Shown: positions 1-63,075, numbered from the whole stretch's first letter. The stretch is DNA of 63,075 nucleotides, filler included, from Diploschistes diacapsis (GCA_023645945.1; 8 parts of 8 records of this genome joined end to end with filler, not necessarily neighbours in it); one strand, 5' to 3'. The notes: generated by a model from the sequence alone, not told the origin. Numbers and translations are program-made.

Positions 1-337
1 GATCACGGTGAGCGCTTCTCCTTCTTCCCCTCTTCCTTCTCCTTCGCCTCCTCCTTCCCCTTCTTGTTATCCTCCTTCTTCTTCTTCTTCTTTCCCTCCT
101 TTCCATGTGCTGTCCGGCAGAGTGGTCACACAAACTTGGCATGGTTCTGGGGGTTTGGATTTCCAGCCAGGGTTTTATTGGGCGATTGGGGACGGGCCAG
201 ATTCAGGATTGATGTCAGGTGTTTTGCAGATTCCCTAGTAACAGAAGTGTGACTACTTTGCCATTTGCCAAGGGCCAGTGTACCCAGGATTTGGCCACAG
301 CAAGCAAGTGTCCTAAGCATAGCTGGACCCCAAAAAC

Positions 338-394
338 ATGGATGAATGATGGACAGATGGATGGATGGATGAATGAATGAATGAATGGTGGATG
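338..394. repeat. Imperfect (GGAT/GAAT)n tetranucleotide microsatellite
   Basis: Run of atgg/atga units, e.g. gatggatggatggatgaatgaatgaatgaatgg, downstream of the GH92 stop codon. Confidence 0.8.
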
Positions 395-656
395 AAAAGG
401 GGAGGAGGGGATGGGACAACATCGTCAGGCTCTGAACTTTCAAAGTCGGTACAAGAAGAAGTACCAGATCGAGCAGCTCCAGCGTGGTGGAAAAGCGGAT
501 ACTGCGGAACTTTTGGGTTGTCGGCGACGGGCACGGCATGCGGAAACGCAGATCAAACCGTCTCGTTCTCATTCGCCTGCTCTACTATCTATCTCCATCC
601 GTCCATTCATTCTCTGCATCCCTCCCCTCCCACCTTCTCTCCCCAACAAGAAACCT

Positions 657-3323
657 CTAGACCCCCAGCCCCATCGCCATCCCCATCTCCGCCTCCCTCG
701 CATATCTCATCCCCGGCCCCGCCCTCCTCGCAAAACTTCCACCGGCACCCGCCGTCGCATTCGTCCCGTTCGTCCCGACCCCCGTCCCATTGAACCCTGT
801 GTACTCGCCCAAGCTTGGCGGCAGATCCGCCACCCTCGTCCCCCACTGACTCTCGCTGCTGCCCAGGTGCAGCACCAGCTCCTTGCCCTGCGTGAAGAAA
901 GAATGGTCGATCCAGTTCTTCGTATACGGCTTCCCGTCCAGCGTCGCGTTCTGGATGAACACGTTCTTGTAGCTCGGGTCGAAGCCGACGTTCCTGATCG
1001 TCGCCGTCTTCCCCGTCGCGGGACTCTTGACGGACACGCTCTCGAAGTACGGCGGCGTGATCAGGTAGACGCTCTGGCCCGGATTCGGGAAGAGGCCCAT
1101 CATGCTGAAGGCGATGAAGGAGCCCATGGCGCCGGAGTCGTCGTTGCCCGGGAGCCCGTCCTCGGTGGGCTGGAATTGGGAGGGGATGTAGAAGTGCGAG
1201 CGCAGGGCGGAGAGGGCGGGGCGGCCGGCGTAGTGGTATTGGTACACCGTCAAAAAGGCGGGCTCGTTGCCGATGTAGGTGATGCCGTTGTCGTGCAGAT
1301 AGTTGAGGCGCGAGACGAAGGCGGAGGGGCCGCCGAGGGTGGTGATCAGCGTGGCTTGGTCGTGGGGGATGAAGCTGGGGCTGTCAGCGCGTGCTGGAGA
1401 GCGGGAAGGTGGGGGGAGAGAAAGAGAGGAGAGGAGGCATTTACAAGGAATACTCCCAGATACTGCTCTCGAAAGTCTCGGGGCCGGTGTTCTGCAGAGA
1501 GCAGACGTCGTTTGGGTTGTTGTCGACGTTGCTGCATTTGAGCGGGTTCTGGTAGCCCCATGTTTCGTTGAGATACTTCGGCTGGAAGAATCCGACAAAG
1601 CCCGTGTTGGAACCATTGTAGAGGGCAGAGGTCTGGTCCTTCTTGAAGAGGTTTTGCCAGTTCTCGCTCCGCGTCTGGTATTTCTGCTGGTCGGCCGTGT
1701 TGCCAAGTCCCTTTGCAATCTCGGAAATAACAAAGTCGTTGTAGCTGTACTCGAGCGTCCTCGAGATACTGCGGGTCATGGTGCCGAAACCCTTGTAGTC
1801 AAAATCCTCGACGGGGATGTAACCGAGGTTGTGCCAGCTGTCGAGTCCCCCGCGACCCTCGTTGCTCCAGTCGTACGGCTCGTCCTCTGCATCTTTAACG
1901 ACCGCAGCATATCCGGCGTTCCAATCGATTCCGTCAGAGAGACCCTTGAGATAGGCGTCGCCGAGAACGTTGTCGGCGTTTGACCCACCCTGAGTGAAGC
2001 CCTTGCACAAGCTCATCCTGCAGTCGGGCAACCAGCCAAGGTGTTGTTGGGTACTGATCAAAGAGCGGATCATCTGCGTTACGCTAGCTGGATCCAAGAC
2101 AGTGAGGAATGGAATCTGGGATCTGAAGGAATCCCACAAGCAGTAGAAAGAGTCAAAGTAAGGCTGGCCATCGTTCCAGATCGGGTTCTCCCCGGTGTAG
2201 TTCTGTGGGTTGATCATCGTACGGTATATGCCGCTGTAAAAGTTGAATAGATAGGAGCTGTCGACTCCGCTGCGTGAGACAGTAATCGGGCTGAGCTTGG
2301 TCCTCCACGCACTGACTGCTGCATTTTGAACCGAAGTGAAGTCGTAGCTTGGAATTTCGTTCTCCGCGTTGCTGCAAGCTTGTTGGGTATTGATGAAACT
2401 TACACCCACCCTCGCCATGACCGAGGTAGTGCCTGGCGCAAATCGAACAAATGCTCCACCGGGCAACGGGTAGCCGTTGATGCTGCGAGAGATCTTCAGG
2501 TCCTTGACGCTCGTGTTTGCTCGACTGTTGACGAAAATGCCGTTGTCTCTGATCGTGGCACCATTGAAGTCGGTGCAGAAGTAGAGGGTATAGTTCCCGC
2601 TGCCGAAGCTGGGCAGGAAGACGGCACTTCCGTTGATTCTGCCCGTAGCAGGGTCGACCGATACTGATCCGTTGTCTTGACGCGAGTCCGAGAGATCTGT
2701 CAGGTCCTGAAGGATCAGCGGGCTTCCCGAGCTCGAGGGGAAGGTGAAGCGGAACAGCGTAGTATGCCGTGCAGCAGTCATCTCCACAGCGACACTAGTG
2801 TTCAACGTCACCGCAAAGTATCCTGGGCTTGCTTTGACGGAGTCGTTGAGGTATGGGCTTGCCCGAGAAACCTTAGGATAGACGCAACCGTCGACGTTGT
2901 CCCCAGCACAGCTGGCATAGGGGAACAGGGCGAAATTTCCAAGGGAAGGGCTGCCACCGGTTCCTGAGTCGTGCATGTGGGAGAAGCCTGTGATGTCGCT
3001 ACCGTCTGGTGCGAAACCACCCTGATTTTCGCCTCCGTTGACATCGGCAACAGCTTTTGCCATCCCTGACGCAGTTCAGCACGGCCGCTAGCGCAGGGCT
3101 ATTTTCTTACCATAGGGAAGCGTAGCACCGGCGAAGGTGTTGCCTAAGAACCTTAGTAACGTTCATGTCCGTAAAGATAATCCTGACCTCCATTCGAGCT
3201 GCCGATCAACTGATTGACATATTGCAAAGGATCGTAGCTGGAACTAGTAGCATTTTGCGCAAGGGCGACGTTCAGAGCCAAGGCAGTGCAGAGGAGCACA
3301 CGGCAGCAATTGGGCGCCATCAT
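657..3323 (-). CDS. Secreted glycoside hydrolase family 92 (alpha-1,2-mannosidase-like), 4 exons
   Basis: Signal peptide MMAPNCCRVLLCTALALNVALA, then YVNQLIGS..GGNTFAGATLPYGMAKAVAD, GFSHMHDSGTGG, TQGGSNAD, SRTLEYSYNDF, GNEP and LPGNDDSGAMGS motifs typical of GH92. GT-AG introns at ~3187-3144, ~3110-3066 and 1444-1375. Confidence 0.93.
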
Positions 3324-4771
3324 GCTTGAGCACGCTCCAAGTACAACGACAAAAAAACAGTCCGACGCGCAAAAAGCAGAGATGGTGAGGGGAAAGGAGA
3401 GTAAATATGCTCTCAGAGCTATAGCTCTCACCATGCTAGCTCGAACGGTCCATGTCCCGTGGCTGGTGTGGAAGGGCCGTTCTAGCTACAGAGCTTGCAG
3501 CTTGCAGCTTCGAGGTCTCTGCTCACATACCTGAGCTTCGACGTGGACGAGGTATCGAGTCATTCCAGCCAGAGACTCACATGTTCAAAAGTTTCAACCC
3601 ATGAGTTCTCGACTATAGAACCTGCATGACTTGTGCTGCGATAACGGTTTCCCCAACGTCGACATCGCTGCACGACAAGTATACAAAGGCGTTGCGACAT
3701 GCCAATCTCGGTCTCGAGGCTGGTCACAAGAAGATCCGGCATGACGAGCAGGGGGAGTGGTTGAGGTGGGGTGCATGCATTAGAGCTGCCTCTATACTGC
3801 TAGGGAGCAGGTAGTTAGCTGGAGGAGCACAGATCGGAGGATAAGTCTGGCAAACGATAACAAGTGGTTGTTATCGATGGGACCTACCTGGTTGTTTTGC
3901 GCATCTTGGGACTACCTGCAAGCCTAACCCTGTTCCTGTCGTGGATGCCAATTTATCCATCTCTGCATGCTTAGGTTTTAGTACACAAGTCCGACAAGTA
4001 ATAAGTAATACTACTCTGTATAGCGTGACCGGTTTCGCGGCTGATCGTCAGAGCTGCGGGGAAGGCGTTGGATAGCTCGATTGTTGTTCGATTGAAGATG
4101 AAGCTGGACCTATCGCCACCACAAAACAAAGGGAAGACATCTTGTTGTGCATGTCATACCATACAACAGTGGCAGGAATGAGACAAGCATTTGTGCACAA
4201 TTGGCTTGTGTGAGATGTGCGAGACAATGGGTTGGCAGGAACAGCATCGGCCATAAACCTGCACCTGATCAAGACTGTTCAGTCAAGCACTCTCTTCTCA
4301 TTTTGGCTGAAATCCCCTGGTTATAACGTTGCCCCCGAACATGATTGATACGTTTCCATCGTCGGGAAATGATATCGTTCGAGAGCAGCTTTTACAAGCA
4401 CTTGGACATTCAAGCGCTGCTCCACATACTCAAATTCACGTTCGAAACGCTTCCTCAAGAGCGACGTCTAATGTTGCTTTAAAGCAGTTTCTGAAGCAGA
4501 ATATCTCATAGGTGATGGGTGCGTCTCTTATGGACTGCTTGCTCCCCGGTCTCAATTCGCTAACCGGATAACGAAGGCCGATACCTAAGCAACGATAAGA
4601 AATATGAACGGCTTTGAAAAGAAGTTGGACTGCCCCGATCCTTGTAAAAAAGGAGCGTCCGACGTCCCAAACCTCTGGTTTCTGCGATTTCGTATAGCGT
4701 AGCATATAGGTCATCAGGTATGATACACTGGAATGTGGAAGAGGAACCGAAAGAAACGAGGGAAGCGACAC

Positions 4772-5015
4772 CCTAAGATACTCCTTTGGCCCCCTTTGGC
4801 GCGTGTTGGACGCTTACCTATATGGTATCTTGAATGGTTTTGGGATAGAGCCCTGAGGTACGCTTCAGGTTCTTAGTGCAGGTCATCAGAACTTTTAGAA
4901 GTATTTATTGATTCGTAGAACAACCAAAGCTCAAACCAACTCCAATCAACCTAGTAATGCTATACAGACAAGCGCTAAAAACAAGCGCTAAAGCGCTCCA
5001 AAATGGTATCTTAGG
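4772..5015. mobile_element. Putative degenerate MITE with ~50-bp imperfect terminal inverted repeats
   Basis: Left end cctaagatactcctttgg... matches the reverse complement of the right end (cctaagataccattttgg...), with similarity continuing ~50 bp. No coding capacity. Confidence 0.45.
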
Positions 5016-5096
5016 AGTTCGTGTCTCGTGCCATCGTATAATACTCGATAAACTATGCTATGCCATGCAAAAACTCCAAACCAGAACGCTTAACGC

Positions 5097-6338
5097 TTAC
5101 ACCACCAATCCAGCTTCTTTCTGAAGCCGCGCGTGCATCTTTTTGTTGATAGGGTACCAGCCTTGCTCGATCGATCGGTGGATGGTGACGGGAGAGCGAG
5201 AAAAGGGCAGTAACCAATTCCAAAGAGACGATCCCATCACTTCTGAAACGTTTTCCTTCCTCCCAATGTCAAAAGGGTTCTCTCCCTTTCGAGTGTAAAG
5301 TATCGCATATGACTGTGGCGGATTCGATGGCCAGGTAATCGCTCTAACACCCGGGGCAAGACTTTCGAGTGGAAAGCCCTCGGGTACACGCAACGCAAGT
5401 GTCCACACTTTGGCCTTGCTGTCGATATCCTCCACAGTCGTCAAGTTCCGAGCTAGCAAAGGGATGCTGGTGCCAAACATGCCGAAACAAAAGACTCCGA
5501 ATAGACCAGCCAGAGGCAGCACAGTGATAATGTTCCTGTTGACCGGTATCTCATGTCGATTCATATCGGCGAAGAATACCGAGGTGATGATGAGCAAGTA
5601 GAGACAGTAAACTCCTGCCCATCCCGTAAACTGAATGAAGAACTTGAAGCCCGCCTCCGATACCATGCCACCGACCCATGGGCAGTAGTGGTCCATGCGA
5701 CGTACGCAACGATTCATTTCGCTGCAGTGATGGGCTCTGTCCTCTTTCCAGTTGAAACAATGTTCACACCACGGGGGATATCCATTCTCTTGGCAGAGGT
5801 AATAGTCACGCTGGGTCATGGCGCGGAGCTGCGAGGCGGCGATGTCTCTGTGCCTGCTAATATAGCCGAAAGAGCCCCGAATACGGGATTGAGCGATGGA
5901 GGCTGTGAGGCATGGGGGGTAGGGTGTTGTGAGTGAGGAAGTGTTGTTTTGAAGGTTCTCTGGCCCGTTGGGATGCTGAAAGGCGGCGCGTTTCTCTGGA
6001 TCCGCATATCTTTTCTTCTTCATTTGAGTAAATCTGGAGCCAAGCGGCATGTATCCCGGTTCCATTCCAAGCGTCACAGCGAGGCGCAAGTAGCATGCCA
6101 TCATCATAGTCATGAATGCAAAGTAGAGTGCCAGTATGACGGCAGCGGTAGCAGTGTTCCGAGGAAGTGTGCCCATGGGGAAGAGGAGGTAGTTGATCGC
6201 CAGATGGGCAATAACGACATAGGTGGCATACGCAATGGATCCCATCCAGCATAGGATGGTAAACAGCGAAACTGCCTTATGAATTTTTGGATTTTGTTTT
6301 CGGTTTTCCGGCGCGTCATGTCTCTTTTTCGGAGCCAT
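5097..6338 (-). CDS. PFA5: DHHC-family palmitoyltransferase, Pfa5-like (DHYC variant)
   Basis: Intronless 413-aa ORF with four TM segments, Cys-rich domain CEHC..KEDRAHHCSEMNRCVRRMDHYCPWVGG, NLTTVE and NPFDIG motifs. DHYC is the variant seen in yeast Pfa5. Confidence 0.85.
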   Translation of the reverse strand: MAPKKRHDAPENRKQNPKIHKAVSLFTILCWMGSIAYATYVVIAHLAINYLLFPMGTLPRNTATAAVILALYFAFMTMMMACYLRLAVTLGMEPGYMPLGSRFTQMKKKRYADPEKRAAFQHPNGPENLQNNTSSLTTPYPPCLTASIAQSRIRGSFGYISRHRDIAASQLRAMTQRDYYLCQENGYPPWCEHCFNWKEDRAHHCSEMNRCVRRMDHYCPWVGGMVSEAGFKFFIQFTGWAGVYCLYLLIITSVFFADMNRHEIPVNRNIITVLPLAGLFGVFCFGMFGTSIPLLARNLTTVEDIDSKAKVWTLALRVPEGFPLESLAPGVRAITWPSNPPQSYAILYTRKGENPFDIGRKENVSEVMGSSLWNWLLPFSRSPVTIHRSIEQGWYPINKKMHARLQKEAGLVV

Positions 6339-6798
6339 TATGCTTCACGATCGGTGTTTGTATTGATCATACAAAGCTCGGAGAGATATGGATCAAAGAA
6401 GAGCGATGTATGTGGATGTGAAAAAGAAGAGACGTGTATGTGTGAGTCGTGTATGTTGAAGTGCACTCGACGCATCAGAAGGTGAATTAATTAGTCCACT
6501 AGCTAGGCATGCTAAAATCCGAAATTAAGCCCGAGGGTGCACTACACCCACTTTCTGCTTAACGTTACACATAACAAACCTTAGATAATTTACTCTTAGC
6601 TATCTCGGGACCTTTCGGTTGGTTTCATTCTATAATTAATCTAAAGTACACTTGCAGCTCTTGGGTGGGCATAAAGTGGTGAAGAAGGTATCGGATATGT
6701 AAATTTTTGTTAACTAGTACTGGTGGGCATAATCTCATTGCTAAGGACATACATCTTTCACGCCAATACAATGCACACGCTCTCTTACCCGTATGTGT

Positions 6799-7757
6799 CT
6801 ATTTCTCTGCCAAAACCCCTTCCAGTCTTTCCCGCTCTTTCTCCGCTAGACCCCGCAATTCATCCCTTGTGGTATCGAAGCGCGCATTGACCTGGTTAAA
6901 CGGATTCTCTTCGCTCTTCTCGAACTCTTTTCTGCACATTTCTATCCTTTGGTTCCTCCTCAACCCGGGACTCTCCTTTTCTATCTCCGCTAGCCGCCGC
7001 GCTTCGAAAGCAGCATATGCGGCCTTATGTCTTCGTTCGGGATGCCTGTCGATCTTGCCTGCGTCGGCGGTCGCGGTGGACGATGCGAGTGACAGGACAT
7101 CGAGGGCGGAGTCTATGCCTGTAGCATTGAGAGCGGGATGTTGAGGGCCTTTTGATGTGGATAATGTACCGTCAAGTTGGGAGAGGTTGAGTGTTCCTCG
7201 TGAAGGCGCGGTGGTTTTCTTGGTAGCGGATTTGCTGTTCTTGGGTGTTGAGCGAGCCCCAGCTTCTTCCTCGGCGAGTTGAGCTTCGCGCTCGGCCTTT
7301 TTGCGGGCCGCATCTTCCTTTTTGGCGGCGACATCTTCCCTATCAGGAGAGTCAGAGCAAACCCTGGGTGGAATGGCCATGAAGTTGTGCGAAAAGGAAG
7401 GGAGGCTATGCGCGATTGCAGAGGAGACATGTGCGGGGAGGGCTTTTGCAGTAGATGGAGGCATGAATTTAGAGGCATACTTCTTTGCATTGGTCTTTGC
7501 TCCTTTCGACCATTTTTGATCCTCCTCAGCTGCTATTCGCGCGTCCAGGGCATCTTGCTTTTTGGCGGCAGCTTCGGCTTTCTGTACGGAAAGAGCCAAC
7601 AAGTCAGCACATCCGCATAGGGTAGTATCGTTGATACTGTTTCGCAAACCAGGTGCAACGGAAAATAGAAGCACAGCATGGCGCAGACTTGTATACCTAC
7701 CTTTGCGTTGCCCCCCACCTTCTTGGTGTTTTCACCTTTGGCGAAGCTTTTGCCCAT
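6799..7757 (-). CDS. LSO2: CCDC124/Lso2/Oxs1 family coiled-coil ribosome-binding protein
   Basis: MGKSFAKGENTKKVGGNAK/KAEAAAKK..EEDQKWSKGAK../..IDRHPERRHKAAYAAFEARRL..PGLR..SEENPFNQ. Introns 7700-7582 and 7480-7340 restore the frame. Confidence 0.85.
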
Positions 7758-8359
7758 ATTGAAGTATGCGATCCGCAACTTTGCGTTCGGTCGATTACCT
7801 CTCAAGCAAGCATCACAATATTTAAAGTCTGACAGAGTGGGTTGAGCGTCTATATTCACAGTGCGTATCTATCGGGTGACTGTTGACTTGAACTCAAGGT
7901 GGCGGTAATCTGAATCAACTGCCTACGACCTATGGGGGTAATTTGCCTGTGCGTTTGGATGACTAATTAGGTTTCTCGACATATTATGAAGTGGAAGATC
8001 TGGCACTGAAGATCGCATTGCTTTCACTTATCTTTGGTTATCCTCTTCACGCCTCCTAAACAACAAATATCATGGAGACCTGAATCGATCACACGGTACA
8101 GGAGCGTTCATTTGCCTCATTTGCGTTATGTACACCAAATGAACAAAGCAAGACCTTCCCAACACCGTGTATCGCTATGCGTATTTCCGATCCAATACGC
8201 ACAACCCAAATCATACATCATATCAACATTGAAATCATGAACCGCTGGAGTGCTTGTGATCCTTTTAAGACTTAGGTCACGTACTTGCTGAAGTCTTCAG
8301 GTCAAGAGTATTAGAAGTAGAGAAGGAAGTGCTTCATCATCCCTGCAGACCTAAGTGGC

Positions 8360-10976
8360 TTAGCTTACCACGCTCTTAGAGCTCAACGACTCCAAGAAAA
8401 TGCCCAAGTCGTCCTTTTTGACTTCAACGACATAATGGTCGAAGCTTTCCATACGAACCCGTGCGTTTGTTTCATCGACAACTTCCTGGAATGAATTCCC
8501 GAATCGATTCCGTTCGGGATCCAGAACGCCATCCTCAGCATCCTCGTCATCTTCATCGCTACCTTCTTCTTCCGTTTCATCCTCCTCGTCATCATCTTCC
8601 TCCTGGCCAGAAGAAGACCTTTTGGCCGCTTTCGCCGCCTTTCTCTCCTCCCGCTTTCTTTGCTTTTCCTGTTTCTTCTCTTCATTCTTCTTGCTTCGTT
8701 CCCTTTTGCGATCCTCTGTCTCCTTTTCCTTCATGCCAAAACCTGATCCTCTACCTCCTGTGCCTACTACAACGTAAACGCCTCTGACTTCATTGAGCGC
8801 CGCAAGAACCAAAGGAGTCGGCTTCTTCCCATCGTCTCTTTCCTGCTCCATGATAGCTTCGCCTACCCATAAGGCTAACTTTGTCAGGGCGCCAGGATGG
8901 GTAAACATCTGTACGTCTGGCCCATCACGTATAACGGCAATGCGAAACGCCCGCAGGTGTCGAATCTGTTTCTTGGCCAGAATTGCCGACCCCGTCCGCA
9001 AGATCGCGCGATGCAAATGCATTGTTCGAGGAAGAGCTGCGGTTAACACGGTAACACTGGACGATATCAGTAAAGTTATGTTGAGGAACAGAAGTCTTCA
9101 ACCTACTCATCCAGCGCATCATATGCGTCATAAAAGCGTCTCACATACTCCTCACCTTCCTTTTTCCCCGTACCGTCTGCAACATCTTGGGCCTGACTTA
9201 TTTCGTTGTCATCGTTTGCAGCCTTGACGTCGTGCTTTCCGACTTCGAGTATAGCACCGATGATGACACCAACATCCATTGCACTCAGGCATGCTTTCCA
9301 GCCCCAGCTTCGAACAAAACCCCAGCCATCTCGAACCCTCCCATTCACTGGCTCAGGGGGCACAAGGCCATCGAGACGATATAGAGGTGCGTTTTTGAGA
9401 AGTTTTTGCCGCAATATCCGCTTCAGGCTCATATCCATGTGTGTATAGTTCTGCTTGACTTCATCGAGCTTCATACCCATCTTTGCTAGTAGCTTGTCTA
9501 GACGCCGGCGACCAATGTCTGTCCACAAATGCAATCGAGAAGCGAGATATGGAGAATGCAGCATGCTATCGTATAGCGACCAGTGTCGAATCAAGAGGAA
9601 CCTGGGTTCGGGAGATAGCCGAATAGAATAATCTGTCGGAGAATTCGCGGTTGTAGGGATTACTCCAGTGACTCCGCCGCGAGCAGATTCACTTCGTAAA
9701 TCCTTCGGATCTGGTGGATTGAGACGTCTTACCTCGTCTCTGAGTACCTGGCGGATCCGTTCTCCACGGTCTTCTCGCCAGCCAGTATATGGGTTCATTT
9801 CGGAAGGCGGTGGATTAGATCCACTGACTATCCGGCCATACAGTTCCATTGAGGATACTCCAACAATGGCATCCCATAACGCGTCATTATCCTCCCGACC
9901 CAGCACAGATGCTAGAGAATACAGCAAAGAAGATATCGGTTCTGAGTAGGAGATACCCAACGAGTAGTAAGCCTGTAACGTCATTTCATGCTTTCTTCTC
10001 AGCCGTAGTAGGCGACGACGATTTCTGCGAGCAGATACTGGCTTTACCTGGTGGGAGGGAGGTGGAGTGGCAGGCGACGGCGACCTCTGTGGATGTGAAT
10101 TAGGAACAACCGAGCTAGTCGATATCAGTCCTCTTCTGGCAGGCCTCACGTGCGACGAAGATGATGAATCCTGCTATAACAGAGGTTAGATGTTGAAACA
10201 CACTTAGCCGATGGACATACCGAGCTGCTCCTCTTCCGCCGCCGTGGTCTTTCCACCTCGTCATTCTCATCATCTTCCGCGTCCGAAAGTCGTTTGCGCT
10301 TTCGGCTCCCACTCTCTGATGCCTCACTTTCAGTCTCCGACTCCGAATAGTCTGATTCTCGCCCGTCGTCCTCGAGCTCGGGCATCTGCTCCAGCTTGAA
10401 GTATGCCTCTCGCTCGGCCTCCAGCTCTTCGCTAATATCGCCGTCATCAAAGACTATTATTCCGCCCCTTCCGGGCCTATAGTGCGACTTGATTTCGCCA
10501 TACTCCACGCCTGAGCTTCGTGCTCGAGCATTGCCGTCCATCTCGCCAAGCGCAGTTTCAGGGGGATTGCCGCCGAATACGTTTCCTAGATTCCACGGTC
10601 GTCTCGCATCGAGTACCCAGAATTCAACACCGCCTGTGGCATCCGGCGCATCCTCCGTAATCCCAAGCTCGAAAGCCTCTCCAAGATCTACTAAACCCCC
10701 TACGCCCAGACATATCACTGTACCTCCGCTACCGCCATTCTGCATCCGCAACGGCTGAATATGTCTCTCCGCTGCCAGTGCCAAATCGCCATATCCAGCG
10801 ACGGGAGTAATGTTGTAGAGTATAGAGTCGCGCTTGAAGAGCTTGACGAGTATTCGGCATGCGCAAAGCGCATCGGGCTCGAGAGCAACTAGCAGAAGGA
10901 CCGGCGTAGAGTAGGAGTGTCGCGACCGCTGTAGATTACTATAGAGAAGCGAGATCAAATTGCGTGGAAGATACAT
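8360..10976 (-). CDS. CDC45: DNA replication initiation factor Cdc45
   Basis: LVALEPDALCACRIL, LDARRPWNLGNVF, IIVFDDGDI, RFLLIRHWSLYDSM, RNRFGNSF motifs. Three exons, with introns near 10220-10171 and 9107-9057. Confidence 0.95.
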
Positions 10977-11793
10977 GGTGCAGCAGCAGAACGATGGCTA
11001 CAGTCCGAACAGCGCAGGCTTCGTGTCGCAGAGCGAGATAGTACAGGGAATTGCTCTAGCGAAATCATAATCCAGAGAGCTTGCCAATAGTCCGAAGGCA
11101 GAGTAAGGATGCTTGCAATGTCGAACAGCATACGATACTAGCAGGGAAAGAAGACCACAAAGAAACCGCTTGATGCTTTGCATTTTGGTGGTGTAGAAAT
11201 ACATGGTCATGGCAGGGTGCCGTGCCTTAGTCGCGTCGCGCAACGAGGCGAACGCGTCAAGGCAAGATTTGTGGCTTGATCACGTTTTTATATGGCTCCC
11301 AGACTGTGGCTGTGGTGGCTGTGACGGCGGTTGAATAATTGAACTTTATCCTCAAACCGCCGTTGTCTGCCATAAGGCATTTAAAGGCAAACTGGTTGAT
11401 CTACAGTAAAGACATTATTCGACCAGAACCGGAATCTCATAGCCTTGCCGGGAAAAATGCTACAGTTTTCTTTATAATGGCTTGAATGGGCAAAGGTAGC
11501 TGTCACTTAGTACGTGTCTGCATCATACTGGCACGGATATATCAGCAGAGTAGGAGCATTAACTTACCTTCCAGCTGTTTGCAAACCAAAGATCATTCTG
11601 CTCGATAGCAGGATGTTTTACTTGAACTTCCTCTAGAGGTAGGAACAAATTCATCTCCCCATGGGCTGTTCTTTCCTGACATTACTTAGAGGTACGATAC
11701 AGTCGACTCAGGAGCATTCAACTTTGGATTCGACATAGATCATAAGTCATAAGTGAACGAGAAGCCGCCTCAACCCAGCCAGGTGGAACTTTG

Positions 11794-24329: not shown

Positions 24330-24930
24330 CTCACGCCTTTGCAGATCTCGTCGCTTCCGCCTCCCCCGCCGCCCTTTCCTTTGCCTTGGCTCTAGCAGTC
24401 TCTCGGTTCCGTCGCTTGTCTGCCGTGTTGAGACTCGTCTCCCACGGCTGCGACGCGTTCTTTTGCCTCGGTTATCGTGCGCGTCTCGTTGCTGGCGCTG
24501 GTTTATAAACGGAGGAACTGCGTCGTCACCGTTGGAAGAGGAGGAAGCGGATACCCTGGGTGGCAGGCTGGGGAGGCGGAAGTAGGGGATGAAAGGCCAG
24601 AGGAGGGCAGAGGAGGCGGGGGGAAAAGAAAAGAGAAAAGGGAGGCCTGCGTTGGGAGCTACAGGGTGCCGTCGGTGGCGAGTCTATACTGGCCGCTGCC
24701 CTTGCGCAAGCAGATCTCGAAGGGACAGACCTTCTGGTGGACATACGTGGCTTTACGTATCCTTTCGGATTCGCTTAGCTGGCGTGTGTTGAGCGTTTGC
24801 TTACCGTAGTGCTTGCGGGCGAGCCGTTAGCGAAGGATTAGTTCTGCATGTGCTCGCGGGTCTTGAGGATGGTGGAAAAGACCTCGCCGTTGGTGGGGTA
24901 ATGAGATGGGCTTCGGAGAGGGCAGGAAGG
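24330..24930 (-). mobile_element. Degenerate Mutator-like (MULE) transposase relic, FAR1-type N-terminal domain
   Basis: The minus strand reads HYPTNGEVFSTILKTREHMQN*SFANG, then after a frameshift KHYGKQTLNTRQLSESERIRKATYVHQKVCPFEICL. This resembles the fungal MULE N-terminus (P..GE.F......QN.AF..G / HG..T.N.R.L / CPF). Stops are present and no DDE core is visible. Confidence 0.5.
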
Positions 24931-25477
24931 TGAGTTTCACCTTCTGATTCGGAGGGTGGGGAGGTTTGCGGCGGCGGTTTGGATGCCTCCCGGGGCGGCG
25001 AAAATGGTAGGGAGACCGAGGAGGAGCAGGGGAAGGCGGCTAGGGTGGTATAGGGATTGAATGGTGGGATATGACTGTTTTTGGGGCGCTATATTGGGGC
25101 GCAGAGGGCTTTAAGCCTTAATCTAATCAGTTTTGATCTTTTACAGCATATTTTCTATATAGTTATCTAGGCTGATTCAATCCACATCTGCTTTTAAATC
25201 AACTTTTTATAATCTACGTGAATGTATGGGAGATAGGTACGCTTCTGACGCAGTGTGGCTCGTTTATTAACTGCATATAAATAACTATGGGAGCTAGATA
25301 TGACCTAAACGGCTTGGCAGGCACACTATACGTCGTGCTCCTTAGACAAACGGTGGGAGCTCTTGCGAACTTAAATTTACCCAGCGTATTGTCGCCGTGG
25401 TTAGGACTATCAGATTCCACCCCACCACCCACCTCACGAGATATTTTCGAAGCGACCAGCCTTCTGTTAGAGCCATC

Positions 25478-28156
25478 ATGGCGATCCAAAAAAGGGTAGG
25501 CACCACTTCTATACTGCAATAGGAAGGCTAAGAATTGCAGCACGGTAAAGGAAGACTTGATAAGTTTTATCACCTCGCTCGTGAGAAAGGGTTTCGGTCG
25601 CGAGCTGCTTTCAAACTGATACAACTCAATCGGCGGTATGGATTCCTTGAAAAGAGCAAAGTCTGCCTCGATCTTTGCGCGGCGCCTGGGTCGTGGTCCC
25701 AGGTCGCCGCCGAGACGATGCCCCAAAACGGCTTGATTGTTGCCGTGGACCTTGCTCCCATTCGGCCGATCCCTCGAGTCATAAGCTTCCAATCTGATAT
25801 TATGACTGACAAATGCCGCTCGACAATTCGAGGTCACCTGAAAACATTCAAATGTGATGTGCTGCTGCACGATGGAGCACCAAATGTTGGCACAGCGTAC
25901 GTTGAAGGCTTGTATCTTTGGGGGTAGGAATTGATCGACTTGGCAGATGGACACAAGATGCTTTTGAACAGAATACTCTTACACTTCAGGCGATGAAGCT
26001 CGCCACGGAATTTCTAGGGCCAGGAGGGACATTCGTCACCAAAGTTTTCCGATCGAAAGATTACAATTCTTTGCTTTGGGTCTTCAACCAGCTCTTTGAC
26101 AAGGTAGAAGCCACGAAGCCGCCAGCCTCTAGAAGTATCAGCGCTGAAATGTGAGCGTCAATTGTTGCTTAGTTTTAAAATAGCTAGGAAATGCTAACGC
26201 CAATCCCTCAGATTTGTCGTGTGTAGAGGATTCAAATCTCTTCAGAAAATAGATCCTCGATTCCTAGATCCTCGCGCCGTTTTTGCTGAACTTGCAGCAC
26301 CTACCCCTAACAACGAAGCCAAAGTGTTTAATCCGGAGAAAAAAAAGAGGCGGCGTGAGGGCTACGACGATGGTGACTACACCCAATTCAAAGAAGCTCC
26401 CGCCAGCGATTTCATCCATACTTCGGATCCGATAGCTGTACTTGGATCCCTAAATAAGCTCACATTTGAACAGATGAACAACGGCAATATCGCCCTTGCA
26501 GCGCTTGATAGGCTTCCACAAACGACTGAAGAAATCAGGAATTGCTGTAATGACCTTAAAGTACTTGGACGGAAAGAGTTTCGGCTGTTACTCCGTTGGA
26601 GACTCAAAGTTCGTGAGATATTTGGTCTTGCTTCCAAGAAGAAATCAACAGAGAATGAAGCACAGGAAGTGGTCGAAGTGGTACCTATGGACGAAGATCT
26701 TCAGATGGAGGAGGAAATTCAATCCTTAAACGAAAAAGAGGCTGCTAAGAAGAGGAGAGAGCGGCGAAAAGAAAACGAGAGAAAACAGAAGGAAATTGTA
26801 AGATTGCAGATGGGTATGCAGGCTCCTACCGATATAGGTCTCGAACAGCTTGGCCTCGAGGGACGAGATTCTATATTCTCTCTTGTTACTATGAGCCAAG
26901 CAAAGAATGCACCTGCCCAGGCTAATCATGAGAGGTCCCTGGGACAGTCCGAGCTAGAAGAGTCTTCAAGTTCAGATGAAGAGTATGAAAGTGAAGACGA
27001 TGCAGATAACCTGGACAGGGAGCTGGATGTTCTCTACGAAGAATACAACGAGAGAAAGAGTCAAGCTGATGCAAAGTTTCGAGCAAAACGGGCCCGCCAG
27101 GAACATGATGATGATGCATGGTCTGGATTTACGTCAGAGCAAGAAGATGCAAGCGATAGTGGTAGCCAGGATGAAACGGAAACTGGTGACTCGGAAGACG
27201 AAGTTTTGCACTTACGAGAGTTACCGAACTCAGTTGACAGTTCTGGACTTACTCGGAGAGCGTCCTCATTCTTCGATAAAGACATCTTCAAGAACATTGA
27301 GGGATTAGAAGAAAGATCGGATATAATTGTTCAGATTCCCTTACCTGTGGTCTCAGCTTCAACTCCACAGAATAGCAATAGTTCCACCTTGAAGAAATTG
27401 GAACGAAAGGAAAAAATAGAAAAAACCACCAATGAAAGTACTTCCCGTTCGGTGCGTAAGGAGGCTGCCTATCATAAATCCGATGACGAACTACCGAGCA
27501 GTAACGATTATGAGGATACAAACAAGCGGTCTGATCTAAGGCCTGATGGACGTCTTAGTTAGTCTACGAATCTCTAATAGTACTAAAATAGCTAACAGCT
27601 CACAGACATCGACATAATCACAGCCGAGGCGATGACACTTGCCCATCAACTTGCATCTGGGCAGAAAAGGAAAGAGGAGGTCATCGATGATGGATTCAAT
27701 AGATATACCTTCCGGGACACCGACGGCCTTCCTGACTGGTTCCTTGACGACGAAAGCAAACATAGTAAGCCTAACAAGCCAATAACTGCCGCTGCTGCAG
27801 CTGCCATTAAGGAAAAATTACGTGCGATGAATGCTCGACCGGTGAAGAAGGTTCGAGAGGCAAAAGATCGAAAAAAGATGAGAGCAGCGAGGCGATTGGA
27901 GAAACTCCGAAAGAAATCTGCTGTCCTTGCGGATGAAGATGCAATGACCGAGAGAGATAAAGCGCAAAGTATTGCCAAATTAATGAATCGTGCTACAAAG
28001 AAGAAGCCCAGGCAGTCAATCAAGCTTGTCGTTGCAAGGGGTGGTAACAAGGGAATTTCTGGCCGACCTCGGGGTGTCAAAGGTAAATACAAGATCGTTG
28101 ATGCAAGACTGAAGAAGGATGTACGGGGTGCAAAAAGGGCAGCCAAGCGACGCTGA
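25478..28156 (+). CDS. SPB1: 27S pre-rRNA 2'-O-methyltransferase Spb1
   Basis: [66 protein letters not shown]-terminal [14 protein letters not shown]. Introns 25496-25540, 25897-25946, 26151-26211 and 27558-27605. Confidence 0.97.
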
Positions 28157-29277
28157 TGAGTATATTTACTAGACATCTATCGAGTTACTTTGTTGTGCAA
28201 GGTACTTGAATGGTTATCATATGTATGTTCTCCAGTGGTAGCATCTTTATCAGAGACCACTTTATCTATCATGTCTTGGAAGCAGCCGGCTCTCACCTTG
28301 TCTCGAATGTTTGAATAGGCCTGGGCACTTTTCGGGTTGATGGTTAATCCATTTCAGCCATATCAAATACGTGAATGTCAGGCGTGATCCGAAGATTGGA
28401 GCAATAAAACAGCAATTCAGAGTCCCGAGCGTCAACCATCCTTAGGATACTGATAGCTACGAGCCTGAAACGGGAACGATTCCACCATTTTCTTGTCCTG
28501 TCTGAAGGCCAAATTCTTTCCAAGCAAGTACAACGAAAGTGGATGAAAAATACAATGAAATTTCTAAATACTTCTCAATCTGGCCAATCCAAAGCTATGT
28601 GGGGTGTATGAGAGAACGGGTCGGAGCGAGCGCTAGTACAAGTCATTTTCGTTGTTCCATAACCGATGGCAGCCCAAATTGGAGGTGCAATGGAAGCATC
28701 TCACTTACCATCCGCTCGATGGTCGGCGTTGACACATCCTCTCACCCGAAGTCACGGGGCAAGTCCTAGGTGAAGCTAGGCCGAGTGCACTGTGAAGGAA
28801 ACAGAGCCTGGATATGGCTTTGAGTACGGTCCGTTTGTTAGCACGTTGGTAGGAAATAAGCCTGCATTATTGCCAGGTAATAAGTAGGAGCTTTATGGCC
28901 AATTTGCGCACCTTATGGGAGGTTTGTTACCAATCGAACCGCTGTAAGAGTTGGCAAAGCAGTATGCTAGATGGGCTTCCAAACTCTTGAAGATTGCGAG
29001 TCCTCTTTAGGCTTCGTCCTTATCAATAGGTATTGGGGAATTCCTAACAAACTATTTAGACATAGGAGTCGAAAGCTCTGCATGTTTAGAAGGAGATCAC
29101 GTTCAAACTTCATTCGTCGCTTCCCGCATGCTATCGTACACATTAATCCTCAGAGTTTGCTTGGAGATCGACCAGACATTTGTAACCTGTGCTAACGCCG
29201 TCAGTCGTGCATTCCTCCGTGTTGCTCGCATCATCCATAGTAAGCCTTTTGAAACAAGCCAACGTTGCGGCCATTTC

Positions 29278-31251
29278 CTAGAGGTCTCCACCGACATCCA
29301 TGCCCTCTTCATTCTCGTCATCTTCCTCTTCGGCTTCCTGATCCTCATCCGCAAAGATTTTCTCCATCCTGGCCGCCTTCAGACGCGCCACCATCTCCTC
29401 CCGTCTTGTGTCTTGCCATCTCTGCAGAGCCGCGGCCGCGTGCACTTTGAAGCCGAAAATCTTGAGTTCGTACCTTGCCGTGCTTTTCTCGGGCACCAAG
29501 GCGGGATACACCTGGAAGAGGATGTTGGGGAAAGAAGTTCCGAAGTAGGCACCGTCGACGGTAGCATGTTTGGAGGACTTGGGGCTGTAGACGTCCTCGC
29601 ATTTGGGACAGAAGAGTTTGACATGCTGCACCCCGGCGACGTCGGAAAGACCGGTAGGGAGAAGATGAGTGGTGGAGCAATGGACGCGAGGGCATTTGCC
29701 GAATTCGCCTTTCTTGTACTTGTCCAGCTAAGAAGTGAGGTAAGTTAGCCATTGAATGGTTTGATGTCTAGACGAGGGAGGGGCATATTCTTAGCAGCCT
29801 TACCATCTTCGAAAGGCCGCGAGTGGTGGTTATGTAACGTGCGTGAACGAGACCGTAGAGATGGCGGGCGGATTTCTCGATCTGCTCTCGCATCTCATCA
29901 TCGCAGTCGACGTCAAAGACATCCGTAACAAGATCGAGAGCGTACTGATAGTATTGAACTTCGGCGTTGAGGCCCGTGAGGTTGAAACGGTCGGTCAGAT
30001 ACTCTTCATCAATCTCACAAAAGTACTCGTTCCCACGTGAAGAGATGAACTGTGCACGCTGTTAGCCATTGGACTGGACAAAACGTTGTTCTATGAAATG
30101 CAGATAGACAAAAGGTAAATGTAACCGTGGCTCGATCATGGATGCCTGCCAGTAGATTGGGTCCGAGCTCTGCGTACATTATCTGACCACGGCATTTCCT
30201 TGACGTCGAACTGAGCAGTGATTTTGAGAATGCCTTTCTCAACATTGCGGTACGTAAACTTTAGTTTACGCGCCATACTATCGACCAATGCATCAACTTC
30301 AGCCCAAACAAGTTCGTAAAGTATCTCGCGAGAATTTCTGTCCCCCCACGGCCAGTATTTTGATCGGACTTCATGAAGGTATTCGCCTCCTTCACCGTTG
30401 TGTGAAGGTCTACAGAGGAATTTCTCTTGGGCCAGCTTGGTTTTCTTGATGACGAGAGCAAAAAATCTATTGCGTGATTCATTGTCTGCCCAGGCCTTGA
30501 ATCTCCCCAAAGCCTCTATCATTTTTCTCGAATCATTAAGGGAAGATGAAGGAGCCAGATTCCCATCCTCCTCGGCGTTCCAATTTTTAACGGGAACGAT
30601 TGGATGAGTCAAATTCACATCCACTTCGGTGTCATTGGGAGAAGATGAAGGAGCCCCATTGTCATCCACCTTGGTGTCAGTACGGGGATTTCTTGCCTGA
30701 TATTGCTGGAGTGCCATGTCTTCTTCGGGATACGCGGCTTTCTTGAGGCCTTCTGTGTCTTCAGACCCCAAGATCTCCCGAGCTTGGATGTCCATGTCTA
30801 CGTCCATGATGACAGTACTCTCGTTGCTAGCCGACTGCATTCCTAGAGTAGCGAGTGATCCAGATCGTAGCGTATAGTATAGAAGTACGACCACCGCGAA
30901 TAAATGATGGGGTTCCTGATGAGATGAGACCAATGCTCTTCTCAAAAAGCTGAGAAAGTAGTGCCTAATAGTCCGACGAGTGTTCAAGGTTCGCTCTCAA
31001 GTACGCTTGTTATTATTCCCACTCCATCAGCAGGCAGCGCTGTTGGTCAAAACTTTTCTCTCGGTCTGTTGCATCAACGTGCCAGATGATCCTGAGTCCT
31101 TGGGTCCAGCGGCGGCAGCAGTAAAAACGATAACAAGGCGCAGTAAGACCCGGCCAAACTTTTCATGATAACGACATATAGGAAAGACACTTACCCAGTC
31201 ACGCCAGTAGCTCGTGTAATCTGATTCCGTCTCACTGCCAAACTCATCCAT
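29278..31251 (-). CDS. CKB2: Casein kinase II regulatory subunit beta-2, with an unusually long first intron
   Basis: Exon 1 MDEFGSETESDYTSYWRDW (31251-31195); exon 2 FISSRGNEYFCEIDEEYLTDRFNLTGL..LYGLVHARYI (30049-29804); exon 3 FGKCPRVHC..VKLFCPKCEDVYSPKS..VDGAYFGTSF..KIFGFKV (29727-29278). Confidence 0.95.
30136..30840 (-). CDS. Hypothetical 234-aa protein nested in CKB2 intron 1
   Basis: Stop-free frame of ~860 nt (ATG at 30840) lying wholly inside the 1145-nt intron. Acidic disordered N-half with a repeated GxxxPSSSxND motif and an aromatic-rich, globular-looking C-half. No family recognised. Confidence 0.55.
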   Translation of the reverse strand: MQSASNESTVIMDVDMDIQAREILGSEDTEGLKKAAYPEEDMALQQYQARNPRTDTKVDDNGAPSSSPNDTEVDVNLTHPIVPVKNWNAEEDGNLAPSSSLNDSRKMIEALGRFKAWADNESRNRFFALVIKKTKLAQEKFLCRPSHNGEGGEYLHEVRSKYWPWGDRNSREILYELVWAEVDALVDSMARKLKFTYRNVEKGILKITAQFDVKEMPWSDNVRRARTQSTGRHP

Positions 31252-31568
31252 TTTAGATATGCCGGGTAAACTAGCAGCTTCCAAGATAGAAATGAATAAG
31301 GCTCGGCAACCAGAGTGTAATGTATAGATCTGGCATACCAAGCCTTTACTCAGGATATCTAAGTCCTCACACTTTGATAACTCAGAAGAAATGCCAAGAT
31401 CTGAGAAGTTCAGGGGAATTCACGTGATAGTCACCTCAGCATCCATCTAACCATAAAAAGCTAGCCTGCTTGTGGAACAATGAGTATTCCATCATCGTCT
31501 TGTTACATTTGCCACTAGATACCTTGATTTAACACCAACCTATCTCGAAAATTGCGTGTTCATCCATC

Positions 31569-33027
31569 ATGGCTCCTTCGAGCGGCCACATACTGGTCCC
31601 GAAGGCCGTGAAGGCTTTCAGGTAAGTACGCTGATCGGATCCTAGAATAGTAGCTGACAAGTTCAAGATATGCAGTATCCAAGGGCGCTGCCTTCATCAG
31701 ATCTCGCCTGCAGCATGATGCCTCGAAACCCATGCTCGAGGCTATACCAGCTCGTATCAACAAGCAACCACTTCATCCTCTCGCAGCTCTCCGACAGGCT
31801 CGTTCGCAGCAAAGGGGTTTCAGCACTGCCGCTCGACGTATCGTTTCAAGCGCGGTAGGCTCAGCAAGAGTCGTCAGACCAGCCCCCGCAACTTCAGTGC
31901 GGGCAGTACTCTCGCGGACAACCCTCGCACCTTTCTCTTCTCCTTTACGCCCTAACCTGACTGGTGGAGCCCTTCCTCGAGCCTCGGGAGGCTACTCCCT
32001 CGGCGGCGGCGTGCGCCACTTCTCCCACACCCCGGCAGCCCAGGCCCAAGTCCTGCACAACGTCTCTGCCGGCGTACGCGCATTCTTCGTCAACGGTTTT
32101 AAGGCTGAATACGATGGGACTGACCCTCACACTGGAAACAAGCGCTTCCGTGCCGTGACCAACACCCAACAGAAAGCACTCTCCAGCTTTCGCACCACCA
32201 AGCCCAATAGCAAAGGCACCACCCTCGAATTCTGCATTGCCCCTAGCATAAGCTCAGTCTCACTGCTCGACACGGCAGAGAACACCATCGACTCCGCCTC
32301 CGTCCTCACCGGCCTCGCCTCAGACTTCTCCCGATCCCTCGCCTCCCTCGCCCTCGTCCACACAGACCTTAAGCGTCTTTCAGCCCTCGGCTCCCTACCA
32401 ATCTCGCAGCCCAACCCACATACCCTCCAAGTCCGTTTCCCAGGCTGCGACGGCAAAACAGTCAACACCCTCTGCGACGAACTGGGCATCCAGCGTGGCA
32501 TCATCAAAGAAGATCCAGCATGGGACACCGAGGAAGGGGACCGGGACGTTGGGATGGCGCTGCTCTTCCCCTGGGCACCCTCAAAGCCGGCGTCGGAGTT
32601 CTCGGAAGATGTGACAGATATGGCAGACACATCTTTCTCGCGGCCCGACCCAGTGGGAACGAGGACCCTCGGCCGAACTGATAGCCTTGAGTGGCACAGT
32701 ATGCTCTCGCCCTCTCCGCCATTTGCGTCCTTTGCTCCGGTAGAAAAGAGCCTGGATAGCTTCTCGATCCTTGCTCCCTCGCACGAGAATCCATGGGCCG
32801 AGCACAGCACGAGCGCGAGCGCGAGCTTCGACGGCCTAAGGGAGAGCGATCTTGAGTCCAACGACGAATACGCTGTTGGGGGGCTGGAGCTTACGAGGAC
32901 GGAGACGGTGCGGCAAACCCAGACGCAGGCGGAGCTGGAGCAAAGATTGCCGCAGAGTTTTGCGGACTATGAGGGGACGGAGGGAATCCTGAGGTTTTTG
33001 GAAGCCTGTGATGGTGCACGGAGATGA
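31569..33027 (+). CDS. Fungal hypothetical protein divergent from CKB2
   Basis: Exon 1 MAPSSGHILVPKAVKAFR, intron 31622-31675, then a long exon with GGALPRASGGYSLGGGVRHFSH, QVRFPGCD, ELGIQRGII and DYEGTEGILRFLE. Arg/Ser-rich N-terminus. No CK2-beta motifs. Confidence 0.8.
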
Positions 33028-33484
33028 AGTCTTTCGACGCGTGAAGCTGCAATTGTTTGTCAAGGGGAGGGTATGACCTTTCTTCGGTTGAAATTGCAGG
33101 TAATTTTGCGGGTATGGTTATGAGCTTTCCTTTGTCTAATCTATGCAGCCGAGCCTGCTTGCTGCAGGGAATCCATCTGCCACGAAGAGATGTGACGATC
33201 CTCGTTGTCTGGCTAGCTGACATATTATTGCCGCGTGTTTTGTTTGCCTATTTCGGCAGTTGCGACTTTTCACGCAACTTCAAGTAATCAGAACCGGACC
33301 AATGGATACTTGAAGAGTTCTCCGTTGTCGGGGCTCCGCTAAGTATGTAAAGATAACAATCTAGAATTACATTCACTATCCAACCTTGCTACATTCTTTC
33401 TTCCTGTACAACCGCAAATCGCGGTCGACTACTCACTTACAAGCCTGTACCTGTAGACGCATACTCTCACCACCCAAACAACCA

Positions 33485-35424
33485 CTACCTAAGCTCCTCC
33501 CTCATTTCCACCTTCCCCTTCCCATCCCCAGCCTCAGTCCCTAAACCACCTCCCTTCCCATCCACCACCCCATCCTCCGGCGCAATCCCAACAACCTCTC
33601 CATTGCTCAGCGCCGCCACATCGATCTTCGGGCCCGTAAAATTCTTCCTTCCATCCACCCACCACTGGATAGTACTTATCGCCAAAATAATGCCAAAGGC
33701 CACGATACAATAATTCATATTATTCCCCGTCACCGGCAGCGCGGGCGGGAACAGGAACAGCACCGTGGTAATCAGCACGTACACGATGCCGACTAGATTC
33801 ACGATCCAGCCGATCAGCGGCGGGAGCTTGAACCAACGGGTTTCGGGGAGTTTGTTGCGGCCGCGCAGACAGTGGATTGCGGGGGGGATGGCGTAGGAGA
33901 GGCCGAGGGCGACGACGGAGGCGGAGACGATGGCGTTGAAGGCGGAGGAGGAGCCGAGGAAGATGCAGCCGAAGATTATCACGAGGGCGGTGGTCAGGTA
34001 GAGGGCGTTGAGGGGGAGGTCGAGGCGCGGGTGCACGCGCGAGAAGACCCGAGAGAAGGGGAGACCGCCGTCGCTAAGTTGTTGTGTTAGCCGTTTGGCC
34101 TGTACATGCGTATAGGTTGGGCATAATGGAATGGGCGTAGGAGGAACTAACCGAGCGAAGGCGTAGGTCATGCGAGAGCTGGTGGTCATAATCGTGGTTG
34201 TGGCAAAGAGCAGGCAGATTAGGGGAAACCTTAGACTAGTCAGCATAAGGTGATGTAGAGTGCTTCGGGTCCTTGCATTAGTAGGCACACAGCTCCAGCC
34301 TTGTTGTTCGTTGCGTTGTAGAAGATTTGCAGGACGGGCCCGGCGGTCGAGTAGACGACCTCGTTAACTGACCCGGCAACAAGGAGAAGAACAGCAAGAA
34401 AGATGAAGCCCGTGAAGAGACCCACGAGGACGGTGTATGCCATAATCTTTGGGCCCTCTCTTGACGGGTTGGGGATCTCTTCAATCATCTAGTGGCACGT
34501 GTAAGCGCTTCCACGGAGAAACATCTGTTCGTTGAGCCTACATGTGCCACGGCGTCGTAACCAATCAGACCCAAACCACCCTGAAGGAGCCCTAGTAGCC
34601 AAGCAACACCGTCAGGCCAGCCAGTCGTGTTCAAGAACAAGCGGAAGACGAAGTCACCATTATTGTAGTTGGGTGAGGCGCAAGCAAGTAGAGCAATGCA
34701 GATGATGGCGAAGCCTGAGATTGACCAAATAAAGGCGGCCTTTGTAATATGTGGCAGAAAATCCGTGGCGAAAGCATTGATGATAAAAGCAATAACGTTG
34801 TAGAAGATATAAATCAGGAACTGATGCCATGGCTCTGCGACATAATCCTGGAGTACTCTGATCAGACCGCCTGACTTTTTAGACATGGAAGCCTTACCGG
34901 GTGGAATAGCGAAATACAGCCAACGACCAGCTGACTACCGAGGAGACCCCCAGTAGCTACAAGGGCAATCCATCCCGCAACATTGATCCACCCTGTGATC
35001 CAGGAAAGCAGAGGCACAGAACGCTTCCATGCTATCATGGCCACGAAGTGGTATTGACCGCCGGCTAAAGCTCCTCAGTACAGAATACCTAATGGACCTG
35101 TCCGTTTAACCCACCTGTTGGATACGCGGACAGCATCTCAGCGAGCGATAAAGCTAGGCATTCGTTGCATATTCCTGCTGTCACTAGGCCCCAGATCACG
35201 GAGGCAGATCCACCGCTTGGCAAAGCAAGAGACAGAGATGCTGATAAAGCGGTCCAGCTATTCAAGATGGCGAATGCCAGACCGAGCATGCTCCTGCTCG
35301 TATATTAGGCGGTTGTCTTCAAAACGAAGATTGGTTGAACTTACACGCTGCTGAAATTCCTTTTAAGTTCAGACTTGTGGCCCATGGACGCAAGCTGCGC
35401 AGAATCATCGCCATTGCCCGACAT
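33485..35424 (-). CDS. APC-superfamily amino acid/choline/GABA permease (Hnm1/Uga4-like)
   Basis: LASMGHKSELKRNFS, LGLAFAILNSW, LAEMLSAYPTAGGQYH, SWITGWIN, GYDAVAHMIEEIP, SSRMTYAFA.DGGLPFS, MNYCIV. Multi-exon, including one GC-AG intron. Confidence 0.92.
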
Positions 35425-37508
35425 CGTGAAAATGAATCCAAAGGAATTTGGCCTAGTTGAGAAATATATGCTTCAATCTGTGTTCGAACTCTATACAACT
35501 AGGCCGCGCATGAAGAGAACGGGTTCCACCGAAGGCCGCGTCTCTCCGAATTGATCTCGTCTTTTCAGGGCCGGAGAGGGCTGGTATAAGCAGGTGCTGA
35601 TAGCATGTGCTGATAGCCACAGACATCGAGACAACAGAGCGCGATGTTATAACTTATTTACCTTGGGCGAAGGAGCTAGCGGGAGCGCCGTACATAGCGG
35701 AAAGCCCATTTGGTGCCCGTTTATTTTCGAGGTTGGTTGTAGCAGTTTGTACGGACGCGGCTGGTAAAAGGCACGTGGCGGTACTGGGATTTTGCCGATT
35801 CACCGGTTGTTCAGCCTTATCGCTCTCTCTATCTTCTCTCCTCTGCCTCGATTTCCACGCAATCATTTCATTTTCATTTCCGCACGCCAATCCAGCTTGG
35901 GGATCTTTTTGCACACTATCAGTGTGGACGCTCGTTACTCCGGAAAGGAAGCTTGACCTATGTACCGCAACGGCCTATTTGGAGATACATGATGACAACT
36001 CAAAACTTAGCAGCTCTGGACATGAGTGAATAAAGCCCAAATGCCATAGAATAATAGTGGTTCGAGGGCAGGAGAAAGCTTCCACTCAATGCTTCAACAA
36101 ACCCTTCTTCATGGAGCTGATGCTTGAATTCACATTACACTCATCTTCCAGACTCACTAACTGGCTCAGCCTCAGGCTTTTGCGCATGACCAGACTCAAT
36201 TACTGTACTGAGATCATCCGGTTCTACTCTTGAGTACCAGATGCGACGACGGGCCCCCAGAAGCTACTGTTGGCATCATCAGGATTCCAATCTACAAGTC
36301 CGGCTGGATCAATGGCGCGTGTTATCCAATTTCACCTGTCCAGGTTGGCAGGTGAAGCAAGTACCAAAGACCTGTGATGGTTAAGATGTTAGTTTTTTAC
36401 GCTTCATTCAAGATTGACCCAATTTACCTGGCCAAACGCCCTGCCCAATTGGCACGAGCCTCCCGGCCCGTTGGGGTCATTTGGACCGATAAAGTATATT
36501 GTCAGTTTTGTACCACAGCGAGAATTTCCGTTTCCATCGACCATGGAGTCCTTGGTTCAATGAAAGAGACCAAACCCTGTGGGATCCTTAGGAGAGGCAG
36601 TTCCGCAATCGCCACCGTTCTACACATTAGGAGATTGGCAGTCGAGTTAGATGAGAGAAGATTGACTTACGTGTAGCGACAGCTGATGCTCACTCACCAT
36701 GCCAGGAGCTCCGTTGCTAACTTACTGAGTATCGCGGCGCAGTAGAGTTGCCATCTCAGTCGAGTTCTGTGGAACGCAGGGCACCGTAGCAAAGGGTTAG
36801 GCAACGGCAATAGCTATGAGGGAAAAGGCGGAGACAAACACCTTGAGTTTCATTTTGTCTAATAGACGAAAGATGCGAGAATACAACGAATGAAATTACA
36901 GAGCAACAAGCAATGGAGGCATATGCTCCTGAGCACAGGCCCAAGAAATAAATGCCGGTACAATGGAGGGAGGCTGATGCACAATTGCAAGTCACGGTCT
37001 GAGGAAAGGCCTGGAAACCCGAGTGTATAACGAAGTTGAATTATAGGTATATATAGATGACATGTCCTGGCCCAGAAATAGATACCTCAACATAAGAAGC
37101 CCACTTGGCTATATTAGCCTATACTATTCATGGATTTGAAGATGTCTTTTTAGACACAGCGGTACAGCCAGACCCATCCATAGAGACTCTAACCTTCTCG
37201 GCTGGATTGGCCTGAAGTACTGATAGTAAATGCGGATAGAAACTTTCCATACCTAATCGTGATATTCGCCAATCAAAGCTATAGAGGCACCAAATGGTAA
37301 TCAAGAAGGATAGAGATGCTACTAACCAAGTCTAGTCAGTACTTCACCCTTGTAAAAGCCTCGGGCCTCTCTGGGACGTTAGAGAATGACAGTGTGCCAT
37401 GTCTCTAATATCGTCTCATCGTCTACGTTGCTTCGATCGTACCTTTTAAGTAGGTAAACATTATCGAGAAGCCAGAGTGCTCGACCAGAAGTCATCCGCA
37501 CCATTTTA

Positions 37509-37717
37509 ACGTGTTTCACCACATAACGGATCACACCACAAAGCGGCTCACTACATTATAATGTAGTTGCGCTAGATAGTTTTAAGCGAGCTTTTGAGCC
37601 CCACAACCACACATAAAATTATTTGTACGAAACTAAATCTGTTTTCGACTACATTATACGAAGGTGCAGGGATTGTGAACCGCTTTGTGGGATGATCCAT
37701 TGTGTGGTGAAACACGT
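37509..37717. mobile_element. 209-bp MITE of the Fot1/Pot (pogo-like) family
   Basis: ~45-bp TIRs (ACGTGTTTCACCACAyAAyGGATCA..CCACAAAGCGG) flanked by TA on both sides. Confidence 0.85.
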
Positions 37718-37859
37718 TAACTATGGCCATCACTGTCGCTGACTCAGCATTTGCATTTTGCCGATACCGGCAGATCAACGACAGGGATTCTCTATACAAC
37801 AGCTCGCTCACCAGCACGCAGTATCTCTTTACAATCCGCACATGTACAGCAGCTGAGAG

Positions 37860-37992
37860 ATGTCGCAGCCTCCGCCACGGCCCCCCTACCCTACCGACGA
37901 TGCTCCCGGTAGTTTCTACCAGCCCATCCCGCACCCTCTCTCCCCACACTCAACTACCAACACCCCTCCACCGCCGCCGCCAAAACCCACCG
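37860..37992 (+). CDS. Possible 5' end of a Pro-rich protein gene truncated at the contig end
   Basis: MSQPPPRPPYPTDDAPGSFYQP.. remains open to the contig edge. Confidence 0.35.
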
Positions 37993-38092
37993 NNNNNNNN
38001 NNNNNNNNNNNNNNNNNNNNNNNNNNNNNNNNNNNNTTAATTAATTAANNNNNNNNNNNNNNNNNNNNNNNNNNNNNNNNNNNNNNNNNNNN
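37993..38092. other. Artificial contig spacer
   Basis: 44 N + TTAATTAATTAA + 44 N. Confidence 0.98.
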
Positions 38093-38904
38093 AACGAATA
38101 CGAAATCGAAAGAATTATTAACGTAAAAGAAAATGAATATTAAATTAAATAAAAAAGATATCCAACGAGTTAAAATATATAAGAGCCTTTATCGAACTTA
38201 ATAAATTATAAAAATAAATTTAAAAACATTAAAACATTTATCCGTTAATAGATTTATTAATATAAGATTAACGGGACGTCGGTTAGAACTAATTTAATAA
38301 AATAAAAACCTTATCCTTTAGAATCTAATTTAACTATTTAAACGATATTACCGCCAATTTAAATAATTCTAAATCGAACTTCGTTAATAAATCTTTTAAA
38401 CGTTGACATATGTCTTAGATGATTTTAAATCTAATTCTTCCGTTAAACAACGCGTTTGGTCGTTAGCACGACCTTCTATTAACTTAAGAATCTTTCGATT
38501 ATAGCGAATGCGACGTTTACGTTAAAAACGACGATCCTTAATTTTACGGAATTACTTTTTTAACTTCTCTTTTTATTTATTATTCTCGTTAATAAGCTTC
38601 TTATCTTTATCGATTTCTTCTCGTTTCGAAAAGATAATTCGTTTAATTACCTTCTAAAGAATAAAAATGCAATCCTTCTTATCGAATTTAATATAACGAG
38701 CGTATTTAACGAAGATAAAAAGCTGTAAGGCCAAGCAAGGAGCATGCCAATAGTCGGACAAGCGGCACTCAGGGTCTTGGCTTGCGGGTATTTGAAAGGG
38801 GATTTTGCCCTTCTTACTCTCTTTTTTTCTTTAGTAATTAGTTTTAGTATGAATATGCTCTACGTATAGCCATCTTGTCATATTGTCGTATTTTATTTTT
38901 GACA
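38093..38904 (+). mobile_element. RIP-mutated Gypsy/chromovirus 3' end (chromodomain + 3' LTR)
   Basis: 38093 onward reads NEYEIERIINVKENEY*IK*KRYPTS*NI*EPLSNL (chromodomain EYEVE.I..EY.IKWKGY...NTWEP with Trp codons turned to stops). A purine-rich tract precedes the LTR. Confidence 0.8.
38724..38904 (+). repeat. 181-bp LTR, copy 1
   Basis: Starts TGTAAG and ends TGACA. Colinear with the reverse complement of 41838-42018. Confidence 0.8.
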
Positions 38905-39202
38905 GTTTTAATTACTTTATCTTTTTTAAGGACGACGATCCGATAAGATGGCACGTTCTTCGTAACGTACACGTAAAATAAATTCACGTAATTAAATTAA
39001 AATAGAAGAAAGTGAAGGAAAGGAAAGAAGTGAACGATCTAAAATTATTTTATTTAATAAAGAGGATTTAGATTATATCGAACAGTAAGAACGAGACTCG
39101 TAGTTTAAAGGTAAAGTATTAGTAGGCGAGTTGTTAGAGTAAGAAAATGGTTTCGAATTTGTATTAAGGGATGTATTAGAAATAATAAAAAACATATTAT
39201 TG

Positions 39203-39302
39203 NNNNNNNNNNNNNNNNNNNNNNNNNNNNNNNNNNNNNNNNNNNNTTAATTAATTAANNNNNNNNNNNNNNNNNNNNNNNNNNNNNNNNNNNNNNNNNN
39301 NN
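39203..39302. other. Artificial contig spacer
   Basis: 44 N + TTAATTAATTAA + 44 N. Confidence 0.98.
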
Positions 39303-40080
39303 CGTTGAAAAGCGCGTTGGCGTAAGAGACGGATCATATTACTCGATTAAATAAATCGCGTATGGCACGCTCGGAATAAGTCGAATTATTTTTAATAGCT
39401 CAAAATCGAGTTATTACGAATCGAAACGCTTAAACAGGCTTTATAAATATTAAATTATAGCCTATTAATTCTATAACCGTGTTTAATAAGCTTTATTCGA
39501 TTTATCGGACCCCTGTATTTCCATCTTACAGCCCTCTTTTAACCTCGAATTAATTCGATTTGGATTTATTTTTATTATATAACTTTTTATCAAATGCGAC
39601 AGAACTACGAAAGATTAATAAAGAATTTAATTAAGCGTTGCGAGCCGTTTTAGAACTAGTCAATCCGATTCGACGTTATTCGAGACGAATAACCCGTATA
39701 CTTAAATCGACGCATATTAAACTTATAACGCTTCGTAAAGAAAACCGAAAACAAAAAACGTTTCTTAATAGTCGTAAAAAACGTAAATCAAATAAACGAA
39801 TCGAATTAAAAGGTCGTTTTATATTTAAGATAAACGAAATTCTTAAAATAATAGCTCGAACTAAATCGAATCGGACAGTTTCAAAACGATCTATAACGCG
39901 TAAAAAACGTCGTCGTATTTCTGAAATCGAGGAAGATAAAGATGAAAAAAATAGATTCGATTTAGATCGATTAGATTCTAATTGCGACGAATAGGTTGTA
40001 TCTAAAAACCGTAGAATGTTAGCGGTAGTAATTTAAGGTGGCCCACTTCTGGGGGTGGCCCGGTTCCCCGTCAAACACGT
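39303..40080 (+). mobile_element. RIP-mutated Fot1/Pot (pogo-like DDE) transposon 3' part with TIR
   Basis: AT-rich, Lys/Arg-rich transposase C-terminal relic (ORF 39638-39994), then TIR ..GGTGGCCCACTTCTGGGGGTGGCCCGGTTCCCCGTCAAACACGT followed by TA. Confidence 0.8.
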
Positions 40081-40412
40081 TATAATAATATTATTTTATT
40101 CCGAATCTTCGGGTAATTCGGTTACGAAATTTATCGAAATATCTATCCACGGTTTATTGAGGATGAATAACGGTTTCTAAAGCCTTTAGAAAGTTTGGAT
40201 AATTGGTTTTATTCGGCGGCAGTTATGGCAGTTCTTAATGAATCGGGCGATAATAACTTTCATCCGAAAGAATTTAAAATTCCTTTTAATTATCCGAAGA
40301 GTTTTATCGATCTTCGCGTGTCTTACCTTTTTATCGTAATAAACTAATTAAATAATATAAATAATTTAATTATTCGGAACGGCGAGTTTATCGTTAATTC
40401 ATAATAAAATCC
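40081..40412 (-). mobile_element. RIP-mutated Gypsy integrase fragment (zinc-binding domain)
   Basis: The minus strand reads ..RHAKIDKTLRIIKRNF...RFIKNCHNCRRIKP...KPLFILNKPWIDISINFVTELP, matching the H..CxxC..PW.DISMDF..LP pattern. Confidence 0.75.
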
Positions 40413-40512
40413 NNNNNNNNNNNNNNNNNNNNNNNNNNNNNNNNNNNNNNNNNNNNTTAATTAATTAANNNNNNNNNNNNNNNNNNNNNNNNNNNNNNNN
40501 NNNNNNNNNNNN
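40413..40512. other. Artificial contig spacer
   Basis: 44 N + TTAATTAATTAA + 44 N. Confidence 0.98.
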
Positions 40513-40669
40513 ATTTTAAATACGCGAGCAGTTTTTCGAATATTAATATATTATTATGATTTTAGGGTCTATAAATAGTACTTGATATTAAATTCTATTA
40601 AAATCGAATTATTATTATACGAGGTAGTCATTATTAAGAAAGATCGAATGTAAGATAAAAATAATGATT

Positions 40670-40716
40670 TGAGGTTGCCGGAATCTGGAGGTGGCCGGAA
40701 TCCCCGTGAAACACGT
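40670..40716 (+). mobile_element. Fot1/Pot-family TIR (element end)
   Basis: GAGGTTGCCGGAATCTGGAGGTGGCCGGAATCCCCGTGAAACACGT followed by TA. Confidence 0.7.
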
Positions 40717-41235
40717 TATAAAGGATCATCCTCTATACTATTATTAAAGTATTAATTATAAATTATTCATTTATCTTTAAAAATAGCAACGATATAAATA
40801 ACATCTTATTCAAGAAGCGGGTTACGGATTACAAAAAAGTCGCTAACGGGATTACGACGCTTAAAACAACGCTGCTACATTATTCGAAATATAATACTTT
40901 CATCGAAGGACAATCGGTCCTAATTCAAAGATATCCAGTTAAACTAATATACTAAATGACACCGTCTATAAAAAAAATATTAAGTAAATAGACGAAAAAC
41001 ATGACTATAAGCTTAACTTAATCCAAAAAATTTACTAAAAAAATCCGGAAAGTTTAATTCAGATAAACTTAACGAAGTTCAATTCAGTTCAGTTCAGCTA
41101 AACCTTATAGAATCCGGTGGAATCCTAACTAAACCGATCAGGTGTAATGTAGACAGTAAGGCTTAACGAATCCCGTAAGATATAAAAGTCTGCACAGCAG
41201 AATAATCTCCTAGACAAGTCCTCTAGACTTCAATA

Positions 41236-41525
41236 ACGTGTTTCACGGTCATCTCGGCCACCTTAAATCACTACCGCTAACATTCTACGGTTTTTAGATA
41301 CAATCTATTTATCGTAATCAGAATTTAATCGATTTAAATCGAATTTGTTTTTCTTTCTTTATTTTTTTCGATTTTAGAAACGCGACGACGTTTTTTACAC
41401 GTTATAAATCGTTTCGAAATTATTCGATTCGATTTAACTCGAGTTATTATCTTAAGAATTTCGTCTATATTAAATATAAACCAATTTTTTTATTTAATTC
41501 GTTTATTTAATTTACGTTTTTTATG
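41236..41525 (-). mobile_element. Second copy of the Fot1/Pot element 3' end
   Basis: TA-ACGTGTTTCACGG TIR, then sequence that is the reverse complement of ~39770-40040, differing mostly by transitions. Confidence 0.8.
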
Positions 41526-41622
41526 TGTAACGCCCGAAGTGTGCGCACCGGGGTTCAGGTCCCCCTGCTGCCACAGCCACGCACCTACATATAGTGTAAT
41601 AGGGAAACAGTGCTTCGGGGTT
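41526..41622 (+). mobile_element. Possible LTR start interrupting the Pot copy
   Basis: Abrupt switch from AT-rich to GC-normal sequence beginning TGTAACG; truncated by the contig end. Confidence 0.4.
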
Positions 41623-41722
41623 NNNNNNNNNNNNNNNNNNNNNNNNNNNNNNNNNNNNNNNNNNNNTTAATTAATTAANNNNNNNNNNNNNNNNNNNNNN
41701 NNNNNNNNNNNNNNNNNNNNNN
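41623..41722. other. Artificial contig spacer
   Basis: 44 N + TTAATTAATTAA + 44 N. Confidence 0.98.
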
Positions 41723-41837
41723 TATTATTATTAAAATATTGTTAATAATCCCTATTATATTCTTACTGGGGGGTAATTTTTTAATGAAATTTAATATTAT
41801 TTTTTATTAGGGTACGGACGGTAATCGAAAGGAATAT

Positions 41838-42018
41838 TATAAAAGGTAGAATACGATAATATGGTAAGATGGTTGTACGTAGGGTAGGTTTATGCTAGGA
41901 TTAATTATTAAAGAAGAGGAGAGAGTAAGAAGAGTAAAATCTTTCTTCAAGTACTAGCAAGTCAAGATTTTGAGCGCCGCTTATCCGATTCTTGGTATGT
42001 TATTCGCCTAATTTTACA
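41838..42018 (-). repeat. LTR, copy 2 (same family as 38724-38904)
   Basis: Reverse complement starts TGTAAAAT after a purine-rich tract and aligns to copy 1 (e.g. tcggataagcggcgctc vs tcggacaagcggcactc; cttcttactctct shared). Confidence 0.75.
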
Positions 42019-42598
42019 ATTATTTCTTTCTTTCTTGCTCTGGCCCCCTAGAGTTATTTTTATGATCTTTTTTTTGCCTATTAAAATAGGTTAAATGGTT
42101 AATTCGATCCATATCGTTACTATCTCGACCCTTTCATCACGAAAAGTTTTTTAAGCAAAAAAAAATCTCTGGCGAAACCGGCGAGGCCAATCATTTTTAT
42201 TACGTAATCAAAAAATAAAAAAGCATTTTTTTAATGTTTTAAAAAAAACTTTCGAAAAAATATTAAAAAATCCATTAATTTAGCGCCGGATAACTAGCGT
42301 TATGAACTCGTTAAAGTTCTCATGTTACGAATATCTACGCTTCCGTAATATAAAATACGTCATTCTTAATATTTTCGCGATAATATATAGTACCTATTTA
42401 ATCCCGTTAAATCCGATATTATTAATACTAATTAATTCGTATATTATTAATAATTTATAACTTTATCACGAAAAGTTTTTGGCGGCGAAATACCGCGAAA
42501 ATCCGTAAAATTAACGAAATTGGCGAAACCGGTAAGGTGAACGATAAATAATACGTTTAAACGACTCGCCAACTTTCGCCAAAACGTTTAACGAAACA

Positions 42599-42652
42599 CG
42601 GCGAAACTGGCGAAACCGGCGAAACCGGCGAAAGCTGGCGAAGATAGCGAGG
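42599..42652 (+). repeat. Tandem ~9-bp GGCGAAAC(C/T) repeats
   Basis: ggcgaaactggcgaaaccggcgaaaccggcgaaagctggcgaa; the same unit occurs at ~42171 and ~42522. Confidence 0.75.
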
Positions 42653-42831
42653 CCAATCATTTTTTTACTAATATATTACGTAAGCAAAAAAAATTAATAA
42701 ATTTAATATAATATTAATAATACTAATAATAATGATTAATTAATGATTATATAATCATAATTACGTAATTATTATTATTATTATATTATATAACTTAAAG
42801 TATTTTCGCTAAATTATAAATTATTAATAAT

Positions 42832-42931
42832 NNNNNNNNNNNNNNNNNNNNNNNNNNNNNNNNNNNNNNNNNNNNTTAATTAATTAANNNNNNNNNNNNN
42901 NNNNNNNNNNNNNNNNNNNNNNNNNNNNNNN
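42832..42931. other. Artificial contig spacer
   Basis: 44 N + TTAATTAATTAA + 44 N. Confidence 0.98.
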
Positions 42932-43453
42932 TTAACATTCCATAATTAGTCGAATATTCCTAATTATTCCTTATATATAATCAAATTATAATAACACTAA
43001 TCACGTGATAAATAAAAAGCTTTAAAAGCTATTCTACCCTTCTTTAAATAGAACGAAAGAACGATAATTCTATCTATTTACTGATTTACTTTACTAAAAA
43101 ATAACTAATTATATAAGAACGTCGTTATAACTTTTATTAATTCTAACGTGTTTATTTTTATAAATATCTTTAATTATTACTCGGGATCAATCTATATTCG
43201 TTACCCTTTATTAACAGATAACAATCTTTCTAAAGATCGGTACAGACTTATAATTGATTTATTTCTTCTTCTGCCGCATTCCTCTTCTAATAGAGACTAA
43301 ACTTACCTTGATCAATACCTCGTGTCTACATTGCAGAGATAGAGATCATAACATAAACTTGCGAGCGTATTACGATAATAATACGGAGTGATTTAATATA
43401 TTTATAAAACAATTTCTTATTAAATTATTTAAGATATAAATTGTTTATGGATA

Positions 43454-43500
43454 ACGTGTTTGACGGTCAGCTCGGCCACCCCCAAAGCTCGGCCACTTTT
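43454..43500 (+). mobile_element. Fot1/Pot-family TIR (element start)
   Basis: TA-ACGTGTTTGACGGTCAGCTCGGCCACCCCCAAAGCTCGGCCAC with an internal direct repeat. Confidence 0.75.
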
Positions 43501-43673
43501 GTCAAGAAATATTTGAAATCTTTAATAATTCTTCGAATTTAATCGTTATTTCGGATTTTTTCCGAAACATTACTATTAATTCAATCATCTATCATACCCG
43601 AAAAGTGTATATTGATTATATTAGCAGTTATTTTTTTTAAAGCGAATTAAAAATAACGATTCGAAAACCCGTA

Positions 43674-44040
43674 TTATTTTATCTTTCAAATTCGGTCATA
43701 ACGTAGCAAAAAATATGTTTTTTAAATATGTTATTATAAGCGGTTTCATGCGTAGAGTTCAATATAATATAAAAAAAACATTTTTCCACGTTATACAGTC
43801 GTTATGTGGTCTTATTCTTTGAAATCAGTAGATTTAAAGAACTTTGGTAGGCGACAGCTAGTTTTCGTTTAGTCTAAAATGTAACAAAAAACGATGAAAA
43901 CCGTTACACAATTACTGTATAACGTCCAAAAAACGTTTTTTAATATTTCTATTGAAGTCTACGCATGAAATCGCTTATAATGATATATTTAAAAAATATA
44001 TCTTTTGCTGCTTTATGAGCGATTTTAAAAGGTAAAATAA
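43674..44040. mobile_element. Foldback/MITE-like element with ~135-bp imperfect inverted arms
   Basis: 43674-43810 matches the reverse complement of ~43903-44040 (e.g. ttataagcggtttcatgcgtagagttcaata vs ttataagcgatttcatgcgtagacttcaata). Confidence 0.8.
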
Positions 44041-44140
44041 NNNNNNNNNNNNNNNNNNNNNNNNNNNNNNNNNNNNNNNNNNNNTTAATTAATTAANNNN
44101 NNNNNNNNNNNNNNNNNNNNNNNNNNNNNNNNNNNNNNNN
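44041..44140. other. Artificial contig spacer
   Basis: 44 N + TTAATTAATTAA + 44 N. Confidence 0.98.
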
Positions 44141-45462
44141 CTCCACCGCAGCTCCACCTCCCCCGTCCCTCCAGTCCCAAACCGATCCGGATGCACATAG
44201 CGCACTTTATGCTGCCTTGCCAGCGCATCCGCCCACAGCGCCCCCCCAGTGCCTCCTCTCGCCAGCGCCCGGCAGAAAAAAGCAGAGTGGGCCCCGTATC
44301 TCCCGTGGTGGGATCGGCGGTCCTGTGCTCCCGGTAATCGAGGTCGCAGCAGGACACCCTGATGGGGCTGGCCCGTCCCGTGAGAGGGGTTCGCGGGGAG
44401 GGTGAAGGACTGGCGGAAGCGGATGGAGGAGAGGTAAGCGGCTCCTTGTGGGGCGGAGAGGGAGGCACGAGAGGCGCGAGAGGCGCGGGAGGATGGCATC
44501 CCTCGGAAAAGTTGGTGGGGCGGGGGAGAAGGCAGTATGGGATTCGATAGTTTGGATGCTGCAGGTTTCGATGGGACGGGAGAGGGCGTTGCAGGCAACG
44601 GTGCCGGTGATCTTGGAACGCTGTGCGACAACAACAGTGACAGGGAAAAAAAAGGAGAAGACTTAAACGACGAGGAGGAAGCGATTGTAAAACAGCTGCT
44701 GCGACTTCATTGTAGCGGAAAGCAGAAAAAAAAAGAGAAGAAAAAAGGAAGCTTATAAAAAAAGGGCCACCACGTTGGATTGTCGGGCCAGGCAGGCAGG
44801 CAACAAGGCCTGAATTTGACCGTCCCTTCACAATATAAACTAGGCCAACTCCCCGCAAAACTGGGGGGGGAAGGATCAAAGACGATCACCGCGGTCGGGA
44901 ACCAACTTTAATTATCGGAAGTGGCCGAATGCGGGGAGGGAAAGTAGAAATAGAAAAATGCAAAAGCAGATACAAAAAAATCGGGGTGTAGGTAGAGGGT
45001 TGTGTACGTGTGTATGTGTATGTGGATCGGATTTGGGATACAGTAGATACAAGTAGATACCAGTATCTCATGTGGGGCACGGCAGCTCTTGATGGTGCAC
45101 AAACTGCCTTGCGAGTAGGAAGTAAACGGTGGTTGTTGGACGAAAGCGTTAAGCAGCAGGAACCCGATGTGTCGGTCTCTCAATTGAAGATGCGTTCTTT
45201 GCTTGGTTCAAAAAAGGGTCGCTTTCAAATTGTCGCATAGGGAAAAAGTATACACACGTTACACTAAAACCAGATACGGTTGACGACTGAAAGGAACAAT
45301 GGAAGTTAATGCCCCAGAGTTTACAAGTCTTTAATAGGACCTTTAATAGGAGTATTCAACTCGGGTAAAAGGGTACACGAGCTGGGACGGATGGACCAAT
45401 CGGCATAGATACTGTAGAAACACACATGCACAATCCTCGATGATATTCTCTCGTACGGATCA

Positions 45463-47244
45463 TCACCGCCAGTCGCCAGTCTCTTTCGTCCAATCTGCAT
45501 TACCGCTCAAGAAGTCATGCATTGTCCAAGGCTTGTATATGTGTCCCGGCGGGATATTACTGGACCAGCGTTAGCAGCAAGCCTTGGAACTCCAAGAGAT
45601 GGCCCCTCACGTATTCTCAAATCTCTTGCCCATTACAAGATGATCGACGCATCTGGCGTAATTGTCGTACACATAGGCCTCGGCATCGTGTTGGGTCACC
45701 CACATGCCCATTATTGGTCCCAGGAGGACCTGCTTTGCCTTTAGAGTCTCAATATCCGCGGCCATGAATCTATCACGATTTCTGAAACCCAGCTTTTGAG
45801 CGCACGATGTCCGCTCAAACCTGCAAACCGGATCAGCATGTCCACACGCATAAACAGTCATGAAGCTTCCGACCTTAGTTTATTGTATACTCTTGCAGCC
45901 AACGGGACCTGCGCTTTGCCGGCAAGGTGCAAGCAGCTAGCCAGAGAGGTGCCATCCTCCATAGCCTGTGTAGCGCCGTTCCCGGACGACGGAAGAAACG
46001 TGTGTGCTGCGTCCCCAAGCTGGACGACGTAACCATGCGGCGATACCCAGTTTGGTTTGGGGTTTCTGAACATTAATTTCCAGTCGAACAGAGCCTCGTC
46101 TGGGCAAGCCTCGACTAGGTCACGAACATCTGGACCCCAACCATCTTGGTCGAGGTAAGATATTATAGCATTCTTGTTGGTTCTGTTAAGGTTAGAGAAA
46201 GCGGTTCAAGAAGGCTCACGCGTCTCACTTGTGATCCCATCTTTCCTTTGCGCCAGCTTTATTAGGACGGCAACTGTGGGATCATTAGACAGGTTTTTCT
46301 GAAACCGCGCAAAGCCTACATGTGGAAATTGATCAGTTCGTCTGTTGTATTGATTATTGCATAGCCGTTGGCTGCAGACCATACTTGCATATGGCCGTTG
46401 GCAGGCAGTGGTCTTTTAGAGAATCGATCAACGACTAGGCTATTTTCAGCGATCATTGTCATGAGGGGTCTGTGCCATACCATTGGGCTTTTTGTATGCG
46501 AGCTCTGCATGTCATCGTTAGTCTATGTCTAGGTCGCAGAGCCCTGAAACTTCACCTGCTGGGTAGTTTGCGCGAAAAATTGCGATGCCACTGTTCTGTG
46601 CTTCCCCCTCCGATCCTTCGTTTTCGACCAAGTCGACGGAGCGCGAACCAATGCCGTCAGCCGCGATCACTATGTCGCCCTCGTACTGCTCGCCGTCTGG
46701 TGTCTTGATCCCTCCCTTCTTCTTCTCCACGTCTTCGAAGTAAATAGAAACCTTGGTGTCGAATCGGACCTCAATTCCCAAATGTCTGGCATACTCGAAC
46801 AACAGCCGCTGGAGGGCCGCCCGATGAACGCTTACCGCAGCATATGGCACGCCAGCACCGGCGGGCATTTTCTTTGGGGGCGATACTCTCTCCCCCTTAC
46901 AGCCAAACATCTGGAAGACCGGATCCTGGTTTATCTGCTCAAGCCCCTCCAAGACACCGGGTAGATGGTCCAAATGGTGGCTAACCGAGCCCGAGATACG
47001 TATGAAACCTCCTATACGACATCAACTGCCAGTCAAGGGCCTCGTATTCGGTCAGGAGGATACCATTGATTCTATCATATCTTGTACCCGCCTCGAGAAT
47101 CCTGACATCGTGGCCTTTTTGCCAGCAATTGACAGCTGCAAACAACCCGCCTATTCCTCCCCCAATGATAAGAACATCAGTACCGGATGAAGGGTATCTC
47201 CTGATACCAGCCGCAGGTGGAAAATCAAACTTATAGTCCAGCAT
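45463..47244 (-). CDS. FAD-dependent monooxygenase (aromatic hydroxylase type), apparently intact
   Basis: VLIIGGGIGGL, DIVIAADGIGS, VVQLGDAAHTFLPSSGNGATQAMEDG, C-terminal NIPPGHIYKPWT. Seven GT-AG introns give a continuous frame by manual splicing. Confidence 0.88.
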
Positions 47245-48018
47245 TGTGAAGTATGGTTTGGTTCCACGTGGGAGCCCAAAGAGTGACAGTGTTTGAAGAA
47301 AAAGGCCGTGGCAGAAACCACCTTTACCTTTAGAGATCTGCTGCAATTCATGGAGATATGTAAAGCGCATGACCCACCCATCTCAACCAAGTCTGCAGTA
47401 ACAAGGACCAAGAGCATCCGGCTTCCTTTCGGATCCTGCGGAGCCTTCCCAGGAACCCCAATTCCCAAAGTATCATTGTCGGCGACTCCACACGCCAACG
47501 ATCCGGAGAGACTAGGTTCAAGTCGAGGTACGGTCTAGCGAAGAACCGACATCCGAGCGCCACCGCCATTCCACCAACAAGATGTCTCCTTGAGGGTTCT
47601 TAAGGCATTTACAGTCTTGCAGCGGTTCGAGCATTTGCGATGGTTTTTGCTTAAAAGTTTTTTTATTTTCAACGGCGAGACACGCATGCTAAGTACCCCA
47701 ACTTCCCATTCTTGCGGACTAGCATAATGGCCGCCCTAAGATCGTTGCATCAAAAATTCAAGGCTTCATCAAGTGTTTTGTGTGTTATGCCATGCCGCCG
47801 TCCCGCGATACTGGTCTTGGCGAGCTCATCTAGCTAAGGGATCTAGTGTCAAGATGCCACTGGGGATGGTAGCTTACTTTGCAAAGGAGAGCGTAGCTCT
47901 GTATTTCAACCGTAGAGAAGAAGTGGACACATGTGTTCATGCTAACGTAGACGTGCCCACCACTAGACTTACACCTCACTACCTTGCAGACACCCCCAGC
48001 TTTTCTGTCGATCCGGCT

Positions 48019-49750
48019 TCAAGCATGCTGCCACTCCAGTCTAACCTTGTCCGCGTTGCGCATACGCAGCAGCAGCTGCAGATCACAGTCTTGGACTGTG
48101 CTCATGGCTCTTGCTTTTGCTTTCTCGAAGCTTTCCGCAGCTTCTCTTACAATCCCGACTCGATGGCCTCGCAATAGATATGCAAGCACGGCTACAAACT
48201 CCACTTTAGAGAACTTTGCGCCTGGAAGCTTCGTCCATATGCGAGGATATCCATCGAGCAGGGCGCCATACTAGAGGCTCCTTCCAGTATTGCGGCAGCA
48301 TCTGTATCGCAAGGAGGCTAGGCATCACTCCAGTTTGCGGCGGAATAATAACGGTTCTATCCGCAACGCGGAGCTTTTGCGGATCGTCGTTGGTCCATTT
48401 AGGGAGTTGTGGAATAGGAGGATACATCCTCAGTGTTTCGAGCTAGAAACATTGGTCAGTCGCGTTGATGTTGCTCCGTCGACACATAAGCTACTCACTA
48501 GTACAGCCTGACATCTTTTAAGCTGCGGGAAGAGGCTGTAGCTCCAATCGACGGGTCTCGGAATCTCCCTCGCCGAGTACTCCACGCAGCTCCTCCGCAA
48601 TCCAAGCCTGTACCTCTGGGTGCGTTGCGAGGAGGAGCATACTGAAGGCTAACGTATTTGCAGTTGTATCATGACCTGCGAAATTGATGACGAAGATATT
48701 CCCGAAGATCTCTTCCATGCTGAGACCTTTGGACGAAGCATGCTCTTTCACGCTGGTGGAGGCGGCGTCCTCGTCTCCTTGAAGATCCGAAGCTCTCACT
48801 AACGATGTCATCAAGCTACCTGTTCCCCTCTCTCCTCGCTTAATAAGGGACACCTCTTCATCAAGCATGAACTCCATGTATTTCTTAAAATCAACGGCGG
48901 CCTTGCCCAGCCTGGCCCAAGATTTGGGTAGCAAAAGGTAGGGTCAGAAATCGTTATGGAATCAACATCAGGAAGATTGCATTGTCCAAGACCGTCTGTA
49001 GAGCATCTCGATAATCTTGAGCCTCATTGGCCTGTTCTCTCTTCAAGGCTGGGCCTTGAAAGCTGTATGATCGGCGAAAGCCTGTTGCGGCAAGCACGTT
49101 CAGGGAAAGAGCTCGAGTCTCTTTGGCGAAGCTTGGTGGCTCGGAGGTGATACGATTGGTCCATAGTTTAAGCAGTCCTTTCGCCTGCTCGAGGGACTCA
49201 TTCCAAACAAACGACATGGTGTTCTCGTTGAAGGGTGCAGCAAGGACCTTTCGGTGCCTCGGTCAGTCAAACCAACTTGCCGTAGATATGTAAGGACCGT
49301 ATATTTCAAGCAGCTCTGGCAGGCTTCAGATAGGATACAAAGATTCGATACCTGGCAAGCTTACTGTACATCTTACTCGGGCGGAGAAAATCCGTCCGGC
49401 GATTGAAGACCTCGCGGATTGCTTCAGGATCCGCAATGTAGATATAGATATCTCTCGGGGTCACGATGCCCCAGATGGGACCGTACTTGAGATGCGAGTC
49501 TGCTTTGTCGAGAAAGTGCCAACCGCGGCGGGAGTACCTACCAAAGTTGCCGAAGTCAAGCGGGAGCGAATCGAGGAGGTGCCAGGATGGGAGCTTCGAA
49601 AACAAGCCAGAACAGGTTCAGAGCATCCACGGGTAAACGGACAAGCGGTATGCCCATAGAAGAGGCCCGCCGATACTTTAGCTCTATGGCCAAAAGGCTC
49701 CACTAGAGATAGAAAAGACCAACGCTGGGCAGGAGTTGCAGGATCGTGAC
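48019..49750 (-). pseudogene. Cytochrome P450 pseudogene A
   Basis: FAGHDTTANTL and ETLRMYPP motifs are present. In-frame stops at 49703-49705, 49263-49265 and 48954-48956, several frameshifts, and the heme-Cys motif deleted near 48226. Confidence 0.88.
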
Positions 49751-50119
49751 TCGTTCAATGAGCTGCAAGCTCTTCTTGAAGATTGTGAGGACGTAGTCGC
49801 TTCAAGGAGCGAAGCTCAAAAGAGATGAAGCAGATATTTAACTCGCTTCAATTGCAGCAAGGCCGATGGTGCATACTGAGGGATTGCATGAGAAAACCGA
49901 GATCTCCACGCCGGTGCTAGCGACTGGTGAGCAAGTGAAGTAGCCGCAGCCGCCTGCTCAATTATATTACTTCTGGATGCAACTAGAATTGGTGGGCACA
50001 GCTGGAGCACTTGCTGCCTGACTACGGTGCCTGTTGAGTGGCTGCAAGACATGGAGTGAGGCCGACTACAGTTTTTACGAGCTGCATAACTACAGCCAAT
50101 CAAGATGGTCGCGAAATAT

Positions 50120-51765
50120 CTAGCTAAGGCTGCTGCTACTCGACGCCCCCATACCATCCCACAACAGTCTGCACCGAGAATCCTTGTATTCTGCTCTTTC
50201 GAGCACCTTGATCCGAATATCCTCCAGAGGGGTCAGAATCGACGTGGTAATATGCGGACGGCGCCTGGGCATGATCCAGGATCCAGAAGCCGGGATGATG
50301 TCGTATCTTAGCGCGACTAGCACGGCGACAAATCGACATCTCGTTGGAGGCCAGGAACCGGCCTGGACATAACGAAGTCCCTCCTCCAAATGCCCTGAAA
50401 GCGCCGGTAGCAGCTTTGGTACCGCTAGGGTCATTCGCCATGAACCGCCGAGGATTAAATAGATGGCATGAAGGACCCCAAGCCGAGGAATTGCTGTGCA
50501 GTTCCGCAGAAGGCACTAGGAGAAACGAATCTTTCTTTAGGAGATAGCGATTCTCCAGAAGGGTGTTGCTCAACACTACGCGACCCGAAGCATTGGTTGC
50601 TTGGACCCGGAGCGTCTCTTGAATAAGAGCCTGAAGCACGTCACAGCTTTTGGCTACTTCATGGACATCCAGCTCGCAGACCTTTTGACCGGTTGATGTA
50701 GTGCTTACCCGAATTTGAGCCAAGGACTTCTTCCGAACTTCTGCCAGAAGCCATGCTTCCGAGTAAAGGTAGTAGAGCACCCAAGCGGTTGCAGGAACAG
50801 TGTTGCAAGAAGTCCGATGCAAACGCGCAGGTCAAAAATGCTCGATATCTTCCTTGGAGATACCTTATTGCCTGTTGACCCCGTAACGAGCCCCGCACCA
50901 AGGGCGAGGCCTCTTTCCGCCAGTCTCCAGCATAATAGTTTCGGAATCCTTCGAAGAATGTCTGCCGCCCTTTGTATGCGCTAGGTGACAGGAGTCGCGG
51001 TATAATATTCAAAGCCCAGAAGACCAAAGCCTGTATCAACCGCCCTGAGCAAAATCAGCACATTTAAGCAGATCCACGGCGAAAGCCAATAGGAGCACAC
51101 GTACCAGAATCCAGCCTCTACTTTCGGGTCTCGAAACGGGTTATCCTGTGCTCCATAGATAGCATATGTGCTGGATCGACTAATCAGTTTCCTCATCCAA
51201 ACGAAGAGTCCAGTTCCCTGCTGGAGGCTGGGTTCTCCGAGAAGCTTGGATACGCTCTCCAAGAAACTTCTCGATATCTGGTGCAAATCATCTCCTGGGG
51301 CCATGGTGGAATGCATAGCAGTCATCGTCTCAGGCCGGCAACCCCATGGTCCGCCATCTTCGTGCAGGTTTTCTTCCAGAGCAGCTAGTCCCGCGGCGCT
51401 GGGCTGCAAGATCCGTTTGGCGAACTGGTAGACATAGGGAGCGAAAGACAGAGTTCTCGAATTCCGGTCAACAGCTTTGGCAAGTGCGGGAGAGTTGATG
51501 ACGTAAATCTTGCAACTTGGTACATTTAGTGTGTAGATTGGAAGGGACACTTTAGCGCTGCTTGAACGTTAGCCATATTATACTGTTGGGAAACCTTGTC
51601 ATTTCCCACCTGAGATCCGTCTAGGAGCATACCTAGCAAGTGCCCGATATAGCGAACTACGGGACGCACTGCATGAGGCTCTCTTGGATCTTGAGTAGCT
51701 GATGTTAGGATCTTTAGCAATATCGAGCAGCTGCCCAGGACGCAGATGGAAAGCAACCACAGCAT
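50120..51765 (-). pseudogene. Cytochrome P450 pseudogene B (NTxP I-helix, CYP7/8-like type)
   Basis: NTVPATAW, IQETLR and AFGGGTSLCPGRFLA are present. Frameshifts near 51012, 50892, 50805 and 50335, and a TAA at 50865-50867. Confidence 0.85.
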
Positions 51766-52080
51766 GTTCGAAGATGACTTTACTGTCTTCTATCTGGTAG
51801 AAACTACCAAAGGTAAGATTAGCGAGAACAAAGAGTAACTGTAGAGATGGAGAGTTTCATCCCCAGGACGGACCAAAGACACTTACGCCCATTCTAGGCA
51901 AAAGCCTCGGGTAGCTCGACCCGGACGGCAATGAACAACATACCGACGCACAATATTAGGAACAGACACTTCACCTACTTGTTTCGCATTCCTCTACCTT
52001 ATCGAAGTCGGATCGAAGCATTTCACTTTACGCACACCTCTCCAGTCACCATGAATCAGCTAAAATTTTGCAGAGTGTAG

Positions 52081-53970
52081 CTAAACGGAACTATTTCTAC
52101 ACCTCTTTGGTACCCGCAGTGGCTCCTCGACGGCGTAGCCGAAAGGGAATCTTGGAGTGCGGTCTACGGACCCCAAACCGAATCGCTCTGAGCCATACTG
52201 AATCTGGCTTTCCGGAACCAATATCTCTATTTCAAACATGCCCAGTAACATAGAATTTGAGAGGAGCATAACCCTCCTCGCAAAGGCACTACCTGGACAC
52301 GCATGGTGCCCCCTGGGCAACCAGTCAGTCAGACTTAGCAGTGGATCAAATATGACAACAGACCTCCGTATGGAATCCACGAGCCTTCGAGGCCTTCAGT
52401 AAAGAATTCAGTGGTATTGGACTCATCCCCTAGCCATAATCCAACGTTGTTGGCTGGGTCCGATTTGCTGCTCTTGAGAGGGCCAGTGGTAGGATCGGTT
52501 GGATTCCTGAGGAAGCGCCCTGCCCAGAAGGTGTCGAGCGGATGTTTACCACTTTGAGTGTTCCATACCCTTTCGTCGTTATGAGCGAGCCAGGTGCTGA
52601 CTAGTACCAGCTTGTCTTTAGGTATCCATGTATTGCCCACCCTAAAATCTTTGTGAGGTTGCGAGCGAGGAATGTGGATCCGGACACCGAAACGTAGCGT
52701 TTCTGCATACATGGATTGTAGTAGGGGGTGCTTTTCTAGCACCTCAATATCTGGCACGAAGGATGTTTCGTTGGGCCTGTTCGTCGATCCGGACTCTCGA
52801 AGCACGGAAGACATGTCTGCTCTTCGAAGGATTTGGAGCATCAGGGTTGCAGAAGAGGGTACTGCGTTTGTAATCGCTCTTAGAATGTTAGGTTCGTGTA
52901 GAGACCTTGAAAAGACAAAGCGTCAAGTAATTCAGGGGGGGTTCTTACGCCCAAATAAACGCAAAATCCGTGGATGCAATGGAATCTTGGTCCTGAGCCT
53001 GATATTCGGCGAGCAGTTTATATCGACTTCTCATTATCGGTGGGTCGCAGAAAGTGTCCAGGTCACTGCCTGAATTATCCTTCGGCTGTTGTTGAGCGAG
53101 TGTGTGCCATTGCTTAATAGCCGTTAAAATCTTCTTTCTCAGCAAATAGGCTCTTGGTGCTAGAAGGAAGGGGATTCGCTTAGCAAGCCCAATGACGACT
53201 CTATCAAAAGCCCAAATATCGGACACAAAATTCAGATTGTAGTCGAGGAGTGCAGAGCCGAAGGCAGCTTCTATGACAGCTGCTCTAAGATACTGCTCAA
53301 AAAACTCAACCAGGTCATCAAACTGTACCCATTCCGGCCCAGCATTCGCAGAGTCTAGGCTCTTGGCCAAGGTCTTTTGGAAACGTAGCAAAAGCGGTGC
53401 AAGACCAGGTCCTGGAAGCCCTTTGTGGAGACTCGTGTGAGTGAGGTAGCCGACTCTGTTTGGATGAGCGACGTTACTCCCAGCTAATGGCCTGGGTAGA
53501 GATCCCGAACCATCTGCAAAGTATGTAACAGCAGCTTTTCTGGTTATCCCAAAACAATGCTTTAAATCTATGCCGTAAGCACGTGTGACAGTCGTCGATG
53601 AAGATTTGAAAAGTGCCGCGACATAATCTGGCCTATGTAAAACAAAGACATCCTCATTGATTAGGCCAATGCAGACGGCTGACTCATAAGCTGGAGTCTT
53701 GCTAAACCAGTTGTTAGGCAATCCCGGATCAGAGAAAGCAGTTGAGGGTGACTTCACTTAATACAACAGAATAACGTTAGTCCGTCGAAGAGAAATGGAA
53801 TAGTACTTTTCAGCCATGGAATCGAGTAGCTCAACGCCGTAGAGCACATCTATGAGAAGCTCCGCCCATAATGCGAATGGCCATGTAACGCATGATTCAT
53901 GAACCTCGCGAGTTATCCAAGATCTTGGAATCAGAGCTGAGAGCAAGTCAAGGTTCCAGGCAAGTATCAA
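52081..53970 (-). pseudogene. Cytochrome P450 C, with a degenerate 5' end
   Basis: LLQSMYAETLR and WIPYGG/GHHACPGSAFA are present. In-frame stop at 53758-53760 and no recognisable N-terminal anchor or start. The 5' boundary is uncertain. Confidence 0.7.
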
Positions 53971-55999
53971 CCCGGCTGACGAGCCTAGATCAAGGCAGGC
54001 TGAGCTTCCTGTTTCTCAGAGCGCCAGTTCTGTCTGTTTCTCGGAACCACCCGGTTGCATTTACAACACAGCCTTAATGGAACCAGACTAGTTCCTCCTC
54101 TTGGGACTCTCGCATGCACTTACATGAATCTTGCCATCTCACTCACGTTGCCACCGCCATGTGTGTAGTCACACGGATGTATATGTGATTGGCGAGCTAA
54201 TAGCGTTCATTTCCGATGGCTAGCTCTGAATTGGTAGGCCCGCAGGGGTGAATGGATTAGAGGATGCGGGGATCATGTTGGCTCGAGTCCTGGTTGTAGT
54301 CATGCCCGGCTATCGGCTGAATTCTGAATTTTATTAGTATGGGGCGGGCGCAATGTCCTGAGAATCATACTGGCTACTATATTAGATCGAAACTAGTTCT
54401 GATGTCAATATAGATGACGTTTAAAGATCAAACCCTAATTATTTAGCGGGCGAGGCGCTCGCACAAATTTACTGTGAACAGCTGAACCAGCGCGTAACGC
54501 GGCAGCTTTAGCGTACTAGCGGTAAACTTCTCTGAGTCTAGCGTGAGTTACCATAAGGCAAAGTTTAGAAACGGTAAGATTAGTCACGCAAACGGTGTTA
54601 ATTAAGCCAGCCTAATTCTCAGAACGTTGGGGGGGGGGGGCATAGACACTACCAAATGAGGGTCATAGGTCAAGTGAGCCGGTGGGTAGAAATTTGAACC
54701 TAGGACCTTGCAAATGCTGCTTTTAATTCTATATTATCACTAATCTTTCTTTTTAAACCTGGCTTTCTTTTGGATTCTTGTGATTTTTGGATCTAATACT
54801 AAGACTAGAATGACCCGTCATTACACTACACTGCTTTGGAAGGCAGGGCAAAACGAAGGTGTCGCCCTGATATCTACATGCTCATTGCATACTGTACGGT
54901 ACGGCGTAGATTTTGAAATAGGTTTGGCGGCGCTCGCGTCAACTAGGTTGCTGGGTCCGACCACAAGCCTACGAGAGTCCCCTCCCCCTCGAATAAAGTG
55001 TAGCTCGTGCCACGAAACGAGGGTGTGGTCTTTGGCGCATATAAAGTGGGCTCAGTATCGAGAGAGGGGCAGGCCGGTCTGCCGCCTACTGATGCTCCCA
55101 GAAGAGCCTGCTACCAAAGGGGAGATGCCGGCTAGAGAGCCTGCTGCCAGGGGATCGATCCTAGCTGTCCTCCTGAAGCACCTCTCCGGCATGCATCAAT
55201 TCTTACATAGACTTTGTTGAGGCGGAAGCATTTCAGTACTGAATCATCCATGTGGGGCGCTGCTTTCGCTTGGACATGATACGACTGGACAATGAAGTGC
55301 GCTTTGAAACTTTCAAGCTTACCGCTAACAGGTTTTCAAGGCTAGCCCTTGTTTCCTACCAGATGCGGCTTTTGATGTAATTTTTAATCAATGGAGATAG
55401 AAAACCGAGTGCATCGGTTTATTTGGCTCTGTTTGACCACCCTTTCCTCCCCAGAGTGGCTGAACCGATATCCAGCCTGCCGTGAACGATTGGTGCAACG
55501 ATAGGGATCCAACCAGGATTCGGATCTTGAATATGGGATCATGTCAGCTTCCGTTGGAACAAGCTTGAGCGCTCCAGCCAAGACTCAGGATTGGACAGCG
55601 TATTCCAGCGAACAAGGAAAGAAGTTTGAAAGCGCCTTAGATACGCGGAGTATATGCCCCTCGTATTACCTACTCAGCGTAGCATAAGGCAACGAATTTA
55701 ATGCATCTTGTTCATGCCACCAGGGTTACAGAATCGAATAGACTGTAATCAATCAAATAGAGTTTGGTCCTTCATTGAAGGCGCTCCGTGAACCTCGGAC
55801 ACCACCACCCGCAGACTCATGGCACTTAGTATGGTGCGCACATTAGGCAGCATAACTAGTGCGAAGTGATTCTTAGAATATAGCCGGCGTCACATAAGCA
55901 GGCGGGGTCTTATCTTCTGTGAGAGGACACGGTGAGCTTTTTTTTTGTATGGCAAAAGAACCCCCGCTTTTGTGGCGTCGTCAAGCTCCGTGCTATCCT

Positions 56000-56607
56000 T
56001 TTTGTTTCGGGGGTCACTTCGTAGCATTTCCAATAGTTGCTGTTTTGTATGGACACTACTGCAACGCAAAGCATCAAGTTAACCGGGAAACTTTCCGATA
56101 TGCACTCCAACGACCCTGAGCTCTCCACGATCCCCGCCTAGGTACGCCAGTTTTTAGCCAAACAAAACGAAAACGAAAAGTATAATGATCAAGAAAGATA
56201 TCTTAACTAGCCAAAGACTGGTGTAAAACAAGATATTAAAGGCTGCGATCTTTGGCATGGAAGTGCTGTAGCGGTCGAGAAATCCAGGGCTGAATAGCTC
56301 CTGGCCAGTGGCGACGGCATATTGCTCATACATAACGGGTGCACTGACTTGCCAAAGAACGGCAGTGATCAAGAGCAACGCCCATGCCAGAAGCACCGCT
56401 ACATCGTCCGTATAGAGCGTTCGAAATGAGATGAATCTGACGACGAGGCGAAAAATCAAGAGAACTGCGGAAAGCGCGGTTGCGGTCGAGGTAAGATCCT
56501 ATCCTTAAAATCAAGATCGTGCGCAGGATTGGAATGCAAAAATCATATTGTGCTGAACTCACAAGAAACGTGGACTCGTTGACTTTGGCAGGCTGCGCTA
56601 GAGACAT
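56000..56607 (-). pseudogene. Fragment of a PTH11-like / fungal rhodopsin-domain membrane protein
   Basis: RLVVRFISFRTLYTDDVAVLLAW and ILFYTSLWLVKISFL motifs; the frame breaks down after TM3. Confidence 0.7.
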
Positions 56608-57433
56608 GCAGGGTACTTTACGCACATGATCAATAAACAATCGACGTTGGGTTTTGAATAGTATAGACTAAATCTAAGGTTCAGAAAAGTGCTGCTTTGC
56701 TAGCAAAACATCTTTACAGCGCATCCCCTCTGCTTAAAGTATATTATCGCTTGTGTTCAGTACTTCTAAACGTTGAGCTTCGTGTCATAAGCTTTGGACG
56801 GCCGCGCAGTCAGTCCTCCTTCAATGGAGGAGGCAGTATCTCTCCCGAGAAAAAAAGGGAAAGCTGCTAAGCAGTAATGTATCCCTGTGCTAGAAATAAC
56901 CCATCAGACTCCCCAGCGCGGCGCAGTGACCCAGAATCCGTAGCGGAAAGACTGCGATCTAGATAAATTAGCAAGATCGAAGCAAGTGGCCGATATTCCT
57001 GGGGGCATGAAATAAGGCAAAACAGGCAGTGCAAAGTGCAGGCATCCATTGAAATGATTGGAGATCTTCTGGCCAGTTGGGTTGGCGTAACATTTCTTAT
57101 TCTCATGGATATTTCAAACACGGCGATTTCGGCTTCAAATGCAGGCAAGGTTGGAACATGAAACGGCAGCTGCATGTTGTGGTATTGTGAAAGGGGTGAG
57201 ACACACATTGAAGGAGGCTGAGATATGGGCCAGAGCCGACTGATAGCATTTTTATATTCCCCATATCGTTCAAAAAACGATAAGAACCTTGACACAGCTC
57301 TGCCGATTCATTCTGCCATCTCTATCGCTTTCCGGGATTGGAGTGCATAGAACTCTTTCTGGGTGGGGTTGGGGTTGGGGTTTTTCTGCTTGGACTGTAA
57401 GGCTTATTTACATCTTTTTGGCCTGAAATTTCA

Positions 57434-59421
57434 TTATTGCTCCCTGAGGTGCTTCTTTTGGCTTGCCACCTTCTTCGTATTTAGCCATTCCATTCCTATA
57501 GTGAATGGGAATGAAGCTGCAACAAGCGCAGTTGATAGAATCATGGTGCGCGTCACAGCCACATTCCAAACGTTTCTTAGAGCGTCAAAGACTCCAGGCG
57601 AAGTCGCTAACAACGAGATGTTGGCAGCGCCTGCAGACACCACCAGCTCTGGAGCGAGTTCAGGTATTCGCTTAGGTACCTCAAGTAGAATGGTGCTGGG
57701 CGTTATGTTTTGGCCAACAGAGATGGCAAGCGCGCTTCATTGTTAGCTACAGATCATTGCGAGATCAACTGTACTTACCCGCCGAGCTGGTAGAATAGAA
57801 TAGCAATCCCTTGAATCAATATTAGAGGCGCCAATCGAAACTTTAGGATTTATATATGCATACCGTTACCTGTCGGAATATCATTATCACTAAGGGCTTA
57901 TCAGTTTTTTTCGATGCTTCGGTCGGCTTGAAACCTACTCGAGCACCATCTGGATCGCCGTGTAGGGCAATTGCATTGCAATCCCCATTCCGATGCCTGA
58001 TACAACCAAAGCTGCAGACCAGTAGAGTGTGGCAGTGTCTATCTGAAGCTGGGTCAAGAGGGCCGTGCCTACAACACACAGGATCTCTCCGAGGACCGTA
58101 TAGGGTACCTATGGGGAATGTTCGCTCCTGGCGCCTCGACTGAATGTGGAAGGGCTTACATAATATCCCCAAACTTTGACTATTCCACTGGTGATGATTA
58201 AAGCCACCATCTCGGGCAGCATCAGTGGAAGGAAATTAAGGCCAGTGGCGACTGGGTCTATATTCTGGGAAGCTTGAAAGTAAAAGGGGAGAAAGAAGGT
58301 ATTCTGAATGCTTGTAAGTAGACGGCGATGGCGCAAGAATACCCACTCTTACAATATAAGTTGAGGCCCCGAGAAAGAGAAGAACCATTGCGCCTGTGTA
58401 AATCGACCTTTTCTGCAAGACTCGAAGGGGTATCAAGGCCCGGTCTCCTCGTCTCCACTGCCAACAGGCAAACAAGCAAGCGATGGAAACGAAGCCAATA
58501 AGCAGGCCGATGACGATGGCGGACCTCCATGGCAAGATTTGCCCCTTCCCCCCCATTGTAAAGCTAGGAGCAGACAGCATATACTGCCAATAAACAGTAA
58601 GCAGCCTATTGGATCCATATTGGCGATTTTGTTGAGCAATGGCAACTGGCGGTTCTCGTTGTTTGCCCCTTTGATCTTCAGTAGTATAGATAAGAGTACC
58701 AGGACCACAGCTCCAATTGGAAGATTGCTAGAGTAGTTGGATTTCAATTAATTTTCTGTAAATTTTTGGGTCTTTGACAGTGAGAAGCTTGAACTTACCT
58801 CCAGAAACACCATCTCCAGGTACTGTATTGAGCAAAGACACCGCCTAATGGTGGCCCGAGACGCACACAGTGACTATGAAGACACTGATAACGATACCCA
58901 TGTAAAGAGGACGCTTCTCCAGCTCAACGACCTGACTAATTATACTCAATGCCTCCTGTAAGATACCAGCAGCACCTAAGCCGGCTACTGCTCGACCGAC
59001 AATAAACATGTTAGAAGCTCTAGCAGCTGCACAAAGTATTGTCCCTACTACTCAGTTTTTAGCAGGCAATAAAGAGTCAGAGAAACCTTCTACTCAAATC
59101 TTGAAATATTAAGATCGAAATACGATAGACTATGTCTGTTTGGAAGTATTTGTAGAGCGAGTCATAAATGGGTTGAAATGCGGTGATGGTAAGAAGGTAT
59201 GCTGTCCCGTACCAAGCAGCGTCTTCTAGGGAGTGAAATTCTGAGGTTATTCTAGGTATCGCAACGTTGATTATATTTGTATCTAAAGCGATGAGAAAGG
59301 CGCCGAAGAAGAGACACGTAATGACAATGGCTAAACACCATGAAGTCAGGTATTCCGAAGACGAGGCTGGAGGGGGCAACGGCTCCGTTGCCTTCAGGCT
59401 TTCTGCTGTACTCTTCTCCAT
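57434..59421 (-). pseudogene. MFS efflux transporter (DHA2, toxin-efflux type), frameshifted
   Basis: FLIALDTNIINVAIPRITSEF, WYGTAYLLT, WRWCFW/NLPIG, LALQWGG and FFLPFYFQA are present. Frameshifts at ~58545 (QWGG to QILPW) and ~58862 (TVC to LGPPLGG). Confidence 0.8.
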
Positions 59422-59999
59422 GTCAAGGCTCAGAGGAAGGGAAACGGCAAGGATAAGAGACCACGTCCAGGGCATGTCACTATACTCTCTCGATGCCTCG
59501 GCCTAAAGGGCAAGGTAGATAGATGCAATAGAAACGGGCTAGATGTTCGGCATTCGGATCCAATAAATCCGTTCAGCGCGAATATGCAGATGCAGATCTC
59601 GAGTGCATCGTGCATCTGGGCCTATATATATAAGAGAGGATTTTGAACATTGAAACCCTGAGCGCTATGCCAAACTCGACCTTTGCAGCTGTTTTAAAAC
59701 CTGTTTCCAAACCAGCGTATATTTACCAGAAAGGTCGTAAATTTCACTAAAATATTTTACAATACACTAGTCCATAGTAGGCAGTGTGTCAGGTCAAAAG
59801 CTTCAAAGGCTTATCGAGTATCGAGTATCGAACGAGCTGTCAGTAAGTTGAATGTGAACTCTTGAATAGCCTTGTGTCCAGCCGATGGAAGTCAACCTTC
59901 TTCCCTTTCTCGTACATCTTTTCTCCTCCCTCCTCTACCTTTACATTCTTCTCGTCTCGCTTCTATTCCAGCGTGGCCCAATATCAAACTCGAGACACA

Positions 60000-61419
60000 A
60001 TGGCTTCTCATAACGTGACTGAGCTCCTCACGCGGCTCAACACTAGTACAGCCTCCTTCCTGAAGTTCTTCACGGAGAAGAATCTTCCTGAGCCAACTCA
60101 TGACAAAGGCGATGAGCTGGATCCTAGGGTGCCACTGCCGGCCGAGATTATAGCTGCTAGGGAGGCTGCCACTGAAGCATCAGACGAACTACACCACCTT
60201 CTCTTAGGGCCTCTTGGCCTTCTACTTAGCTCTCCGGGTGATGTAGGTAACTATGCATACACAGCCTCTCCATAAACTCGACTGGTGGTTGACGTTCACT
60301 AGCAATATCTGTTACTCGGTTTACAGTATGCTTATCGACATGAAAACCCCAGTTGTGTTCCTCTCGAGGGGAAGACAACATTCGACAATATCGCCAAGGA
60401 GCGAAATCTCGAATAGGCCATGTGACCCACACTGCAGCTTCGAGGCTGTTGCTGGATAATCCAATGTTGAAGGCATGGATCATGAACATTGCCGAGGAGT
60501 TTTGGCCTTCTTTGTCTCGAGTTCGTCTCAGCATTTCTTGTTTTGGATTCAACCTCATAGACTCTTAGACAGTCGATGCTACTTTCAAGTGGCCGGGCTC
60601 CGAGGAGCCAGACGAGAGCGTAAGGCCTCCAAAGCATAGCTTAATAAACTAGCACTGAAGAGGAGCAGGGATATTCCTTATCACACGATACGAACGAGAA
60701 CCCTTTCGACGTGATTAAAAAGGACCCGAAGCGGCAGGAGCAGTTCATCGATGCTATGAGCTACTCGCATCTTCATTCTTCTTACAGCATGGACCACCTC
60801 ATCAGTAACTACGATTTTGGTGTCATAGGCAATGGGACTATCGTTGATGTCGGTGGGTCCCATGGACAAGTCGCTATTGCTATAGCTCGCAAGTATCCGC
60901 ATGTGAATTGCATTGTTCAAGATCTCCCGGATACCATCGCCGGCCTCGAATCGCGAATCCCAGATGAGCTCAGACACCGAATTACCGGGATTGAGCATGA
61001 CTTCCTGAAGCCCCAACCAGTGCAAGGGGCAGATATTTACCTGTTTCGCTGGATCTTGCACGACTGGTCTGATAAATACTGCGTCAAGATCTTGCAATCC
61101 TTAGTCCCGGCACTGAAGAAAGGGGCTAAAATCGTCGTCAACGATATATGCATCCCAAAGCCTGGTCAGCTTGGGATAGCTGCCGATAGGAATCTTCGGT
61201 GAGCTACTAAAGTACCTTCTCACGATTCCGTAGAACTTACTTTGCAATCAAGGCTCATGGACATCTTCGATGAAAGCTTTCAATAATGCCAGGGAGCGCG
61301 ATCCAGAGACTTGGGTCTCCTTGTTCGTTCAAGCAGACTCACGTTTCAACTTTAAAGGCATCATGATGCCTCCGGAAGCAAGAATGGCTATTATCATAGC
61401 TGAATGGGATGTCTTGTAG
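60000..61419 (+). pseudogene. SAM-dependent O-methyltransferase (OmtA/OmtB-like), disrupted
   Basis: IVDVGGSHG, CIVQDLP, EHDFLKPQP, YLFRWILHDWSD and NARERD are present. Frameshifting deletion near 60410 (the segment normally preceding GHVTHTAAS is missing) and a +1 frameshift near 61266. Confidence 0.82.

Positions 61420-63075: not shown

What the first reader, a model, noticed from the sequence alone, without database searches (positions are those of the whole stretch)
30050..31194. Same-strand ORF nested inside a 1145-nt first intron of CKB2
Seen: CKB2 exon 1 (..YWRDW|GTAAGT at 31194) joins exon 2 (GCTAAC..CAG|FISSRGNEY at 30049) across 1145 nt, whereas other introns in this window are about 45-140 nt. 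The intron holds a frame open from 30996 to 30136 (234 aa from the ATG at 30840) that stops ~70 nt before the branch point. It shows no AT-rich RIP signature, no TIR or LTR, and no transposase or endonuclease motif that I can see. Inference: it is either a same-strand nested gene or an alternative terminal exon. An in-frame CAG at 30918-30916 (weak branch site) would fuse the acidic CK2-beta N-terminal peptide to a different protein. Either would couple an unknown protein to CK2 regulatory-subunit expression.
Basis: partly seen in the sequence, partly recalled or inferred. Interest (0 to 1): 0.75.

Follow-up and report, generated by a model that had tools for sequence, protein, structure and literature searches.

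The report
Orphan coding ORF inside CKB2 intron
A lichen fungus carries a 234-codon, protein-like reading frame with no known relatives inside an unusually long first intron of its casein kinase 2 beta gene, and without RNA data it is open whether this is a nested gene, an alternative first exon or a silent passenger.

Summary
On the minus strand, a CK2-beta (CKB2) gene has a 57-nt exon 1 (31251-31195) and exon 2 starting at 30049. They are separated by a 1145-nt GT..AG intron holding a 286-codon open frame, 234 aa from the ATG at 30840.

- **Coding character:** codon usage matches the window's known genes (z about 5 against stop-free random frames). The signal starts at the ATG and is absent from the open stretch upstream.
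- **Relatives:** none in Pfam, PDB or 1.84 billion representative proteins.
- **Assembly:** contigs from other samples (98-99% identical) bridge both ends of the ORF, so it is not a misassembly.
- **GenBank model:** an ab initio model splices the ORF in as an internal exon (469 aa).
- **Splice option:** an in-phase GTACGC donor at 30177 could join the ORF to exon 2 across a normal 128-nt intron.
- **Context:** orthologue gene models are often mis-built at this same junction.

Best reading (about 0.4): an orphan coding unit read from its own ATG on transcripts that start inside the intron. Normal CK2-beta comes from removing the whole intron. No RNA data were available. Interest is moderate.

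The parts
31195..31251 (-). CKB2 exon 1: 19 codons, ATG to ..YWRDW, phase 0
   Evidence: Read. The same N-terminal peptide directly abuts FISSRGNEY in relatives L001 and L002. The one X2 difference here (31213) is synonymous.
30050..31194 (-). CKB2 intron 1, 1145 nt: GTAAGT donor, GCTAAC branch, CAG acceptor
30841..30996 (-). Open but non-coding-like stretch upstream of the ORF's ATG. No ATG in any frame from 31026 down to 30841.
   Evidence: Codon score z=-0.09. The last upstream ATG is at 31027, where about 2.9 ATGs would be expected in 186 nt. X3 has an extra C behind 30893.
30136..30840 (-). Orphan ORF, 234 codons plus TGA stop (P0001)
   Evidence: No relatives found. Coding-like codon usage.
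30178..30834 (-). The 219 codons that the GenBank model KAI4151394.1 includes as an internal exon
   Evidence: With this exon the window encodes P0002 exactly.
30172..30177 (-). Candidate donor GTACGC, in phase 0 with the ORF, 128 nt from the exon 2 acceptor
   Evidence: It is the only in-phase GT in the ORF that fits GTRNGY. It was picked up as a complete intron-like pattern.
30061..30066 (-). Branch site GCTAAC, the only consensus branch+acceptor in 31260-30040
30533..30677 (-). Two copies of a 46-nt core (78% identical), 99 nt apart and in frame (..APSSS.ND.. twice)
29804..30049 (-). CKB2 exon 2
   Evidence: Lies within the Pfam CK_II_beta match.
29728..29803 (-). CKB2 intron 2, 76 nt (GTAAGG..TCTTAG)
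29278..29727 (-). CKB2 exon 3 with TAG stop

Best explanation
The ORF at 30840-30136 is a genuine, lineage-restricted (orphan) protein-coding sequence sitting in the first intron of CKB2.

Shown: normal CK2-beta (250 aa) requires the whole 1145-nt intron to be removed, joining exon 1 to exon 2.

Inferred: the ORF is read from its own ATG on transcripts that start inside the intron, somewhere in the ATG-free 186 nt upstream. This makes it a same-strand nested transcription unit. Such a transcript can end translation at the TGA at 30136, giving a 234-aa protein. Or it can use the GTACGC donor at 30177 and the shared acceptor to continue into CKB2 exon 2.
For: 1. **Coding character.**
   - The codon score of 0.135 bits/codon is the best of the six frames. 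It lies within the range of the window's Pfam-supported exons, -0.09 to 0.27.
   - z=5.2 and 4.8 against two stop-free nulls, with 0/5000 and 0/3000 reaching it.
   - Both halves score: z=4.1 and 3.7.
   - Base use by codon position matches known genes (G1 0.35, T1 0.16 against 0.35, 0.17).
2. **The signal begins at the ATG.** The open stretch upstream scores z=-0.09. The 186 nt before the ATG hold no ATG where about 2.9 are expected.
3. **No usable acceptor in front of the ORF.** The only consensus branch+acceptor is at exon 2, so entry by splicing from exon 1 is unlikely.
4. **A complete start-to-stop frame,** with no open frame of note on the other strand.
5. **Independent contigs.** Pieces from other samples (X2, X3, X4; 98-99% identical) bridge exon 2 to the ORF and the ORF to exon 1.
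   - Listed indels fall outside the ORF (behind 30893 and 31015 in X3).
   - X2 differs at 5-9 of 702 ORF positions against 11 of 443 flanking intron positions (Fisher p=0.018 to 0.16).
6. **Exon 1 is still needed.** It keeps the N-terminal peptide that abuts FISS in relatives.
Against: - No RNA evidence of any kind was available.
- There are no homologues, so conservation cannot be shown.
- Of the 5 listed ORF differences in X2, 3 change the residue and 2 do not, which is no sign of constraint.
- The divergence contrast loses significance if the up to 4 unlisted differences lie in the ORF.
- The codon test is not fully specific: an ORF antisense to CKB2 exons (29011-29745) reached z=4.0.
- The single-sequence AlphaFold model is unusable at mean pLDDT 35.4.
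- The protein atlas gave no usable hit and a low recognition value of 1173. The tool says this does not decide whether a gene is real.
- Only 86 nt separate the stop from exon 2, and I saw no terminator signal there. A free-standing mRNA end is therefore hard to place.
- A good internal donor would compete with the exon 1 donor for the single acceptor on CKB2 pre-mRNA.
Confidence: 0.4

Rival explanations
1. Silent passenger. A once-functional small gene, or a copy of one, was inserted into the intron fairly recently. It is simply spliced out with the intron and has not yet decayed.
For: - Coding-like statistics fit a former gene as well as a current one.
- The only comparison available is with 98-99% identical copies, too close to expect decay.
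- The split of 3 replacement to 2 silent differences is close to neutral.
- No RNA holder was listed.
Against: - No parent copy or relative appears in 1.84 billion representatives, which include this species' deposited proteome, or elsewhere in the window.
- No repeat or insertion scars bound it.
- The frame is complete from ATG to stop, and the coding signal starts at the ATG.
Confidence: 0.3
2. Internal exon, as in the GenBank model KAI4151394.1. Exon 1 is spliced to 30834, and the ORF from 30834 to 30178 is spliced to exon 2. This gives a 469-aa CK2-beta with 219 extra residues between YWRDW and FISS.
For: - The window encodes that 469-aa protein exactly with GT..AG borders and the frame preserved.
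- The donor at 30177 fits the genome's GTRNGY pattern.
Against: - No branch-site consensus precedes the acceptor at 30835.
- The model is ab initio. In the passages I read, funannotate was given ESTs and proteins from other lichens, and the term RNA-seq does not occur in the paper (PMC9907504).
- The insert would split the CK_II_beta domain near its start. The Pfam match begins at W16 in P0003.
- No orthologue has a homologous insert.
- 14 of the 120 listed orthologue models carry unrelated extra residues at this same junction, several starting with V as if the intron had been read through. This points to a recurrent modelling artefact.
- Any Val codon and any codon ending in AG gives an in-phase site, so frame preservation is cheap.
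Confidence: 0.1
3. Alternative terminal exon. Exon 1 joins at the CAG at 30918-30916 and translation runs to the TGA at 30136. This fuses the acidic N-terminal peptide to the orphan protein.
For: - The CAG is in frame with the ORF.
- It has a pyrimidine-rich run before it: 0.71 of 17 positions.
Against: - Only a relaxed CTCAT branch candidate is present.
- The stretch from 30915 to 30841 shows no coding signal.
- X3 has an extra C behind 30893, which would break the frame. This rests on a single contig at depth 3 and may be an error.
Confidence: 0.03
4. Chance open frame in a long regulatory first intron. CKB2 intron 1 is long in many Pezizomycotina, and the frame means nothing.
For: Orthologue models imply long sequence at this junction in other classes, with inserts of 258, 181 and 162 residues in Coniosporium, Lachnellula and Sclerotinia models.
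Against: - 286 stop-free codons.
- Codon score z of about 5, with 0 of 8000 stop-free random frames reaching it.
- The coding signal has sharp limits.
Confidence: 0.05

Closest known systems
Host/nested gene pairs, where a gene lies wholly inside an intron of another (well described in Drosophila and mammals; PMC3814207 and PMC11694760, search listing and start of abstract only)
   Same: A complete start-to-stop coding frame lies entirely within one intron of a host gene.
   Different: - The host is a filamentous fungus whose introns are mostly under 150 nt.
- The ORF is on the same strand as the host.
- It ends only 86 nt before the next host exon.
- Its own promoter and RNA end are not shown.
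- My one full-text search for nested genes in fungal introns listed no fungal nuclear example among its 15 rows. That is not proof that none is in print.
Alternative first exons and internal promoters that give N-terminal protein isoforms (general knowledge, recalled)
   Same: An ATG-initiated coding block is followed by an in-phase donor that shares the acceptor of the constitutive exon 2.
   Different: - No transcript evidence exists.
- The block has no relatives.
- It would replace a conserved 19-residue CK2-beta N-terminus.
Mis-modelled CKB2 orthologues with foreign residues between YWRDW and FISS, or lacking exon 1
   Same: The extra sequence sits at the same junction and the same conserved phase-0 intron position. 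The public model of this locus belongs to this group.
   Different: Here the included sequence has a measurable coding signature and one long frame. I could not test this for the other species because no DNA was available.
Orphan or de novo genes arising in non-genic DNA, including introns (PMC7841160 and PMC6542195, start of abstract only)
   Same: No detectable homologue, and located in intronic DNA.
   Different: 234 codons with host-like codon usage is long for a young de novo frame. The origin (de novo, fast divergence or insertion) is undetermined.

Membership tests
CK2 regulatory subunit (Pfam CK_II_beta, PF01214): the host gene | Full-length match to the CK_II_beta profile | tested here: met
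   P0002 residues 235-414 match profile positions 2-182 of 182, E=1.1e-70. 1471 hits at E<=1e-10, and named ones are called casein kinase II subunit beta-2 or Ckb2.
CK2 regulatory subunit (Pfam CK_II_beta, PF01214): the host gene | Four-cysteine zinc-binding motif (CPxxxC ... CPxC). The motif is recalled, not taken from a tool. | tested here: met
   CPRVHC and CPKC are present in exon 3. C332, C337, C360 and C363 are invariant in alignment A1.
CK2 regulatory subunit (Pfam CK_II_beta, PF01214): the host gene | N-terminal ..YWRDW directly followed by FISSRGNEY in the mature protein | tested here: met
   This requires removal of 31194-30050. Contiguous in L001 and L002 and in 67 of 120 listed orthologue models.
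Nested (intronic) protein-coding gene | Lies wholly inside one intron of the host | tested here: met
   ORF 30840-30136 lies within intron 31194-30050.
Nested (intronic) protein-coding gene | Sequence has protein-coding character | tested here: met
   Caveat: an antisense-of-coding control reached z=4.0.
Nested (intronic) protein-coding gene | Own transcription start and own RNA 3' end | not testable with these tools
   No listed run is on record as RNA. No whole genome is held.
Nested (intronic) protein-coding gene | Purifying selection on the frame | tested here: inconclusive
   Only 98-99% identical copies were available. Listed differences are 3 replacement and 2 silent. Divergence is lower than in the flanks, p=0.018-0.16.
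Cassette or internal exon of CKB2 | Branch site and acceptor in front of the exon | tested here: not met
   No NCTRAY..YAG before 30834 or 30915.
Cassette or internal exon of CKB2 | In-phase donor behind the exon | tested here: met
   GTACGC at 30177.
Cassette or internal exon of CKB2 | Homologous insert in orthologues | tested here: not met
   The ORF has no hit other than itself. Inserts in other models are unrelated.
Transposable element, homing endonuclease or other mobile insert | Terminal inverted or direct repeats, or LTRs | tested here: not met
   Only 13-18-nt matches of chance size.
Transposable element, homing endonuclease or other mobile insert | Transposase, reverse transcriptase or endonuclease domain | tested here: not met
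   Pfam found none at E<=1. PDB found none at E<=10.
Transposable element, homing endonuclease or other mobile insert | Several copies in the genome | tested here: inconclusive
   No second copy in the 63-kb window by blastn or tblastn. The whole genome is not held.
Intron-hosted small RNA (such as a snoRNA) | Match to an Rfam family | tested here: not met
   0 matches at E<=1 in 29000-31800, both strands.

The most novel reading that the evidence does not exclude
The ORF is an alternative first exon of CKB2. Transcripts starting inside intron 1 are translated from the ATG at 30840 and spliced from 30177 to 30049. They would yield a roughly 452-aa CK2-beta isoform in which the conserved 19-residue N-terminus is replaced by a 221-residue lineage-specific domain. 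One locus would then make two different regulatory subunits. Retention of the 128-nt intron would instead give the free 234-aa protein.
Probability: 0.15. Interest if true: 0.6.

Novelty: new member of a known kind. Interest (0 to 1): 0.35.

Why it matters
- **If expressed:** this would be a rare same-strand coding unit nested in an intron of a compact fungal genome. It would tie an orphan protein physically to the regulatory subunit of an essential, highly conserved kinase. Expression either stands alone or is fused to that subunit.
- **Practical point:** the deposited 469-aa model of this gene is probably wrong. CKB2 exon 1 and intron 1 are a recurrent trap for gene predictors across Pezizomycotina.
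- **If silent:** it is a clean example of how coding-like DNA inside an intron is absorbed into ab initio gene models.

Tried and rejected
- **RNA evidence:** no RNA holder was listed among 9 runs, so expression could not be addressed.
- **Own genome:** not held.
- **Relatives of the ORF:** none found in any of these searches.
  - Word-based search: 1 hit, itself, among 112 candidates.
  - HMMER against 1.84 billion representatives: itself only.
  - Pfam, PDB sequences and protein atlas: nothing.
  - JGI metagenome scan: 4 loci, none holding the ORF although three of the six patterns came from it.
- **Structure:** AlphaFold without an alignment gave mean pLDDT 35.4. No fold search was run because it would be meaningless at that confidence.
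- **More distant relative:** the X5 contig (4840 nt) matched only the exons at about 80% and ran on unlike right after the acceptor. This says nothing about whether it holds an ORF.
- **Small RNA in the intron:** Rfam found none.
- **Mobile element:** no terminal repeats, no domain and no second copy in the window. Helitron-type capture was considered because a listed paper reports Helitron enrichment in lichen fungi (PMC13535494, listing and start of abstract only). I had no way to test copy number or termini.
- **Internal 99-nt repeat as a clock:** only a 46-nt core is alike (78%). The rest is at chance level (45% over 111 nt), and differences are even over codon positions at 3/4/3. I dropped it as an argument for long-term frame maintenance.
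- **Similarity between the exon 1 end and the ORF tail:** 15 nt at 80% (D3). Judged chance.
- **Earlier findings of this scan:** three look-ups returned nothing.

Full report
**What is there.** On the minus strand, the window encodes a casein kinase 2 regulatory subunit of the beta-2 (CKB2) type.
- Exon 1 (31251-31195) gives 19 residues ending ..YWRDW and is followed by GTAAGT.
- Exon 2 starts at 30049 with FISSRGNEYFCEID, behind a GCTAAC branch site (30066-30061) and a CAG acceptor.
- Intron 1 is 1145 nt, intron 2 is 76 nt, and the three-exon protein is 250 aa.
- Pfam CK_II_beta matches at E=1.1e-70.
- Named orthologues are called casein kinase II subunit beta-2 or Ckb2.
- In two related contigs from JGI collections the reading frame runs straight through ..YWRDWFISSRGNEY.. 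(L001 and L002).
- Inside intron 1, on the same strand, a frame is open from 30996 to 30136 (286 codons). Its first ATG at 30840 gives 234 aa (P0001).

**Organism and public model.** P0001 is in the protein collection as a Logan-derived call. Its only cluster mate is KAI4151394.1, 'MAG: hypothetical protein LQ340_003528 [Diploschistes diacapsis]', 469 aa. The window encodes that protein exactly if ORF codons 3-221 (30834-30178) are used as an internal exon between exon 1 and exon 2.

From the passages I read, that assembly was annotated with funannotate (Augustus, GlimmerHMM, SNAP, EVM). It was given ESTs and proteins from three other lichens, and the term 'RNA-seq' does not occur in the text (PMC9907504). 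The 469-aa model is therefore an ab initio prediction, not evidence of splicing.

**Is the frame real coding sequence?** I built a codon table from 2608 codons. These came from Pfam-matched stretches of long ORFs in the window (14 of 22 long ORFs had a family) plus CKB2 exons 2 and 3.
- The ORF scores 0.135 bits per codon, the best of its six frames. Left-out known exons score -0.09 to 0.27.
- Against stop-free random frames of the ORF's base composition, z=5.2 (0 of 5000 reach it). Against a first-order model of the flanking non-coding DNA, z=4.8 (0 of 3000).
- Both halves carry the signal (z=4.1 and 3.7). The 52 open codons upstream of the ATG do not (z=-0.09). The 13 codons behind the candidate donor are too few to judge.
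- Base use by codon position matches known genes.
- Caveat: a 245-codon ORF antisense to CKB2 exons reached z=4.0, so the test does not exclude every non-gene. No comparable frame is open opposite the ORF.

**No relatives.**

| Search | Result |
|---|---|
| Pfam, E<=1 | none |
| Word-indexed search of 5.8 billion clusters | itself only |
| HMMER over 1.84 billion representatives | itself only |
| PDB sequences, E<=10 | none |
| Protein atlas | no usable hit |
| Rest of the window | no second copy |
| AlphaFold without an alignment | uninformative, pLDDT 35.4 |

**Not an assembly artefact.** Contigs of three other coded runs (X2, X3, X4, from studies other than the likely source) are 98-99% identical. 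One bridges exon 2 into the ORF (X2 record 3, 29636-30395). Another bridges the ORF into exon 1 and beyond (X2 record 8, 30627-31450).

What these close copies say about constraint is thin.
- Of 5 listed X2 differences in the ORF, 3 change the residue and 2 do not.
- X2 differs at 5 listed ORF positions (up to 9 counting unlisted ones in the pieces) of 702. It differs at 11 of 443 flanking intron positions (Fisher p=0.018 to 0.16).
- The listed indels in the intron (behind 30893 and 31015, X3, depth 3) lie outside the ORF.
- 49 further differences were not shown by the tool.

**How could it be expressed?** Scanning 31260-30040 for a branch consensus followed within 40 nt by YAG finds only the exon 2 site.

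Within the ORF, the only in-phase GT that fits the GTRNGY donor form seen in the window's intron-like patterns is GTACGC at 30177. Donors with C at +6 are frequent among those patterns. With the shared branch site and acceptor it makes a 128-nt intron of ordinary size.

An in-phase donor near the end of an ORF is not rare by chance, because any Val codon is a candidate. I estimate odds of roughly 0.1-0.25 for a consensus-fitting one.

The 186 nt before the ATG contain no ATG in any frame, where about 2.9 would be expected (P about 0.05).

Taken together: entry from exon 1 by splicing is poorly supported, initiation at the ORF's own ATG fits best, and exit into exon 2 is possible.

**Context from orthologues.** I selected 13 orthologue models, mostly because they were long, and aligned them. 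Several carry unrelated residues exactly between YWRDW and FISS. A motif script then classified all 120 listed hits:

| Class | Models |
|---|---|
| The two motifs abut | 67 |
| 7-258 extra residues between them (Coniosporium 258, Lachnellula 181, Sclerotinia 162) | 14 |
| My exon 1 pattern missing | 27 |
| My exon 2 pattern failed | 12 |

Of the 27 lacking the exon 1 pattern, four by eye have a variant motif abutting FISS. Most of the rest start inside the intron and end in ..Q before FISS.

The search admitted only proteins of 257 residues or more, which enriches for long models. The pattern shows a conserved phase-0 intron at this position, a tiny exon 1 that predictors often miss, and frequently long intervening sequence. 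A long CKB2 intron 1 may therefore not be peculiar to this fungus. I could not check this because no DNA of those species was available.

**Verdict.**

| Reading | Confidence |
|---|---|
| Orphan coding unit read from its own ATG on intron-internal transcripts, ending at the TGA at 30136 or spliced into exon 2; normal CK2-beta comes from removing the whole intron | 0.4 |
| Silent, recently lodged coding passenger | 0.3 |
| The GenBank internal exon | 0.1 |
| Chance open frame | 0.05 |

- Shown: the anatomy, the coding-like statistics, the lack of relatives and the presence in independent samples.
- Inferred: any statement on transcription, splicing choice and function.
- Classification: a new member of a known kind (a nested intronic coding unit), of moderate interest.
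- The boldest reading still open is an alternative first exon that gives CK2-beta a new 221-residue N-terminal domain.

Noticed in passing
Proteins P0005-P0124 (orthologues of the gene at window 29278-31251): Public CKB2 gene models across Pezizomycotina are often wrong at the exon 1/exon 2 junction. 14 of the 120 listed have 7-258 unrelated residues between YWRDW and FISS. About 23 lack exon 1 and start in the intron, ending ..Q before FISS. This suggests a conserved and often long first intron.
   Followed up: partly
window 31654-33027 (+): A 457-codon open frame lies divergent from CKB2, about 400 nt from its start codon. It has no Pfam family but a strong coding-like codon score (z=6.4). 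It is probably another lineage-restricted gene sharing a bidirectional promoter region with CKB2.
   Followed up: no
window 12295-14790 (+): An 831-codon open frame without any Pfam family but with coding-like codon usage (z=7.2).
   Followed up: no
window 50139-53757 (-) and 60648-61202 (+): Cytochrome P450 fragments (two ORFs) and an O-methyltransferase domain lie within about 11 kb of each other. This may be part of a secondary-metabolite gene cluster.
   Followed up: no
window, between 18951 and 44140: The window contains 616 N. The first is at 18951 and the last at 44140. These are assembly gaps or masked stretches.
   Followed up: no
window 30360-30630: In run X2 the contigs break at about 30395, 30485 and 30593-30627. 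Several short alternative pieces overlap at 30366-30485. This fits a polymorphic stretch, or the effect of the internal 46-nt repeat, in that sample.
   Followed up: no
window 30179: X2, X3 and X4 all read C where the window has T. This changes the last ORF codon before the candidate donor from AAT to AGT (N to S), two bases upstream of the GT.
   Followed up: partly
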